The translations under genes were made by a program, and so were the position numbers. Below the pieces are notes generated by a model, which saw nothing but the letters and a program-made list of their open reading frames with translations, had not been told where the DNA came from and ran no database searches. A stretch of 37,059 nt of DNA from a virus (taxonomy: Duplodnaviria > Heunggongvirae > Uroviricota > Caudoviricetes): the IMG/VR virus record IMGVR_UViG_2657245588_000006. The stretch is one strand, 5' to 3'. The number at the start of each line of letters is the position of its first letter. Positions within the stretch are counted from its first letter, which is position 1. Positions 1-37,059 of the stretch are shown here, one piece after another.

Positions 1-494
1 GGCCAGATACTGCGAGGTGGTTTTGCCCTTAATGGTGATGTCTTTTTCCGTCACCCAGCCACCATTACGCTGGATCTGAACCAGCAGGCGGACTTCCGAC
101 GGATTCCGGTCCCCCTTTGAGGTGGTTTCCACCAGTGCCTGCACGCCGAAGGTAAAGCGCAGACGGTCGATGTTTGCAGACGTAATGGTGCGGGTGATCG
201 GCGTGTCATATTTCACTTCCGTACCCAGCACCGTCTCGGAGCCGGAGGATTCAAACCCCTCCGGCGGTGTCTGCTCCTGCTCACCGGCACGGAACACCAC
301 CGTGACACCGGAGATGTTGGTATTCCCCTCAGTGTCCAGCACCGGCGTACTGTTCAGCAGCACGCTTTTTAATCCATCCACCGGACCTTCAACCGGCCCT
401 TCGCTGATGGCATCGATCACACTCAGCAGCTGCGTGGACTTCAGGTTGTCCTTCGCTTCGCGCGGGGTATGCCCCTTACTGCTGCCTTTACCCA
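1..494 (-). CDS. J: Tail tip / host-specificity protein J, N-terminal part (gene continues past window start)
   Basis: Minus-strand ATG at 494..492; my translation MGKGSSKGHTPREAKDNLKSTQLLSVIDAISEGP... stays open to position 1 and matches the remembered start of lambda gpJ. Absent from the ORF track because no stop lies inside the window. Confidence 0.85.
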
Positions 495-555
495 TTCCTC
501 ACGCTCCATAAATGACAAAACCGCCCGCAGGCGGTTTCACATAAAACATTTTGCA

Positions 556-1227
556 TCAGCGACCAATCACCACAACCTGACCACCGTCCCCTTCGTCTGC
601 CGTGCTGATCTCCTGAGAAACCACGCGAGACCCCACGCGCATTTCCCCGTACAGAACAGGCAGAACATTGCCCTGGGCAACCATGTTATCCAGTGAGGAG
701 AAATAGGTGTTCTGCTTACCGTTATCCGTTGTCTGTGTACGGGGAGTTCTGGCTTTCGGTGCCAGCATCTGCGCCACACCACCGAGCACCATACTGGCAC
801 CGAGAGAAAACAGGATGCCGGTCATACCACCGGTCCCAATGGCTGCCCCCCATGCTGCAAGGGTGGCTCCGGCGGTAAAGAATGATCCGGCAATGGCGGC
901 AGCCCCCAGGACAATCTGGAATACGCCACCTGACTTGGCCCCGGCGACTCTGGGAACAATATGAATCACAGCGCCATCAGGCAGAGTCTCATGTAACTGC
1001 GCCGTTAACCCGGACGTGCTGACGTCCCGCCCGGCAATCCGTACCTGATACCAGCCGTCGCTCAGTTTCTGACGAAACGCCGGGAGCTGTGTGGCCAGTG
1101 CCCGGATGGCTTCAGCCCCCGTTTTCACACGAAGGTCGATGCGGCGACCAAATCGTTGTAAATCCCCGTAAAGGCAGATGCGCGCCATGCCCGGTGACGC
1201 CAGAGGGAGTGTGTGCGTCGCTGCCAT
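556..1227 (-). CDS. I: Tail tip assembly protein I
   Basis: 223-aa ORF, same length as lambda gpI, positioned between K and J as in lambda. Confidence 0.9.
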   Translation of the reverse strand: MAATHTLPLASPGMARICLYGDLQRFGRRIDLRVKTGAEAIRALATQLPAFRQKLSDGWYQVRIAGRDVSTSGLTAQLHETLPDGAVIHIVPRVAGAKSGGVFQIVLGAAAIAGSFFTAGATLAAWGAAIGTGGMTGILFSLGASMVLGGVAQMLAPKARTPRTQTTDNGKQNTYFSSLDNMVAQGNVLPVLYGEMRVGSRVVSQEISTADEGDGGQVVVIGR

Positions 1228-1868
1228 TTGTCGGTGTACCTCTCTCGTTTGCTCAGTTGTTCAGGAATATGGTGCAGCAGCTCGCCGTCGCCGCAGTAAA
1301 TTGCGGCGTGATTCGGCACTGATGAACCAAAACAGCACAGCAGCACATCGCCCGGCTGTGCCGCTGACAACGGCACCTGATACAGCCCCGTCGCCTCCAG
1401 ATTATCCAGATAGAGATTCTGGCCGTTACGCCACCAGTCATCCTCACGATAAAAGTCCGGCATCTCAATCCCCGCCAGATGATAAGCATCCCGGAACAGT
1501 GTGTAACAGTCCGTCACACCGTGCTCAAAGCGCCGCCCGGTGAGATGCGGCACACAGCGGAACTTATGAATCGTCCCCCGGCAGACCAGCCACCACGGCA
1601 AATCACTCTGCACCTGCAGCCGCCGGTCGGCCTCACTCAGCCAGGGCAGACCACCGGGGTGGCTGTGGACCAGCGCCACAATCTCACCCTGCATTTCTGC
1701 CTGCAGCCAGTCTTCCGGCGACATACGGAAATACGCCTCCGGCTCACCGGAGATATTCACGCAGGGAAAATATCTTTCCCCCTCCGGCGTGCTTACCACG
1801 AAGCCGCACGACTCCGCTGGCGCACATCGCCGGGCGTGCGCCAGAATCGCTGATTCTGTCTGTGTCAT
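1125..1868 (-). CDS. K: Tail tip assembly protein K (JAB/MPN + NlpC/P60); lambda annotation uses an internal start giving 199 aa (would be 1125..1724)
   Basis: 247-aa ORF; JAMM-like motif HSHPGGLPWLSEAD; the long form starts 5 nt after the L stop; residues from M49 equal the 199-aa lambda K. Confidence 0.85.
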   Translation of the reverse strand: MTQTESAILAHARRCAPAESCGFVVSTPEGERYFPCVNISGEPEAYFRMSPEDWLQAEMQGEIVALVHSHPGGLPWLSEADRRLQVQSDLPWWLVCRGTIHKFRCVPHLTGRRFEHGVTDCYTLFRDAYHLAGIEMPDFYREDDWWRNGQNLYLDNLEATGLYQVPLSAAQPGDVLLCCFGSSVPNHAAIYCGDGELLHHIPEQLSKRERYTDKWQRRTHSLWRHRAWRASAFTGIYNDLVAASTFV

Positions 1869-1873
1869 GGGAT

Positions 1874-2572
1874 TTACTGCGAAAGTTTGTTAATGGAAAG
1901 GAAGCCGCCAAAGTTGCCGACGTTATTGCGAAACTTACAGCCACTCAGGCATTTGCTGCATTTATCCTTCGTGATATCGGACGTTGGCTGGTCATATTCA
2001 TCCGCGACCGCCGGACCGTGATAACCGCACTCATCGCCGCGATAGGTCCAGGTGCAGGTGTTGGCCAGCATGATACGTCCCGGAAAAACAGCGCCATCTG
2101 TTTCCGTCGGCGTGGACAGTACAAAGGAGGCACTCACCGCGCTCAGTTCGCTGCACTGCTCGATGCGCCAGCGGCTGATCACCTCCTGCTCCGGATCGGC
2201 GTCACTGTTTCCGTTGACGAAGTTCACCGCATCCAGAAAACGGGCGTAAACCTTACGCCGGACCACCGTTCCGCCGACCAGACTCTGCAGATCTTCCGCC
2301 ATCCCGGTGACCATACCGTACAGGTTAGAAACCGTCAGCGTGGGGCGCGTACTGGTGCCTTTGCCATTCAGTTCAAAACCACTCCCCTGAATGGGATACG
2401 GCTGATACTGTCGCCCCTGCCAGGTGACCGGCTCACCTTTTTCGTTCTGCTCATTACAGAAAAAATAACGTTCTCCACCGACCTCTGTCAGGTCGATTTC
2501 CCAGAGCACCACGCTGGCCGACTGCTCCGCACGGGTGCATTCATTCAGTGTTTCCTGCCGGATATCCTGCAT
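1874..2572 (-). CDS. L: Minor tail protein L
   Basis: 232-aa ORF, length and sequence as remembered for lambda gpL; abuts M. Confidence 0.9.
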   Translation of the reverse strand: MQDIRQETLNECTRAEQSASVVLWEIDLTEVGGERYFFCNEQNEKGEPVTWQGRQYQPYPIQGSGFELNGKGTSTRPTLTVSNLYGMVTGMAEDLQSLVGGTVVRRKVYARFLDAVNFVNGNSDADPEQEVISRWRIEQCSELSAVSASFVLSTPTETDGAVFPGRIMLANTCTWTYRGDECGYHGPAVADEYDQPTSDITKDKCSKCLSGCKFRNNVGNFGGFLSINKLSQ

Positions 2573-2901
2573 CAGTTCACCACCTGTTCAAACTCTGCGC
2601 TGAACTCAACACGCAGCATACTGACCCGCGACGACCATTTTGCGCAGGTCACCTTTATCTGCCGCCACTCATAAGGCGGCGTCCACAGAAAGGCTTTCCA
2701 GCCCCCGTGCTCTTCCAGAAACGACTCCAGTACCGTGGCCTCCTCACGGGGGACAGAAAGCGTCACGCTGTACGTTTTCAGGTTGGCATTCAGCCCGGCA
2801 GGCGCTCGCTGGGAATAGCCATCACCAAAGCGCACCTTTCTTACAGAAGGGACCGAAGCCACATCCATACCGGGTTTCACTTTCCAGCGGAAGGTCTTCA
2901 T
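2572..2901 (-). CDS. M: Minor tail protein M
   Basis: 109-aa ORF starting MKTFRWKVKPGMDV..., lambda gpM length; overlaps the H stop. Confidence 0.9.
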   Translation of the reverse strand: MKTFRWKVKPGMDVASVPSVRKVRFGDGYSQRAPAGLNANLKTYSVTLSVPREEATVLESFLEEHGGWKAFLWTPPYEWRQIKVTCAKWSSRVSMLRVEFSAEFEQVVN

Positions 2902-5459
2902 CGTCCACCTCCGGAGAACAGGCCACCATCACGCATCTGTGTCTGAATTTCATCACGGGCACCCTTGCGGGCCATGTCATACACCGCCTTCAGAGCAGCC
3001 GGACCTATCTGCCCGTTCGTGCCGTCGTTGTTAATCACCACATGGTTATTCTGCTCAAACGTCCCGGACGCCTGCGACCGGCTGTCTGCCATGCTGCCCG
3101 GTGTACCGACATAACCGCCGGTGGCATAGCCGCGCATCAGCCGGTAAAGATTCCCCACGCCAATCCGGCTGGTTGCCTCCTTCGTGAAGACAAATTCACC
3201 ACGGTGAACAATCCCCGCTGGCTCATATTTGCCGCCGGTTCCCGTAAATCCTCCGGTTGCAAAATGGAATTTCGCCGCAGCGGCCTGAATGGCTGTACCG
3301 CCTGACGCGGATGCGCCGCCACCAACAGCCCCGCCAATGGCGCTGCCGATACTCCCGACAATCCCCACCATTGCCTGCTTAAGCAGAATTTCTGTCATCA
3401 TGGACAGCACGGAACGGGTGAAGCTGCGCCAGTTCTGCTCACTGCCGGTCAGCATCGCCGCCATATTCTGTGCAATACCATCAAAGGTCTGCGTGGCTGC
3501 ACTTTTTACCTGCGACATACTGTCCGTGGCGCTCTCTTCCCACTCACTCCAGCCGGACTTCAGGCCTGCCATCCAGCTCCCGCGAAGCTGGTCTTCAGCC
3601 GCCCAGGTCTTTTTCTGCTCTGACATGACGTTATTCAGCGCCAGCGGATTATCGCCATACTGTTCCTTCAGGCGCTGTTCCGTGGCTTCCCGTTCTGCCT
3701 GCCGGTCAGTCAGCCCCCGGCTTTTCGCATCAATGGCGGCCCGTTTTGCCCGTTGCTGCTGTGCGAATTTATCCGCCTGCTGCGCCAGCGCGTTCAGGCG
3801 CTCCTGATACGTAACCTTGTCGCCAAGTGCAGCCAGCTGGCGTTTGTACTCCAGCGTCTCATCTTTATGCGCCAGCAGGGATTTCTCCTGTGCAGACAGC
3901 TGGCGACGTTGCGCCGCCTCCTCCAGTACCGCGAACTGACTCTCCGCCTTCCACAAATCCCGGCGCTGCTGGCTGATTTTCTCATTTGCTCCGGCATGCT
4001 TCTCCAGCGTCCGGAGTTCTGCCTGAAGCGTCAGCAGGGCAGCATGAGCACTGTCTTCCTGACGATCGCCCGCAGACACCTTCACGCCGGACTGTTTCGG
4101 CTTTTTCAGCGTCGCTTCATAATCCTTTTTCGCCGCCGCCATCAGCGTGTTGTAATCCGCCTGCAGGATTTTCCCGTCTTTCAGTGCCTTGTTCAGTTCT
4201 TCCTGACGGGCGGTATATTTCTCCAGCGGCGTCTGCAGGCGTTCATAAGCCTTCTGCGCCTCTTCGGTATATTTCAGCCGTGACGCTTCGGTATCGCTCT
4301 GCTGCTGCGCATTTTTGTCCTGTTGACTCTGCTGCTCAGCCTTCTTTCGGGCGGCTTCAAGCGCAAGACGGGCCTTTTCACGATCATCCCAGTAACGCGC
4401 CCGCGCTTCATCGTTAACAAAATAATCATCCTTGCGCAGATTCCAGATATCGTCCGCTTTCTTAAACGCGGCCTCTGCCTTAATCAGCATCTCCTGCGCG
4501 GTATCAGGACGACCAATATCCAGCACCGCATCCCACATGGATTTGAATGCCCGTGCTGTCCTGTCTGCCCAGGTTTCCAGCGTGCCCATGTTCTCTTTCA
4601 GGCGGCGGGTCTGGTCATCAAACCCTTTCGTTGCGGCCTCGTTCGCCGCCTGCAATGCCCCGGCTTCATCGCCGGAACGCTGCAACTGAGCAACATACGC
4701 AATCTGCTCCGCCGTCACGTTATGGAACTGGCGTGCCATCGCCGTCAGCCCCGACGTCGGGTCTGTGGTCAGCTTCCCGAAGGCTTCAGCGACCTTGTCC
4801 ACCTCCACGCCGGATGCAGAGGAGAAACGCGCCACACTCTGGCTGATGGACGCAATCTGAGCCTCACCGCTTACCCCCGCCTTAACCAGTGCGCTGAGTG
4901 ACTCGCTGGTCTGGTTAAACGTCAGCCCTGCCGCCTGCCCGGCTCTGGACAGGACCAGCATACGATCTGCCGTCAGTCCCGCCTGATTGCCGGAAAGGAC
5001 CAGCGTTTTGTTGAAATCGGACAGGGTTGAGTTGCCCTGATACCAGGCATACGCCAGCGCTCCGGTCGCCACCGCCAGCGAGGTAGCCCCCACCATCGGC
5101 AGGGTGATCGCACCGGCAAGCCCCCGGAACATGGGGATCATCCCGCCGAAGGAGTCCTTCACCTGACCCCCCTGTTGCAGCAGGATCAGCCACGGACTTT
5201 GCCCGCCTGCAAGCTGCGTGGCCACGTCGGTGAACTGTGCAGGCAGCATACGCATGGCGGCTTTATACTGCCCGACGGAAATCCCCGCTTTCTGTGCAGC
5301 CAGCGCCTGTCGGCTCAGCGACTGTTCAACGACTGCCGCTGTTTTTTTCGCATCAGTTTCCGTACCGGAAAAATGACGCCTGACTCTGGCCATCTGCTCG
5401 TCAAATCTGGCCGCATCCAGACTTAAATCAACGACCAGATCGCCTACCGGTTCAGCCAT
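2898..5459 (-). CDS. H: Tail tape measure protein H
   Basis: 853-aa ORF, identical in length to lambda gpH; coiled-coil rich with a Gly-rich C-terminal region. Confidence 0.92.
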   Translation of the reverse strand: MAEPVGDLVVDLSLDAARFDEQMARVRRHFSGTETDAKKTAAVVEQSLSRQALAAQKAGISVGQYKAAMRMLPAQFTDVATQLAGGQSPWLILLQQGGQVKDSFGGMIPMFRGLAGAITLPMVGATSLAVATGALAYAWYQGNSTLSDFNKTLVLSGNQAGLTADRMLVLSRAGQAAGLTFNQTSESLSALVKAGVSGEAQIASISQSVARFSSASGVEVDKVAEAFGKLTTDPTSGLTAMARQFHNVTAEQIAYVAQLQRSGDEAGALQAANEAATKGFDDQTRRLKENMGTLETWADRTARAFKSMWDAVLDIGRPDTAQEMLIKAEAAFKKADDIWNLRKDDYFVNDEARARYWDDREKARLALEAARKKAEQQSQQDKNAQQQSDTEASRLKYTEEAQKAYERLQTPLEKYTARQEELNKALKDGKILQADYNTLMAAAKKDYEATLKKPKQSGVKVSAGDRQEDSAHAALLTLQAELRTLEKHAGANEKISQQRRDLWKAESQFAVLEEAAQRRQLSAQEKSLLAHKDETLEYKRQLAALGDKVTYQERLNALAQQADKFAQQQRAKRAAIDAKSRGLTDRQAEREATEQRLKEQYGDNPLALNNVMSEQKKTWAAEDQLRGSWMAGLKSGWSEWEESATDSMSQVKSAATQTFDGIAQNMAAMLTGSEQNWRSFTRSVLSMMTEILLKQAMVGIVGSIGSAIGGAVGGGASASGGTAIQAAAAKFHFATGGFTGTGGKYEPAGIVHRGEFVFTKEATSRIGVGNLYRLMRGYATGGYVGTPGSMADSRSQASGTFEQNNHVVINNDGTNGQIGPAALKAVYDMARKGARDEIQTQMRDGGLFSGGGR

Positions 5460-6290
5460 ACCGGACTCCTCCTGCGATCCCTTCTGATACTGTCATCAGC
5501 ATTACGTCATCCTCCGTCATGTCCGCCACATCCGGGGAAGCGGGGATAACTTCATTCCCTTCCGGGCCAAAGCGGACGCCTCCGGCAAGCCCTGCCGCTT
5601 TCTGCATCAGCACATCATCTTCAGGCTCTTCGTCAGCCTCACGCCGGTTCAGCAGACTGAAATCCAGCGGATGCATATCCGGATCGCTGAAAAACAGGCT
5701 GAGCACGGTGTACGTCAGCCCGGAAAAGTGCATATCCAGCAGAACATCATGAAAATAATGGGTACTGTAAAAGCGGTGCCAGTCGGCATACTCCGTGGAT
5801 GACATCCCGGCAAGCATGGCACGCCAGTCGGGTCGCCCCATCTCTCGCGCCAGTTTCAGGGCAAAACTCAGCTCACCATCGAACACTTTCCCGCAGAAAC
5901 AGGCTCTGCAGGCCCGGCGTCCTCTGTCTGTTCAGGAGCATCATTCACCACAAACTCATACATACCGGACAGCCGGTACACCACGTTTTCAGCATGAGAA
6001 ATTGCCTCCGTGGGCCAGGTGGTAAGCACTTCCTGCTCAATCTGTTTAACGGCTTCATTCATGGAAGGCAGCTTTGTCTTCTTCGGATGGTTATGCCACA
6101 GGGACATCGCCACCAGAAACGCGCCGGTTCTGATGGCGTCTTCCACAGTAAACTTCCGGTTGCTGTCTGACTCCGCCTGTTCTGCCTGCCGTTTCATCAG
6201 GGCGAGATGCTCAATACGCTGCAGGGCTGACAGTTCAGAAAGCGTGACGGTCACACCGTTATGTTCAAATGATTCGGTTTTCAGGAACAT
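5452..6290 (-). CDS. G-T: Tail assembly chaperone G-T fusion made by programmed -1 ribosomal frameshift
   Basis: T-frame ORF 5452..5886 overlaps the 3' end of G; slippery heptamer GGGAAAG on the minus strand at 5886..5892 (plus strand reads ctttccc), the known lambda G-T shift site. Confidence 0.8.
5868..6290 (-). CDS. G: Tail assembly chaperone G
   Basis: 140-aa ORF immediately upstream of the T frame; lambda gpG length. Confidence 0.9.
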   Translation of the reverse strand: MFLKTESFEHNGVTVTLSELSALQRIEHLALMKRQAEQAESDSNRKFTVEDAIRTGAFLVAMSLWHNHPKKTKLPSMNEAVKQIEQEVLTTWPTEAISHAENVVYRLSGMYEFVVNDAPEQTEDAGPAEPVSAGKCSMVS

Positions 6291-6305
6291 CTCTGACTCC
6301 CCGGA

Positions 6306-7046
6306 TTAACTGGCGGTGACGGTGATTTCTGCAACCGCAGCAAACTCACCATTACCGGATACAACCGGAATGTTGACCTTGCCTGCAGCAACGCCGTTCA
6401 CGGTGATGGTCATACCACTGACCGACACGGTGGCTTTTGTTTTATCCGCAGACACCGCACGAAAGCTCTTGTCGGTTACGCCCTCCGGCTGGAAGGCCAC
6501 GGTCAGCGTGGTGCTCTGCCCTTTCACCACCGAGGTGCTGGCAGGCGTCACGGTCATGCCGGTTGCCGCTGTTACCGTGCTGCGATCTTCTGCCATCGAC
6601 GGACGTCCCACATTGGTGACTTTCACCGTGCGGGTGATCACTTCCTTCGCCGTCACCGCCTTACCGATACTGCTGACCCAGCCACGGAACACATCGACCG
6701 TGCCGTTCGGGAAGCGGATTTTATAGGCACGGGTATCGCCTTCATTAAACCACGCCAGCAGCGCCTGCTGCCCCTGCTCTCCGGGCATCCACGCCAGCGT
6801 GAAGCTGGTATCTCCGGCAGATTTCTGCCCCTGCCCGGTCGCAGTCCAGTCTGCATCTTCATCATCGAGATAGCTGTCGTCATAGGACTCAGCGGTCAGT
6901 TCGCCGGGCGTCAGGTCTTTAACTTTTGCCAGACGCGACCAGTCAACGTCTGAAAGCGGATTCGCATAAGGGTCACCGCTCCCCTTATAAACCCACAGGG
7001 TGGTCCCGGCACCTTTCACCGGCATTGTAGGATTTGGTACAGGCAT
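6306..7046 (-). CDS. V: Major tail tube protein V (with C-terminal Ig-like domain)
   Basis: Track ORF 6306..7076; internal ATG at 7046 preceded by GAGGA gives 246 aa starting [14 protein letters not shown], the lambda gpV length and start. Confidence 0.9.
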
Positions 7047-7053
7047 AGCGTCC

Positions 7054-7449
7054 TCACATTTCATAGGTAATGACATAAGTCAGATCGGCTGAACTCCACA
7101 GGCCCGCATCATCGTCGCGCCGGTAGTCATAGCCGCTGGCCACCATACTGGTGATCAAATCTGACAGTGCCGGGATATCGCTCATCACCGGATAAATCCG
7201 GGACTCCATCCACGCATCCAGCTCTGAATCCGGCACCTGAGCAGGCAGGAAAACTTCGATATGCAGCTCCGCCTGCCAGGTATCGCTGTCCAGCTCTTCG
7301 CCCGTGTATTCAGCGCCGGTGAGATAAACGGCAACTGCCGGAAAATCCGCCTCATCAAAAACAGCGGGGCGACCATCAAAAAACGTCGCCCCGGTGTCAT
7401 GCTTCTCCAGTGCATCCAGTACGGCTGCACGGAGTTCAGTATGTTTCAT
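7054..7449 (-). CDS. U: Tail terminator protein U
   Basis: 131-aa ORF, lambda gpU length and position. Confidence 0.9.
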
Positions 7450-8024
7450 CGCTTTATTACCATCCTCAGTTGATGCTGCAGCGCATAGCCCAGCTCTTTC
7501 GGAAGACGTTCACGCCGTATCCGCTCAATATTCTGTTTAAACGCCGTGGTCAGCGGCACCGCCATCGGGATTTTCACCACATCAATGGGGTAACGGTTTT
7601 TCCCGGCCACACGCTGCATGACATGCCACCGGCCATTTTTCAGTTGCTGAATAAACGCGCCGGGAATACGACGGTTACCCACCACAAGCACGCTGCCGCC
7701 ACCTTTCAGGGATGAACGCTGCCCCTTTTTACGACGCCTGCGGCGCGAAAGGACAACCCGCGCATTACCCAGCTTGATTACGGGCAAATCCCCCCGGTTA
7801 ACTTTGATTCTGGCCTGCGGATTTTTGACCGTGGCCCTTTTCAGCCTGGCCCTTTCCTTTACCAGTTTCCGGCGTACCTTTGTCTCACGGGCAACTTGTG
7901 ACGCCGACTGCGATATCGCGGATGAAGCAACGCGGTTAATGGCCATTGCGGCGGCACCAGGCACCGCCGTTTTGCTGATACGGCTGAGGTTTTCAACGGC
8001 CTGCTCAAGACCTTTTATGGCCAT
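7446..8024 (-). CDS. Z: Tail completion protein Z
   Basis: 192-aa ORF, lambda gpZ length; overlaps the U start. Confidence 0.9.
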   Translation of the reverse strand: MAIKGLEQAVENLSRISKTAVPGAAAMAINRVASSAISQSASQVARETKVRRKLVKERARLKRATVKNPQARIKVNRGDLPVIKLGNARVVLSRRRRRKKGQRSSLKGGGSVLVVGNRRIPGAFIQQLKNGRWHVMQRVAGKNRYPIDVVKIPMAVPLTTAFKQNIERIRRERLPKELGYALQHQLRMVIKR

Positions 8025-8035
8025 ACATCCCCCTT

Positions 8036-8389
8036 TCAGCGGCGACGGTTAACGGCAGGCGGTACGCCCCGTCCAAGCCAGAGATGACAACTTCCGCCAT
8101 CATCCGGCGAAACCCGATCTACCCAGAAATTTTCCTCACCGATGGTCAGCGTGTCTCCACGCCGCAGCTGCCGCACCTCATCAGTCCGGACAAACAGGGA
8201 CGGGCTGGAGCCTTCAACGCGCACGCCCTGTCCGGCATAGCTGATATTTTCAGGGTCATCAAAAACACCACGTATCACCGCACCTGACTGCTCACCGGAT
8301 GTCATGGTGGCTGACGTTCCCATGTACCCGCGTATCGTTTCATCGGCGCGGGCAATGGCAGCATCGAACAGGTTATCGAAATCAGCCAC
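8036..8389 (-). CDS. FII: Head-tail connector protein FII
   Basis: 117-aa ORF, lambda gpFII length and position. Confidence 0.9.
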   Translation of the reverse strand: MADFDNLFDAAIARADETIRGYMGTSATMTSGEQSGAVIRGVFDDPENISYAGQGVRVEGSSPSLFVRTDEVRQLRRGDTLTIGEENFWVDRVSPDDGGSCHLWLGRGVPPAVNRRR

Positions 8390-8400
8390 AGCGCCTCCCG

Positions 8401-8799
8401 TTATTGCATTCTGGCCAGGCCGCGCTCTGTCATTTCGGCTGCCACACCGGCAGAGACACGAAACGCCGTTCCCGGCAGCACAAATGCCACAGGTTCATCC
8501 CGCGTGGCGTGAAGTGCATCAGTATGCAGCTTCACCAGTGCCACGACCGTGACCAGTTCAGACGTATCCAGAATCACGGTATCCGGCTGCGCTGATCCCA
8601 CCTCATTTTCATGTCCGGTCAGCACATTTTCCCGGCTGAGAGGGGTGTCCTGACCGGCAGTTTCATCCGTGTCATCAAGCTCCTCTTCCAGCTCTGCCAC
8701 ACGGAGCGCCAGTTCTTCTTTCGTCCCCGTCAGGCTGACATCACGGTTCAGTTGTTCACCCAGCGAGCGGAGACGGGCAATCAGTTCATCTTTCGTCAT
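8401..8799 (-). CDS. FI: DNA packaging / head assembly protein FI
   Basis: Track ORF extends to 8838; ATG at 8799 preceded by GGAGGAG gives 132 aa starting MTKDELIARLRSLGEQL, as remembered for lambda gpFI. Confidence 0.88.
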   Translation of the reverse strand: MTKDELIARLRSLGEQLNRDVSLTGTKEELALRVAELEEELDDTDETAGQDTPLSRENVLTGHENEVGSAQPDTVILDTSELVTVVALVKLHTDALHATRDEPVAFVLPGTAFRVSAGVAAEMTERGLARMQ

Positions 8800-8840
8800 G
8801 GACTCCTCCACAGAGAAACAATGGCCCCGAAGGGCCATGA

Positions 8841-9866
8841 TTACGCCAGTTGTACGGACACGAACTCATCAGGGTCAGCCAGCAGCATCAGCGGTGCTGA
8901 CTGAATCATGGTGAACTCACGCGCCGGATCGCCGGTGGTCACCCAGTTTTTCGGGTAACGGGCAGAGGCGTTAATGCCTTCGCGCTGTGCGTCCGCATCC
9001 TGAATGCAGCCATAGGTGCGCAGACCGCGTGCCTGAGTGTTCCCCAGCACCATCGTGTTGTCCGGCAGGAAGTTCTTTTTGACGCCGTTTTCCACGTACT
9101 GTCCGGAATACACGACGATGGCCACATCGCCATACATCCCCTTATAGGACACCGCTTTGCCCAGGTCTTTCACCGCTGTCTCCAGCTCGGAATGAGAGCC
9201 ACGACGGGTATCCAGCTTCTCCTTGACGGCTTTGAAGGAACGGAACAGCGCCCAGCCTTTCGGATCGAACACGATGATATTCACCACACCGCTGGCGTTC
9301 AGCGCGTAGGCTTCGATATCGTCGGTCGGGTCATACGTGGACTTGTCACGCTTGCTCCACTCCGTGCCGCCGGACTGCGTGATGTTATTCTCCTCACTGC
9401 GGCCCATATCCACCTCAACCGGATCGAAGGCTTCACCGGTCATGGTGTATTTGCCCTTAAGCACGGCAGAAACTGCCTGCATCTCTTCGACCTGAGCAAT
9501 GGCCAGCTCTTCGTCACGCATGTTCTGCATGATGATGCGACGGCGGCGGTAAGCCGGGTCCGCCAGATTCTGCGGATCTTCATCCGGCAGGCGACGCAGG
9601 GTCATCTGCGGATTCACTTCATGCTTCGGCTTGACATATCCCGGCGTAAATTCAGAGGTGGAGCCGCCACGGGAACGGATAACCTCACCGGAAACAATCG
9701 GCGAAACGTACAGCGCCATGTTTACCAGTCCCGGAATTTGTGAGAGATAGACTTTCTCCGTGGTGAAGGGATAGCTCTCACGGAAAAAGAGACGCAGAAA
9801 CAGCGGATCAAACTTAAATTTCTGCTCATTTGCCGCCAGCAGTTGGGCGGTTGTGTACATCGACAT
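8841..9866 (-). CDS. E: Major capsid protein E
   Basis: 341-aa ORF starting MSMYTTAQLLAANEQKFKFDPLFLRLFF, lambda gpE length. Confidence 0.93.
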   Translation of the reverse strand: MSMYTTAQLLAANEQKFKFDPLFLRLFFRESYPFTTEKVYLSQIPGLVNMALYVSPIVSGEVIRSRGGSTSEFTPGYVKPKHEVNPQMTLRRLPDEDPQNLADPAYRRRRIIMQNMRDEELAIAQVEEMQAVSAVLKGKYTMTGEAFDPVEVDMGRSEENNITQSGGTEWSKRDKSTYDPTDDIEAYALNASGVVNIIVFDPKGWALFRSFKAVKEKLDTRRGSHSELETAVKDLGKAVSYKGMYGDVAIVVYSGQYVENGVKKNFLPDNTMVLGNTQARGLRTYGCIQDADAQREGINASARYPKNWVTTGDPAREFTMIQSAPLMLLADPDEFVSVQLA

Positions 9867-9922
9867 AAAAAAATCCCGTAAAAAAAAGCCGCACAGGCGG
9901 CCTTTAGTGATGAAGGGTAAAG

Positions 9923-10255
9923 TTAAACGATGCTGATTGCCGTTCCGGCAAACGCGGTCCGTTTTTTCGTCTCGTCGCTGGCAGCCTCCGGCCAGAGCAC
10001 ATCCTCATAACGGAACGTGCCGGACTTGTAGAACGTCAGCGTGGTGCTGGTCTGGTCAGCAGCAACCGCAAGAATGCCAACGGCAGCACCGTCGGTGGTG
10101 CCATCCCACGCAACCAGCTTACGGCTGGAGGTGTCCAGCATCAGCGGGGTCATTGCAGGCGCTTTCGCACTCAATCCGCCGGGCGCGGTTGCGGTATGAG
10201 CCGGGTCACTGTTGCCCAGCGGCTGGTAATGGGTAAAGGTTTCTTTGCTCGTCAT
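9923..10255 (-). CDS. D: Head decoration protein D
   Basis: Internal ATG gives 110 aa starting [22 protein letters not shown], lambda gpD. Confidence 0.92.
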
Positions 10256-10264
10256 AAACATCCC

Positions 10265-10660
10265 TTACACTGGTGTGTTCAGCAAATCGTTAACGGCATC
10301 AGATGCCGGGTTACCTGCAGCCAGCGGTGCCGGTGCCCCCTGCATCAGACGATCCAGCGCAGTGTCACTGCGCGCCTGTGCACTCTGTGGTGCTGCGGCC
10401 AGAATGCGGCGGGCCGTTTCCACGGTCATACCGGGGGTTTCTGCCAGCACGCGTGCCTGTTCTTCGCGTCCGTGAGCCTCCTCACAGTTGAGGATCCCCA
10501 TAATGCGGCTGTTTTCTGCCGCAACCGCTGCGGTGATCTGCGCGTTCACGTCCGGCTGCGCCGCGCTGGCGTTTTCGCCCTCCGTCGCTGGCACCACGTC
10601 AGTAACGTCAGCCTGCGAAGCAGTGGCTGAAACAGTTGTTGATTGAGTCTCTTTGGTCAT
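10265..10660 (-). CDS. Nu3: Capsid scaffolding protein Nu3 (in-frame internal start within C)
   Basis: ATG at 10660 preceded by GGAGGGCGA; in frame with C; 131 aa starting MTKETQSTTVSATASQ. Confidence 0.7.
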   Translation of the reverse strand: MTKETQSTTVSATASQADVTDVVPATEGENASAAQPDVNAQITAAVAAENSRIMGILNCEEAHGREEQARVLAETPGMTVETARRILAAAPQSAQARSDTALDRLMQGAPAPLAAGNPASDAVNDLLNTPV

Positions 10661-11564
10661 TCGCCCTCCTGAGAGACGGGATTTACGTGCATCCAGTGCA
10701 TCACGCATGACGGTGATCGCATCGGTGCTGTTAACAAGTTCATCAGCCAGTCCGGCATCAATGGCCTCCTGACCGCTGTACACTGCAGCCTCGGTATCCA
10801 GCACAGCCTGCACGGACAGGCCGGTATATGCCGACACCTTCTGCGCAAACATCTGGCGGGTTGCGTCCATCCGGGACTGCAGTGTCTCCCGGACGTCATC
10901 CGGAAGATGGCTGTAGGGGTTGCCATCCACCTTATGGCTGCCGCTGTAAATCAGAGTGATTTCCACACCCTGTTTCTCCAGCGCAGCACCGTAATTACTG
11001 TGAGCCATCATGACGCCGATGGAGCCTGTCCGGGCGGTCTGCGTGACCAGACGCCGGGAGGCGGCACTGGCAAGCAGCTGACCTGCACTGCAGTTCATGT
11101 CGTTGGCCAGCGCCCATACCGGTTTTATGTCACGCACACGGGCGATGATGTCAGCGCAGTCAAATGCCCCCGCCACCATCCCGCCGGGCGTGTCCATATC
11201 GAGCAGAATGCCGTCCACCATCGGATCGCTGGCAGCCTGTTGCAGACGGGCGATAATGCCGTTGTAACCGGTCATCCCCGAGTACGGCTGCAGCGCCCGC
11301 GTCCGGCTGACCAGCGTGCCGGACACCGGCAGCACGGCGATGCCGTTCATGACCTGATAACTGCGGGCCTGTCGTGGTCCGTCATCATCACCGGATAATG
11401 CCAGCGTCGCGAGTGCCTCCTGGGCAGTCAGGCTGTCGCCGGACACCGCATCCATCAGGCGGCTGATCCCAAGCTGGCCTGCAAACGCACAAAAGAAAAC
11501 CCGCGCATAGGCGGGTTCAAGCATCAGCGGCTCATTAAAAGCCATGCTGGCAATATGCGGGAGA

Positions 11565-11584
<20 letters not shown>
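10265..11584 (-). CDS. C: Capsid assembly protease C
   Basis: GTG start at 11584 preceded by AGAGGAGGAGAAGA; 439 aa beginning (M)TAELRNLPHIASMAFNEPL; 20-nt overlap with the B 3' end, as in lambda. Confidence 0.88.
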
Positions 11585-15265
<3,681 letters not shown>

Positions 15266-15291
<26 letters not shown>

Positions 15292-15811
15292 TCAGCAACC
15301 CCGGTATCAGTTCATCCAGCGCGGCTGCTTTGTTCATGGCTTTGATGATATCCCGTTTCAGGAAATCAACATGTCGGTTTTCCAGTTCCGGAAAACGCCG
15401 CTGCACCGACAGGGGGATCCCGTCGAGAATACTGGCAATTTCACCTGCGATCCGCGACAGCACGAAAGTACAGAATGCGGTTTCCACCACTTCAGCGGAG
15501 TCTCTGGCATTTTTCAGCTCCTGTGCGTCGGCCTGCGCACGCGTAAGTCGATGGCGTTCGTACTCAATAGTCCCTGGCTGGAGATCTGTCTCGCTGGCCT
15601 GCCGCAGTTCTTCAACTTCCCGGCGCAGCTTTTCGTTCTCAATTTCAGCATCCCTTTCGGCATACCATCTTATAACGGCGGCAGAGTCATAAAGCACCTC
15701 ATTACCCTTGCCACCGCCTCGCAGAACGGGCATTCCCTGTTCCTGCCAGTTCTGAATGGTACGGATACTCGCACCGAAAATGTCAGCCAGCTGCTTTTTG
15801 TTGACTTCCAT
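15266..15811 (-). CDS. Nu1: Terminase small subunit Nu1
   Basis: 181-aa ORF starting MEVNKKQLADIFGASIRTIQNWQEQGMPV (HTH), lambda gpNu1. Confidence 0.93.
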
Positions 15812-16060
15812 TGTTCATTCCACGGCCAAAAACAGAGAAAGGAAACGACAGAGGCCCAAAAGCTCGTTTTCAGCACCTGTCGTTTCCTTTCTTTTCAGGG
15901 GGTATTTTAAATAAAAACATTAAGTTACGACGAAGAAGAACGGAAATGCCTTAAACCGGAAAATTTTCATAAATAGCGAAAACCCGCGAGGTCGCCGCCC
16001 CGTAACCTGTCGGATCGCCGGAAAGGACCCGCAAAATGATAATAATTATCATCTGCATGT
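15812..16060 (-). other. cos: cos site: cosB between cosN and Nu1, cosN cohesive-end sequence at 15989..16000, cosQ side to about 16060
   Basis: Plus strand aggtcgccgccc at 15989..16000 is the reverse complement of the lambda 12-nt cohesive end GGGCGGCGACCT; flanking sequence on both sides matches the remembered lambda left and right genome ends. Confidence 0.9.
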
Positions 16061-16199
16061 CACAACGTGCATCTACGCCATCAAACCACGTCAAATAATC
16101 AATTATGACGCAGGTATCATATTAATTGATCTGCATCAACTTAACGTAAAAACAACTTCAGACAATACAAATCAGCGACACTGAATACGGGACAACCTC

Positions 16200-16433
16200 A
16201 TGTCAACGAAGAACAGAACCCGCAGAACAACAACCCGCAACATCCGCTTTCCTAACCAAATGATTGAACAAATTAACATCGCTCTTGATCAAAAAGGGTC
16301 CGGGAATTTCTCAGCCTGGGTCATTGAAGCCTGCCGCCGGAGACTGTGCTCAAAAAAAAGAGTTTCTCCTGAAGCAAACAAAGAAAAGAGTGACATTACT
16401 GAATTGCTCAGAAAACAGATCAGACCAGATTGA
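16200..16433 (+). CDS. Small YlcI-like protein (DUF3950-type, ribbon-helix-helix-like pattern)
   Basis: 77-aa ORF starting MSTKNRTRRTTTRNIRFPNQMIEQINIALDQKGSGNFSAWVIEACRRRL; resembles cos-proximal YlcI of defective lambdoid prophages as I remember it. Confidence 0.5.
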   Translation: MSTKNRTRRTTTRNIRFPNQMIEQINIALDQKGSGNFSAWVIEACRRRLCSKKRVSPEANKEKSDITELLRKQIRPD

Positions 16434-16489
16434 AGCAATTTAGATAATCGTGCAGACTACGCCCCTCATATCACATGGAAGGTACTACA

Positions 16490-16900
16490 ATGGCTCAGGT
16501 TGCCATTTTTAAACAAATATTCGATAAAGTGCGAAATAATTTAAACTATCACTGGTTTTATTCTGAACTAAAACGTCACAATGTCTCACATTACATTTAC
16601 TATTTAGCCACAGAGAATATTCATCTTGTTCTTGAAAACGATAATACGGTTTTAATAAAAGGACAGGGTAAGGTTGTAAATGTAAGATTTTCAAAAAATA
16701 AATGCCTTATAGAAGCCACATTAAAAGGATTCAAATCAGGAGAGTTATCATTTTACGAATACAGGAAAAATCTTGCTACAGCAGGGGTTTTCAGATGGAT
16801 TACAAATATCCACGAAAACAAAAGGTATTACTATACCTTTGATAATTCATTACTCTTTACTGAGAACATTCAGAACACTACACAAATATTTCCGCACTAA
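16490..16900 (+). CDS. YbcV-like protein (DUF1398 family, tentative)
   Basis: Track ORF from 16475; second ATG at 16490 with an AAGG-type RBS gives 136 aa; cos-proximal position as in DLP12; family assignment from memory only. Confidence 0.4.
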
Positions 16901-17194
16901 ATCATAACGTCCGGTTTCTTCCGCGCCAGAACCGGACTCGCTGGCATGATGAAATATGTGTACCCGGTAACCCTGGTGTGCATCGTTTTTGATTATTCCC
17001 GCACACTCGCGCAGAAGGAGTTCCCCGTCGGGCTACGGTCTCTGTTAATACGGGAATACGGCGACGATACAGCGCATGATGTGTCAGGCTTGAATACCTT
17101 TATCCTTTAAAAGGGATATCAGTTAAGTTATCCCGTGTAGGGTATAAGCCATTATCAAAGCCACTCTGTAGGGAATGGCTTTTGTGATGGCAAT

Positions 17195-17217
17195 AAAAAG
17201 CCACACATATGCGTGGC
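17195..17217 (-). terminator. Intrinsic terminator candidate downstream of the protease gene
   Basis: 7-bp stem with one mismatch (gccacac atat gcgtggc) followed on the minus strand by TTTTT. Confidence 0.4.
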
Positions 17218-17250
17218 CATATCATGTATAAAATCTTATACAACGAATGT

Positions 17251-17991
17251 TTATTTCGTAGGGAAAGATGTGATCACATCAACGATGGGCTGGATTGAAA
17301 ATCCAATACCAATTCCGGAGTTAGCATTCTGCGACATCATGTCCGAAACAATCTGTAGCGATCTACCAAACATGTCCGCCATTTGCCCGAAATTAACACC
17401 CATGATCTCAACACTTCCATGCTGACTTGCTGAAGAAAGATATTGTCGCAGTTGGGCTATTTCTTGGCTGAAAGCATCAGCCTGATCGCCCATTATATAT
17501 CTACGCTGGGTGACGATACCTACTAACTCTCCCGAATCTCGATCAATAATAGGTCCTCCTGAGTTCCCCCCATTAACCATTCCATCAAGCGTAAATCGGC
17601 CATGCTCCATCGGTGCTGAAATAATTGCCTCACTTGTTAGTAACAGAGGTATCCCATGCGGGTATCCTGCAAAAATTACTTTTCTGCCCCTGGATGGAGC
17701 AAACCCAGCAGATGGTTGAAGGACTGTTCTCCCGGCAGGAAGCTGTGATTGCAACCGCATAATCGCAAAGTCGTTGTCACCATCAATGTGCAATATTTGA
17801 GCTTCGATATGCTCATTAACTTCAGTTTGAAGGATGACATGATTAATTTGACGCAGGTTCTGCAAGTCACAGCAGGTGGCGACAACATGCAAATTGGTTA
17901 CGACCAGATCTTCTCGCATGAAGCTGAACCCACTACCACGAGAATCACCTGCAATGACCTGAAACGTTGCGTTGGCTAAAGTTTGATGCAT
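17251..17991 (-). CDS. Trypsin-like (S1/chymotrypsin fold) serine protease, no signal peptide
   Basis: 246-aa ORF with GGAG RBS; candidate catalytic His in VTNLHVV, Asp in GDNDFAIM, Ser in GGNSGGP; no N-terminal hydrophobic signal. Confidence 0.7.
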   Translation of the reverse strand: MHQTLANATFQVIAGDSRGSGFSFMREDLVVTNLHVVATCCDLQNLRQINHVILQTEVNEHIEAQILHIDGDNDFAIMRLQSQLPAGRTVLQPSAGFAPSRGRKVIFAGYPHGIPLLLTSEAIISAPMEHGRFTLDGMVNGGNSGGPIIDRDSGELVGIVTQRRYIMGDQADAFSQEIAQLRQYLSSASQHGSVEIMGVNFGQMADMFGRSLQIVSDMMSQNANSGIGIGFSIQPIVDVITSFPTK

Positions 17992-18103
17992 CGATTTTCT
18001 CCGATACCGGTGAGTGAAAATTCATAATGGATTCATCCACCAGTTTAATTAATGAGATACATCAATTCACACGCAAAATATTCAACGCATCAATCAGCTC
18101 GTT

Positions 18104-18541
<438 letters not shown>

Positions 18542-18621
18542 TAAGGCAGGAGGTTCATCTTTCAGTGGCTGCCAGTGTTATTTCCCCACTTACTGGCTTG
18601 GGTTGTTTCGCGGTACTACCG

Positions 18622-19164
18622 TTAATTGGTGAGTCCGGGGATTACGGTTTGCCCGTGCTGTTCAAGGCGTTCAATTCTCGCCATTAACTGAGGCTTCTTA
18701 ATTTTTCCCCAGCGATTAAGCAGGCGGCCTGACATGCTGGCAACATCCTTCTCTTTCATGTACTCCAGCATTACGGCATTTCTCTCTTCTTCAAATTGAC
18801 GATGACCAACCTGAAGCATGGCGTACATCCAGTTGAATGCGTTGATGTAAGCAATTTTGATACGCATTGCTTCTTTTTTGGTGTAGGACATAACCAAAAG
18901 CATCAACCCATCCTTACGTAGCCGATAGAATTTTTGTGGCTTACCATTCTGTAACTCATTGTTTTTATAGCAAACCTCAAAATTGAGTTTTGTATCAAAC
19001 TCTTCAGGACAAGCAGCGATTGTTCTTTCTACATCACGCACAACGTTGTCATGTCGCTTACGAAATGCTTTCGCCACCATAAATGAATCGGTGACAGGGT
19101 CATTGTTGGTAATAAAAACCAGTTCTTTGAAATCAATGCCGTCAACGATAGTTGGATAATTCAT
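18622..19164 (-). CDS. rha: Rha-family phage regulatory protein
   Basis: 180-aa ORF with an N-terminal motif FITNNDPVTDSFMVAKAFRKRHDNVVRDVE typical of the Rha domain. Confidence 0.6.
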   Translation of the reverse strand: MNYPTIVDGIDFKELVFITNNDPVTDSFMVAKAFRKRHDNVVRDVERTIAACPEEFDTKLNFEVCYKNNELQNGKPQKFYRLRKDGLMLLVMSYTKKEAMRIKIAYINAFNWMYAMLQVGHRQFEEERNAVMLEYMKEKDVASMSGRLLNRWGKIKKPQLMARIERLEQHGQTVIPGLTN

Positions 19165-19311
19165 CGGTAATTACCTTTTAGTGATGAACCTTGTCACACA
19201 GGATTCCGGCCCACAGAAAGGCACCGATAACCAAACCGGCATCCTCAAGGGTCATCCTGAAAGGCTCTGTGTTCATAAGTCGCGCGTGTGAAGCGCATTT
19301 ACTGAGGACAT

Positions 19312-19335
19312 AAAAAAGCCCCGCTTCTGCGAGGC
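19312..19335. terminator. Hairpin flanked by A6 and T-run (bidirectional terminator candidate) downstream of Rz
   Basis: aaaaaa gccccgc ttct gcgaggc atttt; 7-bp stem with one mismatch. Confidence 0.4.
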
Positions 19336-19377
19336 ATTTTCCTGAAAGTCACTTGTTAAATTTCAGTGAAGTTAAAA

Positions 19378-19815
19378 TTATTTTAAGCACTGAGTCCTGA
19401 TGTACTCCTGCAGGTAGTTAACCTGCGCGGTTATCCTGTCGATTCCACTTCGGAGACGGTAATAATTGAGTTCAGCATCTGCTGTAAGTCTTGGGCTTTC
19501 TCCATCGCCCATGCTGCTGGCTCCGGTCTTTGACTTTGCACATGAGGCGGCGACTTGCAGCCGCTTACGCCCAGCAGAAACATCATCACGGAGACTTTCG
19601 ATAGTCGCGTTAGCATCAGCAAGCTCCTTTGTATATCTGGCGTCGAGTTCTGCTACGTCACGTTGACGCTTCTGCATGTCAGCGATGATGGATGTGGCTT
19701 TGTCGCGCTGGGCTTTGTAGGCGATGGCGTTATCACGGTAATGATTAACAGCCCATAACAGGCAGACGATGATGCAGATAACCAGAGCGGAGATAATCGC
19801 GGTGACTCTGCTCAT
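19378..19815 (-). CDS. Rz: i-spanin Rz
   Basis: 145-aa ORF with an N-terminal TM helix and coiled-coil periplasmic part; overlaps the R stop; Rz1 embedded in the +1 frame. Confidence 0.85.
19431..19616 (-). CDS. Rz1: o-spanin Rz1 (lipoprotein embedded within Rz)
   Basis: ATG at 19616 with AAGGAG RBS; lipobox LLGVSGC; Pro-rich mature part ([16 protein letters not shown]); entirely inside Rz in another frame. Confidence 0.75.
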
Positions 19816-20288
19816 GCCTCAATCTCTCTGACCGTTCCGCCTGCTTCTTTGAATTTTGAAATCAGACTGTCAGCCTTATGCTCGAACTGACCATAACCAG
19901 CGCCCGGCAATGAAGCCCAGATATTGCTGCAACGGTCGATTGCCTGACGAATATCACCGCGGTCAATCATCGGTAAAGCGCCACGCTCTTTAATCTGTTG
20001 CAATGCCACAGCGTCCTGGCTTTTCGGAGAGAAGTCTTTCAGGCCAAGCTGCTTACGATAGGCATCCCACCAACGGGAAAGAAGCTGGTAACGTCCGGCT
20101 GCTGTTGATTTGAGTTTTGGGTTTAGCGTGACAAGTTTGCGAGGGTGATCGGAGTAATCAGTAAACAGTTCACCACCGACAATAACATCATAACCGTGGT
20201 TACGTGTCGGTTGTCGCCCGTTATCCGTTCCTTCTGACCATGCAACCATATCCAGGAAAGCTTTACGCTGGGAATTTAGTACCTGCAT
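19812..20288 (-). CDS. R: Endolysin R (lambda-type lytic transglycosylase)
   Basis: 158-aa ORF starting [51 protein letters not shown], very close to lambda R as remembered; AAGGAG RBS. Confidence 0.92.
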
Positions 20289-20291
20289 AAA

Positions 20292-20618
20292 TTACTCCTT
20301 CGAGCTACCAAACTTGTTACCGATTACTCTCATTGCAGCCCCACGAATAGCATCGACCCCGATCAGCCCAACGCCGCCACCAATGGCAACAGAAAGAGAT
20401 TTAGGCCATCCGACATACTCAAGAGCGGATGCAAAAGTCAGCGTCAGAGCACCACAGAGCAAAATCTCGAGCGTTTTTCGTTTCCAGCCACCACCACCGC
20501 CAAAATAGGCAATGCGCAAGCCAGCCATAACGATCGACATAATCACTGCGCCCAGCGGTGTGTCTCCACGCCACCAGCTCTGGACCAACTCCAGCCAGGT
20601 ATTTGGGTTATGAGGCAT
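20292..20618 (-). CDS. S: Holin (not lambda-S-like in sequence)
   Basis: 108-aa ORF directly upstream of R with hydrophobic segments and a charged C-terminus; RBS GAGGTGAGAG. Confidence 0.75.
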   Translation of the reverse strand: MPHNPNTWLELVQSWWRGDTPLGAVIMSIVMAGLRIAYFGGGGGWKRKTLEILLCGALTLTFASALEYVGWPKSLSVAIGGGVGLIGVDAIRGAAMRVIGNKFGSSKE

Positions 20619-21072
20619 TTGTAGTTATCTCTCACCTCGCCGATACAGGAGGTGCAAATTGAGGGAGTACCACGAACCGCAAACCAGAAGCGGAAACGTA
20701 AAAGAAGCCGAGCCAATGGATAAGTGCTAGATAGACCAAGCCCAACGAATACCAAGGCCCAGAAATGACAAAACCCGCTCGACGGCAGGTTTAAGCTGTG
20801 TGGCGAAGTAACCACTCTTAACAGATTACACGATAAAATGCGGACCGCGTGAGGAAAACTATGGTTTTTTTGAAGCGAATGAGTAAAATCAACGCCACTT
20901 TGCACATAAGTTATCCACACTGTACGTTTGCAAAATCTCATTGCTCTCTTTGAGTTTTGTAAATGCGCTAATTTTTGGACTTTTTTTGCCGATAGAATCT
21001 AACCACTTGTGTGGTAAGTTCTGAATGAATGTTACCTCTTGGTTTGAAAATTCTTAACATAAGGACATCTGA

Positions 21073-22068
21073 ATGTTTGAGCAGCGTAAAGCCCTGTATG
21101 CGCAACTGGAACAAGCACGCAATTCAAAAGTATTATGCTATGTAACAGGTGATAGACCAAACCAAGAAGCTCAAATCAGCGCTGATGTATTCGATCTGTT
21201 CGTCAATCATCTTGATGTGATAGGTGATGTTCAAAAAATTAGCCTCGTGCTCTATACGCGAGGCGGCGACACTTTAACAGCATGGAGCCTTGTAAACCTG
21301 CTTCGTCAGTTTTGTAAAGAACTCGAAATCATAATCCCATCCAAATGCCATAGTTCTGGGACGATAATGTGCCTTGGCGCGAACAACTTGGTTATGACCA
21401 AGCAGGCAACCTTAGGGCCAATCGATCCAAGTGTGAATACACCACTTAACCCTTCGGCCATAATCAATGGGCAGCCACTTCAACTTCCAGTCAGTGTTGA
21501 AGAAATCAATGGCTATCTTGAAGTAGTTAAGCATGATTTGAGTATCAAAGATGATGCCTCACTTGCACAGATCCTCCTTGCATTAAGTGAAAAGGTTCAT
21601 CCCTTGGTACTTGGAAAAGTCTATCGAGCTAAAGCGCAGATTCAAATGCTCGCAAGAAAACTACTGTCTCACCAACTCACTGATAGTGAAAGCATTGAGA
21701 AAATTGTAAGTTTCCTTTGTAGTGATTCTGGTAGCCATGACTACACTATAAATAGGATTGAAGCGGTAAACGATTTAGGTCTTACGGTGGAAAAACCAGA
21801 TGAGCACCTTTACGGTCTGATCAAAGAAATTTATGAAGATTTCAAAACTGAGATGCATCTGGGTGAACCTTTTGACCCAAATGCTATCTTAGGAACAGTT
21901 AACCAGGCATCGTACGTATCTGTCAGAAGCATTTTAGAGGCTCCAGACACGTTTTCATATCAATTCCGCACTGAGGGGATGTTACAGCGTTTGCAAGTTC
22001 CAGGCGTCCCAGGTCAGTTCGGCATAAATCATAACCTTATCTCAGAGGGGTGGGCTCGACATGGATAA
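21073..22068 (+). CDS. ClpP/crotonase-fold serine protease, SDH (serine dehydrogenase proteinase)-family-like
   Basis: 331-aa ORF with AAGGA RBS; YTRGGDTLTAWSL and KCHSSGTIMCLGAN resemble the ClpP/SppA oxyanion and Ser-nucleophile regions; oriented opposite to the flanking Q and S genes. Confidence 0.6.
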   Translation: MFEQRKALYAQLEQARNSKVLCYVTGDRPNQEAQISADVFDLFVNHLDVIGDVQKISLVLYTRGGDTLTAWSLVNLLRQFCKELEIIIPSKCHSSGTIMCLGANNLVMTKQATLGPIDPSVNTPLNPSAIINGQPLQLPVSVEEINGYLEVVKHDLSIKDDASLAQILLALSEKVHPLVLGKVYRAKAQIQMLARKLLSHQLTDSESIEKIVSFLCSDSGSHDYTINRIEAVNDLGLTVEKPDEHLYGLIKEIYEDFKTEMHLGEPFDPNAILGTVNQASYVSVRSILEAPDTFSYQFRTEGMLQRLQVPGVPGQFGINHNLISEGWARHG

Positions 22069-22240
22069 CAAATCATCTACAGGTAACTTTGTAGTCTATA
22101 CTAACAGGCATACAACTACAGCTGCGCCTAAGCCAGCAAGCATTCCATCCACTGCTCAAAAAACAAGCAACAATGGCGTCAATGGCTACAGTAACTTTTT
22201 AAGTTGCACCACAGGTTCAGTCATAAAAAACAGTTTCTAA
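22061..22240 (+). CDS. Hypothetical small Ser/Thr-rich protein (59 aa), start overlaps the protease stop
   Basis: ATG at 22061 overlaps the protease TAA (ATGGATAA); my translation MDNKSSTGNFVVYTNRHTTTAAPKPASIPSTAQKTSNNGVNGYSNFLSCTTGSVIKNSF; stop 2 nt before the hairpin. Confidence 0.3.
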   Translation: MDNKSSTGNFVVYTNRHTTTAAPKPASIPSTAQKTSNNGVNGYSNFLSCTTGSVIKNSF

Positions 22241-22241
22241 A

Positions 22242-22268
22242 AACAACGGCTCTCTAAGAGCCGTTGTT
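22242..22268. terminator. Perfect 12-bp hairpin between Q and the protease cassette (bidirectional terminator candidate)
   Basis: AACAACGGCTCT cta AGAGCCGTTGTT; minus-strand side followed by TTTAGAAACTGTTTTTT; lies between the Q stop at 22273 and the small-ORF stop at 22240. Confidence 0.5.
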
Positions 22269-22272
22269 GTAT

Positions 22273-22635
22273 CTATTCACATTCTAAACGTATATCGAGC
22301 ATACTAAGGCAACCATCGATAAATCCCTCAGCCATCTGTATCTCAATGCGTATTAGTTTCTCATCCTTTTTACTAGCCTTGGCGAGCTTTCTTTTAGAGA
22401 TACCGTATAGGTAATGGGCAACAAGCAGCGAATGTTCGTCCGGCCTTTTTTGCTTTAGACGAGCAAGACAACCTTCAATAATTAATGCATCACTATCTGA
22501 ACAAGCCTGACGTGTTTTACTTGTATAGGGAAGAAGCCCTTTAAACCCAGCAGCTATAGGCGAATAATCTACTCCAGAACTATCACTCGCCGCCCATGCT
22601 CCCCAACGCTCCAGAACCATCTGAATATCACGCAT
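22273..22635 (-). CDS. Q: Late-gene antiterminator Q (QuuD / phage-82-type, not lambda-Q-type)
   Basis: ATG at 22635 with GGAG RBS gives 120 aa starting MRDIQMVLERWGAWAA, the start I recall for QuuD-type Q proteins. Confidence 0.8.
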   Translation of the reverse strand: MRDIQMVLERWGAWAASDSSGVDYSPIAAGFKGLLPYTSKTRQACSDSDALIIEGCLARLKQKRPDEHSLLVAHYLYGISKRKLAKASKKDEKLIRIEIQMAEGFIDGCLSMLDIRLECE

Positions 22636-22652
22636 CAACTTTCTCCACAAAA

Positions 22653-23648
22653 TCAGGCCAGCACACCAATCGCCAGCGCACGATCGATAAAACGAAATAT
22701 CAGCTCCAGCTGGGAGCCATACTTCTCTTCAAATGCCACGGTATCCGCATGCAGCTCGTCGTGATGCTTTCTGCACAAAGGCAACACAAAAAGGTCATGC
22801 GCTTTTGTACCCATTCCACCCTGACCGTGGCCTATCAGGTGGTGGGGATCATCGGCGGGCTTTCCACAACATGCACACGGCTGCGTCTTAACCCAGCGCG
22901 TGTACTTTTCATTAACCCAGCGGCGACGTTTTGGGCGTAACATAAAAGACTCCGGCGACTCCGGCTCCACTTTCAGCGCCAGCACCTTTTTCGCTTTATC
23001 CTGGATGATGCTGGTGGCAGGAACCGAAGGAACAAGATCACTTTCCCGGGTGACAGACGGCACAACAGGCTTCGGTAATCTCAGTGCCTTACGGGCTGCA
23101 CTTTCCGGTAAGGCATCCGCCAGGTCATTACGAACCAGCCACCAGCACAGTTCCGGCATTGTCACAACGTGACTGTCATCAAAACCGAGATCCCGACGCA
23201 CGACAGACAACACCCAGCGGGCACAGTTATCCGTTGCCATTGATTCCAGCCGTTCCGTGAACTGATCGCGCAGCTGGTTATCGCAGTGCCAGCACAGACG
23301 GATTGCGCCCGGAGCGTGTCGCATTGTGGTCATGTTCTCGCTGTGCCAGTCGGAATGAGGCCACTGGCAGCCTTTTTCACGAAGTAACCAGCTTTCAAGA
23401 CATTCCACGCCACCAGCACGACGGATCACCGCCTCATTGCGGAACACAGCCCGAACGGCAGGATCATCCGCCAGTGGTTGTAATGCCGCCGGAACGGCAC
23501 CACTGGAAAAAGATGAATAATGTTCCGGCTCAGGCTCCAGCAGGACACGCCCCTGCATAAACAGGGGCATCAGCTCTGAACCGGGTCTGAACAATACGAT
23601 CCCCATACGCGGGGCAATTTCAGGGGTCAGTAGCGCTCTCACGGTCAC
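22653..23648 (-). CDS. DUF968-domain protein (HNH-like C-terminal motif)
   Basis: 331-aa ORF; C-terminal CACCGKPADDPHHLIGHGQGGMGTKAHDLFVLPLCRKHHDELH; GTG at the track start, true start uncertain. Confidence 0.6.
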   Translation of the reverse strand: MTVRALLTPEIAPRMGIVLFRPGSELMPLFMQGRVLLEPEPEHYSSFSSGAVPAALQPLADDPAVRAVFRNEAVIRRAGGVECLESWLLREKGCQWPHSDWHSENMTTMRHAPGAIRLCWHCDNQLRDQFTERLESMATDNCARWVLSVVRRDLGFDDSHVVTMPELCWWLVRNDLADALPESAARKALRLPKPVVPSVTRESDLVPSVPATSIIQDKAKKVLALKVEPESPESFMLRPKRRRWVNEKYTRWVKTQPCACCGKPADDPHHLIGHGQGGMGTKAHDLFVLPLCRKHHDELHADTVAFEEKYGSQLELIFRFIDRALAIGVLA

Positions 23649-23649
23649 C

Positions 23650-24459
23650 TCAATGAACGGTATCGAGCAGCTTTAACAGCTCAGGGAATCGGGATTCGAA
23701 GAAATGCGGCTGCGTCTCACGCGGATTTGCAGGACTGGTGATGTTCTTGCCGAACATGCAGCCTTTCGCCGTCAGCGACCAGAATTTTTTAATGTTGTTA
23801 ATTGCGGTACGGCTGTATCGTTCGCGTTGTTCAACGATCCCCAGCTTCGCCATCTGGTGATATGCCTGATTAGCCGTCAGGCGGATACCATACTGCTTCA
23901 GCAGTGCACTCAGCGCCAGCGTCGGGCGGCTTGAGCCATCAGGCGCGTCAGCAGGAGCATCAATGGCATAGCGCGGTGCCAGATTCGGTAAGCCAACAGC
24001 CTCCTGGAGTTTCTGACAGGCACCAAGCACTGAAGAGTTAGACAGGTTTAACTCCCGGCGCATAAAGTCCAGCAGAATCACGCCAGCCTGCATCTTGTCA
24101 GCAGCCTGCCCGGATAATTTTTCCGGTGTGCTGGTTACCATATCGAAAGTACGGATCACCTTCAGATGGAATGACGGGCTGATCCACATTGCATAGGCAT
24201 ACACCAGTTCCTTACAGACATACGTTCCCCGTTCATTTCCCCCATGAATCACACTCACCGGGTCAACACCCAAATTCTGGGTGTTGGTTAATTCATGAAC
24301 AAGCTCAACAGTTTGTTGGCTGGAAAGAAACTTTCCTGGCTCCTTGGTTCTGGCATTTGCACCAGATGCTACTGCTGCGCGATGCAGATCGTTCAGGCTG
24401 TAACGCCCATAAGCATCCCGACGAACTTCAATACCATCAATGACCATCAGATTATTCAT
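23650..24459 (-). CDS. KilA-N domain protein
   Basis: 269-aa ORF; N-terminal MVIDGIEVRRDAYGRYSLNDLHRA resembles the KilA-N domain. Confidence 0.55.
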   Translation of the reverse strand: MNNLMVIDGIEVRRDAYGRYSLNDLHRAAVASGANARTKEPGKFLSSQQTVELVHELTNTQNLGVDPVSVIHGGNERGTYVCKELVYAYAMWISPSFHLKVIRTFDMVTSTPEKLSGQAADKMQAGVILLDFMRRELNLSNSSVLGACQKLQEAVGLPNLAPRYAIDAPADAPDGSSRPTLALSALLKQYGIRLTANQAYHQMAKLGIVEQRERYSRTAINNIKKFWSLTAKGCMFGKNITSPANPRETQPHFFESRFPELLKLLDTVH

Positions 24460-24478
24460 ACTTCGTTTCTCCTCTTAA

Positions 24479-24868
24479 TCAGGCGGCTGCACCCGCCGTT
24501 TTCTCGTACTTACTGATAGTGATCTCGACCTTCCCTTCCGGGATAACCGGTCCCCACTCCACCAGCATTCTTTTCACCTGACTGTCGTCTTCCCACACAC
24601 CCGCGTGGGTCAGGGCGTCAAACAGCGCCTTGTTATAGTTGTCCAGATCGCGGATCCGGTTATCCGGAGGAAACAACACGATCTCCACTGAAGCAGGTGC
24701 CGACGTTGGTTTCGGCAGACGACGTAACTGCTCAACTATTGCTGCGCACGCCGCGCTCTGGAATTTTCGCCCCGCCGCGCTTATCAGGCTCTTACCAGCA
24801 AACGCCCCTTTGTTGGGGTGTCGCCAGTACGTGTTCACGCTGGGCGGAAAAGGCAGGATCAGCTTCAT
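24479..24868 (-). CDS. rusA: Holliday-junction resolvase RusA
   Basis: 129-aa ORF with a RusA-like acidic motif RIRDLDNYNKALFDALTHAGVWEDDSQV; ATGA overlap with the upstream stop. Confidence 0.75.
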   Translation of the reverse strand: MKLILPFPPSVNTYWRHPNKGAFAGKSLISAAGRKFQSAACAAIVEQLRRLPKPTSAPASVEIVLFPPDNRIRDLDNYNKALFDALTHAGVWEDDSQVKRMLVEWGPVIPEGKVEITISKYEKTAGAAA

Positions 24869-25191
24869 ACTTTCAGGTCCCTCTCATGTAACCAGTGGGT
24901 TGCACGCAGCCTTGCGTTTTCCTCACCGGCAAGCAGTGCGCGGATAATCCCGACCGCCTCGCTGTCGTCGTCCTTCACCGCGGTATGAAGCGTTATCCCC
25001 CGGGCCACGCCACGCTTTATCGTGATGACGCCTTTTTTCTCCAGTGCGCGAAGATGCTCCACCGCTGCATTCACCGAACGGTATCCCAGCATGGTTGCCA
25101 CCTCCTGATTGGTTGGCGGGAAGCCACGTTCTTTCTGATAAGAAATCAGCATATCCAGCACCTGCTGCTGGCATTGAGTTAACGTCGTCAT
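24865..25191 (-). CDS. LexA-type N-terminal DNA-binding domain protein (no peptidase domain)
   Basis: 108-aa ORF; LTQCQQQVLDMLISYQKERGFPPTNQEVATMLGYRSVNAAVEHLRALEKKGVI resembles the LexA winged helix; AGGGAG RBS. Confidence 0.55.
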   Translation of the reverse strand: MTTLTQCQQQVLDMLISYQKERGFPPTNQEVATMLGYRSVNAAVEHLRALEKKGVITIKRGVARGITLHTAVKDDDSEAVGIIRALLAGEENARLRATHWLHERDLKV

Positions 25192-25259
25192 GCCGCCATC
25201 TCCCTGACCAGTTTTTCTGCCTGCTGGCGAACCTGCGCCAGAAACGCCTCACCACATGC

Positions 25260-25841
25260 CTAAAGTTCATCGCGCCCGATGTAGCTGATTGCCGGTCCCT
25301 TCCAGGTCTTGTCGAAAACAGCAATAGCACCAGCGAAGAAAGCGCCTGTCGGCACCTGCTTCTCATCCTTCGGGATAAACCAGGCAGGCAGTTCAAAACC
25401 AATACGCCCGCGAATAAAAGCAATATGGTCCGCATCTTCCGGCCACCACACTTCGCTGGTGGCAGCTTTGATCAGGAAAACATAGCGCCCGCCCTTATCA
25501 CGCATGGCACTGGCATGTTTCATGATGTAACGCATGCCGGTGATGTATTGCCCCTCATGCTGACTGGCGCGGCTGTATGGGGGATTACCAAAGGCAGCAC
25601 CTTTAAGCTCCGCAAGACGTTCTGACCAGTCATGCGCCAGCGCGTTATCTTCCGCCGTGTAATACGCGGCACATTTGGCGTTATCACCGTCAGTGAACAG
25701 ATCCAGAACAAACGGGCCAAACAGGGTGTTAATTCCCCAGAAAATGTTGTCCGGCGTGCGCCACTGATCGCCCACTTCCTTCAGTTCATGGGCTGGTTTG
25801 TTCCGCAGTTCCACCAGCGCCTGGCAATATTTATTACTCAT
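25260..25841 (-). CDS. Phage DNA N6-adenine methyltransferase (Dam-type)
   Basis: ATG at 25841 overlaps the upstream stop (TAATG); catalytic motif FGNPPYS; about 193 aa. Confidence 0.75.
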   Translation of the reverse strand: MSNKYCQALVELRNKPAHELKEVGDQWRTPDNIFWGINTLFGPFVLDLFTDGDNAKCAAYYTAEDNALAHDWSERLAELKGAAFGNPPYSRASQHEGQYITGMRYIMKHASAMRDKGGRYVFLIKAATSEVWWPEDADHIAFIRGRIGFELPAWFIPKDEKQVPTGAFFAGAIAVFDKTWKGPAISYIGRDEL

Positions 25842-26335
25842 TAAGCCCCCACGTAATTCCCTGACAGATACCACTCTTCACCCGATGCAGCGCGCTTGCT
25901 GCTTTTCCGTAAACACCGCTCACGACGCGCAAGAAAATTGTTTCGCTCTTGCTGGGAGTGGCTTTCACGGAATGCCGCCATCCACACCGTTGCAGCACGA
26001 CGGTATAAGCCCCTGGACTCCAGTTCTTCCGCCTGGCGGGTCAGGCATAAAATCACCCGGGGATCGTTAGTGCCGACATAGAAATTGCGCACAGATCTGG
26101 TTTCTCGAACTGGTTGTGGTTCCGGTTCCTGCGCTCTCTCAGTCAGGCGCGGAAAATGTCTGCGTGTATCTCCTTCACAACGGTGAGCCACACGCCCACT
26201 CTGACGTAACTTGCTTGCAGACTGCAGAACGCGCTGCCGTGAGTAACCTGCAAAAGCATCCGTAATGTCTCCGGAAGTACACCCCGGATGGGCTTCAATG
26301 AATTTCTGAACGTCATTCAAAAGACTCATGATCAC
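25841..26335 (-). CDS. Hypothetical protein with N-terminal wHTH-like and C-terminal PerC-like region
   Basis: 164-aa ORF, ATGA-coupled to the O-like gene; C-terminal LTRQAEELESRGLYRRAATVWMAAFRESH resembles PerC/Pch-family activators as I remember them. Confidence 0.4.
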   Translation of the reverse strand: MIMSLLNDVQKFIEAHPGCTSGDITDAFAGYSRQRVLQSASKLRQSGRVAHRCEGDTRRHFPRLTERAQEPEPQPVRETRSVRNFYVGTNDPRVILCLTRQAEELESRGLYRRAATVWMAAFRESHSQQERNNFLARRERCLRKSSKRAASGEEWYLSGNYVGA

Positions 26336-27273
26336 CCCCTGAATCCTGCCGGGATCTGGCTGTAGTCCACGTTGTCGTAACTGGATTTGAAGTACGGGTC
26401 TTCGCGTTTTTCGGTGTACGTGCTGACGGACGGCGATAAGCGCAGGGAAAGCTCATCCCATTTTTCCCGCAACTTCGACGGGCTGAGCACGTTACGGCAC
26501 CAGAACGGATCGCGGCTGACGCGGCTGTACATCTCGCAGATTTGTTTGTGAGTACGACCATCCTGCACGCACATCAGGCGAATTTCGTTTGCCCAGGCTG
26601 TCCAGTTCGGTTCTTTGGGACGAACCACCTCGCCGTCACATTCGGCAGCCTGCTCGTACAGGGCGATGATTTTTTTCCAGAGCCACTGTGCGCAGGTCAA
26701 ATCATCCTGCGTTCCCCACTGGCGCTTTTTAGGGCTGAATACAACCGCATCAGGATGGCGAGTTAAAAACTCTTGTTCAGCCGTCTGCGTGTCCGGTTGC
26801 GAAGCGTCCGGACGAGAAGTTTTTTTATCTGACGGATCATGTTTTGATTTTACTGACGGATCCCCGCCAGATTCTGACGGGTGAAAACCCGCTTTTTTGC
26901 CAGATTTCGACGCATCAAATTTTGACTGGTCAGATTTTGATGCGTCAGATTTTGACGGGTCAGAATCTGACAGTTGAGAAAATGCCGCTGCCTGAAGCTT
27001 CGCAACGTTAAGCTGATAAACATTCGACGCATTGCGGTTACCCTGGCGACGCGCCTTACGCGTTAACCAGCCTTCTGCTTCCAGCCGTGCGATAGCCGTT
27101 CTGACGGTGCTCATCCCCGCGCCAATCTGGCGGGCAATGGTTTCAATTGATGGCCAGCACACACCTTCGTCATTACTGAAATCAGCCAGGCGGGCCATAA
27201 TTGCCACGCTGGATAACTTCATGCCTGACGCAGCGCAACCATCCCATACATAGCCGGTTAATTTAGTGCTCAT
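26332..27273 (-). CDS. Replication initiator, lambda-O-like replisome organizer
   Basis: 313-aa ORF; N-terminal HTH-like region, a central pentapeptide-repeat linker encoded by the iterons, and a C-terminal domain; sits downstream of the cro/CII-like genes. Confidence 0.65.
   Translation of the reverse strand: MSTKLTGYVWDGCAASGMKLSSVAIMARLADFSNDEGVCWPSIETIARQIGAGMSTVRTAIARLEAEGWLTRKARRQGNRNASNVYQLNVAKLQAAAFSQLSDSDPSKSDASKSDQSKFDASKSGKKAGFHPSESGGDPSVKSKHDPSDKKTSRPDASQPDTQTAEQEFLTRHPDAVVFSPKKRQWGTQDDLTCAQWLWKKIIALYEQAAECDGEVVRPKEPNWTAWANEIRLMCVQDGRTHKQICEMYSRVSRDPFWCRNVLSPSKLREKWDELSLRLSPSVSTYTEKREDPYFKSSYDNVDYSQIPAGFRG
26826..26974. repeat. ori: Iteron array (candidate replication origin) inside the O-like gene
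   Basis: Five tandem 15-bp units of consensus TCAGATTTTGACGGG at 26900..26974 plus three degenerate copies at 26826..26882, with an adjacent AT-richer stretch at about 26814..26860. Confidence 0.6.
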
Positions 27274-27282
27274 GACCGACCT

Positions 27283-27621
27283 CTATTTCCCTGAATTTAC
27301 GACGAAACTGTTCGAGCGGGCTGAAGCACTCATGCTCATAGCCTTCGCGGAGGTAGATAACCCGTTGTGTTTCCGGTTCCCAACGAATGACTCTGACGGG
27401 CACTCCGTAGTGATCTTTGAACCAGCGGTTAACTTGTCGCAAAGGACTGTCTCCTTTTGCCGGTTGAAATCACCCACAGCCCACTCTGCAAAGCTGTGGG
27501 TTACAATTTCCCTGTCACCTGGTACATTCACTGCATAGCAATACTCCACCTTCGCTTTTCCACCCGGTACAGGAAGTGCAATCAGTTGCGAGCGACGGTA
27601 GTGTGTTGTTAAACTGTTCAT
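27283..27621 (-). CDS. Hypothetical protein
   Basis: 112-aa ORF; ATG overlaps the upstream stop (ATGA); no family recognised. Confidence 0.5.
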
Positions 27622-28232
27622 GCGTTAGTTTCTCCACAACCAGAAGCAATCGACGCCACGACGCCCGGAGCTGCACACTCGCGGGCGTCATTACTTTCTG
27701 AAATGCAAAAAATTTTGTAGACAAGTGCTGCATGCTCCTGCAGCTTCGAAATTGAGAGATACAGCTCGTCGTTAATTGCTGTCTTCTCATGCGGTTCCAC
27801 TACACCGTCTTCGATTGCTGAACGAATCTGTTTTGAATAACTGCCGATCTGTTCAATGACTTCCAGCAGACGCTGGTTAATATCGGCGTTGTCCACATCC
27901 TCGACGTCAGGAAGAGACACAAAGACGCCATTTGCAGACTGCGCCACAGCATCAGCAATGAAGTGAGTTCCACCAGCACGTTGCAAAATCATTGCCCATC
28001 CCAGCGGGAAAATCTGATCGCCATCAGCACGAAGGCGGTTAAATAATGCGTTCTCTGTTACATCCAGCCAGTCAGCTGCTTCAGCGTAACCACCCGGCAA
28101 CTTTGCGATAGTTTTTCTGACAGCTTTCACGTACCACTCAGGCTGTTTTTCTACTTTCCAGTGATGCTTACCCACGGTTAGCCTCATCGTTCTGTGGTTT
28201 CTGTTAATCGATTTATCCATTAGATTTTTCAT
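27618..28232 (-). CDS. CII-like / YdaT-family regulatory protein (tentative)
   Basis: Second gene after the cro-like gene; track ORF starts inside the cro-like gene, so the start is placed at the ATG at 28232 (ATG at 28220 is an alternative). Confidence 0.45.
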
Positions 28233-28413
28233 AAAGCTCAGGTTTAAATGGCAACCGTCCGCAAGTTCTATATGCAGCTTCTGCTGCACGTCCTTTTGGA
28301 ATTAACTGGCCCGGACGGTTTCGCCACTGATAAACGGCTTCAGTTGTTATGCCGAAAAAAGCAGCAACTTTCTCAATACTGCCGAAGTAGCTTTCGATAT
28401 CGTCAGTTGTCAT
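28213..28413 (-). CDS. cro: Cro-like HTH repressor
   Basis: 66-aa ORF with HTH (GITTEAVYQWRNRPGQ); GGAGG RBS; divergent from cI. Confidence 0.8.
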   Translation of the reverse strand: MTTDDIESYFGSIEKVAAFFGITTEAVYQWRNRPGQLIPKGRAAEAAYRTCGRLPFKPELYEKSNG

Positions 28414-28424
28414 ACGCCCTCCAA

Positions 28425-28489
28425 ACTAAGTTTTATTAGATGCTAATTACAAATCTATCTTTGGTCAATAAAAACTAAGATTACTTAGC
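28425..28489. promoter_or_regulatory. Right operator region with divergent promoters (pR-like on the minus strand; pRM-like unresolved)
   Basis: Two ACTAAG-N5-TTAG sites at 28425..28439 and 28474..28488; minus-strand -35 TTGACC (28463..28468) and -10 TAGCAT (28440..28445) with a 17-nt spacer, overlapped by the first site. Confidence 0.5.
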
Positions 28490-28510
28490 AATTCAAGAAA
28501 TGGTGCTCCT

Positions 28511-29137
28511 ATGGAAACGGTTGGTCAGCGTATAAAAGCTCTGAGAAGAGTTACCAGAACGTCCCAGAAAGAATTGGGTAAATTTTGTGGAGTAAGCGAC
28601 GTTGCTGTGGGGTACTGGGAGAAAGACATCAATACCCCTGGTGGGGAGGCACTTTCGAAATTAGCGAAGTTCTTCAATACGTCAATAGATTACATTCTTT
28701 ATGGTGCTGAGTTTGAAGGCAAACTCGTCACAAACATGCGCAGAGTTCCTGTAATATCGTGGGTTCAGGCTGGGCAGTTTACTGAGTGCAGGGCAGCAGA
28801 AGTGTTTAGTGAAGTGGACAAGTGGGTAGATACATCATTAAAGATTGGTGATAACTCATTTGCATTAGAGGTTAAAGGTGACTCCATGACTAACCCTAAT
28901 GGCCTCCCAACAATACCAGAAGGCGCAACAGTGATTGTAGATCCAGATGCAGAACCTCGTCATGGAAAAATAGTCATCGCTCGACTTGATGGAACAAACG
29001 AAGCTACAGTAAAAAAATTAGTCATCGATGGCCCTCAAAAGTTTTTAGTGCCATTAAATCCTCGGTATCCCAACATCCCTATCAATGGTAATTGCCTTAT
29101 CATTGGTGTAGTCAAAGGAGTTCAATACGAACTCTAA
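28511..29137 (+). CDS. cI: Prophage repressor, cI-type (HTH_XRE + S24 LexA-like autopeptidase)
   Basis: 208-aa ORF; N-terminal HTH, C-terminal GDSM Ser motif; divergent from the cro-like gene. Confidence 0.85.
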   Translation: METVGQRIKALRRVTRTSQKELGKFCGVSDVAVGYWEKDINTPGGEALSKLAKFFNTSIDYILYGAEFEGKLVTNMRRVPVISWVQAGQFTECRAAEVFSEVDKWVDTSLKIGDNSFALEVKGDSMTNPNGLPTIPEGATVIVDPDAEPRHGKIVIARLDGTNEATVKKLVIDGPQKFLVPLNPRYPNIPINGNCLIIGVVKGVQYEL

Positions 29138-29152
29138 GACCTCTCTTCTCTA

Positions 29153-29219
29153 ACTAAGGCACCGAACTAAGAAAAGTTTGGTGTTTTCTCTTGCCATAAT
29201 AACTAAGTTAAGTTAGATT
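29153..29219 (+). promoter_or_regulatory. Operator-like repeats and candidate repressor-controlled promoter after cI
   Basis: ACTAAG at 29153, 29166 and 29203; ACTAAG-N5-TTAG site at 29203..29217; -35 TTGCCA (29191..29196), 17-nt spacer, -10 TAGATT (29214..29219). Confidence 0.4.
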
Positions 29220-29321
29220 TTATGTCAAAGATAACGAACAGGCAGGACGCCCACGAAGTAGCCGCCGGTGGCGTATGAATGACCGGATGATTCGTTAAAT
29301 ACTATGTGTAAGAGAGCGCAA

Positions 29322-29524
29322 ATGAACCGTTATTTCACATGCTCGTTTTGTGGCGCAAACGAGCTGCAGGCAAAAAAATCATCGCCAAAGGCGGAAAAGA
29401 TGAAGTTGCTATCTGCTCTGAGTGCGTAGTCTTGTGTGTCGGAGCATTAATCAATATCAGCACAACTATTCAGTTCACACCAAATGAGAATGCGCCTTTA
29501 GATGCGCGGAAATCTGGAGGTTAA
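29322..29524 (+). pseudogene. ClpX-type C4 zinc-ribbon small protein, split by a -1 frameshift in an A7 tract (29372..29378)
   Basis: Frame A (ATG 29322) encodes MNRYFTCSFCGANELQAKK; frame B continues IIAKGGKDEVAICSECVVLCVGALIN to the stop at 29524; joined they give C7-x2-C10-x21-C32-x2-C35. Confidence 0.5.
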
Positions 29525-29532
29525 AGAACAAA

Positions 29533-29808
29533 ATGAAAGTCCAGATTTTAAACAATAGTGGTGAAGTCGTTTGGTCATACGACATAGCCGCTCCTGTAGA
29601 TCAGAGCGGCGATAGCTGGACCAATGGGAAACATCAGATTATGGCTGGAGTTGTATTCTCTTTACACCGTGCTTTGGAACAGGCTGAAGTATTTCCATCA
29701 GACCCTGAATGGAAATGGCCTTTTTCTATTTGTCCAAATTCGGAGAGCACATTTCAGAAAATTGGTCAGAAAGTCGCACTCGAAGAGCATCAGCCAACTG
29801 TTTTCTGA
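29533..29808 (+). CDS. Hypothetical protein (91 aa)
   Basis: ATG 8 nt after the zinc-ribbon stop; GGAGG 12 nt upstream; 3' end overlaps a convergent minus-strand ORF. Confidence 0.45.
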   Translation: MKVQILNNSGEVVWSYDIAAPVDQSGDSWTNGKHQIMAGVVFSLHRALEQAEVFPSDPEWKWPFSICPNSESTFQKIGQKVALEEHQPTVF

Positions 29809-29971
29809 TTTTTTCAGGTAACTCGTCGGCATCGCAGAAACAACAACGCTCGATCATGTTGAAAGCCGATTCGTAGAACTGTTTCTGCTGAGTGTCGCTG
29901 AGACAGGAAAAGAGCGACGTTACGATGATTTTATTAATTGCATTATCAAGTTCTTTTTCATCAAAAGTCAT
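29726..29971 (-). CDS. Hypothetical Cys-containing protein (81 aa), opposite to the cI operon
   Basis: AAGGA RBS 7 nt upstream of the ATG; contains CCFC; overlaps the 3' end of the 29533..29808 ORF by 83 nt. Confidence 0.4.
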   Translation of the reverse strand: MTFDEKELDNAINKIIVTSLFSCLSDTQQKQFYESAFNMIERCCFCDADELPEKIRKQLADALRVRLSDQFSEMCSPNLDK

Positions 29972-30209
29972 TTGATTTTCCTTTTATGTATACGGGCTTA
30001 AAAGGATACCACCGAGCCTGAAGTGGTGAAAAGACAGGCACATAACAGCTAAGTATTTTCAACCAGAGAGAATCCTTAGCGTTGTGGTGAATGCGGCTCA
30101 GCGCACGCGGGTTAAGGTTGAGGCTGACAGTCGACCTTCTGTGGATACCCACCCGTCTGGTGTGCAACCTTCGCCAGGCACCGGGAGGCACCCGGCACCA
30201 CAACTTTAT

Positions 30210-30271
30210 GCTGTGTGTAGTCTTGGCGGTACCAGTTTGTACCCTTGCTTCCGGCTGGTACCGCTCTTTTT
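30210..30271 (+). ncRNA. DicF-like small RNA candidate with intrinsic terminator
   Basis: CUUGGCGGUACCAGUUUGUACCC resembles my recollection of the DicF core UUUGGCGGUAUCAGUUUUACUCC; stem GGCGGTACCAG (30226..30236) / CTGGTACCGC (30255..30264) followed by TCTTTTT. The 5' end is not defined. Confidence 0.4.
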
Positions 30272-30408
30272 ACAAAACAGAGAAGAGCATCACCGGACGA
30301 CGGGCTCATAACCCAATCCATCCGGGCGGCTGCCACCGCAGGTGTTCTTCTCTGTTTTGTGGAGAAACCAACCGACCTTGCAGGGTCGATATGATGAGGA
30401 GCAGCAAA

Positions 30409-30771
30409 ATGGCTAGCGAACGCAGTACTGATGTGCAGGCATTTATCGGGGAGCTGGACGGCGGCGTATTTGAAACCAAAATCGGCGCAGTTCTCAGTGA
30501 AGTCGCTTCCGGTGTGATGAACACGAAAACCAAAGGTAAGGTCTCGCTTAACCTGGAAATCGAACCGTTTGATGAGAACCGTGTGAAAATAAAACATAAA
30601 CTCTCATATGTTCGCCCGACTAACCGCGGGAAAATTTCCGAAGAAGACACCACCGAAACGCCGATGTATGTCAATCGCGGTGGTCGCCTGACTATTCTGC
30701 AGGAAGACCAGGGACAATTACTGACTCTTGCCGGTGAACCTGACGGAAAACTCCGCGCAGCAGGTCATTAA
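30409..30771 (+). CDS. YfdP-like protein
   Basis: Track ORF 30091..30771 has a long extension over the structured RNA region; ATG at 30409 with GAGGAG RBS 7 nt upstream gives 120 aa. Confidence 0.55.
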   Translation: MASERSTDVQAFIGELDGGVFETKIGAVLSEVASGVMNTKTKGKVSLNLEIEPFDENRVKIKHKLSYVRPTNRGKISEEDTTETPMYVNRGGRLTILQEDQGQLLTLAGEPDGKLRAAGH

Positions 30772-30835
30772 TATCGTTTTTAATTAACTGATTATTTATC
30801 TCATCACTGAATATTTTATATAGTGAGGACTGATT

Positions 30836-31660
30836 ATGTCTCAGAACTTAGACGCAACCGCAATTAATCAAATCCATGCCCTTATTTCTGCTCAGGGTGT
30901 TAATGAAATTATCAGTAAGATTGGTGCCGATGCTGTGGCATTGCCTGAGAATTTCCGCATTCATGATCTGGAAAAATTTAATTTAAATCGCTTCCGTTTC
31001 CGTGGTGCGCTTTCCACTGCCAGCATCGATGACTTTACCCGTTATTCTAAAGATCTTGCAGATGAAGGCACCCGCTGCTTTATCGATGCTGATAATATGC
31101 GTGCCGTCAGTGTGCTTAACTTGGGTACTATTGATGAACCAGGTCACGCAGATAACACCGCCACTCTCAAACTGAAAAAGACAGCACCGTTCTCTGCCCT
31201 GTTGTCTGTTAACGGCGAGCGTAACTCCCAGAAGTCACTGGCAGAATGGATTGAAGACTGGGCCGACTACCTTGTGGGCTTTGATGCTAATGGTGACGCC
31301 ATTCAGGCAACCAAAGCTGCTGCGGCGATCCGTAAAATCACAATTGAAGCGAACCAGACCGCTGATTTTGAAGATAATGACTTCAGCGGCAAACGCTCCC
31401 TGATGGAGTCTGTCGAAGCGAAGACCAAAGACATTATGCCTGTGGCATTTGAATTTAAATGCGTTCCGTTTGAAGGTCTGAAAGAACGTCCGTTTAAATT
31501 ACGCCTCAGCATTATCACTGGCGATCGTCCTGTACTGGTTCTGCGCATTATTCAGCTGGAAGCGGTGCAGGAAGAAATGGCTAACGAATTTCGTGATCTG
31601 CTTGTTGAGAAATTCAAAGACAGCAAAGTAGAAACCTTTATTGGTACTTTCACCGCCTGA
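30836..31660 (+). CDS. YfdQ-like protein (DUF2303)
   Basis: 274-aa ORF with GAGGA RBS; length and position match YfdQ of CPS-53 as remembered. Confidence 0.55.
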
Positions 31661-31787
31661 TTTCATTACTGCAAATGCCCCTGCGGGGGCATTTATGGAA
31701 ACGTAATTAACTCAATAATCACCGGATGGTGAGGGCTTCCTTTTACCAGAATTCAGCGCGGTGCAGTGCATATACGTGGAGAATAAA

Positions 31788-32324
31788 ATGTCATTTATTA
31801 AAACTTTTTCCGGGAAGCATTTTTATTATGACAAGATAAATAAAGACGACATCGATATTAACGATATCGCGGTTTCCCTTTCAAATATCTGTCGCTTTGC
31901 CGGTCATCTTTCGCACTTCTACAGCGTCGCCCAACATGCGGTTCTTTGCAGCATGCTGGTGCCGCAGGAATTTGCTTTTGAAGCGTTAATGCATGATGCA
32001 ACAGAAGCGTATTGCCAGGACATCCCGGCTCCACTGAAACGCCTTCTTCCTGACTATAAACGGATGGAAGAAAAAATAGACGCCGTAATCCGTGAGAAAT
32101 ACGGGTTACCCCCGGTTATGAGCACGCCCGTGAAATATGCCGATCTCATCATGCTGGCAACCGAACGCCGCGATCTCGGGCTTGATGATGGCTCTTTCTG
32201 GCCTGTACTGGAAGGTATCCCGGCAACAGAGATGTTCAAAGTGATTCCACTGTCGCCAGGCCATGCCTATGGGATGTTTATGGAACGTTTTAACGAGTTA
32301 TCGGAGTTACGCAAATGCGCATGA
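31788..32324 (+). CDS. HD-domain phosphohydrolase, YfdR-like 5'-deoxynucleotidase
   Basis: ATG at 31788 with GGAG RBS gives 178 aa; His and His-Asp motifs (HAVLCSM, LMHDATE). Confidence 0.65.
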   Translation: MSFIKTFSGKHFYYDKINKDDIDINDIAVSLSNICRFAGHLSHFYSVAQHAVLCSMLVPQEFAFEALMHDATEAYCQDIPAPLKRLLPDYKRMEEKIDAVIREKYGLPPVMSTPVKYADLIMLATERRDLGLDDGSFWPVLEGIPATEMFKVIPLSPGHAYGMFMERFNELSELRKCA

Positions 32325-32677
32325 ATGTTTTCGAAATGGAAGGGTTTCTTCGCGGGAAATGTGTACCGCGAGATCTGAAAGTGAACGAAACAAATGCTGA
32401 GTACCTAGTACGTAAATTCGACGCGCTTGAAGCTAAATGTGCGGCACTGGAAAACAAAATAATACCAGTGTCAGCTGAACTGCCACCTGCAAATGAAAGT
32501 GTTCTGTTATTTGATGCTAACGGAGAAGGCTGGCTAATTGGCTGGCGTTCTCTCTGGTACACCTGGGGACAAAAAGAAACCGGAGAATGGCAGTGGACAT
32601 TTCAGGTCGGGGACCTTGAAAACGTCAATATCACTCACTGGGCAGTAATGCCGAAAGCACCGGAGAATAAGAAATGA
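32315..32677 (+). CDS. YfdS-like protein (DUF551)
   Basis: 120-aa ORF; start overlaps the upstream stop (ATGA); Trp-rich C-terminal part. Confidence 0.55.
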   Translation: MRMNVFEMEGFLRGKCVPRDLKVNETNAEYLVRKFDALEAKCAALENKIIPVSAELPPANESVLLFDANGEGWLIGWRSLWYTWGQKETGEWQWTFQVGDLENVNITHWAVMPKAPENKK

Positions 32678-32889
32678 GCGTGATAAAAACTCATACAGGA
32701 ATTGTTATTACCCGAAACGGTCCGCAGGTAAAAAAACTGCACCAGACAAAGCGGATGTGGGTCGTCGGAGAAAACGAGTTTTACCACAAAGAAACCGGAC
32801 GCCGCCACTTTGCAGAAAATACGCGCCGCCGACTGCTCCTGGACAGCATCAGGCCAATTAAACAGGTAGCAACCAGAGAACAAAATTAA
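32674..32889 (+). CDS. Hypothetical small basic protein (71 aa)
   Basis: ATGA overlap with the upstream stop. Confidence 0.45.
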   Translation: MSVIKTHTGIVITRNGPQVKKLHQTKRMWVVGENEFYHKETGRRHFAENTRRRLLLDSIRPIKQVATREQN

Positions 32890-32950
32890 TTATCAGGACT
32901 GAAATTTGATATTACTGCCCGTGTGCAGCGGGTTAAGTGGAGAAACAGCC

Positions 32951-33160
32951 ATGGCAAAACTAATGAAAGCGAGCCAATGGGGACGCCGTGAATTCTCTAA
33001 TGGCTCAATTCCTGACAACCGAACGATAAAACGCTGGGTCGAGAACGGTCTGCTCATGGGGCGTATCGTGGACGGTTCTGTTTTTGTCTGCGAAACAGAA
33101 AAATGGGGAGTCGACTCAATGGTTAGTCAAGCTGTTCGCAAGTTAATAAATGAGGGATGA
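32951..33160 (+). CDS. xis: Excisionase
   Basis: ATG at 32951 with GGAG RBS; 69 aa with a lambda-Xis-like pattern (TIKRWVENGLLMGRIVDGSVFV); stop overlaps the int start. Confidence 0.65.
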   Translation: MAKLMKASQWGRREFSNGSIPDNRTIKRWVENGLLMGRIVDGSVFVCETEKWGVDSMVSQAVRKLINEG

Positions 33161-34341
33161 CCATGGCGGCAAGGCCACGTAAAAAAGAATACAGACATCT
33201 TCCTGATTATCTGGTTTTTGATAAAGATCGAGGTGTTTATAAATTCACACTTATTACCGGAAAAAAGAAAAATATAGGTAAGGATCGGGCAATAGCCGTT
33301 GCAATCGCCAGAGAGTACAACCTGAGGATGCGATCAGAATTATACCCATCAGTGGATAATCTTATTAGAGAATCTGGCGGGGTCACCGGAGAAGCAAAAC
33401 CATTTGCTGAACATGTCGATCACATAATGGCCAGAATTATCGAAGACGAACGACCTTCCCAGAGTACCTTAGATGACTGGAAAAATGACGCTCTACGCGT
33501 AAAAGCGTTTTTCGTAAATGTTCCGGCATGCGATATCGAACTTGAACACGTTAATGCCTACATCAACAAATATCATGCCAGCGCATCCGCAAATGTGCAG
33601 AACAGAAAGGTCAGCTTTCTTAAAAAGTTGTTCTCTTATGCGGTCGATGAATCACTAATGCAGGATAACCCGGCCATCAGAAAAAAAATGCGTAGGACTG
33701 ATGAGAAGAAAAGACGGCGCCTGTCACTCGAACATTTTATAGCTATCAGGCAGGCCGCTGCACCATGGTTAAGAACAGCAATGGACCTAGCATTGCAGAC
33801 TACACATGCACGACTCGAAGTATCGCGAATCCGTTACTCAATTCGCGAACCTAAAGACGGTTTATGTGGATGTGTTTGGTTCGAACAACCACAAAATGGC
33901 ATATATGGTACACTATACATCCATAGGCAAAAAGTACAAAAAAAGGAGGCATCACATGTTGCAATACCAATTGGTGAAGAATTGAAACGGATAATTGACA
34001 ATAGCCGTGACAATGTGGCCAGTCCCTTTGTCGTTCATAGAATCCCAGAACGGCATGTTAAACGCAGTAAAGAGGTTTCGCACCCAACTCAAGTTGCACC
34101 AGATTATTTGAGTCGGTCATTCTCTTCCGTGCGAGACAAACTCGGACTATGCAATCATCTAGCAATGGAACAAAGACCTACATTCCATGAAATAAGAGCT
34201 TTGGCAGCTCACCTATTTGATAAACAAGGGATTGATCCGCAGGGACGAATGGCACATAGCGATGCGAAATCTACTAAAATTTATACTAAAAATCATATAG
34301 ATTGGATTGTTGTCCCTCATGGAGAAATTAAAACCGGTTAG
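33157..34341 (+). CDS. int: Tyrosine integrase
   Basis: 394-aa ORF; C-terminal HEIRALAAH and Tyr in STKIYTKNH; a start at 33163 has the better RBS spacing. Confidence 0.85.
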   Translation: MTMAARPRKKEYRHLPDYLVFDKDRGVYKFTLITGKKKNIGKDRAIAVAIAREYNLRMRSELYPSVDNLIRESGGVTGEAKPFAEHVDHIMARIIEDERPSQSTLDDWKNDALRVKAFFVNVPACDIELEHVNAYINKYHASASANVQNRKVSFLKKLFSYAVDESLMQDNPAIRKKMRRTDEKKRRRLSLEHFIAIRQAAAPWLRTAMDLALQTTHARLEVSRIRYSIREPKDGLCGCVWFEQPQNGIYGTLYIHRQKVQKKEASHVAIPIGEELKRIIDNSRDNVASPFVVHRIPERHVKRSKEVSHPTQVAPDYLSRSFSSVRDKLGLCNHLAMEQRPTFHEIRALAAHLFDKQGIDPQGRMAHSDAKSTKIYTKNHIDWIVVPHGEIKTG

Positions 34342-34478
34342 TTATTAAATTCTCCACTTTATTTTGACTGACAATAACGGTTGCTAAGGCATAGAGTAAA
34401 GCTTAATTTAAAAGGCAGTTCTATGCCCATTTACCATAACTTCTCCCTTGTCCAGAAAGCAATATTTATTAATAAAAT

Positions 34479-35435
34479 TTATTTACCCTTATTATACTCT
34501 TCAGTAATCTTATTCATGGATGATATATATTTATCCAGCCCACCATAGTTGGCTATCATTCGAAATGAATTACGGTACTCTGCCATTTTCACATCATGAT
34601 TAGTAATTCCACACCAGCCACAAACTTTATTTTCCATGTTTAAAGGCTCATAACATTTTTTACATTGCCTTGATGCAGGTATTATATTGCCATTAATAAA
34701 TTGGTGTGATTTGAGATTTTGAGATAAAAGAAATGGTGTAGTTGTTGTTTTTCCTATTACCATTTCGAAATATCTACATTTAGCCTTTTTAGCTAAAGAT
34801 TGAATTTTCTGCTTTAATAAATCATTTGATTTGTGCCCAACTATAACTCCAGTTATACAATTAATCGGTACCGGAAGGAGCATAAGATTGTCATTCAGTT
34901 TAGTAAGTGCTTTCTCATTAATTATTACGCGACGTTCCTGCTCATAACTCCAGCAAGTTTGTTTTGTCAAATATGCGGCTGTCATTATACAGGATTGTAG
35001 CCAGTAGATATAACGAGGTTTACAGATATGAAATGCTCTCGCCAGAATGTCTTCAATACCTGTATCTGGAGAATCTTTATATTCAACATCTGCTATTGAA
35101 CTATGATCCTGGAAGCCGATTTCATCCAAATACTTTTTAAACTTCTCCTCATTAATCTCTATTACAAAACCAGAAGAATTACCTGCATAATGTGCCCACA
35201 TAGGTGGTATCACAGGGCTTTTCGTAAAACAAGTTGCTGGTTGTTTTGTAACCATGCCAATCATTTCATTGTAAAATGCTAACTCATCAGAACCGCGATT
35301 AAAATCAATAGTAAGGAAAAACTCATAGGGATCATTATATTCATGTAAATGAGAGAATTTTATTCCTATATGTGTTTCATCCATCATCAATTTATCAATT
35401 ATATCCGCTCCCATAAACTTATACAAATTGGTCAT
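34479..35435 (-). CDS. DUF2971-like protein with C-terminal CxxC...CxxC zinc ribbon (function unknown; family assignment tentative)
   Basis: ATG at 35435 with AGGAG RBS gives 318 aa; N-terminal LYKFMGADIIDKLMMDETHIGIKFSHLHEYNDPYEF pattern; C-terminal CKKCYEPLNMENKVCGWCG; strongly AT-rich. Confidence 0.5.
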   Translation of the reverse strand: MTNLYKFMGADIIDKLMMDETHIGIKFSHLHEYNDPYEFFLTIDFNRGSDELAFYNEMIGMVTKQPATCFTKSPVIPPMWAHYAGNSSGFVIEINEEKFKKYLDEIGFQDHSSIADVEYKDSPDTGIEDILARAFHICKPRYIYWLQSCIMTAAYLTKQTCWSYEQERRVIINEKALTKLNDNLMLLPVPINCITGVIVGHKSNDLLKQKIQSLAKKAKCRYFEMVIGKTTTTPFLLSQNLKSHQFINGNIIPASRQCKKCYEPLNMENKVCGWCGITNHDVKMAEYRNSFRMIANYGGLDKYISSMNKITEEYNKGK

Positions 35436-35480
35436 ATACAACTCCTTTTTTATAAAATAACATTTTAAATCATATGATTA

Positions 35481-35882
35481 TGGAGGCACAAAATCCAGTA
35501 ATTAGTTTTCAAGCCGGTTGTGATGTAGTTCGAGGACAAACTGAAACGTATTATTGATAACAGTCGCGATAACGTTGCCTGCCCGTATATCGTTCACCGT
35601 ATACCGAGCGTAATAACAAACGCAGTAAAGAGGTATCCGCACCTGCCTATCTTAGCCATACTTTTCATTGCCCCGTGATTCGTTAGGCTTGTGTAATAAT
35701 TTGACGATGGAGCTGCGCCCCCACATTCCACAAAATACGCGCACTAGCTGCATTTTGTTTGATAAACAGGGAGTAGACCACAAGGGCTCATAGCCCACAG
35801 CGACGCGAAATCAACGAAAATTTATACGCGGAACCATATGATTGGGTAATGCTTCCGCACGGTGAAATTAAATACAATGCAT
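35481..35882 (+). pseudogene. Diverged 3' remnant of a second tyrosine-integrase gene
   Basis: DNA alignable by eye to the int 3' end at about 33945..34341, ending at the equivalent stop codon; no intact upstream ORF. Confidence 0.6.
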
Positions 35883-35886
35883 AATA

Positions 35887-35913
35887 AAATTGGCCTCAAA
35901 TGAGGCCAATTTT
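35887..35913. terminator. Inverted-repeat hairpin between convergent transcription units
   Basis: AAAATTGGCCTCA aa TGAGGCCAATTTT with A/T-rich flanks on both sides. Confidence 0.4.
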
Positions 35914-35918
35914 GGGGA

Positions 35919-36302
35919 TTAGGACGCTTTAGACTTGGTCATATTAGCGCAACGCTGGATTAATTTCTCTGCAGTCTTAATCGCGGTGCTTGATTGGGTT
36001 GGCGTAATAGTGTCGTTAAGTCTGTAATCACAAACTATTCTCTGATCCTTAAGCGATTGAAGAGCATACCCCAAACCAATTAAGTCTCTTTTTTCAAAAG
36101 GTTCGTTACCCTTCCAAGCATCGTTAACAAGATAGTCAATGAGGCCTTGGTGACTTTCTTTCGGCCCCATGGTCAAACACGGAAGTACGTGGTGATAAGC
36201 ACCATAATACGCACGTGCGACAGCGTTTCTGTAACCAATTTCGTCGTTACGCTTTTCACAATCTTTTGCGAAAGCGATAAAATCGGAACTATTAACTGGC
36301 AC
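35919..36302 (-). CDS. Hypothetical protein, second gene of a two-gene operon
   Basis: Track ORF starts at a TTG at 36353; GTG at 36302 has GGAGG 9 nt upstream and overlaps the upstream stop by 11 nt; contains an R-x6-H element RAYYGAYH. Confidence 0.45.
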   Translation of the reverse strand: MPVNSSDFIAFAKDCEKRNDEIGYRNAVARAYYGAYHHVLPCLTMGPKESHQGLIDYLVNDAWKGNEPFEKRDLIGLGYALQSLKDQRIVCDYRLNDTITPTQSSTAIKTAEKLIQRCANMTKSKAS

Positions 36303-37059
36303 GCGCAGGTTCCTCCAAACGCCCTTCAAACCATACGCTGAAGGGTTTTCCAATCAAACTTTCATTTTCTGCAAGAGAAAATGCTATATCCAAGTTCATA
36401 TCAGAGAGAACATCAGAATCTTCAGTATTAACTGCCATGACATATGATGACGTACGCTCTTCAGGGATAGAGCAGAAAGACATAGCAACAGGACTAACTT
36501 TATGGTCAGCCATGATATCCACTATGCGGTTTGCAATATCCTGTAGTTCTTCATCAGTAATTCCAGTTGCACTTTTGAAGGTCGTGGATTGGGCCAGTGC
36601 TGTGGCTGCGAGGTGCTTAACCAATTCAGCCTCCTTTTCATCTACCATACTTATCAATCTCTCAGCATAGTAGAGCGCTTTGTCAATACGCCCCAAGAAC
36701 AAGTTAGCTTCCCATGCATGGGACAGCATCGTAGGGGAGTTATAACGTTCAACTAATCGATTTACCACTTGTTCAACTTCACGGAAGCTGCCGTAATCGT
36801 TGAGATAAACTACATAATTTTGAGCAATGATCAGGTTGTTATGCTTCAATGCTTCTTCAAAGAATGCAACTGCAGTATCTTTACGCCCAAAAGCACCATT
36901 AGCCAACGCTTTGAGATAGTCCTCAGATGCGCTGTCGCGCAACTTTTCTATATCTCTGATATAACGAAAATATTGCATTTCGGATATCGTATTCCGAGCC
37001 GCAAGAATATCGATTAATTCACTGCTGATTTCGTTCGCTTTTAGCGCCGGCTGTGGCAT
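36292..37059 (-). CDS. Hypothetical largely helical protein, first gene of the operon; N-terminus may lie outside the window
   Basis: 255 codons open from the window edge (an ATG sits at 37059..37057) to the stop at 36292; no family recognised. Confidence 0.5.
   Translation of the reverse strand: MPQPALKANEISSELIDILAARNTISEMQYFRYIRDIEKLRDSASEDYLKALANGAFGRKDTAVAFFEEALKHNNLIIAQNYVVYLNDYGSFREVEQVVNRLVERYNSPTMLSHAWEANLFLGRIDKALYYAERLISMVDEKEAELVKHLAATALAQSTTFKSATGITDEELQDIANRIVDIMADHKVSPVAMSFCSIPEERTSSYVMAVNTEDSDVLSDMNLDIAFSLAENESLIGKPFSVWFEGRLEEPARAS

Follow-up and report, generated by a model that had tools for sequence, protein, structure and literature searches.

CalpL-CalpT and the protease-gasdermin systems are protease-based defence switches. 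Two further protease-containing pairs are ietAS, in which a subtilisin-like toxin is combined with an AAA antitoxin (PMC13069673), and RosmerTA, in which an ImmA-protease antitoxin is combined with a toxin (PMC10440598). All of these are small mobile operons tied to phage defence, in which proteolysis is toxic or acts as the switch, and the prophage cassette described here would resemble them in these respects. In contrast, the cassette protease has a ClpP fold, whereas those systems use a subtilisin, a zinc metalloprotease or Lon, and its partner is a low-complexity protein of about 60 aa instead of an ATPase, an HTH protein or a pore-former. A connection to PanAT, MazEF and Phd-Doc is found in some lineages, where the partner is fused to Panacea or extended before MazF/PemK or Doc; unlike these, the version in our window contains no Panacea, MazF or Doc component. 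In PMC8832971, proteases are mentioned only as rare accessory third genes, and no protease-linked PanAT pair is described.

With regard to the enzyme itself, the SDH proteinases of archaea, bacteria and giant viruses (PF01972/NF047768; MEROPS S49-related) share with the cassette protease the ClpP fold and, as far as the sequence goes, the order of conserved Ser, Asp and His. The cassette protease represents a distinct subfamily, whose members are about 330 aa long, carry an additional C-terminal region and the invariant motif SGSHDYTI, and have an obligatory small partner gene; the PF01972 description includes none of these features. SppA and 1510-N/NfeD, which are S49 enzymes with a Ser-Lys dyad, also have the same fold with the nucleophile Ser at the N-terminus of a helix. 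However, these proteins are membrane-associated, while the cassette protease appears cytoplasmic, and its K110 is not strictly conserved, in contrast to its Asp and His.

The window analysed here is a stretch of 37,059 nucleotides from a virus of the Caudoviricetes (IMG/VR record IMGVR_UViG_2657245588_000006). In this E. coli prophage, the cassette consists of the protease gene and the small partner gene, both on the + strand and antisense to Q and the lysis genes. The relevant features are as follows:

20292..20618, − strand: lambda-family holin (Pfam PF05106, E = 5.7e-25), with which the lysis genes begin after the conserved block
20770..20852, − strand: conserved block common to SfIV, cdtI, Stx2a_1447 and phiP27, with a terminator-like hairpin at 20792..20771
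20854..21060, + strand: cassette-specific, AT-rich upstream non-coding DNA (GC 37-42%); similarity to SfIV ends at 20853
21061..21065, + strand: Shine-Dalgarno AAGGA of the protease gene, read from the sequence; spacing to the ATG 7 nt
21073..22068, + strand: SDH-type ClpP-fold serine protease gene, 331 aa (PF01972 SDH_protease, 53.6 bits)
22045..22053, + strand: GAGGGGTGG, the codons for E325-G326-W327, 7 nt before the partner ATG
22061..22240, + strand: 59-aa Ser/Thr/Asn-rich partner gene, which starts within the end of the protease gene, 8 nt being common to both (ATGGATAA)
22242..22268, no strand assigned: perfect hairpin (12-bp stem, 3-nt loop) in the gap where the partner gene and Q converge
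22273..22650, − strand: antiterminator Q gene, which converges with the cassette (PF06530; distant match to Q21 in structures 6P18 and 6JNX)

The first-pass annotation had placed an antisense cassette at 20941..22270, and every element it named was found at its position, including the orientation opposite to Q and holin, the AT-rich upstream region, the AAGGA ribosome-binding site and the perfect hairpin that separates the cassette from Q. Only the limits proved too narrow. DNA shared with SfIV stops at 20853 in the alignment, and the cassette-specific segment therefore extends over approximately 20854..22272. The GC content of the cassette is 37-45%, compared to 50-56% in the flanks.

The hairpin at 22242..22268 has a folding energy of -18.7 kcal/mol on the + strand (z = -6.7 relative to shuffled sequences) and -19.1 kcal/mol on the − strand. 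Of the two strands, the − strand offers the better U-tract (UUUUUAGAAACUGUUUUUU). The hairpin is probably a bidirectional terminator, and it would insulate the two convergent transcripts from each other. The segment 20854..21060 presumably holds the cassette's own promoter; this is a prediction, since a consensus promoter scan gave no + strand site upstream of the cassette. Candidates picked by eye where the scan was empty are weak, the best of them being TTGGAC (20975-20980) followed by a 17-nt spacer and TCTAAC (20998-21003), and the repeat search revealed no convincing operator-like inverted repeat upstream of the cassette. The consensus scan likewise returned no late promoter on the − strand.

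In each of the five phages that were compared, the block at 20770..20852 comes after the cargo, as judged from alignment and a terminator scan. It probably comprises the late-promoter leader and the tR' region, and the cargo slot would end there. In view of the conserved block with its terminator-like hairpin, the cassette probably lies outside the late operon, upstream of the late promoter region, where the Q and cassette transcripts converge. Rfam searches yielded nothing meaningful, either for the whole window at gathering thresholds or for 20600..22300 at permissive thresholds, and no tRNAs were found.

The score of the protease against PF01972 (53.6 bits) exceeds the gathering score of 31.3 bits, while its score against the NCBIfam equivalog NF047768 (69 bits) stays below the cut-off of 250. 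The protease is therefore a member of the broad PF01972 family but lies outside the canonical NF047768 equivalog group. Only residues ~52-127 align well with the SDH family model, and an extra C-terminal domain of helical and beta-strand content is present. The protein has the ClpP/crotonase fold, with the nucleophile Ser at the N-terminus of a helix, and its best viral structural matches are the giant-virus SDH proteinases; a PDB sequence search gave chance matches only. No match was obtained to Peptidase_S49 (PF01343, SppA) at E ≤ 1, nor to CLP_protease (PF00574, S14).

Conservation across ~130 distinct homologues points to the likely catalytic residues. S94 and D118 (129/129 each) and H222 and D223 (128/128 each) are strictly invariant, H176 is kept in 126 of 128 sequences, and the motif S219-G-S-H-D-Y-T-I226 is invariant as well. 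The replacement of K110 by Asn in 3 of 129 homologues makes the Ser-Lys dyad expected earlier a less good reading. A Ser/Asp/His triad seems to fit the active site better than such a dyad, and the candidate residues look like S94, D118 and H222 (or H176). In the Pfam description of PF01972, the catalytic residues follow one another along the chain as Ser, Asp and His, and S94, D118 and H222 fit this as far as sequence order alone is concerned. The Ser-His-Asp order of ClpP is not seen; judged by sequence spacing, Asp118 would occupy the distance from the nucleophile Ser at which ClpP has its catalytic His. Near the C-terminus, E325, G326 and W327 are nearly invariant, and their codons, GAGGGGTGG, probably double as the Shine-Dalgarno sequence of the partner gene. 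Neither the protease nor the partner contains a hydrophobic segment, and both look cytoplasmic. Superinfection exclusion at the level of the envelope, which had been suggested for the cassette, is therefore unlikely.

The second gene of the cassette encodes 59 residues, 44% of which are Ser, Thr or Asn. It had been noted as a start-stop-overlapped Ser/Thr-rich ORF, and our comparison establishes it as a genuine gene. Automatic calling found a partner ORF at 138 of 144 homologous loci. Of the six loci where none was called, four do contain one that reads in a different frame or begins with a codon other than ATG, which raises the count to ~142/144. Across these loci, the partner start overlaps or abuts the protease stop, and in the window the partner gene is translationally coupled to the protease gene through the 8-nt overlap. 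A family HMM built only from loci whose protease is less than 90% identical was searched against the window's stop-to-stop segments; the 59-aa ORF was the single significant match among 698 segments (E = 2.2e-5), the next having E = 1.9. In relatives with a protease ~98-99% identical, codon differences in the partner comprise 10-14 synonymous versus 4-5 non-synonymous changes. A chance ORF was considered and rejected on the basis of the occurrence at ~142/144 loci, the HMM match and the synonymous excess. Where the protease is 60-70% identical, the partner is only ~26% identical; judged from these codon and identity comparisons, it is under purifying selection and diverges much faster than the protease. 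In the conserved N-terminal module of this hydrophilic protein, an aromatic xxY motif precedes two T/S-S-A-like motifs, after which most lineages have an I-K/R-N motif. Neither a DNA-binding domain nor a signal peptide was found in the partner.

Relatives of the protease are numerous, with more than 4,100 in databases and 393 clusters at 50% identity (E < 1e-30). The pair is inherited together across many bacterial phyla and occurs in temperate phages, in chromosomes and in an archaeal metagenome-assembled genome. A comparison of 138 loci revealed no further gene that is conserved next to it. Within E. coli, 47 of 5,426 complete genomes carry the cassette, while the query flanks including the block 20770..20852 match in 830 of the 5,426. 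The cassette is thus accessory cargo and not a core gene, in agreement with the initial proposal, and related phages hold other genes at this place. Non-phage chromosomal neighbourhoods are mixed and include R-M genes, DpdF, PsyrT, integrases and transposases, but also housekeeping genes. A minority of loci (~10 of ~120 distinct ones) are three-gene variants. A PemK/MazF gene directly follows a C-terminally extended partner at three loci (L125, 8e-24; L078, 5e-26; L129, 8e-12), and a Fic/Doc gene does so at another (L071, 2e-19). At locus L074 the partner is fused to SocA_Panacea (E = 2e-20), and a Panacea domain was detected in three of the scanned neighbour proteins.

Cargo between Q and the lysis genes had been thought to be normally co-oriented with late transcription. 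This does not hold, since the cargo in the Q-proximal slot is antisense in 7 of 9 other prophages examined. The cargo of other phages in this slot includes PD-Lambda-1 (2e-89), a TIR-TM protein (1.7e-57), a NucC-like PD-(D/E)xK nuclease (2e-30) and PDC-S42 (8e-33). The slot is a cargo hotspot, and several of its cargoes are defence genes. Between P2-type gpA (phrog_91) and the portal gene gpQ (phrog_68) we found a related pair whose protease is 66% identical; this is the cos-proximal interval described as a prophage defence hotspot (PMC9122126, Rousset et al. 2022). The lambdoid slot resembles this P2 hotspot in its many alternative cargoes. No SDH protease is listed in PMC9122126 or its supplements, and we found no description of the Q-proximal slot of the SfIV/phiP27-like lineage as a hotspot in the literature. 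New here are the genuine partner gene, the Panacea-, MazF- and Doc-linked forms, the pair in the P2 hotspot and the Q-proximal slot as a cargo hotspot.

A defence role of the pair is plausible because it sits both in the P2 gpA-gpQ hotspot and in the Q-proximal slot holding defence genes; location in a variable hotspot with defence genes is a generic mark of defence systems. As in type II toxin-antitoxin systems, the two genes are adjacent, co-oriented, translationally coupled (8-nt overlap) and co-inherited (~142/144 loci). The reading to which we give about even credence is that the cassette is an autonomous, horizontally mobile two-gene module with its own promoter, independent of lytic transcription, and that it forms a protease switch resembling a toxin-antitoxin system, through which the lysogen would most likely defend itself against other phages by abortive infection. 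Low GC, the opposite orientation, the own ribosome-binding site, the terminator hairpin and the rarity in E. coli agree with such a switch. Counting against it are the mixed chromosomal contexts, the small number of three-gene variants and the empty consensus promoter scan, as well as the gene order, since an enzyme followed by a small protein is the less common arrangement in type II toxin-antitoxin pairs. The defence-database search proposed as a check in the first-pass annotation brought no support either: no model of PADLOC-DB v2.0.0 matches the protease or the partner at E ≤ 1. In the literature we found no description of the pair and no report on its toxicity, neutralisation or phage resistance, and it is not mentioned in the Panacea, NetFlax, P2-hotspot, Tai or domain-centric discovery papers.

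Mechanistically, the partner module could serve as the cognate substrate, pseudo-substrate or degron of the protease. In the resting state, the partner would occupy or restrain the enzyme. The partner may then be depleted or cleaved when a phage signal is received or host translation is shut off, and the freed protease would cut essential host or phage proteins. We assume the protease to be the effector because the minimal two-gene form contains no separate toxin. Where a third gene is present, the toxin would be set free once the fused antitoxin is lost, and either route would end in aborted infection. The partner might neutralise the toxic product by binding, as toxin-antitoxin systems do, for which its fusion to Panacea and its position before MazF or Doc provide indirect support.

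Several features of the pair would also be expected from an addiction or stabilisation module, in which a toxin-antitoxin pair penalises the loss of a prophage or mobile element without excluding phages. The genes are coupled, the small partner evolves fast, links to MazF, Doc and Panacea exist, and the pair is found on mobile elements near integrases and transposases. However, it occupies two slots that otherwise hold defence cargo and is rare on plasmids, where 11 of 72,556 records match and two of the 11 are excised prophages, which makes addiction an unlikely explanation. Addiction and defence roles are not mutually exclusive. The conserved short motifs of the partner resemble cleavage sites, and the cassette adjoins the Q late-gene switch; both would suit a protease that processes the partner or some other protein and so controls the life cycle of the element, for example its induction or the timing of its late genes, along the lines of ImmA/ImmR or CapP/CapH, or that matures the partner into an active peptide. 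Protease-substrate regulatory pairs of this kind are known (ImmA, PMC10440598). We nevertheless regard this as quite unlikely, as the pair also occurs in unrelated phage types at a non-regulatory position (P2 gpA-gpQ) and in chromosomes and the archaeal metagenome-assembled genome without shared neighbours, while the partner lacks a DNA-binding domain or signal peptide and no modification enzymes lie near the pair.

A counter-defence or host-takeover function seems improbable. The protease would then degrade host immune proteins or antitoxins with the partner as chaperone or timer, and an enzyme tied to antitoxin-like domains in temperate phages could indeed target immunity based on toxin-antitoxin systems. 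Yet the cassette is opposed to the lytic genes and insulated by a terminator, many copies reside in non-phage chromosomal contexts, and tblastn detected no homologue in 50,697 deposited phage genomes. In addition, the three-gene variants encode the toxin in the same operon, which is more readily explained by a self-contained switch than by an attack on host systems. As for a second head-maturation (prohead) protease or scaffold-processing enzyme, weak matches to NF045542 (28 bits) and to phrog_2976, phrog_1684 and phrog_133 (E = 0.003-0.009) were noted, all with scores far below threshold (120 bits for NF045542). The gene lies outside the head module on the opposite strand between Q and holin, an S49 prohead protease is already encoded elsewhere in the phage, at 10265..11719 (Pfam Peptidase_S49, E = 1.7e-44), and most homologues are not adjacent to capsid genes. 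Position and scores together effectively refute this role.

If the switch proposed for defence of the lysogen is real, a ClpP-fold protease with an obligatory micro-protein joins the prophage-borne immune or toxin-antitoxin modules, and a function can be given to a large family whose present annotation goes no further than "SDH family Clp fold serine proteinase" or a PHROG of unknown function. A tentative generalisation, which we consider possible rather than probable, is that these genes represent a widespread undescribed protease-switch family in which an SDH-type protease recognises a portable Ser/Thr-rich module of ~45 aa. This module could be attached to unrelated antitoxin-type regions (Panacea, or the extensions before MazF/Doc) and thereby gate different toxins, while the minimal pair would be a stand-alone abortive-infection system in prophage hotspots across phyla. 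The Panacea fusions and the MazF or Doc genes after extended partners suggest a transferable protease-recognition tag, which would be useful for the control of antitoxin stability and as a tool. The Q-proximal slot of SfIV/phiP27-like lambdoid phages, among them some Stx2 and Cdt phages, appears worth mining as a hotspot of defence cargo. In the RefSeq (PGAP) record of one identical copy of the cassette the partner carries no annotation, and this small gene would thus come to light.

In this window, a lambdoid prophage of E. coli, the early, late and lysis genes, including lysozyme and Rz, all lie on the minus strand. The features around the cassette are:

20292..20618, minus strand, lambda-type holin
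20770..20852, minus strand, conserved block of ~80 nt, common to SfIV, cdtI, Stx2a_1447 and phiP27
20792..20771, minus strand, terminator-like hairpin in this block
21073..22068, plus strand, 331-aa ORF (protease), with AAGGA 7 nt 5' of the ATG
22061..22240, plus strand, 59-aa ORF (partner), whose ATG overlaps the protease stop by 8 nt
22242..22268, hairpin with a perfect 12-bp stem and 3-nt loop, ending 4 nt from the Q stop codon
22273..22650, minus strand, Q (PF06530)

Every detail of the cassette described in the first-pass annotation was found, and only its extent is adjusted: the cassette-specific DNA spans ~20854..22272, since the similarity to SfIV stops at 20853. The GC content of this segment is 37-45%, compared with 50-56% in the flanks. 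The hairpin at 22242..22268 is strong (-18.7 kcal/mol, z = -6.7) and is followed by a U-tract that is better on the minus than on the plus strand, which gives it the look of a terminator that acts in both directions where two transcripts converge.

The proposed ClpP-fold membership of the 331-aa protein was borne out by a score of 53.6 bits against PF01972 (SDH_protease), above the Pfam gathering score of 31.3. The protein scored 69 bits against the NCBIfam model 'SDH family Clp fold serine proteinase', short of the 250 bits needed at equivalog level; RefSeq gives the identical gene this same label. It also belongs to phrog_11747, a PHROG of unknown function. According to Pfam, the triad of the PF01972 family follows the order Ser, Asp, His along the sequence. 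Among ~130 distinct homologues, S94, D118, H222 and D223 are invariant, while 126 of 128 have H176 and 126 of 129 have K110. S94 is located at a helix N-terminus, as is the nucleophile of ClpP. Given this conservation and the lack of a Peptidase_S49 match in the Pfam search, the Ser-Lys dyad suggested earlier was not supported, and a Ser/Asp/His triad appears to fit better. Both the protease and its partner are probably cytoplasmic, because neither has a hydrophobic segment; superinfection exclusion, one of the functions first proposed, found no support. At four of the fetched loci (L112, L046, L032 and L142), a stop or frameshift breaks the protease reading frame. These are possible pseudogenes, in which case the module may sometimes be costly.

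To define the partner, 80 genome and 76 viral loci with protease relatives were fetched, of which 144 were usable for partner calling. They come from Proteobacteria, Bacteroidota, Firmicutes, Spirochaetes, Chloroflexi, Patescibacteria and one archaeal metagenome-assembled genome, with a protease identity of 45-68% among these groups. In 138 of the 144 loci, a partner ORF with a median length of 68 aa begins at most a few nucleotides away from the stop codon of the protease gene, and usually overlaps it. Of the six apparent exceptions, four turned out to have one too, in a different frame or from a non-ATG start. No other conserved neighbour was found among 138 loci, and therefore the pair of protease and partner is the unit. 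The partners are rich in Ser, Thr and Asn and share a loose architecture, namely an aromatic xxY, T/S-S-A and a second S/T-S-A, to which most lineages add D-S-L-x-x-I-K/R-N. With an HMM trained only on partners from loci whose protease is <90% identical, the 59-aa ORF was the sole significant match among 698 stop-to-stop segments (E = 2.2e-5, with 1.9 for the runner-up). Compared with relatives whose protease is ~98-99% identical, this ORF differs by 10-14 synonymous and 4-5 non-synonymous codon changes, so the frame is under purifying selection. The partner evolves much faster than the protease: between loci whose proteases share 60-70% identity, the partners share ~26%. In the one RefSeq (PGAP) record of an identical cassette that was inspected, the 59-aa gene is absent from the annotation. 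These comparisons mark the 59-aa ORF as a real, obligatory partner of the protease. At 22045..22053, GAGGGGTGG codes for the C-terminal E-G-W residues of the protease, which hardly vary. As this sequence lies at Shine-Dalgarno distance from the partner ATG, their conservation may reflect a double constraint, on the protein and on a ribosome-binding site.

Partners longer than ~95 aa are directly adjoined by a third gene in the same orientation. In most of the following fetched loci, the three-gene region lies at about 7.0-7.9 kb:

L125, L078, L129: third gene PemK/MazF (Pfam)
L071: third gene Fic/Doc (Pfam)
L062, L068, L074: partner N-terminal module fused to a SocA_Panacea antitoxin domain, then a ~105-aa ORF
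L037, L048 (spirochaete loci): 96-aa ORF after the partner, without family match

The C-terminal partner extensions preceding MazF and Doc have no Pfam match of their own, and the ~105-aa ORF after the Panacea fusions received no family assignment. Thus, the same N-terminal module, always beside the same protease, is joined either to a Panacea domain or to extensions 5' of toxin genes. The simplest reading of these differing contexts is that this module is the part recognised by the protease, as a substrate, pseudo-substrate or degron. The switch would then consist of proteolysis or of its inhibition. In the two-gene form of the window, the protease would most likely be the effector, because it is the sole enzyme of this minimal form, and the partner its restraint.

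The cassette is present in only 47 of 5,426 complete E. coli genomes, while the flanks of the query, including the block at 20770..20852, match in 830. The cargo in the slot between Q and this block differs among related phages and six E. coli prophages that were sampled:

SfIV, cdtI, Stx2a_1447: antisense two-gene cassettes
phiP27: PD-Lambda-1, co-oriented (PADLOC, E = 2e-89)
Sampled prophage: TIR-TM protein, antisense (E = 1.7e-57)
Sampled prophage: NucC-like PD-(D/E)xK nuclease, co-oriented (E = 2e-30)
Sampled prophage: PDC-S42 candidate, antisense (E = 8e-33)
Two of the six sampled prophages: one and the same pair of antisense hypothetical genes
Sampled prophage: 148-aa hypothetical gene, antisense

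This variety, defence genes included, marks the slot directly downstream of Q as a cargo hotspot with defence content. The antisense orientation had been considered unusual, but it is the rule here, with antisense cargo in 7 of 9 comparator phages and prophages. Beside the antisense cargo of SfIV (L002), the same slot holds an IS1 transposase gene (3821..4324), consistent with a slot that tolerates insertions.

In every case the cargo ends at the conserved block, after which the late genes come. The core of the block (20770..20823; TGTTAAGAGTGGTTACTTCGCCACACAGCTTAAACCyGCCGTCGAGCGGGTTTT, with the terminator-like hairpin at its end) is almost invariant in SfIV, cdtI, Stx2a_1447 and phiP27. No Rfam family matches the block, and no late-promoter hexamers were convincingly identified in its region. 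The block probably serves this Q family as late-promoter leader and tR', in which case the cassette lies between Q and the late promoter and not within the late operon. Running across the leader block and the beginning of the holin is a 132-aa ORF (20543..20941, minus strand) of odd composition, which the RefSeq record inspected leaves unannotated; it is unlikely to be a gene.

Part of the original interpretation is reasonable, namely protease cargo, likely expressed in lysogens for an accessory or defence role, while the catalytic dyad, the oddity of orientation and superinfection exclusion found no support. The likeliest explanation, for which we consider the chances about evenly balanced, is that the cassette is a toxin-antitoxin (TA)-like protease switch serving abortive-infection defence. 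The same two genes could instead form a pure addiction module or a regulatory processing pair, or the protease could act in counter-defence. A head protease is effectively excluded, because the phage has its own, a 484-aa ClpP-fold Peptidase_S49 protein (10265..11719, minus strand; prohead protease or scaffold protein), and the prophage thus carries two ClpP-fold proteases in different roles. PADLOC v2 has no model for protease or partner, and in the published literature no paper was found on this pair, nor on any part played by an SDH protease in defence or in toxin-antitoxin systems. Read as a protease-centred TA or defence module, the cassette would combine an annotated, functionally uncharacterised protease subfamily with an unannotated micro-protein.

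In three viral contigs, a related pair whose protease is 66% identical occupies the interval from the P2-type nickase gpA to the portal gpQ, which is the cos-proximal P2 defence hotspot (Rousset et al., PMC9122126). Elsewhere, the chromosomal neighbourhoods are mixed, with R-M genes, DpdF, PsyrT, integrases and transposases but also housekeeping genes. No homologue was found among 50,697 deposited phage genomes, and the cassette is rare on plasmids. Two records deposited as E. coli plasmids, NZ_CP081704.1 (L168; 43,680 bp, circular) and NZ_CP081794.1, are an excised, possibly active prophage that includes a dusA fragment. Their Q-cassette-lysis segment is identical but is set in another structural backbone, of myovirus type, which indicates that the segment is mosaic between phage backbones. 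These records also carry a type II R-M pair, a GIY-YIG protein and an acyltransferase.

Within the window, a 246-aa trypsin-like peptidase (17251..17991, minus strand; Pfam Trypsin_2, E = 3.7e-20) between the lysis and packaging genes is a second non-structural protease of the prophage, and its gene may likewise be of accessory or defence type. An antisense DUF1398 gene in the late region (16475..16900, plus strand) and a DUF2971 gene adjoining the integrase (34479..35441, minus strand) are possible further morons, i.e. accessory cargo genes.

Follow-up and report, generated by a model that had tools for sequence, protein, structure and literature searches.

YfdN, a PerC/ANR-type protein with a predicted winged helix, is encoded in the early-right operon of lambdoid prophages

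What does a PerC-like protein do when its gene lies among the replication genes of a prophage? The question is raised by the 37,059-nucleotide stretch of DNA analysed here as a whole (hereafter the window), which is a lambdoid prophage in an E. coli chromosome. An earlier note on this DNA had singled out a protein encoded between an O-like initiator and a Dam-type methylase, had likened it to the PerC/Pch-type regulators of prophages and had thereby implied a role in the regulation of host virulence. We followed up this proposal by sequence comparison, structure prediction and analysis of related loci.

The yfdN gene and its surroundings

Direct reading of the sequence confirmed that the minus strand carries an intact open reading frame of 164 aa at 25841–26335, running from a GTG codon (26335) to a TAA codon (25843–25841). 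Both PGAP and the earlier note place the start at this GTG; the ATG at 26329, which would give a protein of 161 aa, is nevertheless the likelier start since the homologues all begin with M-S-L/M, and the hexamer AGGGGG is found 5 nt upstream of it. At the DNA level it shares 100% identity with a RefSeq-annotated yfdN (WP_074527436.1), and the reading frame is yfdN, a gene known from the CPS-53/KpLE1 prophage of K-12 whose product already bears the PGAP/RefSeq name "PerC family transcriptional regulator". The allele of the window differs from the commonest one by three residues. About half of the complete E. coli genomes (2673 out of 5426) contain yfdN, K-12 included; K-12 also appears among the carriers in a published study, which calls yfdN "the K12 unique PerC homologue" (PMC5931665). 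As found, the locus is therefore of small importance, being a named and widely annotated prophage gene with the PerC label already in RefSeq. A literature search on YfdN itself retrieved no functional study: a glycogen overexpression screen scored it among the unknowns (PMC2853380), and an interactome preprint lists an "uncharacterized protein YfdN" (bioRxiv 10.1101/2025.05.07.652715).

In the window, yfdN belongs to the early-right (pR) operon, in which it is an accessory gene; the prophage is lambdoid and of the SfII/CPS-53 type. The order on the minus strand is: a pR-like promoter, a cro-like gene, ymfL, a DUF4222 gene, the O-like initiator gene, yfdN, dam, a gene for a protein with a LexA DNA-binding domain, rusA, a KilA-N gene, a DUF968 gene, Q and the lysis genes. 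The elements that matter here are the following.

28440..28468, minus strand: pR-like promoter, flanked by the cI-like and cro-like genes (consensus scan, 9/12 matches; a weak, pattern-only assignment)
26332..27273, minus strand: O-like replication initiator gene (Pfam HTH_36, 4e-11; phrog_391 'replication initiation O-like', 1.3e-134)
26824..26969, no strand assigned: iteron-like repeats within the initiator gene, both direct and inverted, families D1, I1 and I2 (repeat search)
25841..26329, minus strand: yfdN coding sequence in its ATG-started form, 161 aa plus stop
25188..25841, minus strand: gene for a Dam-type N6-adenine methyltransferase, disrupted (Pfam Dam PF05869, E 9e-45)

The matches of the two flanking genes to phrog_391 and PF05869 bear out the placement given in the earlier note (PGAP calls the initiator a 'helix-turn-helix domain-containing protein'), and both junctions are tight. 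The stop codon of the initiator gene (TGA, 26334–26332) overlaps the GTG at 26335 as GTGA, and the ATG at 26329 sits 2 nt past it; at the other end, the yfdN stop codon overlaps the ATG of dam (25841) as TAATG. From this geometry we infer translational coupling at the initiator/yfdN/dam junctions. The downstream gene was correctly recognized as being of the Dam type, but it is disrupted: compared to Dam of an Stx2c phage, which is intact at 217 aa, codon 194 is changed from GAG to TAG (25262–25260), PGAP flags an 'internal stop', and the dam gene of the window reads as a pseudogene or a truncated gene.

On the strand of yfdN, a consensus scan (pattern matching only) revealed no other promoter-like site between pR and yfdN, so that the gene should be silent in a repressed lysogen. 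The repeats at 26824–26969 are a probable origin of replication; the origin of phage lambda likewise lies within gene O. Searches of the operon by means of Pfam, PHROGs and the PGAP annotation identified no P-, DnaC- or DnaB-like gene.

Phages vB_EcoS-569R4, Kati, PhiR29 and SfII possess the initiator–yfdN–dam block at 97–98% identity. In SfIV the initiator gene and yfdN are present without dam, and the Stx2c phages match dam, yfdN and, from the initiator gene, no more than the final ~70 nt; yfdN itself is 97–98% identical in SfII, SfIV, Kati, PhiR29 and the Stx2c phages. The YfdN proteins of K-12, SfII (SfII_42) and SfIV (gp42) are of the same length as that of the window and 95–100% identical to it, and their genes have the same neighbours, with an O-like gene upstream and dam or a LexA-like gene downstream. 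There is no material difference between these loci and that of the window, in which dam is a nonsense pseudogene. YfdN was also run against the PADLOC defence models and matched none of them.

Domain layout and kinship of the protein

YfdN is predicted to be a two-domain protein, made of a winged helix-turn-helix, a disordered linker, a three-helix module of the PerC/ANR type and a tail, as judged from an AlphaFold2 model (built on a 17-sequence alignment) and from sequence matches. The corresponding segments of the window are as follows.

26150..26329, minus strand: N-terminal winged helix-turn-helix domain, aa 1–60 (AlphaFold2, Foldseek, family sequence matches)
26066..26149, minus strand: variable disordered linker, aa 61–88 (AlphaFold2, family variation)
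25886..26065, minus strand: three-helix domain of the PerC/ANR type, aa 89–148 (Pfam, NCBIfam, hhalign, AlphaFold2)
25844..25885, minus strand: C-terminal tail, aa ~149–161, with the motif WYLSGNYVG (family alignment)

The N-terminal domain is modelled as three helices and a beta hairpin (pLDDT ~90), i.e. the helix bundle and wing of a winged helix, and we regard it as a predicted DNA-binding domain. In Foldseek it superposes on the DNA-binding domains of ArsR/SmtB, MarR/MepR, BlaI/MecI and Fur/PerR proteins over 56–67 residues, with an rmsd of 1.6–3 Å (~2 Å) and a probability of 1.0, the E-values being weak (0.03–0.1), as is usual for a 60-residue domain. By sequence, some members of the YfdN family match Pfam MarR_2, Penicillinase_R and HTH_24, and YfdN of the window matches PHROG 1687 (MarR) at 2.4e-4. 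A comparison of this winged helix with the DNA-binding domains of the initiator and of the LexA-like protein revealed no similarity, and the possibility that it is a paralogue of either one was rejected. The linker, whose pLDDT is below 50 at aa 63–84, differs in length and sequence across the family.

The second domain consists of three helices (90–105, 109–122 and 126–148) predicted with a pLDDT above 90. On its own it gave no significant match in Foldseek, only weak TPR/MIT-like helical hairpins; a fold search with the full-length model returned generic winged helices, and a sequence search of the PDB returned nothing even at E 10. The fold searches being generic or non-significant, they provide no mechanistic lead.

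It is at the sequence level that the domain can be placed. Absence of a match to the PerC family had been named in the earlier note as the outcome that would speak against a PerC-like protein; Pfam PerC (PF06069) matches aa 98–149 with 37.9 bits, above the gathering cut-off of 22.6 (E 2.2e-9). The same model matches 34 out of 35 diverse two-domain relatives, and the match to PHROG 1324 ('transcriptional activator') extends over the entire protein (1.8e-78). In hhalign, positions 96–152 of the YfdN family align with residues 1–57 of small PerC-like proteins (probability 99.2%, E 2.3e-19), the core motif LE-x-[KR]GL[YW]RRAA-x-x-W ... RR-x-x-C being aligned with that of bona fide small PerC-like proteins. 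The segment LTRQAEELESRGLYRRAATVWMAAFRESH, which had been described as the PerC-like end of the protein, is present and PerC-like; it is not terminal, however, since it spans aa 96–124 of 161 and is followed by 37 residues. The match to PF06069 is limited to positions 5–56 of a 90-position profile: the C-terminal third (positions 57–90, with the RMG[IL] region) is missing from YfdN, which is thus not a full-length, single-domain member of the family. Indeed, PerC (from the EAF plasmid of EPEC) and PchA/B/C (from EHEC prophages) are encoded on mobile elements like YfdN and have a homologous helical core (LE-x-[KR]-GL-[YW]-RRAA-x-x-W ... R-x-x-C), but they are single-domain proteins of ~90–105 aa endowed with the RMG[IL] region, whereas YfdN has an additional N-terminal winged helix, a different tail and a gene located in a pR operon, next to a replication gene. 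The tail, which is predicted to be disordered, is missing from the single-domain PerC-like proteins; two-domain relatives retain its pattern, W/Y-x-L-[AS]-G-x-[YF]-x-G, even when identity falls to ~30%.

The three-helix module also resembles the ANR (AraC negative regulator) family (Aar, Rnr, Cnr), whose members work through protein–protein contacts with H-NS and regulators of the AraC type (PMC5570504, PMC4983702) and whose signature comprises the residues A, E, A, W, A, (W), R and C distributed over three helices (PMC4983702). YfdN displays both the three helices and the signature: A100, E104, A112, W116, A119, R135/136 and C139 are conserved, the second W being replaced by F132. With the NCBIfam model ANR_neg_reg (NF033650), YfdN of the window scores 24.3 bits (E 2.1e-5), below the curated cut-off of 32, while a distant two-domain relative (P0283), which bears the name ANR at NCBI, passes it with 33.4 bits. 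Because the signature residues are present in YfdN and the same core matches the ANR model, the PerC and ANR cores look like a single superfamily. ANR proteins differ from YfdN in that they are stand-alone proteins of less than 10 kDa that accompany AraC/XylS regulator genes, as opposed to a two-domain protein of 161 aa; the annotated neighbourhood of yfdN contains no AraC-family gene.

When 1.84 billion representative proteins were searched with a profile, only 157 matches were obtained at E ≤0.001, about 30 of which are two-domain proteins of 140–165 aa, the rest being fragments or small PerC-like proteins. The named family members come from Escherichia, Shigella, Salmonella, Citrobacter, Hafnia, Klebsiella, Erwinia, Kosakonia and Pantoea. 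A scan of genome contigs for related loci returned eight loci; the scan with P0283 as the query found nothing.

Place of yfdN in other genomes and functions it could serve

Across Enterobacterales, relatives of YfdN are encoded directly 3′ of an initiator gene; those with 26–47% identity (from Salmonella, Erwinia and metagenomic phages) again overlap it by 4 nt or follow it after 2 nt, and a spacing of +2 or −4 nt recurs in almost all of the more than 40 distinct combinations of upstream gene and YfdN. The upstream initiators are mosaic, with at least six N-terminal and at least three C-terminal domain types among 147 loci. This position, held with a coupled stop and start whatever the domain make-up of the initiator, is also that of lambda P and of other second genes of replication modules, and it argues for a replication accessory occupying the P slot and either aiding the loading of DnaB by the initiator or acting at the origin, as do the lack of a P-, DnaC- or DnaB-type gene in the operon and the location of the probable origin ~500 bp upstream, within the initiator gene. 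We nevertheless consider such a role quite unlikely: mEp390 and Flotzy, which are functional phages, have the same type of initiator, including its IPxGFRG tail, and manage with neither a yfdN-like gene nor a P-like or loader gene; YfdN, which is not homologous to lambda P, has no similarity to the P, DnaC and DnaB families (Pfam, PHROGs, NCBIfam) or to the DNA-binding domain of the initiator; and Klebsiella and Salmonella relatives are found in other, non-replication operons, after AlpA or KilA-N genes. Since mEp390 and Flotzy have this initiator type and no yfdN-like gene, yfdN is an optional accessory gene, located where the initiator gene gives way to the nin-like region and dispensable in related phages, and not a replication partner; substitution for lambda P was accordingly rejected as a required function. 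A similar question arises on the downstream side, where a DNA-modification gene is located 0–3 genes away in every distinct context examined, except in the SfIV-type loci and one unlabelled locus. The families involved are varied (Dam PF05869, C5 PF00145, C5+D12 fusions, ParB with MT-A70, and ParB with a DpdA-like gene), the association holds in non-lambdoid contexts too, and a methyltransferase is the next recognisable gene in ~104 out of 123 loci, a raw count from a redundant sample and without a baseline. YfdN might then be a dedicated regulator of the modification gene, timing the methyltransferase in the manner of the controller protein of a restriction-modification system. This, too, seems unlikely, given that Flotzy has methyltransferases in that slot without yfdN, that in 18 of the 123 loci, including that of the functional phage SfIV, which has no methyltransferase, yfdN is followed directly by the LexA-like gene, that yfdN is intact in the window while dam is dead, and that 4-nt overlaps leave no intergenic room for a regulated promoter. 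The association may reflect no more than a common insertion hot spot.

The reading implied by the earlier note, in which YfdN is a Pch/PerC-like activator by which the prophage turns on host virulence loci such as LEE1/ler, draws on a PerC-family domain that is genuine by both PF06069 and hhalign, on the activation of ler by PerC and PchA–C (PMC5931665, PMC4764244), and on the fact that Uhlich and colleagues deleted yfdN from their ler-lacZ reporter strain as a possible confounder (PMC5931665). Activation of LEE1 has been demonstrated for PerC and PchA–C. Among the PerC homologues tested, clear activation of ler was obtained with PerC and PchA–C only, PchD having no effect and PchE a less than 2-fold one (PMC5931665), and a region of the larger Pch variants has been noted to be missing from the smaller ones (PMC3378721). 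YfdN, with 52 of the 90 PerC positions matched, is missing the C-terminal region as are the truncated PchD and PchE. PchD, PchE and the PerC-like proteins of PICIs (EcCIMP1_025 and those of EcCIEDL933 and EcCICFT073), which are small, single-domain proteins without a winged helix carried by P4-like or PICI elements, do not act as LEE activators (PMC5931665, PMC7369912, PMC11773190), and a PICI PerC-like protein even represses LEE1 (PMC11773190), so that membership of the PerC family does not predict LEE activation. In addition, yfdN is found in K-12 and in about half of the E. coli genomes regardless of pathotype, which rules out the LEE island as a general target of YfdN, and the gene lies inside a repressor-controlled operon without a promoter-like site of its own. 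The description of YfdN as a prophage-encoded protein with a PerC domain, which is also how PGAP names it, thus holds, but activation of host virulence loci by YfdN is unsupported, and we regard it as very unlikely. Another possibility, namely that yfdN is a decaying passenger without current function, could be argued from its persistence in defective prophages beside pseudogenes such as the dam gene of the window, and from the many fused or truncated variants in databases. It is at odds with the selection acting on the gene: comparison with alleles 64–69% identical gave a dN/dS of 0.10–0.23 overall, with values of ~0.1 in each domain and ~0.5 in the linker (where estimable), and with dN/dS this low yfdN is maintained by purifying selection. 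Architecture and tail motif are moreover conserved down to ~25–30% identity across genera, and we consider a mere passenger extremely improbable.

The PerC name invites an over-reading in terms of virulence that architecture, operon position and distribution argue against, a point of relevance when pathogenic potential is scored by prophage content. The term PerC does not occur in the main text of a paper on the replication units of Stx phages (PMC8951638).

Two observations had suggested that the IPxGFRG tail of the initiator and the tail of YfdN are co-adapted: at the recombination breakpoint of the Stx2c phages, the final ~24 codons of the initiator gene stay with yfdN, and both tails are jointly absent in Erwinia and in two further loci (L019 and L020). 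This idea was rejected, as the initiators of mEp390 and Flotzy keep the tail in the absence of a yfdN-like gene; it is also contradicted by the Kosakonia-type relatives, in which the initiator tail is present and the YfdN tail is missing.

A proposed tethered PerC/ANR-type module in lytic growth

The function that we put forward, with the chances about evenly balanced, is that of a DNA-tethered modulator of the PerC/ANR type, made from pR during lytic growth and acting on phage genes and perhaps on host genes. According to this proposal, yfdN would be transcribed from pR only after loss of the repressor or on infection, and YfdN would probably be translated in step with the initiator. The predicted winged helix would bring the PerC/ANR module to certain sites on the DNA, and the module tethered there could alter local silencing or the activity of an activator on phage, and perhaps host, genes during lytic development. 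We favor delivery by the winged helix as the likeliest mechanism because PerC/ANR modules act on nucleoid or transcription proteins and not via a DNA-reading head of their own. Thus, Pch dismantles silencing complexes formed by H-NS, StpA and Hha (PMC4764244), and the three helices of Aar mediate its binding to H-NS and to AraC-family proteins (PMC5570504, PMC4983702). Fukui et al. did not co-precipitate H-NS with PchA (PMC4764244), which suggests that a PerC-type module may not bind H-NS directly. Also weighing against the modulator are the ANR score of 24.3, which is below 32, the pattern-only nature of the promoter scan, and the non-significance of the fold matches of the C-terminal domain.

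What residual interest the protein retains is modest. YfdN ties PerC to the ANR family by a common three-helix core, to which it adds a predicted DNA-binding head, and it could reveal how PerC-type modules serve the mobile elements on which they are encoded, as distinct from the effects that a few of them have on the LEE.

A more specific version, which we deem improbable, would make the YfdN-type proteins a distinct class of DNA-tethered PerC/ANR modules. A hairpin binding H-NS or an activator, delivered to specific sites by the winged helix, would lift nucleoid silencing at the phage origin or at downstream early genes, including the modification module, thereby licensing early lytic replication or DNA modification, and the tail motif W-x-L-[AS]-G-x-[YF]-x-G would be a peptide for docking of a host partner. 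The choice of these targets follows from gene order, since in initiator-only lambdoid phages, which form a large group, yfdN comes first behind the initiator gene.

The early-right operon and its initiator

22273-28413, minus strand: early-right operon, with the initiator gene present
26824-26969, within the O-like initiator gene: a TCTGACGG(A/G)TC-like unit repeated in direct and inverted orientation

The early-right operon contains the initiator gene, and no P-, DnaC- or DnaB-like gene was found along its length (window positions 22273-28413, minus strand). Likewise, the functional phages SfII, SfIV, mEp390 and Flotzy have an initiator without a P-, DnaC- or DnaB-like gene (this organization is documented, besides the window, by the compared loci L002, L022, L152 and L153). 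Because loader-type genes are also missing in these functional phages, the operon looks like an initiator-only replication module. The repeats coincide with the part of the initiator gene that codes for a low-complexity SDxSKSD stretch and are probably the phage origin, the proposed arrangement being the same as in lambda.

C-terminal tails of the initiator and of YfdN

26335-26355, minus strand: last seven codons of the initiator gene, tail ...[IV]P-x-GFRG
25844-25870, minus strand: YfdN tail WYLSGNYVG (residues 153-161), conserved

The ...[IV]P-x-GFRG ending is common to almost all of the compared initiators (L007, L015, L021, L027, L091, L146-L154 and the window), which among them have at least six kinds of N-terminal domain and three kinds of C-terminal domain, and it is present with or without a yfdN-like gene downstream. 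This ending may serve for docking, or it may mark the boundary of a module. The product of yfdN also bears a characteristic tail: its extreme C-terminus, predicted to be disordered, is kept across the two-domain family down to approximately 30% identity, whereas the small PerC-like proteins lack it.

DNA-modification genes next to yfdN

25188-25841, minus strand: Dam-type methyltransferase gene, with a nonsense codon at 25262-25260

A DNA-modification gene lies zero to three genes after the yfdN-like gene, as judged from raw co-occurrence in loci L004, L007, L010, L014, L015, L019 and L154, and its family varies: Dam, C5, a C5+D12 fusion, ParB+MT-A70 or, in Pantoea phage AH07, a DpdA-like transglycosylase together with ParB. 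In the window dam gene, codon 194 of 217 is changed from GAG to TAG, and the RefSeq entry for the identical sequence is annotated as a pseudogene ('internal stop').

Other neighbouring genes and fusion proteins

21073-22068, plus strand: SDH-family Clp-fold serine protease gene
34479-35441, minus strand: DUF2971 gene

The protease gene, located between Q and the lysis genes on the opposite strand, is moron-like in position; the DUF2971 gene adjoins the integrase gene at the prophage edge. In the Salmonella prophages, the opposite strand directly upstream of the initiator gene carries an inserted TumE / HVO_A0114 gene pair, which may be a toxin-antitoxin system (L007-L009, 2092-2725); in locus L017 (144-795) such a pair precedes the yfdN-like gene by about 3 kb. 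Several database proteins (P0020-P0024, P0036-P0037 and P0045) fuse YfdN sequence to the initiator N-terminus, Dam or RusA; they are probably deletion or frameshift products of decaying prophages.

Follow-up and report, generated by a model that had tools for sequence, protein, structure and literature searches.

The 15-bp repeats inside the replication initiator gene of this SfIV/SfII-like prophage probably form the initiator-binding part of the phage replication origin, which would then lie within the initiator's own gene; from sequence comparison we give this reading a probability of about 0.7. Origin repeats located inside an initiator gene are a textbook arrangement. The window (the whole stretch of DNA analyzed, 37,059 nucleotides) most likely follows the plan known from lambda with different parts, namely an HTH_36 N-domain, unrelated 15-bp repeats and no P gene. 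As in a lambda-type origin, we found dyad repeats within the ORF, an A/T-rich tract downstream of them, linkage of the repeats to the N-domain and signs of selection at the DNA level. The first-pass annotation had proposed a lambda-like ori with a different specificity, which comparison strongly supports through the synonymous constraint, the co-variation of the repeats with the N-domain and the mosaic genomes, and which also fits the A/T-rich tract, except that the protein is only half O-like.

The gene and its repeats are located as follows:

26332..27273, minus strand: replication initiator gene, 313 aa, from the ORF list
26900..26974, no strand assigned: five tandem 15-bp iterons (sense core TCA-AAA-TCT-GAC), from Tandem Repeats Finder and repeat/pattern search
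26863..26881, no strand assigned: single near-palindromic iteron CCCGCCAGATTCTGACGGG (sense CCCGTCAGAATCTGGCGGG), at a distance of 21 bp from the array

Starting at 26900, the in-register units of the array (26900-26974) are CCAGATTTCGACGCA, TCAAATTTTGACTGG, TCAGATTTTGATGCG, TCAGATTTTGACGGG and TCAGAATCTGACAGT. The five units and the exact 15-bp period claimed in the first-pass annotation were both recovered, but the copies are not identical, matching its consensus at 11, 13, 13, 15 and 11 of 15 positions. Further copies are also present; the three degenerate ones listed there are actually one good spaced copy, CCAGATTCTGACGGG at 26868-26882 (13/15 to the consensus), and two half-copies, CTGACGGATC, at 26829-26838 and 26853-26862. 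An inverted-repeat search revealed the dyad GTCA-N5-TGAC in each tandem unit, and 26959-26971 (GTCAGAATCTGAC) is a perfect palindrome. The conserved element is larger than the array, comprising also the spaced palindromic copy and two GATC-containing boxes. The whole element (five tandem, one spaced and two half-copies, 26826-26974) encodes aa 100-150 on the minus strand, and the five units give the peptide SDSDP SKSDA SKSDQ SKFDA SKSGK, confirming that the repeats lie inside the coding sequence and specify a linker of Ser/Lys/Asp pentapeptides.

Tandem Repeats Finder recovered a single array at 26901-26964 (period 15, 4.3 copies, 77% matches, score 79), which was also called at period 30 with a score of 93 and was the top-scoring tandem repeat of the 37-kb window. 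The score of 79 was reached in none of 60 mononucleotide shuffles of the window, the best of which scored 58. The 13-mer core GTCAAAATCTGAC, allowing up to 2 mismatches, matched the 37-kb window 7 times, at six positions that all fall in 26866-26971, compared to 1.13 matches expected by chance; none of 100 shuffles reached 7. A terminator-like hairpin was observed on the antisense strand at 26878-26891, and the codons that it overlaps (GKKAGFHP) vary among relatives. Two overlapping ORFs, 26844-27011 (plus strand) and 26850-27032 (minus strand), were judged to be by-products of the repeats; some alternative frames of the repeat unit, and of the fixed GATCCGTCAGTAA box, contain stop codons.

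The codon usage of relatives indicates that across Enterobacterales strong purifying selection acts on the linker DNA and not on the peptide alone. Sets of 78-81 genes of different species were compared, with N-domains as little as 56% identical. Serine codons in the linker were TCA/TCT in 87% and AGC/AGT in 5% of cases, compared to 30% and 44% in the rest of the same genes. Within the pentapeptide unit (80 species) the first Ser was TCA in 91% and the Asp was GAC in 71%, and the third base of the next-but-one codon was T in 82%, regardless of the amino acid encoded (TCT, TTT, CCT, ACT). A period of 15 was the best autocorrelation lag in 70 of the 81 genes, and across 80 loci the 13-mer was counted 284 times within the 270 bp that encode the linker (13.15 per kb) but only 8 times in the other 418 kb (0.02 per kb), an enrichment of about 650-fold. 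Since tandem units are homogenised by slippage, clean evidence of selection comes only from the comparison between species and from the non-tandem block. In this block (ESGGDPSVxSKxDPS) the mean top-codon fraction was 0.88 over 10 conserved columns, as against 0.52 over 51 conserved columns of the adjacent N-domain (Mann-Whitney p 7e-6). The isolated iteron is among the best-conserved parts, with the consensus TTTgACCCgtCAGAATCTGG over 78 genes, a third-base frequency of 0.91 for GAA and top-codon fractions of 0.97 for TCT and 1.0 for TTT. The first-pass annotation had considered that the repeats might not be conserved in homologous genes; they are conserved in about 80 species, with synonymous sites near-fixed.

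These codon patterns bear on whether the repeats matter at the protein level alone, as a slippage-prone Ser/Lys/Asp linker of free length whose regularity in DNA is a by-product of recent expansion. The linker is predicted to be disordered, and close relatives have anywhere from 0 to 9 copies of the pentapeptide, their near-identical proteins differing in five-residue steps, as slippage would give. However, synonymous sites are near-fixed across genera in the non-tandem block, which slippage does not reach, while the neighbouring N-domain is randomised, and the second Ser codon of the unit keeps T as its third base despite differing amino acids. One Klebsiella genome also carries the DNA of the conserved box TTTGACCCGTCAGAATCTGG unchanged in another frame, read as VLTRQNLG instead of FDPSESGG, although both indels are homopolymeric and may be sequencing or assembly errors. 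A function in the protein alone is thus very improbable. The variation in copy number nevertheless counts against the origin reading, and it implies that persistence of the gene does not strictly depend on the tandem part. The full array was kept in 14 of 14 phage records with a full-length gene, and the one nearly array-less variant checked for prophage integrity sits in a degraded prophage remnant.

The repeats adjoin a tract of different composition:

26820..26859, no strand assigned: A/T-rich strand-asymmetric tract, sense strand A-rich, candidate DNA-unwinding element
26853..26862, minus strand: GATCCGTCAG box 1, an iteron half-site plus the Dam site GATC at 26859-26862
26829..26838, minus strand: GATCCGTCAG box 2, with GATC at 26835-26838, 24 bp from box 1, then an A7 run

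In the direction in which the gene is transcribed, the tract comes directly after the repeats; it has 32.5% GC, compared to 50.8% for the window, with an AT skew of -0.48, in agreement with the AT-richer stretch described earlier beside the repeats. It is the lowest-GC 40 bp of the gene, and the consensus of 78 relatives is likewise A-rich at this point. On the other hand, the tract is modest in length and composition, falling at the 6.6th percentile among all 40-mers of the window, and this counts against the origin reading. In box 1 the third-base frequencies over 78 genes were 1.0 for GAT, 1.0 for TCA, 0.99 for GTA and 0.87 for CCG. Inspection of the tract by eye gave no convincing resemblance to a DnaA box or an IHF site, and none is claimed.

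The type of repeat co-varies with the type of N-domain across at least five N-domain types, several of which, with their repeats, were found in one host species, E. coli. N-domains with the helix 'STVRTAI' carry TCAAAATCTGAC, those with 'KTTVSAAIDEL' (loci L010 and L014) carry TTGACCCCCCAA at 15 bp and that with 'STVITAI' (L018) carries TTCAGATTCTGAACG. The repeats of SfV orf39 measure about 21-24 bp, and mEp460_4F5, with an unrelated N-domain and the same C-domain, has five or six 23-bp repeats. Two mosaics locate the exchange. phiNP shares window 26795-27272 (N-domain and array) and has a different C-domain, keeping four tandem units and the isolated copy, and mEp460_4F5 shares window 26332-26828 (C-domain) and differs in N-domain and repeats. 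These breakpoints (26795-26828) indicate that the array always travels with the N-domain.

The same breakpoints lie at the downstream edge of the element, and at least three different C-domains are found joined to this N-domain and array among many relatives, so the conserved DNA could be another kind of cis element, either a recombination 'joint' between the N- and C-domains or a site for a PerC-like or CII-like regulator. A joint leaves unexplained why dyad units recur every 15 bp, why they change along with the N-domain type and why an A/T-rich tract adjoins them, and breakpoints beside the origin are also seen in lambda-type phages. No further copy of the motif was found near promoters in the window or the 80 loci, which also argues against a different cis element, and we regard this explanation as improbable. 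Motif searches of the window and the 80 loci revealed no inverted-repeat operator at the promoter of the initiator gene. A promoter scan of 26200-27700 found no sigma-70-like site, which gives no support to a promoter within the intact gene at the array. An Rfam scan of the same interval returned just sub-threshold matches to microRNA precursors, caused by the palindromic repeats, and the idea of an RNA element was rejected.

A protein that binds a copy of the array has been described in E. coli K-12, where yfdO of prophage CPS-53 is an N-terminally truncated copy of the initiator gene; the K-12 segment matches window 26332-27040 at 98.2%. The host LysR-type regulator SrsR (YgfI) binds the K-12 array experimentally, and this site was its strongest genomic-SELEX peak, with an intensity of 1206 compared to 150-290 at nine other loci (PMC9181523). 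DNase I footprinting showed protection of 66 bp, several complexes were seen in gel shifts, and deletion or overexpression of srsR alters yfdONMLK mRNA; these data concern the truncated K-12 remnant (PMC9181523). The K-12 array (L089:3070-3145) contains the four boxes TCAaATTTTGa, TCAGATTTTGa, TCAGATTTTGa and TCAGAgTcTGa. The footprinted boxes (consensus TCAGATTTTGC) are units 2-5 of the window array; the units differ between the two at three positions, and the 11-bp boxes at one base, in box 4. The array seems intergenic in K-12 because the initiator gene has lost its N-terminus there, whereas the window has an intact gene with the array within its ORF. Kobayashi et al. (2022; PMC9181523) treated it as an operator in a promoter region and mentioned neither iterons nor an origin.

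The K-12 array is therefore a proven high-affinity protein-binding site in vitro, which counts for the origin reading, but its published binder is a host LysR-type regulator rather than the initiator, which counts against it. The SELEX peak, the footprint, the gel shifts and the effect on yfdONMLK mRNA (PMC9181523) would all fit repeats that are primarily SrsR boxes controlling downstream prophage genes (the yfdN-like PerC gene, dam and others) and not an origin. However, E. coli phages with other N-domains have quite different repeats at this place, which fits a cognate initiator and not one host factor, and the motif and its 15-bp period are kept in Pantoea, Providencia, Yersinia, Erwinia and others. 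In the intact phage the array is 300 bp inside the ORF with no promoter-like site near, and the most strongly fixed block, GATCCGTCAGTAA, differs from the SrsR box. Judged from these comparisons, binding of SrsR to the array may well be real and additional, but is unlikely to be its sole function.

The protein that would bind the repeats as initiator has three parts:

26980..27273, minus strand: N-terminal winged-helix DNA-binding domain, about aa 1-98, from Pfam HTH_36
26782..26979, minus strand: disordered interdomain linker, about aa 99-164, with the repeats and putative origin DNA inside
26434..26781, minus strand: C-terminal helical domain, about aa 165-280, homologous to the lambda O C-domain

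The gene is 98.8% identical in DNA to SfIV_41, the 'replication protein' of Shigella phage SfIV, and the protein matches the profile phrog_391 'replication initiation O-like' (E 1.3e-134). The N-domain matches HTH_36 (E 4.2e-11), and Pfam gave no match to Phage_rep_O (PF04492) in the initiator at E <= 0.01; the same tool detected PF04492 in lambda O (E 5.7e-36) and phi80 gp15 (E 6e-25), used as positive controls. Profile comparison by hhalign did not reveal a lambda-O-type N-domain either. The AlphaFold2 model has a winged helix at aa 1-98, pLDDT below 50 for aa 101-163 and block-mean pLDDT mostly 83-93 from aa 190 to 280. PDB sequence and Foldseek searches yielded no specific structural relative of the N-domain, giving generic MarR/GntR-like winged helices with E above 0.004. 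On the other hand, BLASTP of the C-domain found both lambda O and phi80 gp15 at E 2e-25 (29-37% identity to O), and hhalign aligned aa 165-306 with O 170-294 at a probability of 99.7%, the C-domain alone aligning. The predicted architecture of winged helix, disordered linker and helical C-domain thus appears like that of lambda O. The label of O-like initiator holds for the C-domain and not for the N-domain, and with respect to the lambda O family the protein has the C-domain homology but neither the Phage_rep_O N-domain nor a P-type loader encoded downstream.

In lambda the C-terminal domain of O is the P-binding domain. The gene downstream of the initiator in the window encodes a PerC-family protein (Pfam), and tblastn with lambda P gave no match in the window better than E 1.2; a P-type helicase loader was not found. 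Some relatives do have a P-like gene (L010-12, L014, L075, L077). The absence of an encoded loader counts against the origin reading by leaving the step after initiator binding without explanation, and a lambda-O-type C-domain without a P-type loader raises the concrete question of how the helicase is recruited.

Compared with lambda ori, which has four 18-bp iterons, a 40-bp A/T-rich region and an O-some, the window has similar dyad-symmetric direct repeats with A-rich centres midway in the initiator gene, in DNA for a flexible linker that separates the N- and C-domains, and an A/T-rich strand-asymmetric tract immediately downstream. The lambda palindrome TCGTCAGAGAATTCTGGCGA beside the A/T-rich tract resembles the isolated CCGTCAGAATCTGGCGG of the window, a resemblance only. 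The differences are the N-domain, the period (15 bp, five tandem units and one spaced, as against four units at 20-24 bp in lambda), the two near-invariant GATC boxes in the A/T-rich part and the missing P gene. Comparison with iterons of known lambdoid phages showed the repeat sequence to be unrelated to that of lambda, and both lambda and phi80 have annotated iterons of their own.

The same principle is seen in phi80 gene 15, P22 gene 18 and phage L gene 18, each initiator type having its own in-gene repeats. The phi80 gp15 sites are annotated, and gp15 has a Phage_rep_O N-domain and a P-like partner, gp14. Phage L carries six repeats of 11 bp, P22 four of about 20 bp (PMC8022706). The P22 and L initiators are paired with a DnaB-type helicase, whereas the window phage has neither a P-like nor a DnaB-type partner. 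Iteron plasmids (Rep_3/RepA/pi) likewise have tandem initiator-binding repeats adjoining an A/T-rich unwinding element, but here the iterons are inside the initiator ORF and there is no similarity of the Rep_3 type; Pfam gave no Rep_3 match in the initiator, and PDB sequence and fold searches gave no WH1-WH2 fold.

If the array is the origin, dimers of the N-terminal winged helix would bind six sites, the five 15-bp ones in tandem and the isolated palindrome, and an O-some-like complex would stress the adjacent 40-bp A/T-rich tract with its two GATC half-sites, leading to opening. The lambda-O-type C-domain would then recruit the host helicase, by a route that, as the phage lacks a P gene, cannot involve a P protein of its own. 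The 15-bp spacing (about 1.4 helical turns) would make adjacent sites face almost opposite sides of the helix; in lambda and phi80 the sites are spaced about 20-24 bp.

A more speculative and rather doubtful extension is that the origin is a three-way control point, combining SrsR on the initiator's iterons, GATC/Dam-dependent firing and P-less loading of the host helicase. If this were true, the host would gate prophage replication via SrsR, or the phage would sense the state of the host, and the top site of the K-12 'regulon' of SrsR, a stationary-phase regulator, would be a fossil phage origin. Two near-invariant GATC boxes together with a phage-encoded Dam would then allow methylation-dependent firing, as at oriC.

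The SfIV genome paper does not mention an origin, and literature searches on SfV, SfII and SfIV found no description of one. The exact repeat motifs appeared in the searchable literature in the SrsR paper alone, as SrsR boxes and never as an origin. At least part of the gene is present in 2723 of 5426 complete E. coli genomes, and 80% or more of it in 1575, so this initiator/origin type is very common in E. coli; it is also widespread in other genera of Enterobacterales. The origin reading would reinterpret a published result, the strongest K-12 SrsR/YgfI site becoming the remnant of a phage origin inside the truncated yfdO, and the reading of the SrsR regulon and of CPS-53 phenotypes would change accordingly. 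The linker would also be a clean natural case of dual coding, in which synonymous sites are near-fixed by a function of the DNA and the peptide serves as a disordered linker.

The window consists of a lambdoid prophage that is SfIV/SfII-like and nearly complete. By DNA comparison, its array region matched a chromosomal prophage of E. coli 51008369SK1 at 100% identity and Shigella phage SfIV at 98.8%. The early operon runs in the order repressor, Cro-like, CII/CP76-like, DUF4222, initiator, PerC-family, Dam, LexA-DNA-binding-domain protein and RusA, and its relevant genes are:

25260-25874, minus strand, Dam gene
25841-26335, minus strand, yfdN-like gene after the initiator gene (164 aa, PerC-family C-terminus)
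26332-27273, minus strand, initiator gene (313 aa, ORF list)
28511-29137, plus strand, repressor gene

The initiator protein matched phrog_391 ('replication initiation O-like', E 1.3e-134), and an AlphaFold2 model with 22 homologues as input showed a winged helix-turn-helix (aa 1-98), a disordered linker (aa 101-163, pLDDT <50) and a helical C-terminal domain (aa 165-280). The yfdN-like protein combines an N-terminal part without known function with its PerC-family C-terminus, and the start of its gene overlaps the initiator stop by 4 nt. The final 76 bases of the initiator gene are 96-97% identical in many phages (SfV, mEp460, Stx2) whose initiators are otherwise unrelated, and this 3' end is annotated beside yfdN in E. 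coli genomes. The CII/CP76-like ORF (27618-28289, minus strand), if read from its first start codon, runs into the cro-like gene (28213-28413); because the SfIV counterpart is annotated as a shorter, 552-nt gene, the true start is probably further downstream than listed.

Tandem Repeats Finder placed the top-scoring array of the window at 26901-26964 (period 15, 4.3 copies, 77% matches, score 79), a score reached by 0 of 60 shuffles of the window, and also reported the array with period 30 (score 93). Read in register from 26900, five units agreed with the consensus of the first-pass annotation at 11, 13, 13, 15 and 11 of 15 positions. The five 15-bp tandem units were thus borne out, with a perfect period but imperfect copies. 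The three degenerate copies also described there correspond to one good copy (26868-26882, 13/15, its start 33 bp from that of the first tandem unit) and only two half-copies, CTGACGGATC, at 26829-26838 and 26853-26862. The 13-bp core GTCAAAATCTGAC, allowing up to 2 mismatches, was found seven times in the 37-kb window, all within 26866-26971, where 1.13 would be expected by chance; none of 100 shuffles gave as many. Every unit contains the dyad GTCA-N5-TGAC; GTCAGAATCTGAC (26959-26971) is a perfect palindrome and the isolated copy, CCCGCCAGATTCTGACGGG (26863-26881), a 19-bp near-palindrome. As proposed, the repeats lie within the coding sequence and encode a pentapeptide linker, the sense-strand translation of the minus-strand ORF being SDSDP SKSDA SKSDQ SKFDA SKSGK, and an AT-richer stretch is nearby, at 26820-26859 (GC 32.5%, the minimum of the gene and the 6.6th percentile within the window; AT skew -0.48). 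A terminator-like hairpin (CGGGTGAAAACCCG then CTTTTTTG; 26878-26891, plus strand, antisense) lies in the gap that separates the isolated iteron from the tandem array. Elsewhere, the structural-gene region carries a two-copy 21-bp tandem repeat, CGGCGTCCATTTGACGCCAAA (14500-14541, score 56).

Selection on DNA and on peptide was compared at the codon level in initiator genes fetched from 80 different bacterial species. Serine codons in the linker were TCA/TCT in 87% and AGC/AGT in 5%, versus 30% and 44% outside the linker of the same genes. Within the pentapeptide unit (DNA consensus TCA AAA TCT GAC) the first Ser was TCA in 91%, the Asp was GAC in 71%, and the codon two positions on from the Ser ended in T in 82%, regardless of which of Ser, Phe, Pro and Thr it specified. 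The non-tandem block ESGGDPSVxSKxDPS (consensus TTTgACCCgtCAGAATCTGGnGGgGATCCGTCAGTAA...GATCCAtcAg) offers the cleanest test, because slippage cannot homogenise non-tandem DNA. Its top-codon fractions were TTT 1.0, TCT 0.97, GAT 1.0, CCG 0.87 and GTA 0.99, with a third-base frequency of 1.0 for the box-1 TCA; the mean was 0.88 over 10 conserved columns, whereas 51 conserved columns of the neighbouring N-domain, taken from the same sequences, averaged 0.52 (Mann-Whitney p 7e-6). The serine codon bias and the near-fixed synonymous sites of this block show that the linker-coding DNA is under constraint in its own right. Of the 13-mer's occurrences in the 80 loci, 284 fell in the 270-bp linker-coding stretch and 8 in the other 418 kb, an enrichment of about 650-fold. 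In one Klebsiella locus (L087:3001-3936, protein P0054) two compensating indels, both in homopolymer runs, shift the frame in which the conserved box TTTGACCCGTCAGAATCTGG is read, and VLTRQNLG replaces FDPSESGG; the box thus keeps its DNA sequence with an altered peptide, though this could be an assembly error.

The repeats proved to be conserved in homologous initiator genes, 15 bp being the best autocorrelation lag in 70 of 81, and the full array was kept in all 14 phage records with a full-length initiator gene. The number of 5-residue units ranged from 0 to 9 among close relatives, a gain and loss that the disordered linker tolerates. A Salmonella enterica variant present on 128 contigs (L088, protein P0030) has a tandem array reduced to a single hybrid unit; the locus inspected is a prophage remnant beside icd, in which no head or tail-shaft genes were called from the lysis genes to the tail-fibre gene.

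Two lines of evidence point to the N-terminal domain of the initiator itself as the likely binder of the repeats. Firstly, repeat type tracked N-domain type across relatives. The majority class, with recognition helix STVRTAI, has the repeat TCAAAATCTGAC; the KTTVSAAIDEL class (L010 and L014 among the fetched loci) has TTGACCCCCCAA-type units, also of 15 bp; and the STVITAI class (L018) has TTCAGATTCTGAACG. Phage mEp460_4F5, with an unrelated N-domain and the same C-domain as the window, carries 23-bp repeats, five or six in number; those of SfV orf39 measure about 21-24 bp, and lambda and phi80 each have annotated iterons of their own. The window's repeats differ in sequence from those of lambda, as had been supposed. 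Most loci in which the window 13-mer matched once or not at all belonged to other N-domain classes. E. coli and its phages harbour several of these repeat and N-domain types, a diversity for which one host factor cannot account. Secondly, mosaic breakpoints leave the N-domain joined to its array and cut off the C-domain. In Citrobacter phage phiNP the DNA shared with the window covers 26795-27272 and gives way to a Phg_2220_C-type C-domain, a combination found in 40 of the 80 species loci, and mEp460_4F5 shares 26332-26828 and then has the other N-domain with the other repeats. After its 23-bp iterons mEp460_4F5 also has a 12-bp repeat, TATTCTCTGTAG, present three times within A/T-rich DNA (L004:2995-3030), at a position equivalent to the A/T-rich tract of the window.

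A host protein is known to bind a copy of this array. In the E. coli K-12 cryptic prophage CPS-53, yfdO is the initiator gene without its N-terminus:

L089:2501-3208 (E. coli NEB10-beta, K-12 CPS-53), yfdO copy of the initiator, corresponding to window 26332-27040 (98.2% identity)

Among the genomic-SELEX sites of the LysR-type regulator SrsR (YgfI), the 'yfdO/yfdP spacer' stands far above the rest in strength, with an intensity of 1206 against 150-290 at nine other loci, and a 66-bp DNase I footprint covers four 11-bp boxes, TCAaATTTTGa, TCAGATTTTGa, TCAGATTTTGa and TCAGAgTcTGa (Kobayashi et al. 2022, PMC9181523). These four boxes are units 2-5 of the array. The boxes were treated as an operator activating yfdONMLK, and iterons or an origin are absent from that paper (PMC9181523). 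The SELEX and footprint data show that protein binds strongly to the array, and SrsR binding could be a rival or additional function and biologically meaningful. However, repeat type co-varies with the N-domain, the array is conserved far beyond Escherichia, and in intact phages it lies deep inside an ORF, without a promoter-like site; SrsR binding is therefore regarded as secondary to an origin role.

The description of the gene as O-like held for the C-terminal half of the protein, which was 29% identical to lambda O over 210 aa (E 2e-25; hhalign of aa 165-306 against lambda O 170-294, probability 99.7%) and also homologous to phi80 gp15. The N-domain, however, matched Pfam HTH_36 (E 4.2e-11); the initiator gave no Phage_rep_O match in a Pfam scan in which lambda O and phi80 gp15 did, and structure searches with the N-domain returned only generic MarR-like winged helices. 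The protein is thus half-homologous to lambda O and lies outside the Phage_rep_O family, with a putative O-like mode of working. The C-terminal domain of lambda O binds P. The gene downstream of the initiator is of the PerC family, not P; tblastn of lambda P against the whole window gave no real match (best E 1.2), no DnaB- or DnaC-like gene was present among the early genes, and the window as a whole yielded no P-, DnaC- or DnaB-like gene. A P-like gene directly follows the initiator gene in eight related loci (L010-12, L014, L053, L075, L077 and L079).

We consider it probable, at roughly 70%, that the array is the initiator-binding part of the phage origin. Initiator dimers would bind the isolated palindrome as well as the five tandem sites, the complex would destabilise the adjacent A/T-rich tract with its two GATCCGTCAG half-site boxes, and the O-type C-domain would bring in the host helicase by a P-independent route. 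Each GATCCGTCAG box contains a Dam site (GATC at 26859-26862 in box 1 and 26835-26838 in box 2), and the box-1 GATC was invariant across 78 genes. Of the 80 related loci, 50 encode an adenine methyltransferase within 2.5 kb, almost always on the downstream side of the initiator gene. The fixed GATC sites and the phage Dam gene suggest, as a lead only, that methylation may matter to the origin.

Repeats within the initiator gene are well known in principle, lambda, phi80, P22 and L each having their own (PMC8022706). No description of this particular origin was found in the literature: none was found in the SfIV genome paper, and a full-text search for the motifs returned only the SrsR paper. 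The system differs from lambda in having an HTH_36 DNA-binding domain instead of Phage_rep_O, and is distinguished by the 15-bp period, the fixed GATC boxes, the lack of a P gene and a published host-factor binder. It would gain in interest should its links to SrsR and Dam and its lack of P turn out to be functional. As yfdO is a truncated initiator gene with its array, yfdO phenotypes and the SrsR 'regulon' may need rereading.

What the first reader, a model, noticed from the sequence alone, without database searches (positions are those of the whole stretch)
28425..29219. Shared ACTAAG-N5-TTAG operator motif on both sides of cI
The cro-cI intergenic region has two 15-bp sites (28425..28439, 28474..28488); the region just downstream of cI has a third (29203..29217) plus extra ACTAAG half-sites at 29153 and 29166, each overlapping a plausible promoter. 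Two further CTAAG/CTTAG motifs occur near 30045 and 30075. This defines a candidate immunity specificity and suggests the early-left operon starts immediately after cI, with no rexAB-type genes between.
Basis: seen in the sequence. Interest (0 to 1): 0.35.

Follow-up and report, generated by a model that had tools for sequence, protein, structure and literature searches.

The report
P22-type prophage repressor operators, new specificity
The repeated ACTAAG…TTAG motif is real and marks the binding sites (operators) of this E. coli prophage's repressor on both sides of its gene, arranged exactly as in the classic phage P22 switch but with one base of the recognition sequence changed, so it is an ordinary, well-understood kind of genetic switch with its own immunity specificity.

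Summary
The symmetric unit is the 18-bp site AA-CTAAG-N4-CTTAG-TT.

The window is an SfV/mEp460/CPS-53-like E. coli prophage. Its cI (28511-29137) is 47% identical to P22 c2, and its Cro belongs to the P22_Cro family. Site positions match P22's annotated immC:
- OR1 sits just downstream of the PR -10.
- A weak OR2 lies in the PR spacer.
- OR3 carries a TAAGAT hexamer, the PRM -10 in P22.
- OL1 lies in the PL spacer, 54 nt after the cI stop.
- A degenerate OL2 lies 36 bp upstream, inside the cI terminator hairpin.

In 22 related loci (63-96% cI identity, Escherichia to Proteus) the half-sites stay fixed while spacers and flanks vary. Heteroimmune SfV and P22 have none.

The ACTAAG at 29153 is not conserved. 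The CTAAG/CTTAG pair at 30049/30075 is also present in SfV, so it is unrelated to immunity.

Verdict: a correct but ordinary finding, a new immunity specificity (CTAAG versus P22's TTAAG) in a known kind of switch. Binding itself is inferred, not shown.

The parts
28213..28413 (-). cro (66 aa), the divergent lytic repressor gene
   Evidence: Pfam P22_Cro E=4e-11. 30% identical to P22 Cro. Homologues at 61-100% identity accompany cI in 17 of the related loci.
28424..28441 (.). OR1: AA-CTAAG-TTTT-ATTAG-AT. It abuts and overlaps by 2 nt the PR -10, covering the predicted PR start site.
   Evidence: Scores 23.5 with a PWM built from relatives only; the best of 20 shuffles scored 15.3. Half-sites are invariant and the spacer varies across 18 sequences. 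Same position as P22's annotated OR1.
28440..28468 (-). PR promoter: -35 TTGACC (28468-28463), 17-nt spacer, -10 TAGCAT (28445-28440)
   Evidence: Promoter scan. TTGA of the -35 and TA..AT of the -10 are invariant in alignment A1. Equivalent to P22's annotated early-right promoter.
28448..28465 (.). Candidate weak OR2, core CAAAT-CTAT-CTTTG (28450-28463), in the PR spacer and -35
   Evidence: Centre is 24 bp from OR1 and 25 bp from OR3; P22 has 23 and 25. Relatives have better versions in the same register: mEp460 right half CTTAG, Rahnella CTAAT-CTTT-ATTAG, Yersinia pekkanenii left half CTAAG. On its own it is weak: PWM score 4.1, rank 8 in the window. Support comes from position and homology only.
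28473..28490 (.). OR3: AA-CTAAG-ATTA-CTTAG-CA, a perfect 5+4+5 palindrome next to cI
   Evidence: PWM score 22.2. CTAAGAT and TTAG are invariant in 18 sequences.
28476..28481 (+). TAAGAT, the inferred -10 of the maintenance promoter PRM
   Evidence: The same hexamer, in the left half of OR3, ends the annotated 'transcription of C2 gene in lysogen' promoter of P22. It is invariant in A1, including the first two spacer bases. No consensus -35 was found. Inferred, not shown.
28511..29137 (+). cI repressor (208 aa): HTH domain plus S24 self-cleaving domain
   Evidence: Pfam HTH_3 and Peptidase_S24. 47% identical to P22 c2 over 205 aa, E=5e-66. The N-terminal domain's closest solved structures are P22 c2 (1ADR, 2R1J, 3JXB; E~5e-10) and the C-terminal domain's is lambda cI. 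Ala87-Gly88, Ser125 and Lys168 align with the cleavage site and catalytic dyad.
29153..29158 (+). Isolated ACTAAG half-site, probably not functional
   Evidence: Present in the window. It reads ACCAAA in mEp460 and varies in other relatives. It has no right half.
29160..29189 (+). cI intrinsic terminator: stem CACCGAAC/GTTTGGTG, 8-nt loop, then TTTTCT
   Evidence: MFE -15.1 kcal/mol, z=-3.2. 97.9% of cells are paired in 12 sequences, against 22-40% when the partner is slid. One pair shows compensatory change (CG to UA) and several show GU transitions.
29165..29182 (.). Candidate OL2: AA-CTAAG-AAAA-GTTTG-GT, embedded in the terminator hairpin, 36 bp upstream of OL1
   Evidence: PWM score 14.2, the fourth best of about 37,000 positions (next is 5.6), but within the range of shuffle maxima. 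CTAA(G) and GTTTG are invariant while the 4-bp spacer changes (AAAA, TTTA, TAAA) and the stem covaries. Yersinia, Providencia and Proteus relatives carry a full site in the equivalent place upstream of the -35. P22 OL1-OL2 spacing is 35 bp.
29191..29219 (+). PL promoter: TTGCCA, 17-nt spacer, TAGATT
   Evidence: Promoter scan. TTG and TAGATT are invariant in A2. Same layout as P22 PL: TTGACC, 5 nt, then the operator.
29201..29218 (.). OL1: AA-CTAAG-TTAA-GTTAG-AT, in the PL spacer and -10
   Evidence: Best PWM score in the window, 25.8. Invariant in 12 aligned relatives.
29237..29266 (+). Left boundary of the immunity module: the conserved PL leader AACAGGCAGGACGCCCACGAAGTAGCCGCC
   Evidence: Homology with heteroimmune SfV resumes exactly here, after a non-homologous cro-cI-OL/PL block. 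Also present in mEp460, Kluyvera, Kosakonia and Yersinia proxima loci.
29322..29524 (+). First gene of the PL operon: a ClpX-type zinc-finger ORF, frameshifted in this window
   Evidence: Pfam zf-C4_ClpX and phrog_5259. The window has A7 where an intact E. coli copy has A8.

Best explanation
The motif copies are the operators of a P22 c2-type immunity switch. What the sequence shows: cI (HTH plus S24 domains) and a divergent P22-family cro flank a roughly 100-bp region. That region carries two strong 18-bp sites, AA-CTAAG-N4-CTTAG-TT (OR1 and OR3), and a weak central one (OR2), spaced 24 and 25 bp apart. OR1 and OR2 overlap PR, and OR3 overlaps a TAAGAT hexamer. Downstream of cI lie its terminator, then OL2 (degenerate, inside the terminator DNA), then PL with OL1 in its spacer. 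What is inferred from P22 and lambda: cI dimers put one helix-turn-helix into each CTAAG half-site, one helical turn apart. Occupancy of OR1/OR2 and OL1/OL2 blocks RNA polymerase at PR and PL and keeps the prophage silent. OR2-bound cI may stimulate PRM, and OR3 occupancy would shut it off. RecA-stimulated self-cleavage at Ala87-Gly88 removes repression. Cro then binds the same sites to turn off cI synthesis. The specificity differs from P22 at the outer base of the half-site (C instead of T). This goes with Asp30 in place of P22 Asn32 at the start of the recognition helix, so this prophage should be heteroimmune to P22, SfV and lambda.
For: Three exact sites against 0 expected, and none elsewhere in the window. 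A PWM built only from relatives ranks OL1, OR1, OR3 and OL2 as the top four positions in the window. cI is 47% identical to P22 c2, and its N-terminal domain's closest solved structures are P22 c2 with and without operator DNA. Cro is in Pfam P22_Cro. The P22 operator consensus is ATTTAAGATATCTTAAAT, with TTAAG half-sites separated by 4 bp (PMC5175364), which is the same geometry. Site spacing, PR, the PRM -10 and PL coincide with P22's annotated features. In 22 loci from Escherichia, Enterobacter, Kosakonia, Kluyvera, Serratia, Rahnella, Yersinia, Rouxiella, Providencia and Proteus (cI 63-96% identical), the sites sit about 85 and 36 bp before the cI ATG, and about 65 bp after the stop in 15 of the 22. 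Half-sites are invariant while spacers and flanks vary. A Klebsiella phage with a more distant cI that keeps the helix TDVTIGYW also has CTAAG-type sites. SfV shares the flanks but has a different cI and cro, and carries a different repeated motif (TGTACC...) at the same two places. Six loci (five Rouxiella-type, one Serratia) keep cI and the sites but have no Cro homologue, so the motif follows cI.
Against: There are no binding data of any kind; everything rests on sequence and homology. OR2 scores poorly by itself (4.1) and OL2's score (14.2) is within the range of shuffle maxima. The GTTTG half of OL2 is also a terminator stem arm, so its invariance has a second explanation. No consensus -35 was found for PRM, and cI starts about 24 nt after the predicted PRM start, unlike the near-leaderless P22 c2. 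Relative affinities of the sites, cooperativity and OL-OR looping cannot be read from sequence. The PWM core was selected by similarity to the consensus, so only the flanking positions and the window's ranking are independent.
Confidence: 0.9

Rival explanations
1. The sites are bound mainly by Cro, or by another regulator such as the CII-like YmfL, and cI recognises something else in these regions.
For: Cro co-occurs with the sites in 17 related loci. In lambdoid phages Cro and cI share operators, so sequence alone cannot separate the two.
Against: Rouxiella-type loci and a Serratia locus keep cI and the CTAAG sites but have no Cro homologue. No other repeated palindrome is conserved in OR or OL. 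The cI recognition helix is near-invariant wherever the motif is present, and it changes together with the motif in more distant relatives.
Confidence: 0.04
2. The conserved blocks are promoter and terminator elements (TAGAT-type -10 hexamers, a terminator stem) kept by transcription constraints and shared ancestry, not protein-binding sites.
For: TTAGAT of OL1 is the PL -10. TAAGAT of OR3 is a likely PRM -10. GTTTG of OL2 is a stem arm. The OL1 spacer is invariant in the 12 aligned loci, which could reflect recent common descent.
Against: The left halves (CTAAG) of OR1, OR3 and OL1 have no promoter role, yet they are invariant from Escherichia to Proteus while neighbouring bases vary. The sites are inverted repeats with a fixed 4-bp gap, the geometry of the homologous P22 operator. 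In OL2, CTAA lies in the loop of the hairpin, where a terminator imposes no sequence constraint.
Confidence: 0.04
3. The ACTAAG copies are same-orientation direct repeats bound as iterons, like the P2 C repressor, and the TTAG partners are incidental.
For: All five ACTAAG copies in 28425-29207 are on the + strand, and the two at 29153 and 29166 are 13 bp apart.
Against: The TTAG partner is invariant in relatives, whereas the leading A and the 29153 copy are not. The repressor is homologous to a dimeric palindrome binder.
Confidence: 0.02

Closest known systems
Salmonella phage P22 immC region (c2 repressor, Cro, OR1-3, OL1-3, PR/PRM/PL)
   Same: The repressor is 47% identical and Cro belongs to the same Pfam family. 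The operator is 18 bp with 5-bp half-sites separated by 4 bp. Three OR sites sit about 24 bp apart. OR1 is just downstream of the PR -10, OR2 lies in the PR spacer and -35, and TAAGAT in OR3 is the PRM -10. PL with OL1 in its spacer lies directly after the repressor gene, OL2 is about 35 bp upstream, and no rex genes intervene.
   Different: The half-site is CTAAG rather than TTAAG. The recognition helix is SDVAVGYW rather than SNVAISQW. cI starts about 22 nt beyond OR3 instead of abutting it. A clear intrinsic terminator hosting OL2 lies between cI and PL. No third OL site is evident. No boxA/boxB nutL or gene 24 (N-like) homologue was seen after PL, and the rest of the genome is SfV/CPS-53-like.
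Shigella phage SfV / E. coli e14-type immunity region
   Same: Same genome type, same flanking genes (ymfL/cII-like, orf33, yfdP-yfdQ-yfdR) and same layout cro - OR - cI - terminator - OL/PL. The record annotates a 'putative operator region' between cro and cI.
   Different: cI (224 aa) and cro are non-homologous at the DNA level, and the repeated motif is TGTACC-type. There is no CTAAG-N4-CTTAG site. The two are therefore heteroimmune.
Phages mEp460_4F5, vB_EcoS-569R4, vB_EcoM-689R6, Kati and LLS
   Same: They carry the same immunity module (77-100% DNA identity) with the same sites.
   Different: Their records annotate only 'repressor' or hypothetical proteins and no operator features. No paper describing these operators turned up in the library searches.
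C.Csp231I controller protein C-box (restriction-modification regulation)
   Same: Identical half-sites, CTAAG and CTTAG, read by a dimeric Xre-type HTH protein (PMC9638921).
   Different: The spacer is 5 bp, not 4. The protein family and biological setting differ, and there are no R-M genes here. This is a look-alike motif, not a relative.
Lambda cI/OR/OL switch
   Same: The C-terminal domain is homologous (E~1e-27 to lambda cI structures). The logic is the same: tripartite OR, divergent PR and PRM, and PL/OL.
   Different: The N-terminal domain and operators are unrelated to lambda's 17-bp sites, and no rexAB lies between cI and PL.

Membership tests
P22 c2-type (lambdoid CI-type) immunity switch | Repressor with an N-terminal Xre-type HTH domain and a C-terminal S24 (LexA-like) self-cleavage domain | tested here: met
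   Pfam HTH_3 (E=1e-9) and Peptidase_S24 (E=9e-28). Ala87-Gly88, Ser125 and Lys168 align with the lambda and P22 cleavage site and dyad.
P22 c2-type (lambdoid CI-type) immunity switch | Sequence homology of the repressor to P22 c2 along its full length | tested here: met
   BLASTP gives 47% identity over 205 aa, E=5e-66. PDB hits 1ADR, 2R1J and 3JXB match the N-terminal domain.
P22 c2-type (lambdoid CI-type) immunity switch | A divergently transcribed cro gene of the P22 Cro family | tested here: met
   Pfam P22_Cro E=4e-11. 30% identity to P22 Cro.
P22 c2-type (lambdoid CI-type) immunity switch | Operators that are imperfect palindromes with 5-bp conserved half-sites separated by 4 bp | tested here: met
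   CTAAG-N4-(C/A/G)TTAG occurs three times in the window. P22 geometry is taken from PMC5175364 and the P22 sequence.
P22 c2-type (lambdoid CI-type) immunity switch | Three adjacent operators between cro and the repressor gene, overlapping PR and PRM | tested here: inconclusive
   OR1 and OR3 are clear and spaced 49 bp apart. The central site is only a 7-of-10 match with PWM score 4.1. It does sit in register with P22 OR2, and it is stronger in some relatives.
P22 c2-type (lambdoid CI-type) immunity switch | A second operator set overlapping an early-left promoter directly downstream of the repressor gene | tested here: met
   PL at 29191-29219 has OL1 in its spacer. OL2 lies 36 bp upstream.
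P22 c2-type (lambdoid CI-type) immunity switch | Repressor and Cro physically bind these sites and repress PR and PL | not testable with these tools
   This needs EMSA or footprinting and reporter assays.
P22 immunity specificity (homoimmune with P22) | TTAAG half-sites and the recognition helix SNVAISQW | tested here: not met
   Half-sites here are CTAAG and the helix is SDVAVGYW. P22 has no CTAAG-N4-CTTAG site.
C-protein C-box (C.Csp231I type) | CTAAG-n5-CTTAG upstream of a controller gene of a restriction-modification system | tested here: not met
   The spacer here is 4 bp, and the neighbouring genes are cI and cro.
Lambda-type cI-rexA-rexB operon | rexAB-like genes co-transcribed downstream of cI, before OL/PL | tested here: not met
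   Only 54 nt, containing a terminator, separate the cI stop from the PL -35.

The most novel reading that the evidence does not exclude
Natural variation in this repressor family appears to follow a one-residue, one-base code. The residue at the start of the recognition helix (P22 Asn32, Asp30 here) sets the outermost base of the 5-bp half-site. In the loci gathered here, Asp goes with C (CTAAG); Asn, His or Tyr with T (TTAAG); Arg with G (GTAAG or GTAGG); and Gln with A (ATAAG, ATAAC, ATGAG). A Gly variant in Proteus shows mixed C and A. If the rule holds, immunity groups of c2-type prophages could be predicted from protein sequence alone, and new orthogonal repressor-operator pairs could be designed by a single substitution. 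From memory, it echoes the 434 repressor Gln28-adenine 1 contact, so it would extend a known principle rather than overturn one.
Probability: 0.45. Interest if true: 0.4.

Novelty: new member of a known kind. Interest (0 to 1): 0.22.

Why it matters
It gives a concrete operator consensus (AACTAAG-N4-CTTAGTT) and promoter map for an immunity group found in more than a hundred complete E. coli genomes and, in diverged form, across the Enterobacterales. That lets one predict superinfection immunity between these prophages, annotate their PR, PRM and PL, and design reporter or induction experiments. As biology it is a textbook P22/lambda-type switch with one base of specificity changed, so it teaches little that is new. 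The side observation about a residue-to-base rule across the family may be useful for engineering orthogonal repressors.

Tried and rejected
1. The CTAAG (30049) and CTTAG (30075) pair as extra operators: rejected. They are 21 bp apart, get no PWM score, and are present unchanged in heteroimmune SfV.

2. The ACTAAG at 29153 as an OL3: rejected as unsupported. It has no right half, it would overlap OL2 (centres 13 bp apart), and it is lost in mEp460.

3. Other repressor targets elsewhere in the prophage: the PWM scan found nothing above 5.6 outside OR and OL.

4. A known RNA element in the window, including the PL leader: Rfam gave no hit at gathering thresholds, and the leader 29226-29325 folds no better than shuffles (z=-0.6).

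5. A nutL-like boxA/boxB after PL, as in P22: none seen by eye on the + strand. This was not searched formally.

6. Literature searches for this operator (CTAAG with operator, repressor and prophage; mEp460; yfdQ with CPS-53) returned only the unrelated C.Csp231I C-box and papers with no operator data.

7. A consensus PRM could not be found by the scan. It was assigned only by homology to P22.

8. Structure prediction and the large protein-database searches were not run. 47% identity to P22 c2 already settles the fold.
Full report
**Observation**

The pattern ACTAAG-N5-TTAG occurs exactly three times in the 37,059-bp window: 28425-28439, 28474-28488 and 29202-29216. No dinucleotide-preserving shuffle gave any match.

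Written as a palindrome, CTAAG-N4-CTTAG with at most one mismatch finds the same three places and no others. The chance expectation is 0.43, and 0 of 100 shuffles reached three.

ACTAAG as a hexamer is not over-represented in the window as a whole (6 found, 9.7 expected). However, five of the six copies lie between 28425 and 29207, including the half-sites at 29153 and 29166.

**Context**

The window is a lambdoid prophage of E. coli. The 2.15-kb stretch around the finding is 100% identical to the chromosomes of many E. coli strains and 95-99% identical to phages vB_EcoS-569R4, vB_EcoM-689R6, mEp460_4F5 and Kati. The flanks, but not the cro-cI block, match Shigella phage SfV.

Genes around the finding:
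- **cI**, 28511-29137 (+), 208 aa, with HTH_3 and Peptidase_S24 domains.
- **cro**, 28213-28413 (-), 66 aa, in Pfam P22_Cro.
- Beyond cro, a CII-like ymfL gene and a replication gene.
- Beyond cI on the + strand, a ClpX-type zinc-finger ORF, small ORFs, then yfdP, yfdQ, yfdR and an integrase.

**Relationship to P22**

The repressor is 47% identical to P22 c2 over 205 residues (E=5e-66). Its N-terminal domain's closest solved structures are the P22 c2 DNA-binding domain, free and on operator DNA (1ADR, 2R1J, 3JXB). Its C-terminal domain matches lambda cI, with the Ala-Gly cleavage site and Ser/Lys dyad aligned. Cro is 30% identical to P22 Cro.

P22 c2 binds 18-bp operators with consensus ATTTAAGATATCTTAAAT. 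The TTAAG half-sites are separated by an uncontacted 4-bp centre, and Val33 of the recognition helix packs against the TTAA methyl groups (PMC5175364). The window's sites have the same geometry with one base changed:
- AA-CTAAG-TTTT-ATTAG-AT
- AA-CTAAG-ATTA-CTTAG-CA
- AA-CTAAG-TTAA-GTTAG-AT

The valine is kept (Val31). The residue before it is Asp30 instead of Asn32, and Gln37 is replaced by Tyr35.

**Architecture**

A consensus promoter scan of 28150-30400 returns four hits. Two of them lie in the intergenic regions:
- **PR**, on the - strand: TTGACC (28468-28463), 17-nt spacer, TAGCAT (28445-28440).
- **PL**, on the + strand: TTGCCA (29191-29196), 17-nt spacer, TAGATT (29214-29219).

I compared these with the annotated P22 record:

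| Feature | P22 | Window |
|---|---|---|
| OR1-OR2-OR3 centre spacing | 23 and 25 bp | 24 and 25 bp (28432.5, 28456.5, 28481.5), if 28450-28463 (CAAAT-CTAT-CTTTG) is OR2 |
| OR1 position | overlaps the last 2 nt of the PR -10 | same |
| OR2 position | in the PR spacer and -35 | same |
| PRM -10 | TAAGAT in the left half of OR3 | TAAGAT at 28476-28481 |
| PL layout | TTGACC-ATTTA-ATTAAGAAGTCTTAAAT | TTGCCA-TAATA-ACTAAGTTAAGTTAGAT |
| OL1-OL2 spacing | 35 bp | 36 bp (CTAAG-AAAA-GTTTG at 29167-29180) |

In both phages PL follows the repressor gene directly, with no rex-type genes.

In the window, the 54 nt between the cI stop and the PL -35 hold an intrinsic terminator: stem CACCGAAC/GTTTGGTG, followed by TTTTCT, -15.1 kcal/mol, z=-3.2. 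OL2 lies inside this hairpin DNA.

A scan of one genome per species returned 79 loci. I analysed 20 of them whose cI is 63-90% identical and has the helix GVSDV(A/S/T)VGYW (Gly for Asp in the two Proteus loci). With phages mEp460 and LLS, that makes 22 related loci.

- **OR3 position.** 21 of the 22 have a CTAAG-N4-CTTAG site (at most 1 mismatch) 35-48 bp before the cI ATG.
- **OR1 position.** 19 of the 22 have one 82-97 bp before the ATG.
- **OL1 position.** 15 of the 22 have one 55-78 bp after the stop.
- SfV and P22 have none.

In the 18-sequence OR alignment, the invariant columns are the half-sites (TAA...TTAGAT, TAAGAT...TTAG), TCAA (the complement of TTGA of the PR -35) and TA..AT of the PR -10. 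The 4-bp spacers and the flanks vary.

In the 12-sequence OL alignment, OL1, TTG of the -35 and TAGATT are invariant. In OL2, CTAA(G) and GTTTG are invariant while the spacer changes (AAAA, TTTA, TAAA). The terminator stem shows compensatory and G-U changes: 97.9% of cells are paired, against 22-40% when the partner is slid.

The central OR2 is weak everywhere but keeps xAAx-N4-xTTxG. It is better in some relatives: the right half is CTTAG in mEp460, Rahnella has CTAAT-CTTT-ATTAG, and the left half is CTAAG in Yersinia pekkanenii.

A PWM made only from the relatives' sites gives these scores in the window:

| Site | PWM score |
|---|---|
| OL1 | 25.8 |
| OR1 | 23.5 |
| OR3 | 22.2 |
| OL2 | 14.2 |
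| Next best position anywhere | 5.6 |
| OR2 | 4.1 |
| Maxima of 20 shuffles | mean 10.6, highest 15.3 |

So three sites are individually significant. OL2 and OR2 rest on position and homology.

**The motif follows the repressor**

- SfV shares the DNA on both sides but has a different cI and cro. It carries a different repeat (TGTACC-type) in its cro-cI region and in its PL spacer. Homology with the window resumes at AACAGGCAGGACGCCC (window 29237), right after PL. OL/PL therefore belongs to the exchangeable immunity module.
- Five Rouxiella-type loci and one Serratia locus keep cI and the CTAAG sites but have no Cro homologue.
- A Klebsiella phage with a more distant repressor (helix TDVTIGYW) and a 65%-identical Cro also has CTAAG/CTAAA-N4-TTTAG sites in both places.

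**Sub-claims that fail**

- The ACTAAG at 29153 reads ACCAAA in mEp460 and varies elsewhere. It has no right half, and it would clash with OL2.
- The 30049/30075 pair has the wrong spacing and is present unchanged in heteroimmune SfV.
- The extra half-sites overlap the terminator, not promoters.

**Mechanism**

Shown by sequence and homology: the parts and their arrangement.

Inferred from P22 and lambda:
- cI dimers on OR1/OR2 and OL1/OL2 repress PR and PL.
- OR2-bound cI may activate PRM, and OR3 would give negative autoregulation.
- RecA-stimulated self-cleavage induces the prophage.
- Cro uses the same sites.
- Long-range OL-OR cooperation is described for P22 in PMC5977221. It is possible here (the two operator sets are about 0.74 kb apart) but untested.

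**Comparison and novelty**

This is a member of the P22 c2-type switch family with its own specificity, so it should be heteroimmune to P22. The phage records that carry the same module annotate no operators, and the library searches found no paper describing them. The identical half-sites of the C.Csp231I C-box (CTAAG-n5-CTTAG, PMC9638921) are a coincidence of motif, with a different spacing and protein family.

I rate this as a new member of a known kind, of low to moderate interest.

**A by-product**

Across the more distant c2-type loci, the residue aligned with P22 Asn32 tracks the outer base of the half-site:

| Residue at the P22 Asn32 position | Half-site |
|---|---|
| Asp | CTAAG |
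| Asn, His, Tyr | TTAAG |
| Arg | GTAAG, GTAGG |
| Gln | ATAAG, ATAAC, ATGAG |

This is correlative and not corrected for phylogeny. From memory, it is in line with the 434 repressor Gln28-A1 contact.

Noticed in passing
window 29322-29524 (A-run 29372-29378): The first gene after PL is a 67-aa ClpX-type C4 zinc-finger protein, and it is frameshifted here. The window has A7 where an otherwise identical E. coli G4/9 copy has A8. The strains identical to the window carry no annotation for this gene.
   Followed up: yes
window 29533-29808 (+) and 29726-29971 (-): Two convergent ORFs overlap by 83 nt. Both match PHROG families strongly (phrog_3195 at 1e-62; phrog_3311 at 1e-55). RefSeq annotates the - strand ORF in one genome and the + strand ORF in another. 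The - strand gene would face PL transcription head-on.
   Followed up: partly
window 29237-29266: The conserved PL-leader sequence AACAGGCAGGACGCCCACGAAGTAGCC marks the exact point where homology to heteroimmune SfV resumes. It resembles the start of the P22 early-left transcript (ATCAGCAGGACGCTGGTAGCC). It may be a recombination joint between immunity modules. It has no special RNA fold (z=-0.6) and no Rfam hit.
   Followed up: partly
window 26865-26980, inside the replication gene 26332-27273 (-): Five to six iteron-like repeats of about 15 bp (CAGATTTTGACGnGT), spaced 15 bp apart. This is probably the replication origin lying inside the initiator gene, as in lambda O.
   Followed up: partly
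window 30008-30275: An ORF-poor stretch before yfdP carries two terminator-like hairpins. One is on the + strand (GCGGTACCAG...CTGGTACCGC followed by a T-run, about 30226-30275). The other is on the - strand (30027-30008). RefSeq calls a frameshifted hypothetical gene here. A terminator inside the early-left unit implies either antitermination or separate transcripts. No N-like gene or nut site was recognised.
   Followed up: no
loci L006-L084 and L085 (P22): Across c2-type repressors, the residue aligned with P22 Asn32 correlates with the outer base of the 5-bp operator half-site: Asp with C, Asn/His/Tyr with T, Arg with G and Gln with A. Proteus loci with Gly show mixed C and A.
   Followed up: partly
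L014, L015, L017, L018, L028 (Rouxiella-type) and L011 (Serratia aquatilis): These loci keep the cI and the CTAAG operators but have no Cro homologue, and no OL was detected after cI at the threshold used. L018 and L028 have a second pair of sites, 49 bp apart, 440-570 bp upstream of cI. This suggests a rearranged switch with a different divergent gene.
   Followed up: no
L005 2283-2930 (Klebsiella phage vB_VIPKPNMC05): The repressor gene of this phage is annotated as a 134-aa fragment that ends at a stop inside the S24 domain. The remainder continues in another frame, and its cro (2188-1994, - strand) is not annotated. This may be a frameshift or a truncated repressor in a phage isolated as lytic.
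   Followed up: no

Follow-up and report, generated by a model that had tools for sequence, protein, structure and literature searches.

A one-base deletion in a homopolymer probably interrupts a lambdoid prophage gene that encodes a free ClpX-type zinc-binding domain

Introduction

A small gene of a lambdoid E. coli prophage encodes a C4 zinc ribbon like that of the ClpX N-terminal domain, but the two halves of the ribbon lie in different reading frames on either side of a run of seven A (A7). The question is what this interruption represents. The original prediction, made from the letters of the DNA, had offered a sequencing or assembly error, a recent pseudogene, an on/off switch based on slippage, and a programmed frameshift. 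The locus was analysed within the window, which is the whole 37,059-nt stretch of DNA (IMG/VR record IMGVR_UViG_2657245588_000006).

We conclude, with a probability of about 0.8, that A7 is a genuine derived deletion of one base (A8 to A7) in a mutation-prone homopolymer of a gene for a stand-alone zinc-binding domain (ZBD) in a lambdoid early-left operon. The intact gene is already known, being annotated in hundreds of genomes, and A7 is a textbook homopolymer indel.

Reading frames and layout of the gene

The sequence at 29322-29524 is as originally described: it encodes a C4 zinc ribbon in two frames that meet at the A7 run. The gene lies on the + strand. Its 5' part (29322-29378, frame A, +) comprises codons 1-19 and includes the first CxxC knuckle. 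ATG 29322 is the start chosen by PGAP in genomes with A8, and a Shine-Dalgarno-like AAGAGAG (29310-29316, +), as read from the sequence, is located 5 nt before it. The homopolymer at 29372-29378 (+) was counted as exactly seven A, reads A_AAA_AAA in the 0 frame, and is A8 in the intact allele. From ATG 29322, frame A gives MNRYFTCSFCGANELQAKK and then 16 out-of-frame residues, SSPKAEKMKLLSALSA, up to a premature TAG (29427-29429, +) that ends a 35-aa product without the second CxxC.

The 3' part (29379-29524, +) is in the -1 frame and comprises codons 20-67 plus TAA, with the second CxxC knuckle and a helix. Past the run this frame reads IIAKGGKDEVAICSECVV...SGG or, as a longer stretch, IIAKGGKDEVAICSECVVLCVGALINISTTIQFTPNENAPLDARKSGG, and ends with the TAA at 29522-29524. 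The product joined by a -1 shift is 67 aa long with cysteines in the arrangement C7-x2-C10-x21-C32-x2-C35, the two knuckles being in different frames in the window as written. We rejected ATG 29339 as a separate start for the second half. It has no Shine-Dalgarno-like sequence, its ORF lacks the first knuckle, and PGAP never uses it in A8 genomes. In genomes that carry the window's A7 allele the zinc-ribbon gene is left unannotated by PGAP, and annotation pipelines pass over this allele without a pseudogene flag.

Domain identity and fold

The split ribbon is a genuine ClpX-type zinc-binding domain, and a chance pattern is ruled out. The joined 67-aa protein scores 41.4 bits against Pfam PF06689 (zf-C4_ClpX; cut-off 27), whereas the two ORFs taken singly score 15.9 and 21.7 bits, both below the cut-off, and cover adjoining parts of the profile (positions 2-15 and 11-34). 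In the PDB, the joined sequence matched chains of the ClpX zinc-binding domain (2DS5, E 2.5e-4). An AlphaFold model of the joined protein has a mean pLDDT of 68, with values of ~73-86 over residues 1-40 (moderate confidence). The top six Foldseek matches to this model in the PDB are all ClpX ZBD chains, including 2DS5, 2DS6 and 2DS8 (probability 0.99-1.0, TM on target 0.78-0.83, rmsd 1.4-1.7 A), in agreement with the ZBD fold of beta-hairpin knuckles and a C-terminal helix.

The protein shares with the N-terminal ZBD of E. coli ClpX (1OVX, 2DS5-2DS8) the C4 CxxC...CxxC motif, 36-40% identity, an rmsd of ~1.5 A and the core motifs CSFCG and ICxECV. Unlike E. coli ClpX, it is a stand-alone product of 67 aa without an AAA+ module, and its inter-knuckle loop has an insertion of three residues (AKGGKDEVA versus AGPSVY in E. 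coli ClpX). It is not the ClpX unfoldase itself, as the AAA+ module (~360 aa) is absent from the 67-aa product. The NCBIfam ClpX equivalogs match only at profile positions 6-48 of ~415, with 23-26 bits versus cut-offs of ~360-370. The joined protein matches phrog_5259, a family without assigned function, with 108.5 bits. The gene itself is represented by RefSeq WP_001083098.1 and phrog_5259. Once repaired, the window product has 100% identity to the RefSeq protein, and the gene is in the same place after the prophage repressor. The window allele differs from the gene for WP_001083098.1 in having A7 rather than A8, and hence is split over two frames.

We searched 1.84 billion representative proteins for relatives and obtained 158 matches at E up to 1e-3. 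Nearly all of those listed are short proteins with one or more ZBD-like stretches, most of them 57-300 aa long. One relative of 2,505 aa (P0030) contains 22 matched stretches that resemble zinc-ribbon residues 21-51, and many other listed matches (57-465 aa, and one of 1,428 aa) have two to four tandem stretches similar to the ClpX ZBD.

Tract length in homologous prophages

Positions 29150-29850 (701 nt) were compared with 5,426 complete E. coli genomes by megablast. The window's 701-nt haplotype, with A7, occurs at 100% identity in 20 of these genomes, and no A8 copy of this exact haplotype was found among the 5,426. A second group of matches has ~99% identity, is one base longer and is annotated as 'ClpX C4-type zinc finger protein'. 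In the alignment, the 5' half of the gene differs only by A8 in place of A7, and the translation of the A8 gene is exactly the window protein joined by a -1 shift, that is, WP_001083098.1.

In a census, probes of 81 nt and 82 nt that span the run identified 98 records in 97 of the 5,426 genomes. A8 with a single intact ORF accounts for ~69 of the 98 (64 exact matches to the 82-mer and ~5 with one SNP), A7 for 24 (exact matches to the 81-mer) and A9 for five, all of which are CX isolates of one clone from one study. A collection of 15 billion proteins has the intact protein on at least 1,000 contigs. The 61-aa ORF of the A7 form is on 17-24 contigs from NCBI assemblies, a JGI metagenome, ENA (contigs with k127/k141 names) and Logan (contigs of public runs). 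The contigs with k127/k141 names are probably short-read assemblies. In all 10 of the 10 loci that were fetched, the run is A7.

The original prediction had pointed to A-tract length in homologous prophages as a way to choose among its explanations. This comparison establishes a one-frame A8 gene as the majority form and speaks against both sequencing error and a conserved programmed frameshift. The mutational option, worded originally as a recent pseudogene, is favoured, given that most homologous prophages have A8 and an intact ORF.

Origin and inheritance of the A7 allele

The A7 allele occurs on several backgrounds. The conserved module spans 29232-29557 (leader and gene), and the flanks outside it are mosaic. 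In addition to the window haplotype, which has none of the SNPs listed here and is present in about 21 complete genomes, A7 was found with 29494A (strain 135, otherwise identical to the A8 strain CE0007a), with 29440T and 29443G beside a different immunity region and downstream gene (RMDEC465), with 29443G in three further flank combinations, and with 29318A, 29328A and 29443G. Thus, A7, A8 and A9 all occur on 29443G, and both A7 and A8 on 29494A. One viral contig has a further A7, on an 'IRF' variant. From this spread over SNP and mosaic backgrounds we favour the reading that the deletion arose more than once and recurred several times, over a single old allele that was recombined widely. In strain 135 (L004, 3102-4314), an IS3-family element is inserted just downstream of the locus.

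Replication slippage at the A8 hotspot would delete one A. Normal decoding of A7 would then give the 35-aa peptide, with one CxxC knuckle and no zinc site. Such a peptide should be unable to form the site, and therefore the A7 allele would be essentially a loss of function. The exact wild-type protein would be restored by an unprogrammed -1 ribosomal slip, or if RNA polymerase inserted one extra A. Since the 0-frame A_AAA_AAA would let a slip restore the wild type, the A7 allele may be leaky. The A7 copies carry no additional disabling mutations, which fits a recent origin and fits equally well continued selection on a leaky gene.

Other copies of the gene have decayed in different ways. The first knuckle (first CxxC) is lost in P0008, a plasmid copy, P0007 has a 2-nt deletion, and P0003-5 are fused at the C-terminus. 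These varied lesions fit a dispensable prophage gene that is decaying in several ways. Some of these copies are fused to an alternative frame of yfdQ, giving the same peptide as the window ORF at 31002-31175.

Among the alternatives to a simple deletion, one that we regard as improbable is a selected contingency switch, in which replication slippage among A7, A8 and A9 toggles the ClpX-like gene and yields mixed populations (phase variation). Three tract lengths do exist in nature, A7 accompanies A8 on several haplotypes, and the run is kept in Salmonella phage 118970_sal3 at 77% nucleotide identity (A8, GCA AAA AAA ATT). However, tract length is stably inherited within clones: A7 was found in six of six Ec-050 derivatives and in about a dozen 4.85-Mb genomes that share the chromosomal coordinate of the locus, and A9 in five of five CX isolates, with no variation within any of these clones. 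This clonal stability disfavours a selected switch. A run of A8 is also short for high-rate switching when the mismatch repair of the host is proficient. Furthermore, the tract is lost in other members of the family. Salmonella phage F1055 has A6G (GCA AAA AAG CTC), and the viral contigs L134 and L124 encode AMKIV/AIKIV without an A run; the Salmonella homologues have the gene in one frame. Preferred E. coli codons for A-K-K-I yield GCA-AAA-AAA-AT in any case. The A run is thus not a conserved signal across the gene family.

Recoding at the A run

A deletion is also better supported than a programmed shift, whether -1 ribosomal frameshifting or transcriptional slippage, by which the two-frame A7 form would be functional and would yield two products, one short and one long, at a fixed ratio. 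We consider this very unlikely. The run does read as a slippery X_XXY_YYZ heptamer in the 0 frame (GC-A_AAA_AAA-T, 29372-29378), and the -1 product is the conserved protein. Yet the two-frame state is a minority (24 of 98 records), the tract is missing in some family members, and no conserved product corresponds to the 0-frame extension.

We identified no convincing stimulator near the run, either as an upstream Shine-Dalgarno-like site or as a downstream fold. The -1 shift of dnaX is stimulated by a Shine-Dalgarno-like sequence at a spacing of 10-14 nt, whereas the closest upstream AGG here is ~2 nt from the run. The only nearby downstream structure is a 4-bp CGCC/GGCG hairpin 4 nt past the run, and the folding of the 72 nt that follow the run is no better than that of shuffled sequences (z = -1.0). 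No Rfam family was found over the frameshift region. An 'astro_FSE' Rfam match at 29495-29514 (11.6 bits, E 7.5) was dismissed as noise.

The site resembles the A_AAA_AAG sites of dnaX and the IS3 family, and the adventitious C-AAA-AAA of pDEST17 (PMC1851650), in being a slippery heptamer of lysine codons, and a -1 shift would restore the window ORF as it does in the pDEST17 deletion clones (PMC1851650). Such heptamers can shift efficiently: under T7-driven overexpression, C-AAA-AAA by itself caused -1 frameshifting at 25-60% and so rescued 1-nt deletions, with no heterogeneity in the transcripts (PMC1851650). Unlike at the dnaX, IS3 and pDEST17 sites, the homologues of the window gene do not keep the shifted arrangement, and a stimulator was not found. 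Poly-A transcriptional slippage in Citrobacter rodentium tssM1 (A11; PMC4256274) likewise concerns an ORF that is interrupted and has a run of A where the two frames meet. In contrast to tssM1, the run in the window has only 7 nt, and transcriptional slippage is usually efficient only from ~9 A (PMC1088944); the interrupted state of the window gene is, unlike that of tssM1, the non-conserved one. AAAAAAA is under-represented in E. coli genes, for which slippage and indel mutation are given as likely reasons (PMC4066793).

The least probable reading is a sequencing or assembly error in a genome that truly has A8. Long-read and older pyrosequencing platforms commonly undercall homopolymers, but A7 is present in 24 complete genomes, including the identical 701-nt haplotype without an A8 counterpart, and recurs across independent NCBI, JGI, ENA (k127/k141) and Logan contigs, so that a platform-specific error is unlikely. 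A7 is a real allele.

Possible function of the intact protein

In isolation, the ClpX ZBD forms dimers and serves as a docking site for the SspB tail, lambda O and MuA. Judging from the fold, the intact phage protein would most likely be a free ZBD that competes or pairs with the N-domain of host ClpX for adaptors and substrates that dock on the ZBD. The targets of such competition could be the SspB tail, or substrates of the lambda O and MuA types. Produced early from PL, the phage ZBD could compete or heterodimerise with the host ZBD and so shift ClpXP specificity during early lytic growth. The original suggestion that a free ribbon could be a decoy or adaptor for ClpXP is, in these terms, reasonable. 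We found no characterised phage protein consisting only of a ZBD, and no experimental work on one, in the literature searched.

Lambda CIII, a small protein of the PL operon that inhibits the host protease FtsH, may be compared by analogy only: both are small early-left proteins of lambdoid phages, and the window protein is likewise a proposed modulator of a host AAA+ protease. Unlike CIII, with which it has no kinship in sequence or fold, its proposed target is ClpXP rather than FtsH.

A more speculative extension, which we consider improbable, is that the A run tunes a phage ClpXP decoy. The A7 form would then make a low, set amount of full-length ZBD by -1 slippage, and lineages would shift among A7, A8 and A9. 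If so, lineages would adjust the strength of their interference with host ClpXP during induction. If A7 is instead a plain deletion, as we prefer, the allele in itself matters little. The near-isogenic natural prophages with A7, A8 and A9 are, however, handy material for studying the role of a free ZBD in lambdoid phages.

Prophage context and the early-left operon

The window is a lambdoid prophage with lambda-like late genes. On the minus strand are a cro gene of the P22-Cro type, a cII gene of the CP76 type and a replication gene. The cI-type repressor gene (28511-29137, +) encodes 208 aa with Pfam HTH_3 and Peptidase_S24 domains; in identical prophages, its product is labelled a LexA family protein. 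An early-left (PL/OL-type) control region at 29152-29219 (+) contains operator half-sites and a promoter-like site. AACTAAG is present in five copies in the window, three just downstream of cI (29152, 29165 and 29201) and two in the cI-cro spacer (28424 and 28473). The promoter-like TTGCCA-17-TAGATT (29191-29219), downstream of cI, overlaps the AACTAAG repeats. These elements bear out the earlier description, in which the zinc ribbon is the gene that comes first after cI and a promoter with operators.

The layout downstream of cI matches the lambda OL/PL arrangement, and the zinc-ribbon gene is therefore at the 'N position', first in the early-left operon. This layout predicts that the gene is repressed in the lysogen and that its expression comes early once the phage is induced or infects a cell. 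The next gene of the operon (29533-29808, +) encodes 91 aa and belongs to phrog_3195; a GGAGG of its own lies within the 3' end of the ribbon gene. This ORF and a convergent one at 29726-29971 (-, phrog_3311) overlap by 83 nt; both families are without assigned function, and which of the two ORFs PGAP annotates varies between genomes with the same DNA. A PADLOC search gave no match to a defence system.

Farther downstream, 30051-30273 (+) is a GC-rich structured region with a terminator at its end. It matches the full Rfam model of STnc100 (RF02076) with 44.3 bits, just below the 47-bit cut-off (E 4.7e-8). PGAP calls this stretch a 'frameshifted hypothetical protein' in related genomes; the call probably represents a mis-called sRNA gene.

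Other A runs in the window are A8 at 9880, 16352 and 33681 and A7 at 9867, 29011, 32730 and 33938, and there are six T7 runs. A second frameshift was suspected in the integrase gene (33157-34341) from a missing Pfam catalytic-domain match and A7/A8 runs inside the gene. It was rejected, as the 394-aa ORF is continuous and the HxxR...Y motifs are present.

A structured leader RNA upstream of the gene

Between the PL-type promoter and the zinc-ribbon gene, the early-left transcript carries at its 5' end a conserved structured RNA motif of 71 nt (29230-29300, +). The motif has an invariant core, GGCAGGACGCCCACGAAGUAG, and two strongly covarying helices, with a P2 loop that reads GGCRUAYGAA. Scanning viral contigs for an 18-nt core recovered at least 120 loci with at least 87 distinct versions, and covariation was computed on 45 of the distinct versions. 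Compensatory changes are present in five of the six pairs of P1 and in all six pairs of P2; one P2 pair is GC in 19 sequences, CG in 18, AU in four and UA in four. The covariation score is 0.46, versus 0.14 for shuffles and at most 0.10 for slid registers. With a covariance model, the window leader scores 88.3 bits and is a single copy in the window. Most of the loci listed have a -10-like hexamer whose end lies 13-16 nt upstream of P1.

Rfam gave no match to the leader, its core sequence is absent from the papers searched, and the motif is apparently undescribed. A relationship to the put sites of HK022 was considered and rejected: both blastn and the covariance model were blank over HK022 22.0-32.5 kb, and the window has no second (putR-like) copy of the leader. 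A terminator directly after the leader was also rejected as a general feature (one of 117 loci). The motif may be an undescribed early-operon leader or an RNA of the antitermination type, and it could act on antitermination or affect transcript stability. In 11 loci of viral contigs a small hairpin comes after the leader, and after the hairpin GCTCTTTAA, which resembles the boxA antitermination consensus; this boxA-like sequence is absent from the window.

A 326-nt probe of leader plus gene matches ~1,395 of the 5,426 complete E. coli genomes, whereas the gene itself is in 97. The phages SfV, ST64B and mEp460 have the leader motif followed by other genes.

Follow-up and report, generated by a model that had tools for sequence, protein, structure and literature searches.

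In lambdoid phages, promoter-proximal or intra-operonic transcripts such as the lambda 6S pR'-tR' RNA and StxS are used as sRNAs, and the terminators that end them are bypassed during lytic growth. Hfq usually binds to a hairpin followed by a U tail. The STnc100 RNAs of enterobacteria form a multicopy family carried by prophages; EDL933 expresses 11 copies, one of them confirmed by Northern blot. One STnc100 copy lies 75 nt downstream of stx2B (PMC12370729), and the STnc100 RNA predicted downstream of stx2B partly overlaps the Hfq-binding sRNA EcOnc27 (PMC12711010). In a 2026 preprint, the family is related to the Hfq-bound sRNA PasD, which has RIL-seq targets; PasD and EcOnc27/sRNA103 are the named relatives of STnc100. 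DicF is made by termination at an internal terminator and processing by RNase E, and a 72-nt form of it results from RNase III cleavage of the read-through dicBF RNA (PMC9438474).

The locus described here belongs to an SfV-like lambdoid prophage of E. coli. It was analyzed within a stretch of 37,059 nt (IMG/VR record IMGVR_UViG_2657245588_000006), which is referred to as the window. The locus combines a divergent variant of a known RNA family with a tRNA-like motif, apparently an undescribed one.

The early-left operon and its terminator hairpin

Positions 29950-30420 of the window matched several E. coli chromosomes at 100% identity and Shigella phage SfV at 98.5%, and similar sequence was present in 2784 of 5426 complete E. 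coli genomes. The + strand corresponds to the “leftward” early direction in the window's orientation. A LexA-like S24-peptidase repressor is encoded at 28511-29137. Repeats of the AACTAAG type occur in the cro-cI operator region (28424-28488) and again at 29165-29226, directly 3' of the repressor gene; if the latter are read as operator copies, the early-left operon would be repressor-controlled. These repeats overlap the sequence TTGCCA-17-TAGATT (29191-29219), the only promoter-like site on the + strand directly 3' of the repressor gene. From its sequence and location this site is probably pL, so that the probable pL and its operators occupy 29165-29226 (+ strand); pL is presumably repressed in lysogens. 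The RNA locus lies ca. 0.85 kb downstream of pL, at the position of lambda tL1, with two small ORFs before it and the yfdPQR block after it; the structures noticed initially are ca. 1 kb into the pL transcript. The yfdP homologue (30409-30771) is the first gene after the RNA elements and is followed by yfdQ (30836-31660) and yfdR (31761-32324), all on the + strand; comparison with SfV places xis and int beyond yfdR. No antiterminator domain was recognizable among the early-left proteins of the window.

The folding of region 30040-30375 had a z-score of -6.5 relative to shuffled sequences, and 0 of 100 shuffles folded as well. The first-pass annotation had proposed a structured, non-coding RNA in the early-left operon, just 5' of yfdP, and this was borne out. 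The same annotation had described a 10-bp stem between 30226 and 30264 followed by TCTTTTT. The stem is perfect (30226-30235/30255-30264) and was extended by RNAfold to 13 bp (30225-30237/30253-30265; ΔG of -21.2 kcal/mol); it is followed by UCUUUUU (30265-30271), in which the U tract (30267-30271) comprises only five U's. The predicted fold supports the reading of this hairpin (30225-30272, + strand) as an intrinsic terminator that would end an sRNA-like transcript.

At the same position, ST64B carries a hairpin with a wholly different stem (GUCGGCGUC...GACGCCGAC), followed by an identical CUUUUUACA. In phiNP the terminator has a different loop, and CUUUUUACA is again invariant 3' of the hairpin. 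Because the stem sequence was replaced wholesale in ST64B, it is the structure, not the sequence of the stem, that is under selection, without a constraint of the seed type. The terminator module (30223-30275) also recurs separately, at 96-98% identity, in mEp460, cdtI, 2H10, and many Stx2a/Stx2c phages, always ca. 134 nt before a yfdP homologue. Upstream of the hairpin is the single-stranded linker UUUAUGCUGUGUGUAGUCUU (30205-30224, + strand), a candidate seed region that is conserved in SfV, phiNP, ST64B, and phiES15 despite their differing terminator stems. A stretch of ca. 17 nt immediately 5' of the terminator, UUGCUGUGUGUAGUCUU, is kept even where the terminator stems differ and is for this reason the best candidate for a pairing region.

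Two other readings of this part of the locus were considered and set aside. In a lambda-like boxA/boxB reading of CGCUCUUUUUACAA...GGGCUCAUAACCC, the boxA-like bases were not conserved in SfV, phiNP, and ST64B. A riboswitch-like antiterminator pairing, in which the 3' arm of helix P4 (CGCCAGG; see below) would pair with the 5' arm of the terminator (CUUGGCG), was not conserved in ST64B and phiES15 and is probably due to chance.

The hairpin had initially been likened to the core of DicF, with an ftsZ-targeting, cell-division function as the consequence. A resemblance does exist, in that the best local alignment of K-12 DicF to either strand of the window falls on this hairpin (score of 30; runner-up, 23). 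However, it is confined to the 5' arm, where 15 of 16 residues are identical (UUGGCGGUA[U/C]CAGUUU), and to the U tail, and it is marginally above chance: 30 shuffled DicF sequences aligned to the whole window gave a mean of 24.2 and a maximum of 29. The Rfam model of DicF (RF00039) returned 19.1 bits in a 601-nt search (E = 0.13), compared to a gathering score of 48 and to 76.7 bits for authentic K-12 DicF, the positive control. No family reached its gathering score in the Rfam scan of the whole window.

Pairing with the K-12 ftsZ initiation region was evaluated with a home-made, windowed hybridization-plus-accessibility calculation, which replaced unrestricted RNAduplex runs that had yielded meaningless end-to-end duplexes. 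With DicF as the control, the calculation recovered the known ftsZ site over the Shine-Dalgarno sequence (-29..-7) at a net -6.3 kcal/mol, via nt 31-52 of DicF; the method is crude, and DicF itself beat only 32 of 40 shuffles. The candidate had no ftsZ-complementary seed and no Shine-Dalgarno site, and its best net interaction (+8.9 kcal/mol) was worse than those of 39 of 40 shuffles. The residues with which DicF pairs to ftsZ (loop and 3' arm, nt 31-52) are exactly those absent from the window hairpin. The DicF/ftsZ claim is refuted on the computational criteria set beforehand, which were a significant covariance-model hit and an ftsZ-complementary seed, and thus no cell-division function should be attached to this prophage. 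The hairpin does resemble dicF in its position, since both lie in a repressor-controlled early-left operon that has an internal terminator, and the Qin prophage carries the same core beside dicF (see below). Together with the matching 5' arm, these points are what a DicF homologue that blocks ftsZ translation, and hence cell division, during induction would have in its favor; given the low model score, the missing pairing residues, the unfavorable ftsZ pairing, the barely elevated similarity, and the wholly different stem of ST64B, such a homologue is extremely improbable.

A pseudoknotted core of the STnc100 type

In a permissive Rfam scan, the STnc100 model (RF02076) matched positions 30051-30273 over its entire length (1-206 of 206) with 44.3 bits (E = 2.4e-8), a near miss of the gathering score of 47 bits. 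The invariant 22-nt motif of the family, CACCGGGAGGCACCCGGCACCA, is present exactly at 30179-30200. Judged by these sequence features, the RNA at 30051-30273 (+ strand; ca. 220 nt), which consists of a 5' leader hairpin, a pseudoknotted core, a linker, and the terminator, belongs to the prophage sRNA family STnc100/PasD as a divergent member below the threshold. More than 120 loci with the motif were found in a scan of IMG/VR. The canonical members among them scored 73-132 bits, and the SfV/window type was missed at the gathering score; sister copies of the window type in ST64B, Cronobacter phiES15, P1, and JL22 gave 33-41 bits, and mEp460 has a still more diverged version with an identical closing helix. 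As this subfamily falls just under the Rfam threshold, it goes unannotated or is mis-annotated as a frameshifted pseudogene, although similar sequence is present in about half of the complete E. coli genomes.

Canonical copies are also located 3' of stx2B, and as many as four may be arrayed in tandem. Of 98 unique instances of the family, 73 had a terminator-like hairpin; its median distance downstream of the motif was 30 nt, and in the window it is 25 nt. A promoter with a score of at least 9/12 abutted the core in only 18 of the 98, which indicates that most copies are embedded in operons and are not stand-alone genes. In the window, no promoter of at least 9/12 abuts the core, the best being a weak AAGACA-17-TATTTT (8/12) at 30031-30059.

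The core (30081-30204, + strand) is predicted to form a closed, multi-helix fold. Its closing helix, P1, has 9 bp (30081-30089/30196-30204). Within it are a small hairpin (UGCG/CGCA; 30092-30095/30102-30105), helix Px (30108-30112/30151-30155), helix P4 (30157-30162/30172-30177), and helix P5 (CCGGG/CCCGG; 30181-30185/30191-30195), which lies inside the invariant motif. The loop of P4 (CAACCUU, 30165-30171) can pair with an upstream AAGGUUG (30114-30120) to form a pseudoknot. Compensatory changes in helices P1 and Px, read directly from the sequences, were found in phage P1, phiES15, and L022, and the helix GCGGGU/ACCCGU covaries, being GCGGGG/CCCCGU in phiES15 and GCGGAA/UUUCCGC in L022. Across 30 canonical representatives, the nested helices and the pseudoknot had 80% paired cells, as opposed to 38-50% when the partners were slid; the covariation score was 0.202, compared to 0.131 for shuffles, 0 of 500 of which reached the observed value. 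The closing helix was 96% paired in these representatives, with AU/GC swaps.

The column-wise count in the MAFFT alignment understates P4 and the pseudoknot owing to register shifts. Because the loop strands were aligned in shifting registers, the pseudoknot was tested separately: the 15 nt after P2 were compared to the loop of the hairpin abutting the invariant motif, and own-sequence pairing was contrasted with cross-pairing between sequences by permutation. This procedure replaced an earlier per-sequence shuffle test that was underpowered and had P4 mis-set in several sequences. Among 35 family members, the mean pairing run was 6.86 nt for strands of the same sequence and 4.47 nt for cross-paired strands, and 0 of 5000 permutations reached the observed mean. 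The pairing is formed by 26 distinct strand sequences, variants of which include AAGGCUG/CAGCCUU in phiES15, an 11-bp version in L022, and UGGUUAU/AUAACCA in P1. The family fold holds a pseudoknot that is missing from the Rfam STnc100 model; the term does not appear in the 2026 preprint on the family, the one family paper checked.

The core recurs without the window-type terminator hairpin in ST64B, phiES15, and P1-like phages. It is consistently co-directional with, and just 5' of, the first genes of long operons. It lies between the repressor gene and yfdP in the window, ST64B, and mEp460, and the order of repressor, core, and first early genes is found in ST64B, phiES15 (where the core precedes kil-gam), and mEp460. 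In P1, 34 nt separate the core from the downstream tciA, in the ban operon repressed by C1; in Klebsiella phages, a strong promoter lies between Q and the lysis genes, and the core is at ca. +1 of it. In P1 and in the K-12 Qin prophage, the core lacks a terminator, and the next ORF follows almost at once. What is annotated in P1 as a “dicF-like region” has its homologue in the sequence upstream of dicF and not in DicF itself.

In K-12, a diverged core of the window type is situated in Qin between the dicF terminator and dicB (NC_000913.3 1649446-1649586). It scored 34.1 bits against the STnc100 model (E = 3e-6), its P5 is the compensatory variant CCUGG/CCAGG, its closing helix is UUUUGUGAUG/CAUCACAAAA, and it ends ca. 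20 nt before the dicB start codon. No STnc100-like core was found upstream of K-12 dicF; the copy sits downstream of it. RNase III cleavage of the dicBF transcript yields, as published, a 72-nt product; its end, 19 nt past that of the 53-nt species, would lie within the 5' strand of the Qin closing helix. DicF and the STnc100-like core are adjacent modules of homologous early-left operons, and the hairpin of the window is still not DicF.

A tRNA-like three-way junction upstream of yfdP

The second structure noticed initially, a 13-bp inverted repeat (30275-30287/30346-30358) upstream of the YfdP-like gene, was confirmed. It is the core of a 25-nt inverted repeat (30272-30296/30336-30360) with 84% complementarity. 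The element as a whole (30267-30365, + strand) is predicted to fold into a three-way junction with a ΔG of -51 kcal/mol, the basal stem of which has 25 bp (30267-30291/30341-30365). Arm A (CCGGA/UCCGG; 30293-30297/30321-30325) encloses an anticodon-arm-like hairpin, composed of GGG (30302-30304), the loop CUCAUAA (30305-30311), and CCC (30312-30314); arm B (GCGG/CCGC; 30326-30329/30336-30339) is a small hairpin. All of these features are on the + strand. Because the 5' arm of the element includes the U tract of the terminator, the junction can fold only in read-through transcripts. The modeled basal stem is long enough that it may be a substrate for RNase III.

Four of nine pairs in arm A showed compensatory double changes across eight sequences. 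The apical motif ACGGGNUCAUANCCCAAUCYA is nearly invariant in E. coli, Shigella, Salmonella, Citrobacter, P1, and Klebsiella phages, and it is kept on quite different basal stems. No Rfam family matched the second element. A coding reading of the element (as a 49-aa ORF starting with TTG, or as the “frameshifted” CDS called by PGAP) was rejected, since phiNP has a 25-nt insertion there and conservation follows the helices.

The 7-nt loop CUCAUAA on a GGG/CCC stem recalls tRNAs with a CAU anticodon (of the initiator or Ile2 type) and tRNA-mimic mRNA operators; a CAU loop on three G:C pairs is, in particular, a likeness to initiator tRNA. In the Klebsiella phages GZ7, Chronis, and ST11-VIM1phi8.1, the element is located 3' of tRNA genes at the spacing of a tRNA array, and its acceptor-like stem there terminates in ACCA or GCCA (GGCCUGA...CAGGCCACCA in GZ7). 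Unlike a tRNA, however, the element has no D arm and no canonical T loop, and the version in the window has its 25-bp basal stem and no CCA. ARAGORN found 0 tRNA genes in the window and did not call the Klebsiella relatives either, and the element was consequently rejected as a true tRNA gene. The tRNA-like motif has apparently not been described before.

The core is found together with the tRNA-like element in three types of phage operon that are unrelated, including the ban operon of P1 and the late operons of Klebsiella phages. In P1, there are two copies of the second element, each immediately followed by the start of a core. The order in ST11-VIM1phi8.1 is promoter, core, terminators, tRNA-Asn, tRNA-like element, terminator, and lysis genes.

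Another reading is that the locus is largely non-functional mosaic debris, i.e. an ordinary terminator between recombined modules and the decayed remnant of a tRNA gene. The modular, mosaic makeup of the locus is clear, the PGAP annotation of the stretch is that of a frameshifted pseudogene, and the Klebsiella version, for all its location in a tRNA array, acceptor-like stem, and NCCA end, escapes ARAGORN. But the conservation of both modules extends through Escherichia, Shigella, Salmonella, Citrobacter, Cronobacter, Klebsiella, and P1-like phages, compensatory changes keep their helices and the pseudoknot intact, and the apical motif is retained on differing basal stems. Debris is thus considered quite unlikely.

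Proposed mechanism and comparison with known systems

The most probable mechanism, which is favored with modest confidence, is that the locus provides an intra-operonic sRNA and attenuator, followed by a processing or stabilizing hairpin for the yfdP mRNA. This proposal is based on sequences, folds, covariation, homology, operon position, and modularity, from which termination efficiency, Hfq binding, trans targets, and nuclease processing are inferred. Upon prophage induction, transcripts from pL would cross the two small immediate-early ORFs and then the STnc100-like module. A fraction of them would stop at the terminator, releasing a stable, structured RNA that ends in the hairpin and U tail; this end would serve as the Hfq-binding module, and the linker would be the likely pairing region. 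The logic would be that of DicF within the dicB operon, but with a different seed and not directed at ftsZ. The remaining transcripts would read through, and only in these would the second module fold, most likely as an RNase III processing site on the long stem and/or as a 5' stabilizer of the yfdP-yfdQ-yfdR...xis-int message.

The sRNA-and-attenuator mechanism is favored because of the full-length STnc100 match, the exact 22-nt motif, and the shared helices, junction, and pseudoknot with their compensatory changes, and because the 13-bp stem and U5 terminator are kept as a structure despite differing stems. A precedent for action in trans is given by the Hfq-bound PasD with its RIL-seq targets, the overlap with EcOnc27, and the expressed copies of EDL933, and DicF is a precedent for an internal terminator combined with RNase III processing of the read-through RNA (PMC9438474). 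The second module is strongly conserved, with compensatory changes, and the 25-nt insertion of phiNP argues against its being coding sequence. Several observations count against an sRNA: the score is just below gathering, there is no canonical P2, pL is presumably repressed in lysogens, and the RNA has no convincing promoter of its own. The terminator-less copies of P1 and Qin fit a cis-acting leader better, and the terminator of the window has only five U's.

Such a leader is a serious rival, given that no terminator stands between the core and the adjoining ORF in P1 and Qin. The core, alone or with the tRNA-like element, would then act on the nascent RNA or on the complex transcribing it and so control read-through of the adjacent terminator or the processing or stability of the downstream mRNA, as a functional analogue of the put RNAs of HK022 and HK639 or of the lambda nutL-N leader, in phages without a recognizable N protein. 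This is a real possibility, if a less than probable one. The core's constant placement, co-directional with and just 5' of the first genes of long phage operons, speaks for a leader, as does its company with the tRNA-like element in three unrelated operon types; the extreme conservation of the 22-nt motif and the junction next to freely varying arms suggests recognition by a conserved host factor and not a seed; and no antiterminator domain is found in the early-left proteins. On the other hand, neither sequence nor model similarity to the HK022 or HK639 put RNAs was detected, and no alternative antiterminator pairing is conserved. The location of copies 3' of stx2B, and the tandem arrays with as many as four, would be odd for an antiterminator, and relatives are documented as Hfq-bound trans regulators.

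A broader proposition is that the core and the tRNA-like junction together constitute an unrecognized, protein-independent RNA system that governs read-through and/or processing at the start of long temperate-phage operons, covering pL (SfV-like phages), the ban operon (P1), pR' (Klebsiella phages), and the dicB operon (Qin). It is regarded as rather unlikely in this joint form. If it were true, the system would be the RNA-based equivalent of N/nut or put, though folded differently, and the abundant “STnc100 sRNAs” of lysogens would be terminated by-products of it. Taken together, these findings allow a direct test of whether “STnc100 sRNAs” act in trans as regulators, in cis as leaders, or in both ways.

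Of the known systems, STnc100 shares with the window the closing helix, the GGUGAAU junction, and the P5 motif (at 30081-30092 and 30179-30204), as well as the P4 hairpin with its loop-to-upstream pseudoknot, a linker of ca. 25-30 nt, an intrinsic terminator, and carriage by prophages. It differs in that the canonical P2 hairpin (CCCCC...GGGG) is replaced in the window by UGCG-GCUCAG-CGCA and a downstream-closing helix, GCGGGU/ACCCGU. In addition, the window copy is in the early-left operon and not in the late region, its terminator module is common to phages with a different core, and its subfamily is not annotated in genomes. Besides the matching 5' arm, the likeness to DicF is one of structure and position: both are intra-operonic in a repressor-controlled early-left operon, and the 3' end of each is formed by a Rho-independent terminator inside the operon, past which transcription must continue if the downstream genes are to be expressed. 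DicF is a 53-nt sRNA, however, whereas the window hairpin is the tail of a structured RNA of ca. 220 nt.

The HK022/HK639 put RNAs are likewise structured RNAs in early-operon leaders, 5' of terminators, in lambdoid phages without an N-type protein, and in some members of the STnc100-type family the structure also starts at ca. +1 of a strong promoter. The put RNA comprises two stem-loops with a triplex, whereas the core of the window is a closed, multi-helix pseudoknot. Homology of the core to put was rejected, because the putL sequences of HK022 and HK639 are alike and share nothing detectable with it; searches of both phages with the STnc100 model gave no match in either. As for lambda 6S and StxS, the Klebsiella members of the family lie exactly at the Q-to-lysis position; the copy in the window differs in residing in the pL operon, ca. 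0.85 kb from its promoter.

Sequence signals at the core and annotation of the RNA region

A weak promoter-like site (AAGACA-17-TATTTT, matching the consensus at 8/12 positions) was located at window positions 30031-30059 (+). This site may be the RNA's own promoter; transcription would then start about 15 nt 5' of the closing helix of the pseudoknotted STnc100-like core. A complementarity of 7 bp was also found between the 3' arm of P4, a hairpin inside the core (CGCCAGG, 30172-30178), and the start of the 5' arm of the terminator that follows the core (CUUGGCG, 30222-30228). Judged from the sequence, these segments could form an antiterminator pairing when the core is unfolded, but neither ST64B nor phiES15 retains this pairing.

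In the identical genome NZ_CP029973, the RNA region (window 30084-30394, L005 2635-2945) is labeled by PGAP as a "frameshifted hypothetical protein" pseudogene. Weak matches to the Rfam family "ftsZ-DE" at window 30049-30108 (-) and, in the K-12 Qin dicF-dicB region, at L004 939-982 (-) were rejected as spurious. They comprise the reverse complement of the 5' end of the core (GUGGUGAAUGCGGCUCAGCGCAC), and the family name could mislead anyone seeking links to ftsZ.

Small ORFs between the repressor and the core

A small ClpX zinc-finger-like ORF (29304-29524; Pfam zf-C4_ClpX, 21.7 bits; phrog_5259) occupies two frames. The break falls at an A7 run (29371-29377), and the ORF is either a frameshifted pseudogene or the run is a slippery site. 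It is followed by a convergent pair, 29533-29808 (+) and 29726-29971 (-), which overlap by 83 nt and have full-length, strong PHROG matches (phrog_3195 and phrog_3311, respectively). The + strand ORF is the one annotated in SfV, and the - strand ORF is the one annotated by PGAP; transcription of the latter would run against pL.

Rfam families in related prophages

A scan of the whole window against Rfam yielded no gathering-level match to any family. Two gathering-level matches lie near the antirepressor region of SfV (L001 285-473, -), scoring 82 bits for C4 antisense RNA and 64 bits for isrK, and isrK also occurs in ST64B; the region to the right of cro in the window therefore differs from that of SfV.

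The STnc100 model matched E. coli K-12 Qin with 34.1 bits (E = 3e-6) at NC_000913.3 1649446-1649586 (L004 947-1087). This STnc100-like pseudoknot core is unannotated and is situated between the dicF terminator and dicB. A 72-nt species of DicF generated by RNase III has been published; from the position of the core, the 3' end of this species would be expected within the 5' strand of the closing helix. Tandem arrays are formed by canonical STnc100 copies: L020 has four directly 3' of tRNA genes (2265-3380, -), and L027, L044, L058 and L078 have pairs 484 nt apart.

Putative RNAs of the phage P1 ban operon

The + strand of the P1 ban operon harbors two tandem units (AF234172.1 about 69706-70199; L006 about 2130-2623), each composed of a tRNA-like three-way junction and a core start. 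The annotated plp and upl CDSs overlap these units on the opposite strand. The "dicF-like region" annotated in P1 (L006 1215-1316) was not matched by the DicF model and was rejected as a DicF homologue; it is homologous to the stretch upstream of K-12 dicF (L004 760-880), not to DicF. The two share the pattern GCGCGGCGGUAAG.AUGGC...CAGGUUGACCAU.CGC.UAAGUG.CAAC, and they look like a further conserved RNA of these operons.

Follow-up and report, generated by a model that had tools for sequence, protein, structure and literature searches.

A DUF2971 gene with a zinc-ribbon tail in the int-attR cargo slot of an Escherichia coli proL prophage, a candidate single-gene phage-defense ADP-ribosyltransferase

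DarT, the toxin counteracted in DarTG by the macrodomain antitoxin DarG, is a thymidine ADP-ribosyltransferase acting on single-stranded DNA. LeRoux and co-workers reportedly found in 2022 that it works against phages by abortive infection. Bioinformatic classification places the DUF2971 family among DarT/AbiGi-like proteins and proposes an H-Y-E clade of ADP-ribosyltransferases (ARTs), with the motif I His poorly conserved across the family (PMC12522546). One DUF2971 protein, Aristaios (316 aa, Lactococcus plasmid pUCCL641_199), is a validated single-gene Abi-like system with a predicted ART fold, the domain of which "covers most" of the protein (Grafakou et al. 2024, PMC11381338), and it interferes with phage transcription (PMC13064643). 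PDC-S31, also a single-gene candidate, is one of 145 phage defense candidates proposed by guilt-by-embedding (bioRxiv 10.1101/2024.01.29.577857).

The window, i.e., the whole stretch of 37,059 nucleotides analyzed here (IMG/VR record IMGVR_UViG_2657245588_000006), corresponds to a lambdoid E. coli prophage integrated at tRNA-Pro (proL). The tRNA-Pro gene constitutes attL, while attR duplicates 53 nt of the tRNA-Pro 3' end and is located downstream of the cargo and roughly 440 nt beyond the window end (locus L001, 24400-24453). The int-proximal part of the locus contains the following features:

33157..34341, plus strand: intact lambda-type tyrosine integrase (int) of the proL prophage, 394 aa (Pfam Arm-DNA-bind_1, phrog_1, RefSeq)
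34342..37059, no strand: variable int-attR cargo slot, extending ~307 nt past the window end, with attR ~130 nt after it
34413..34428, minus strand: terminator-like hairpin followed by a T-rich tail in the int/DUF2971 spacer (consensus scan)
34479..35435, minus strand: DUF2971 coding sequence, 318 aa, with a C-terminal zinc ribbon (stop codon 34479-34481, ATG 35433-35435)
35442..35447, minus strand: Shine-Dalgarno sequence AAGGAG of the DUF2971 gene, 6 nt 5' of the ATG (read from the sequence)

The original prediction of an AT-rich minus-strand gene of 318 aa with a ribosome-binding site after the int stop is borne out. The int stop at 34341 is followed by a 137-nt spacer and the DUF2971 stop, the two genes being convergent; the longest reading frame spans 34479-35441 on the minus strand (320 aa, TTG start). 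The hairpin in the spacer is suggestive of a terminator only, as the count of such sites in the region is not above chance. A sigma-70 promoter scan did not exceed the shuffled expectation, so no promoter was assigned, and an Rfam scan of the whole window returned no matches. The gene has a GC content of 33.3% (27% at third codon positions), compared with 42% for int and 51% for the whole window. The GC minimum of the window falls on this gene, and equal AT-richness occurs in just 0.6% of gene-sized sliding windows.

Full-length homologs of the protein (RefSeq WP_000183538.1, "DUF2971 domain-containing protein") form 48 clusters with identities of 33-99%, and dN/dS against three alleles, each 77% identical at the nucleotide level, amounts to 0.08-0.10. 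The number of homolog clusters and the low dN/dS indicate that the reading frame is a real gene, not a chance one, and a ratio of about 0.09 points to strong purifying selection. Among complete E. coli genomes, only 52 of 5426 carry it, at a single chromosomal place throughout and inside the proL prophage in every locus inspected; the carriers include commensal and environmental strains from many sources. The gene is thus not part of the conserved host backbone, related prophages carrying other genes in its slot. The earlier view of horizontally acquired cargo holds; its placement at the integration junction does not in this genome, since attR lies ~2.1 kb past the gene.

Homology with related proL prophages breaks off with the int stop codon, to reappear from window-equivalent position 37367 on. 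Between these points, prophages whose int is 88-92% identical hold other genes: at least seven different cargo sets were seen, at least six of them other than the DUF2971 set. An AbiLi-like ATPase (216 bits) and a RelA/SpoT-like pair of genes are among the alternatives; together with the PDC-S31 match of the protein described below, this agrees with the expectation that the site is a typical place for defense genes; most alternative cargo has no known function. The canonical order int, DUF2971, attR, with the gene adjoining attR, is found in proL prophages of another E. coli, Klebsiella aerogenes, and Enterobacter.

Membership in the DUF2971 family, for which an HMM search had been proposed as a check, is clear: the protein matches Pfam PF11185 with 39.3 bits against a gathering score of 22 (profile positions 1-89 in full, residues 79-170), as do all 46 of the 46 aligned homologs. 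It also matches phrog_1762 (117 bits) and all five PADLOC models of PDC-S31 (E 4.9e-22 to 6.8e-07, best 77 bits), while NCBIfam contains no model for it. Invariance of the motifs NDP, CF[ST], MWxHYA, and WxYExExR extends even to DUF2971 proteins that are only 22-29% identical; this distant set is drawn from a Klebsiella plasmid and the phages SSU5 and BR319a. The proteins of Klebsiella IncR/IncF plasmids, the phage-plasmid SSU5, and Pseudomonas phage BR319a thus share NDP, MWxHYA, and WxYExExR with the E. coli protein and are likewise encoded on mobile elements; however, they are only ~255 aa long and contain neither its helical insert (about residues 121-157) nor its zinc-ribbon domain.

Structure comparison recognizes an ART fold (a split beta-sheet core) in the protein. 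Its closest structural neighbors are DarT and Tpt1, with DarT ranking best by two methods (PDB IDs: 7yk3, 7omv, 8baq). The domains and motifs are distributed as follows:

34752..35435, minus strand: ADP-ribosyltransferase-like predicted catalytic domain, residues 1-228, including the DUF2971 core
35184..35201, minus strand: M79-W-A-H-Y-A84, the family-wide invariant MWxHYA (alignments), with candidate NAD-pocket Tyr/His
34935..34943, minus strand: E165-Q-E167, the ExE of ART motif III within W162-x-Y164-E-x-E-x-R169, without variation across 46 subfamily members and the distant DUF2971 proteins
34482..34751, minus strand: clade-specific C-terminal domain, residues 229-318, with beta-hairpins, a CxxC...CxWC zinc ribbon, and three helices
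34611..34664, minus strand: zinc-ribbon cysteines C258, C261, C272, and C275 (C258-KK-C261 ... C272-GW-C275)

The N-terminus reads MTNLYKF...IGIKFSHLHEYNDPYEF, and both the LYKF pattern and the C-terminal double CxxC (C258-KK-C261 ... C272-GW-C275) are present as first noticed. Strand 1 corresponds to L-Y-K-F, and the motif I His of HYE-type ARTs is replaced by a lysine (K6), which reaches at least 90% conservation within the clade; distant DUF2971 members have Q, K, or R there. MWxHYA may represent ART motif II, the Tyr of which lines the nicotinamide pocket. The ExE, the assignment of which for the family follows PMC12522546, is positioned where strand 167-171 of the structural model begins. 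The tyrosines Y83 and Y164 are invariant in the alignments.

Kinship with DarT is visible at the level of structure and not of sequence. Pfam scans with E-values up to 1 for the protein and up to 10 for the 46 members returned DUF2971 and zinc-ribbon families only, with no DarT family, and a clade profile compared with all PDB sequences gave chance matches only, none of them DarT. In addition, the E. coli gene has no adjacent DarG macrodomain antitoxin. The chance matches among PDB sequences concerned a PxWxHY-like stretch of ARF GTPases, with E of at least 0.36. In Tpt1/KptA RNA 2'-phosphotransferases, only 80-102 residues align, and their active site is H-H-h, in contrast to the invariant ExE of the present protein. 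Aristaios resembles it in its single-gene organization, length (316 vs 318 aa), DUF2971 family, predicted ART fold, and location on a mobile element; it differs in coming from another phylum and from a plasmid instead of a prophage. The kinship of the two is defined by the shared Pfam family match only: tblastn with the E. coli protein found no Lactococcus plasmid at E<0.01, the similarity being too low. The function, initially given as unknown, is narrowed to an ART fold nearest to DarT and Tpt1, with a validated Abi system as a distant relative.

The C-terminal domain sets the protein apart from PDC-S31, the profiles of which (208-273 positions) align to residues 3-228 only and leave the zinc-ribbon tail outside. 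The protein is a further member of a known family, with a variant architecture. Weak matches to Pfam DZR and other zinc-ribbon families were obtained for 18 of the 46 members, and a fold search with the isolated domain gave helix-on-helix noise only. The idea that this domain serves as a promiscuous sensor in other effectors was dropped, no sharing having been found except with a 263-aa protein (P0064).

From these sequence and structural comparisons, the gene is probably an accessory ("moron") gene for a stand-alone prophage ADP-ribosyltransferase, most likely protecting the lysogen against other phages (probability roughly 0.55). It is a plausible candidate phage-defense gene within a known family, not a new kind of system. 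Protection might take the form of abortive infection or superinfection exclusion. The protein would be inactive until infection, upon which it would use NAD+ to ADP-ribosylate either nucleic acid or part of the machinery for transcription or replication; modification of the target would then stop phage development. The invariant zinc-ribbon/helical tail may be a nucleic-acid-binding, trigger-sensing, or autoinhibitory module. Such a module would explain why no antitoxin gene is needed; a DarT-like toxin that is constitutively present without an antitoxin requires autoinhibition, which for this protein is an assumption and counts against the reading. More tentatively, the tail could turn a DarT-like nucleic-acid ADP-ribosyltransferase into a self-contained sensor-effector, held inactive so that a DarG-type antitoxin is unnecessary and released by a phage-specific nucleic acid or protein; such a protein might serve temperate phages as an exclusion weapon.

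An ART-like fold could also support other chemistry, e.g., that of an NAD+-depleting glycohydrolase or of a Tpt1-like RNA 2'-phosphotransferase or RNA-end modifier, or it could belong to a non-catalytic binder. The invariant Y-E-x-E-x-R and MWxHYA, however, favor a conserved active site, and ExE is typical of transferases with a macromolecular acceptor, as is known for the ART superfamily (PMC12522546). Such alternatives are therefore rather unlikely.

The genomic contexts of the homologs bear on whether the enzyme would serve the phage instead of the lysogen. The gene is phage-borne in several unrelated prophages, and a Morganella prophage has it within its early nin region, where it shares the strand of the replication and Q genes. 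Phages are known to use ART folds for host takeover, so that a host-takeover or counter-defense ADP-ribosyltransferase comparable to T4 Alt, ModA, or ModB, acting after induction or infection on host proteins or nucleic acids or disarming a host defense, might be considered. In tblastn searches against phages, distant DUF2971 proteins of ~255 aa were the only ones found, in virulent-like or plasmid-like phages (SSU5) and in a P2-like Pseudomonas phage, among others, and none of 50,697 phage records matched the region by megablast. Against such a role, convergence with int, an own ribosome-binding site, atypical GC content, and location beside attR constitute a classic lysogenic-conversion layout, and the gene is intact in a degraded 5-kb Enterobacter remnant with a truncated int. 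It also occurs outside phages, beside restriction-modification (R-M) or other defense genes and on plasmids; further mobile, defense-type contexts that favor the defense reading are a P4-like satellite, a Pseudomonas prophage end, and a locus where a SMEK gene and a type III R-M system adjoin it. Direct neighbors of clade members include SIR2, TIR, LmuB, and ThsA genes, the apparent enrichment of defense genes among neighbors being modest. Furthermore, the sole tested family member defends its host (PMC11381338). A phage-serving enzyme is thus unlikely.

The nearest fold being that of the DarT toxin and of the Rhs/polymorphic ART toxins TreX and Tse2, the gene might instead encode a selfish toxin, part of an addiction module that stabilizes the prophage, or a weapon in interbacterial competition, with no specific anti-phage role; the sporadic, mobile distribution of the clade would fit as well. 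Yet a conserved partner, antitoxin, or immunity neighbor, sought in 79 loci, was not found (the largest neighbor cluster comprises 3 of the 79), and orientation and spacing of the neighbors vary among loci. A macro domain is likewise missing among the commonest neighbor families, and within the window the gene is flanked by int and an int pseudogene. There is neither a secretion-associated N-terminal domain nor an Rhs/CDI context, the catalytic domain being located at the very start of the protein, which makes a selfish or competitive toxin distinctly unlikely. Secretion of the protein as a virulence effector, with ADP-ribosylation of eukaryotic host targets, is highly improbable: a bioinformatic survey predicts an effector role for about 18% of the DUF2971 family and reports the family from Legionella (PMC12522546), but members of the clade come from soil, marine, and plant-associated bacteria (hosts include Rhizobium, Shewanella, Microbacterium, and Chloroflexota) and in commensal or environmental E. 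coli, and no signal sequence or secretion-system context was seen at the loci inspected.

For the favored reading of a defense ADP-ribosyltransferase, the E. coli prophage allele constitutes a tractable DUF2971 member in the host where phage panels are best, the only validated member being from Lactococcus. Residues E165/E167, H82/Y83, and the four zinc-ribbon cysteines are the mutational targets. Natural controls are provided by sister prophages (int 88-92% identical) with other cargo and by a sister E. coli lineage that carries the gene without the extra insertion described below. If active, the protein would exemplify a DarT-related ART toxin working without an antitoxin, and the int-attR slot of proL lambdoid prophages would join the defense hotspots worth mining, because several of its cargo genes have no known function.

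The part of the slot beyond the DUF2971 gene has a separate history and contains three features:

35539..35872, plus strand: remnant with a frameshift, covering the final ~30% at the 3' end of another integrase gene (blastn; RefSeq recombinase pseudogene)
35919..36302, minus strand: HEPN-like hypothetical gene, 127 aa (144 aa from an upstream TTG; phrog_5176, 102 bits), co-inserted with the remnant
36292..37059, minus strand: TPR-like hypothetical gene, 255 aa (phrog_17809, 145 bits; sub-threshold TPR matches)

The diverged integrase 3' end expected beyond the DUF2971 gene was located: it aligns collinearly, at about 74% identity (blastn), to nt 824-1176 of the intact int (1185 nt). It is not, as had been thought, the far boundary of the module to which the DUF2971 gene belongs. 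The remnant and the two further genes evidently form a separate 1.9-kb insertion specific to the lineage of the window, absent from the int-DUF2971-attR relatives. Tandem integration of two prophages is unsupported, because the att copy expected between DUF2971 and the remnant for simple tandem prophages is missing, unless a later deletion is assumed. A CFT073-type int was rejected as the origin of the remnant for want of a nucleotide-level match; the similarity to CFT073 is confined to the gene pair, whose homologs adjoin an intact int there. Neither gene of the pair matched PADLOC, and the HEPN-like gene reaches Pfam HEPN with an E-value of 0.13 only. The TPR-like gene overlaps it by 11 nt.

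The DUF2971 gene lies on the minus strand, encodes 318 residues and is AT-rich, with a ribosome-binding site (AAGGAG), the N-terminal motif (MTNLYKF...IGIKFSHLHEYNDPYEF) and two C-terminal cysteine pairs (C258-KK-C261 and C272-GW-C275), all as the original prediction had described. Its GC content is 33.3% (GC3 27%), compared with 42% in int and 51% in the window, and the window's GC minimum over gene-sized intervals falls on this gene. It is convergent with int across a 137-nt spacer. The features at this end of the prophage are:

33157-34341, plus strand: int, the intact integrase gene, 1185 nt
34413-34428: terminator-like hairpin in the spacer between int and the DUF2971 gene
34479-35441, minus strand: DUF2971 ORF, 320 aa counted from TTG
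35435-35433, minus strand: ATG start of the DUF2971 coding sequence, 318 aa
35442-35447, minus strand: Shine-Dalgarno sequence AAGGAG, 6 nt before the ATG
35539-35872, plus strand: int remnant, collinear with int nt 824-1176, ~74% identical, frameshifted; recombinase pseudogene in RefSeq
35919-37059, minus strand: overlapping HEPN-like/TPR-like gene pair, 127/144 aa and 255 aa
24400-24453 of the genomic locus L001: attR, a 53-nt copy of the tRNA 3' end, ~440 nt past the window's end

Judged by its conservation, the ORF is a true gene, since its homologues form 48 clusters (303-348 aa, 33-99% identity to the protein) and dN/dS is 0.08-0.10 against alleles 77% identical in nucleotides. The predicted integrase remnant on its far side is likewise present.

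The proposed DUF2971 membership is borne out by Pfam (39.3 bits versus a gathering score of 22). Five PADLOC models of the phage defence candidate PDC-S31 match residues 3-228 only (best 4.9e-22); the PHROGs assignment is phrog_1762, its function listed as unknown, and NCBIfam contains no model for the protein. In structure comparison, the nearest entries (scores in parentheses) are M. tuberculosis DarT (7.1), yeast Tpt1 (6.6), Thermus DarT (6.5), Thermosipho DarTG (5.8), mouse Tpt1 (5.7), the Rhs toxin TreX (5.5) and E. coli DarT1 (5.4), followed by Scabin, heat-labile enterotoxin and pertussis-like toxins; the top five Foldseek matches are all DarT structures (E 0.006-0.04). The modelled fold is that of an ADP-ribosyltransferase (ART), nearest to enzymes acting on nucleic acids, the similarity being remote; a sequence profile of the clade (homologues sharing the C-terminal zinc-ribbon tail) detects no solved relative among PDB sequences. 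This fold agrees with a bioinformatic survey that assigns DUF2971 to the ART superfamily, close to DarT and AbiGi, and describes an ExE motif, a conserved Tyr and a weakly conserved His in motif I (PMC12522546), and with the ART fold of Aristaios, a 316-aa DUF2971 protein from Lactococcus (PMC11381338).

Residues invariant in the clade form six groups: N34, D35, P36 and E38; C69 and F70; P78, M79, W80, A81, H82 and Y83; Y119, K139, R141, Y155 and K158; W162, Y164, E165, E167 and R169; and a C-terminal group (C258, C261, E263, P264, C272, W274, C275, A285 and N289). When DUF2971 proteins of about 255 aa from a Klebsiella plasmid, the phage-plasmid SSU5 and Pseudomonas phage BR319a (22-29% identical) are aligned, NDP, C69, MWxHYA, K158, WxYExExR and G200 are still invariant. 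In the model, the ExE motif opens strand 167-171, where ART motif III would be expected. Strand 1 bears a lysine (K6) at the place of the canonical His; the assignment of motifs I and II is putative. Preservation of the putative active-site residues argues for an active enzyme. The same fold might support a different chemistry, which is unlikely. The only PDB sequence match (E 0.36-1.7) pairs the invariant PMWAHYxxNxxGF (residues 78-90, window about 35166-35204) with PLWRHYFQNTQG in the switch region of eukaryotic ARF GTPases and is judged a chance resemblance.

The tail (residues 229-318) consists of beta-hairpins, the CxxC...CxWC ribbon and three helices, an architecture invariant across the clade. 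Its profile retrieves just 102 proteins at E <= 0.001 among 1.84 billion representatives. All but one of the full-length matches carry the same DUF2971 N-domain; short matches are mostly fragments running into that domain, the shortest being too short to tell. The exception, the 263-aa metagenomic protein P0064, has other N-terminal ~170 residues, which match no Pfam or PADLOC family, and may reflect either a domain swap or a chimeric assembly. Possible roles of the tail are nucleic-acid binding, trigger sensing, autoinhibition or oligomerisation. Confidence is high for the full-length model (pTM 0.83) and lower for the isolated C-terminal domain (0.54), a difference that points to packing of the tail against the catalytic domain.

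Clade members are encoded by 117 of 185,579 species-representative genomes, from Proteobacteria, Actinobacteria, Chloroflexota, Campylobacterota, Nitrospirota and Verrucomicrobiota. For the closer homologues, the annotated contexts are the attR end of proL prophages, the nin region of Morganella prophages between Dam/Lar and Q, a P4-like satellite in Pantoea, a Serratia mobile element, with a type III R-M system and a SMEK-domain gene alongside, and a Pseudomonas syringae prophage end; clade members are also found on eight plasmids, and other DUF2971 genes on more than 500. In the Morganella morganii prophages (L092-L094, 8001-8942), a 60% identical member is flanked by Dam/Lar and DUF1367/Q and shares its strand with the early genes. 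As this is a different phage slot, at least two lambdoid moron sites have acquired the gene independently. Immediate neighbours are heterogeneous: SIR2-like (3), TIR (2), LmuB (3), ThsA (3), ResIII (3) and AAA_21 (2), besides integrases and transposases. Their orientation and spacing vary, and each neighbouring protein family is shared by at most three of the 79 loci; therefore, the DUF2971 gene works alone.

With a probability of about 0.55, the gene encodes a stand-alone, mobile-element-borne ART-type effector guarding the lysogen against other phages. Of this reading, the data show the fold, motifs, single-gene organisation and context, whereas activity, target, trigger and phenotype are inferred. 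By analogy with DarT, infection would trigger NAD+-dependent ADP-ribosylation, the proposed target being a nucleic acid or else the machinery of transcription or replication. Any particular target is much less probable than the effector role itself. Aristaios is a single, Abi-like gene that confers all-or-none resistance to the tested phages and interferes with phage transcription (PMC11381338, PMC13064643, PMC12184496). PDC-S31 is a candidate, and only a candidate, from a guilt-by-embedding screen of genes that lie inside BREX, DISARM or type I R-M loci (bioRxiv 10.1101/2024.01.29.577857). In the effector reading, the zinc-ribbon tail is proposed as a regulatory or substrate-binding module in place of an antitoxin. 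Among the rival readings, an ART that serves the phage itself is unlikely, slightly more so than a different chemistry; a toxin for addiction or competition is slightly less plausible again than a phage-serving ART, and a virulence effector is highly improbable.

Several elements are already known: RefSeq uses the label DUF2971, PADLOC would flag PDC-S31, and defence has been validated for a distant relative. New are the small clade with its invariant, otherwise undescribed zinc-ribbon tail, the conserved position next to attR in proL lambdoid prophages, seen in three genera of enterobacteria, and the hypervariable slot that the gene occupies. The kind to which the gene belongs is itself known, and none of the new points is expected to greatly surprise specialists; the E. 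coli allele constitutes a tractable entry to the mechanism of the family.

Several E. coli chromosomes contain the window at 100% identity; it constitutes a lambdoid prophage at tRNA-Pro (proL), between yejM and yejO/narP, with the intact tRNA gene at its tail-fibre end. The DUF2971 gene is not host backbone, being present in 52 of 5426 complete E. coli genomes (>= 98.5% identical), always in one chromosomal place. Cargo at the integration junction had been predicted; the gene is indeed prophage cargo, but the order inside the prophage is int, DUF2971 gene, int remnant and two more minus-strand genes before attR. No further tRNA 3' copy is found between the intact tRNA gene and attR. In NZ_CP042336.1 (strain GZ04-0086), the match to the DUF2971 region (H37) is broken in two, and the annotation beneath it includes an IS1 transposase; this may represent a natural insertion in or beside the gene.

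The int-DUF2971 module is also encountered, 77% identical in nucleotides, in another E. coli (L088, DUF2971 protein P0005, 82% identical), Klebsiella aerogenes (L089 and L090) and Enterobacter (L008). There, merely 260-390 nt separate the DUF2971 start codon from a tRNA-Pro fragment upstream of it, and homology to the window stops at 35435-35474 and jumps to 37367. On the strength of these two features in three relatives, the canonical layout is int, DUF2971, attR, and the 1.9 kb at ~35475-37366 (int remnant, HEPN-like and TPR-like genes) is an extra insertion of the window's lineage. The HEPN-like protein (127/144 aa) belongs to phrog_5176, with Pfam HEPN at E 0.13 only, and the 255-aa TPR-like protein to phrog_17809; the pair has no match in PADLOC. 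In CFT073 (L087), a homologous pair directly follows another prophage's intact integrase, which suggests capture of the pair along with a piece of the neighbouring int. Tandem prophages with a later deletion are a conceivable alternative origin, but no internal att copy is left. The pair could be a two-gene prophage accessory or defence module. In E. coli J2 (L003, NZ_CP195980.1), an IS1-associated deletion took nearly the whole prophage, including int and the DUF2971 gene; what survives is the DinI-like gene on the tRNA side and, on the attR side, the HEPN-like/TPR-like pair.

An int 88-100% identical is carried by 108 genomes. Sister prophages are homologous to the window up to the int stop codon and again from window-equivalent 37367 (~130 nt before attR), and the slot between them holds:

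L004, 7394-8263: one 289-aa ORF
L005, 7192-8248: ORFs of 283 aa and 66 aa
L006, 7567-10867 (likewise L104): DUF4760, transposase remnant, 167-aa ORF and AbiLi-like ATPase (216 bits)
L102, 5884-6603: one 239-aa ORF
L103, 5758-6885: 118-aa ORF and 256-aa RelA/SpoT-like protein, exactly at the Pfam threshold

The last pair recalls toxic small alarmone synthetase (toxSAS) toxin-antitoxin pairs. With at least five other cargo sets, three of them ORFs without family match, the slot is an accessory-gene recombination hotspot with some occupants from defence or toxin families, and looks worth mining. In Enterobacter sp. ECC-175 (L008, 7737-12722), a 5-kb remnant between two tRNA-Pro 3' copies retains an intact DUF2971 gene (83% identical) next to an int of which only residues 292-395 are left, so that the prophage has decayed around its accessory gene. 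Other low-GC islands (34-44%) of the window's prophage (about 16000-17000, 17251-17991 and 21073-22068) correspond to annotated accessory genes, which are further moron candidates: DUF1398 and YlcI/YnfO, close to the terminase genes; an S1 family peptidase; and, flanked by Q and the holin gene, an 'SDH family Clp fold serine proteinase'.

Follow-up and report, generated by a model that had tools for sequence, protein, structure and literature searches.

Why does a temperate phage carry, beside its intact integrase gene, a second and broken copy of that gene's 3' end? We asked this of the window, a stretch of 37,059 nucleotides of phage DNA whose right-hand part holds both copies. A first, sequence-only reading took the broken copy for the relic of an older, related element integrated at the same site, so that the prophage would end between the two copies or just past the second. 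Our analysis leads to another answer. The remnant is very probably the non-functional scar of a fusion, inside one prophage, between the integrase-DUF2971 end of one kind of phage (type A) and the integrase gene of another (type B). In itself it is a routine pseudogene, already flagged in RefSeq, and a recombination scar in a mosaic prophage. The features at issue are these (window coordinates and strand, with the source in brackets where one applies):

32906-33160 (PGAP start 32951), plus strand: xis-like excisionase gene, directly 5' of int (open reading frame list; coding sequence at L001 14852-15061)
33157-34341, plus strand: intact lambda-type tyrosine integrase gene (int), 394 aa, with attachment specificity for proL, a tRNA-Pro gene (Pfam, PHROG)
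34342-35513: cassette 1, type A, AT-rich, carrying the DUF2971 gene; it ends on the right at the scar junction, whose left side it forms
34479-35441, minus strand: DUF2971 gene, 320 aa, ADP-ribosyltransferase-like candidate defence gene (Pfam, PADLOC)
35514-35884, plus strand: remnant of a second, type-B integrase gene, 3'-terminal, about codons 262-394 (alignment, blastn/tblastn, PGAP pseudogene)
35890-35909: hairpin TTGGCCTC-AAAT-GAGGCCAA between the stops of the remnant and p144 (read from the sequence)
35919-36353, minus strand: first gene of cassette 2, p144, 144 aa, phrog_5176 (a PHROG of unknown function)
36292-37059, minus strand: second gene of cassette 2, TPR-like protein, 255 aa, phrog_17809 (a PHROG of unknown function)

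A decayed integrase 3' end within one prophage

The segment is significantly similar to the 3' end of int. With blastn, 35401-36000 gives two collinear matches to int: 35758-35872 aligns with 34216-34332 (73.5% identity, E 3e-14), and 35539-35643 with 33980-34084 (73.6%, E 1e-12). With tblastn, int residues 257-392 map onto the remnant in two reading frames (E 6e-15 and 5e-9). Identity to the last third of int (33955-34341) is ~70% overall, and a MAFFT alignment shows the damage: a deletion of ~15 bp and several 1-bp indels, in a sequence that also carries stop codons and at least three frame changes. All three methods bear out the initial observation that some 400 bp here align to a diverged int 3' end. 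The extent proposed for it (35481-35882) was right at the stop but began 10-30 bp too early. By sliding-window and change-point comparison, homology starts at window position ~35514, opposite int coordinate ~33954, and runs for ~370 bp to the equivalent stop codon at 35882-35884; the junction zone is 35489-35514, which resolves the left breakpoint to ~25 bp. Similarity was also said to cease at the stop, and this is true with respect to the window's own int, which matches only to the stop codon.

What survives is the C-terminal catalytic region, homologous to that of lambda-type tyrosine integrases and including the HxxR and Tyr motifs; 'FHKIRALAA' and 'AHSDAKSTKIYTRNH' are recognisable in it, in two different frames. 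The remnant has no complete open reading frame with arm-binding and core-binding domains, homology starting only at codon ~262, and RefSeq/PGAP labels it 'recombinase, frameshifted, incomplete, missing N-terminus'. The intact int carries the Pfam domains Arm-DNA-bind_1 and Phage_integrase and falls in a PHROG integrase family. Its relatives always have a proL core adjoining, and they too keep the xis-like gene upstream.

Where does the prophage end? The window is identical to part of the chromosome of E. coli DDG220 (NZ_CP130706.1, ~3137036-3174094), where a lambdoid prophage lies between proL and yejO. The search for a direct repeat matching the other prophage end, which the sequence-only reading had proposed, succeeded beyond the window: the two ends share a single long direct repeat, a perfect 54-mer, CATGGGGTGTCGGGGGTCGGAGGTTCAAATCCTCTCGTGCCGACCAAAAATCCC, which is the 3' part of proL. 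At the tail-fibre end of the prophage the repeat is part of proL itself; at the opposite end its second copy occupies window-equivalent 37498-37551, flanked by the TPR gene and yejO and 439 bp past the window's last base; the attP arm and attR core (~37372-37551) are thus outside the window. When the outer flanks are joined, they give the natural empty yejM-proL-yejO site of 695 bp. Of 5426 complete E. coli genomes, 3784 have this site in contiguous form (one match spanning at least 80% of the 695 bp), and in the best-matching ones it is 100% identical over its whole length. Because the empty site is reproduced, the 54-bp repeats are the real insertion boundaries. They enclose the remnant, which is not at the prophage edge.

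Nothing inside the window marks a second boundary. A 32-nt core pattern, allowing up to three mismatches, found no proL-type att core in it, and ARAGORN found no tRNA anywhere in it; no att copy adjoins the remnant, and no internal hybrid att site lies between two elements. Int, the DUF2971 gene, the remnant, p144 and the TPR gene are all within one att-bounded element. The outer repeats, the exact empty site and the absence of an internal att site or tRNA therefore describe one prophage with an internal scar.

These results make it most improbable that the remnant is an older, separate, decaying element, with the prophage ending in 34342-35480 or just past the remnant. Part of that proposal stands, since the remnant does descend from a related integrase that shares the att specificity. 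Two prophages can occupy proL in tandem, as we describe below, and in Pseudoalteromonas (L125) such a remnant does sit in a truly degenerate relic flanked by att sites. The idea of two elements side by side does not stand: besides the missing internal att core or tRNA fragment and the outer pair of repeats that encloses everything, the attP arm follows the TPR gene and not int or the remnant, none of the 5426 genomes has the remnant without an adjoining DUF2971 cassette, and an older relic without the newer element was not seen among them. An integrase fragment is an unreliable marker of a prophage boundary; here the true end is 1.6 kb past it. In IMG/VR, provirus ends that are called automatically often fall at int or close to it.

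Parental layouts, cargo slot and decay of the scar

If the remnant is a fusion scar within one prophage, phages with each parental layout might still exist, and both layouts are found. We collected about 100 loci of the int family by searching IMG/VR with the TPR protein and int, and one genome per species with int. Type B (xis-int-p144-TPR-attP) is represented by six IMG/VR relatives (L010-L013, L015 and L016, whose contigs appear a second time as L040, L044, L047, L062 and L063) and by one locus in Pseudocitrobacter (L100). These relatives have an intact int (78-90% amino acid identity), with p144 and the TPR gene starting ~50 bp after it, and have neither a DUF2971 gene nor a remnant; in those with enough downstream sequence, the proL core follows the int stop at a distance of ~1627 bp. 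Type A (xis-int-DUF2971-attP) is represented by L037 and L042, whose DUF2971 homologues are 81-83% identical in amino acid sequence. In L037 the conserved attP arm sets in ~70 bp past the start codon of the DUF2971 gene, at the point where the window has the beginning of the remnant. DNA identity between these type-A relatives and the window is only ~78%.

From this comparison the window reads as a type-A left part fused to a type-B right part. The remnant's C-terminus, '...EIKYNA*', differs from the 'EIKTG*' of the window's own int, and its last ~35 bp, the hairpin at 35890-35909 and the 3' end of p144 are collinear with the int 3' junction of L010-L012; in type-B phages p144 is linked to int. 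The hairpin, which type-B phages conserve where int meets p144, is probably a bidirectional terminator. Its sole Rfam match is a sub-threshold, chance one, and promoter and terminator scans gave no more matches than shuffled sequence is expected to give. The nearest intact allele to the remnant, L092 from IMG/VR, is only 81% identical to it, so the exact type-B parent is not among the sampled alleles. A search of complete E. coli genomes for a closer full-length parent int gave none, and a phage collection holds only distant relatives (~71% identity over int).

How might the two types have been joined? A type-A int and DUF2971 end would have been linked to codon ~262 of a type-B int by illegitimate or microhomology-mediated recombination, with loss of the type-A attP and of the first two thirds of the type-B int. 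An arrangement from which this could start is seen on one 84-kb contig (IMGVR_UViG_2916441648_000002), which carries two related, non-identical prophages in the same orientation (L094 and L095). Each ends with int and then a proL core, the two modules lie 42.4 kb apart, and tail-fibre, Lom-like and J genes come after the first core, which makes this a natural case of tandem lysogeny at proL. For the lineage of the window we infer, as the likeliest route, a deletion of ~42 kb in a tandem A-B double lysogen, with one end at the distal edge of the internal attP arm and the other at codon ~262 in the second int. The same product would arise if two genomes underwent an equivalent exchange while co-replicating or on co-infection. 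An A-rich tract at the breakpoint could have supplied the microhomology: immediately left of the junction stand 16 nt, AAAATCCAGTAATTAG, that are similar to the type-A flank of L037, AAAATCTAGTAGGG, as well as to the A-rich tract of int, AAGGTACAGAAAAAAG, which suggests a microhomology-mediated join. The product would retain one working int, one attP, one pair of att sites and a packageable genome with two stacked cassettes, and would integrate and spread as a unit between its 54-bp proL repeats.

The stacking has a context in the gap between int and attP. A conserved attP arm of ~125 bp ('TGGGGA...TAACTCATTGATGTATATAGCG...GCACTGTTTG...') always abuts the core. In relatives without cargo the int stop is only 10-25 bp ahead of this arm and 133-166 bp from the core. 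With one cassette the distance from int stop to core grows to 1.1-1.9 kb, and the cargo is of many unrelated kinds; a distance of 3160 bp is seen in the window's type only. The range of 133-3160 bp and the conserved arm therefore define the int-attP gap as a variable cargo slot, with the conserved flanks and the content varying across relatives that characterise a cargo hotspot. The window's phage holds two cassettes stacked in it. A compact slot with 0, 1 or 2 cassettes is thereby documented for a widespread phage family that integrates at proL in enterobacteria and related gamma-proteobacteria, and the window shows how two cassettes came to be stacked.

Across relatives the slot contains DUF2971/PDC-S31, SLATT plus SMODS genes (E. 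coli ESY002), an Mrr-like gene and others, so that its cargo includes candidate defence genes, as hinted at the level of protein families. The cassette-1 protein matches Pfam DUF2971 (1.8e-9) and the PADLOC candidate PDC-S31 (4e-22). Members of the DUF2971 family have an ADP-ribosyltransferase-like fold and are related to DarT and AbiGi (PMC12522546), and one of them, Aristaios, is an experimentally active single-gene Abi system (PMC11381338). In cassette 2, p144 has no match in Pfam, PADLOC or NCBIfam, a profile search with it against the PDB was empty, and its single-sequence structure model has a pLDDT of 40; the start codon of the TPR gene is the window's final triplet. Both genes contain a protospacer with an ATG PAM. 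The one in the TPR gene (36449-36480) is matched exactly by a 32-nt E. coli type I-E spacer, in the CRISPR array beside queE in DH5alpha, and the same match, of 33 nt, is reported for LY180 and KO11FL; the one in p144 (36033-36064) is matched exactly by a 32-nt type I-E spacer of other E. coli strains. The cargo genes have thus been sampled by CRISPR systems as foreign, mobile DNA. Elsewhere in the window, the annotation of the identical genome places an 'SDH family Clp fold serine proteinase' gene at 21073-22068 (plus strand), between the lysis genes and Q and likely accessory, and an N6-adenine methyltransferase pseudogene with an internal stop at 25188-25841 (minus strand).

The composite has spread. 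It is present in ~51 complete E. coli genomes, including strains labelled O25b:H4-ST131 and ST167. Among the 5426 genomes, all 52 near-full matches and one diverged copy have the DUF2971 gene beside the remnant, and the DUF2971 cassette is found in E. coli complete genomes in this composite only. As cassette and remnant are always together, the scar travels with the phage. Single copies of the composite have gained insertion sequences: in strain T309.Ta3 an IS903B (L097 1886-2854) lies between int and the DUF2971 gene and clips the last int codons, and in strain GZ04-0086 (H25, H184) an IS1 lies within the cassette-1 (DUF2971) segment.

T309.Ta3 carries the same composite, with a left junction identical base for base. 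Its remnant and the window copy agree at only 70-90% of positions per 100 bp, with indels, against 94-100% for the flanking cassettes. The amino acid identity of the remnant to int is 73-89% in T309.Ta3 and 36-39% in the window. An identical junction together with a fast-diverging remnant therefore speaks for a single event followed by unconstrained decay, and the pattern, that of an unconstrained pseudogene, indicates a remnant that drifts neutrally.

Might the remnant nevertheless be kept for a function, as a regulatory RNA, as promoter or terminator context, or as a homology arm for cassette exchange? Remnants do persist across many genomes. Two loci of another remnant type, L113 and L014, are alike on both sides of the cargo (88% over remnant and left flank, 89% over attP arm and core) but carry different cargo, and here the 3' end of the remnant and the attP arm have served as arms for cassette exchange. 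We nevertheless regard selection for a function as exceedingly improbable. The two window-type copies differ by 10-30% per 100 bp where their flanks differ by 0-6%, no Rfam family reaches threshold, promoter-like matches are at shuffle level, and a role as homology arm would be a by-product rather than a selected function.

The intact int has a history of its own. It is 95-98% identical to the alleles of L023, L028 and L029 until ~33880, and then 85% and 77%; mismatches to these alleles amount to 3% up to 33876, 10% in 33909-34060 and 21% beyond 34060. Family-wide, the agreement in pairwise identity between neighbouring 200-bp blocks falls from ~33850 on. This mosaicism shows that homologous exchange has also taken place in the 3' third of int, a recombination-prone region; exchange there fits the role of the region as the left arm for cassette exchange.

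The mosaic also raises a different origin for the duplicate, by replacement of the kind known from icd in phages 21 and e14. Here a small element consisting of int codons 262-394 plus DUF2971 would have inserted into int at codon ~262, made the gene whole again in frame with its own copy and displaced the original 3' end. This would explain why the 3' third of int is of other ancestry than the 5' two thirds, why the remnant starts in about the same region, and why the breakpoint recurs in other phages. Yet we hold it to be highly unlikely. Replacement calls for an ancestry switch exactly at the start of the duplicate (~33954), and the switch is found at ~33880-33909, 50-80 bp upstream; moreover, divergence along int climbs stepwise and not at one point. 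The alleles mismatch as well, the remnant being L092-like and the 5' part of int L023-like. Finally, in neither of the other two remnant types does any 5' part of int precede the remnant, and no recombinase or att-like repeats flank the cassette. We thus keep to the fusion of a type-A end with a type-B int, and, given that the mosaic switch lies upstream of the breakpoint, more than one recombination event may have shaped the locus.

Three breakpoints near int codon 262

The breakpoint of the window recurs. Three enterobacterial remnant types break within ~20 bp of one another at int codon ~262, just 3' of a run of seven or eight A residues (A7-8): the window type starts at ~33954, and the L003 and L014/L113 types at ~33955-33956. 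The stretch concerned is window ~33930-33960, or int codons ~258-264, and in the numbering of L003 the junction is at ~5979. Their left partners are int and the DUF2971 gene in the window type, a thrW int/attP module in the L003 type and an apparent icd-type module in the L014/L113 type.

The L003 type occurs in ~47 E. coli genomes, in a related phage that is integrated at thrW with a different integrase and bounded by a 49-bp tRNA-Thr repeat. Its remnant is followed by SLATT and SMODS genes and then by an unrecombined, vestigial proL-type attP with both arm and core. In L003 (5967-8328) and L098 (39688-40896; E. coli ESY002) the thrW phage keeps this vestigial proL module and with it the old slot; the two loci represent a replacement of the integration module.

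In the L014/L113 type the remnant lies near an icd C-terminal fragment, which suggests that the phage uses an icd-type integration module; a search of IMG/VR for further L014-type loci gave none. In L113, from Klebsiella quasipneumoniae, the icd fragment is at 4146-4298, ~700 bp left of the int remnant. The same locus has a P4-like integrase island at 7178-8437, which starts ~240 bp after a vestigial proL-type core at 6938, and a phage-borne, tRNA-Pro-like att core may here have been used as an attachment site by another element.

Do the three junctions descend from one? The nearest intact alleles of the three remnant types are different (L092, L058 and L083), identity between remnants is 67-78%, and the left flanks of the three junctions have no significant mutual similarity (p 0.10-0.95). 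Common descent was accordingly rejected, and the different alleles and unrelated flanks favour independent events. The chance of a three-fold coincidence of breakpoints is, as a rough figure, ~1e-3. Such sharing is not what random illegitimate recombination leads one to expect, and some bias, mutational or selective, appears to be at work.

Other disrupted copies of int cluster less tightly. Many int copies in databases are frameshifted at the A7-8 run at ~33936-33944 (P0010-P0013, P0015, P0018, P0041 and P0073), their N-terminus being int read out of frame and entering the frame at 'KKEASHV'; some of these may reflect a slippage hotspot or homopolymer sequencing error. Looser truncations were found in Pseudoalteromonas L125 (from about residue 264-283), in L127 (from residue 277 or earlier) and in Yersinia ruckeri L123 (from residue 288, directly beside an element of the IS605 family), in a search for truncated proteins that is length-biased because it returned only proteins of up to 241 residues. 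Short forms starting at M168 and M209 were rejected as truncations, because they are full-length genes split by a frameshift.

One way to obtain a common breakpoint is for Int itself to have recombined an attP, such as the internal one of a tandem lysogen, with a pseudo-core in int ('CATGT(G/T)GC', against the core 'CATGGGGTG') and to have deleted the intervening phage. The three junction types do meet at the same 'CATG', motifs like CATG(G/T)GG can be picked out by eye in the core, at the distal edge of the attP arm and at the int site, and the distal edge of the type-A attP arm coincides with the donor break in the window type. However, such an event predicts the ~125-bp attP arm beside the remnant, and it is absent there in all three types; comparisons of the flank with the arm and with the 5' half of the tRNA are non-significant (p 0.17-0.41), and the likeness between the motifs is short. 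We judge catalysis by Int very unlikely, and continue to favour illegitimate or microhomology-mediated joining.

More broadly, codon ~262 ('CATGT(G/T)GC', 3' of the A7-8 run) is a possible, if doubtful, preferred joining point for incoming integration or cargo modules. The clustering may stem from microhomology or breakage at the A-tract, from action of Int on a pseudo-core, from selection against fragments that retain the catalytic Arg and Lys, or from sampling. If true, the preference would offer a recurrent route for stacking cargo, or for swapping integration specificity with the old cargo slot kept, and a real hotspot would point to a specific mechanism of module replacement in temperate phages.

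Comparison with known systems

Lambdoid prophages exchange modules, gather accessory ('moron') genes at their ends and bear gene fragments that mark illegitimate joins. The remnant is the same kind of scar at a module junction. Here, the scar is a piece of integrase gene, and it separates two cassettes stacked in a gap, from the int stop to the attP arm, that is only 10-25 bp long in relatives without cargo.

In the icd system of e14 and phage 21, site-specific integration duplicates the 3' end of the target gene, leaving the icdC pseudogene, which marks the prophage end. In both this system and the window, a diverged duplicate of a 3' end, running to the equivalent stop, lies apart from the intact gene, and one of the two copies is decaying. 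The difference is that in the window the phage's own int is duplicated, no att site is found at the junction, and the mosaic switch is off the start of the duplicate.

Tandem polylysogeny followed by deletion provides a parallel to the proposed origin. Two related phages can occupy the same att, as in L094/L095, and an internal deletion in such a pair would give the fusion that is observed. A decayed tandem relic would look different from the window, in which int and xis are intact, the att repeats are perfect, the genome is full-length and the element is found in many lineages.

Hotspots of anti-phage systems are reportedly present in P2-like phages and P4-like satellites (Rousset et al. 2022, PMC9122126). 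These hotspots likewise combine a set location, flanked by conserved phage genes or sites, with highly variable cargo that includes defence genes. The slot described here differs in belonging to a lambdoid, proL-integrating family and in its position between int and attP, and the defence role of its cargo is a candidate one. The cassette-1 DUF2971 protein, a single-domain protein of 320 aa, can be likened by family and size to Aristaios, which has 316 aa (PMC11381338).
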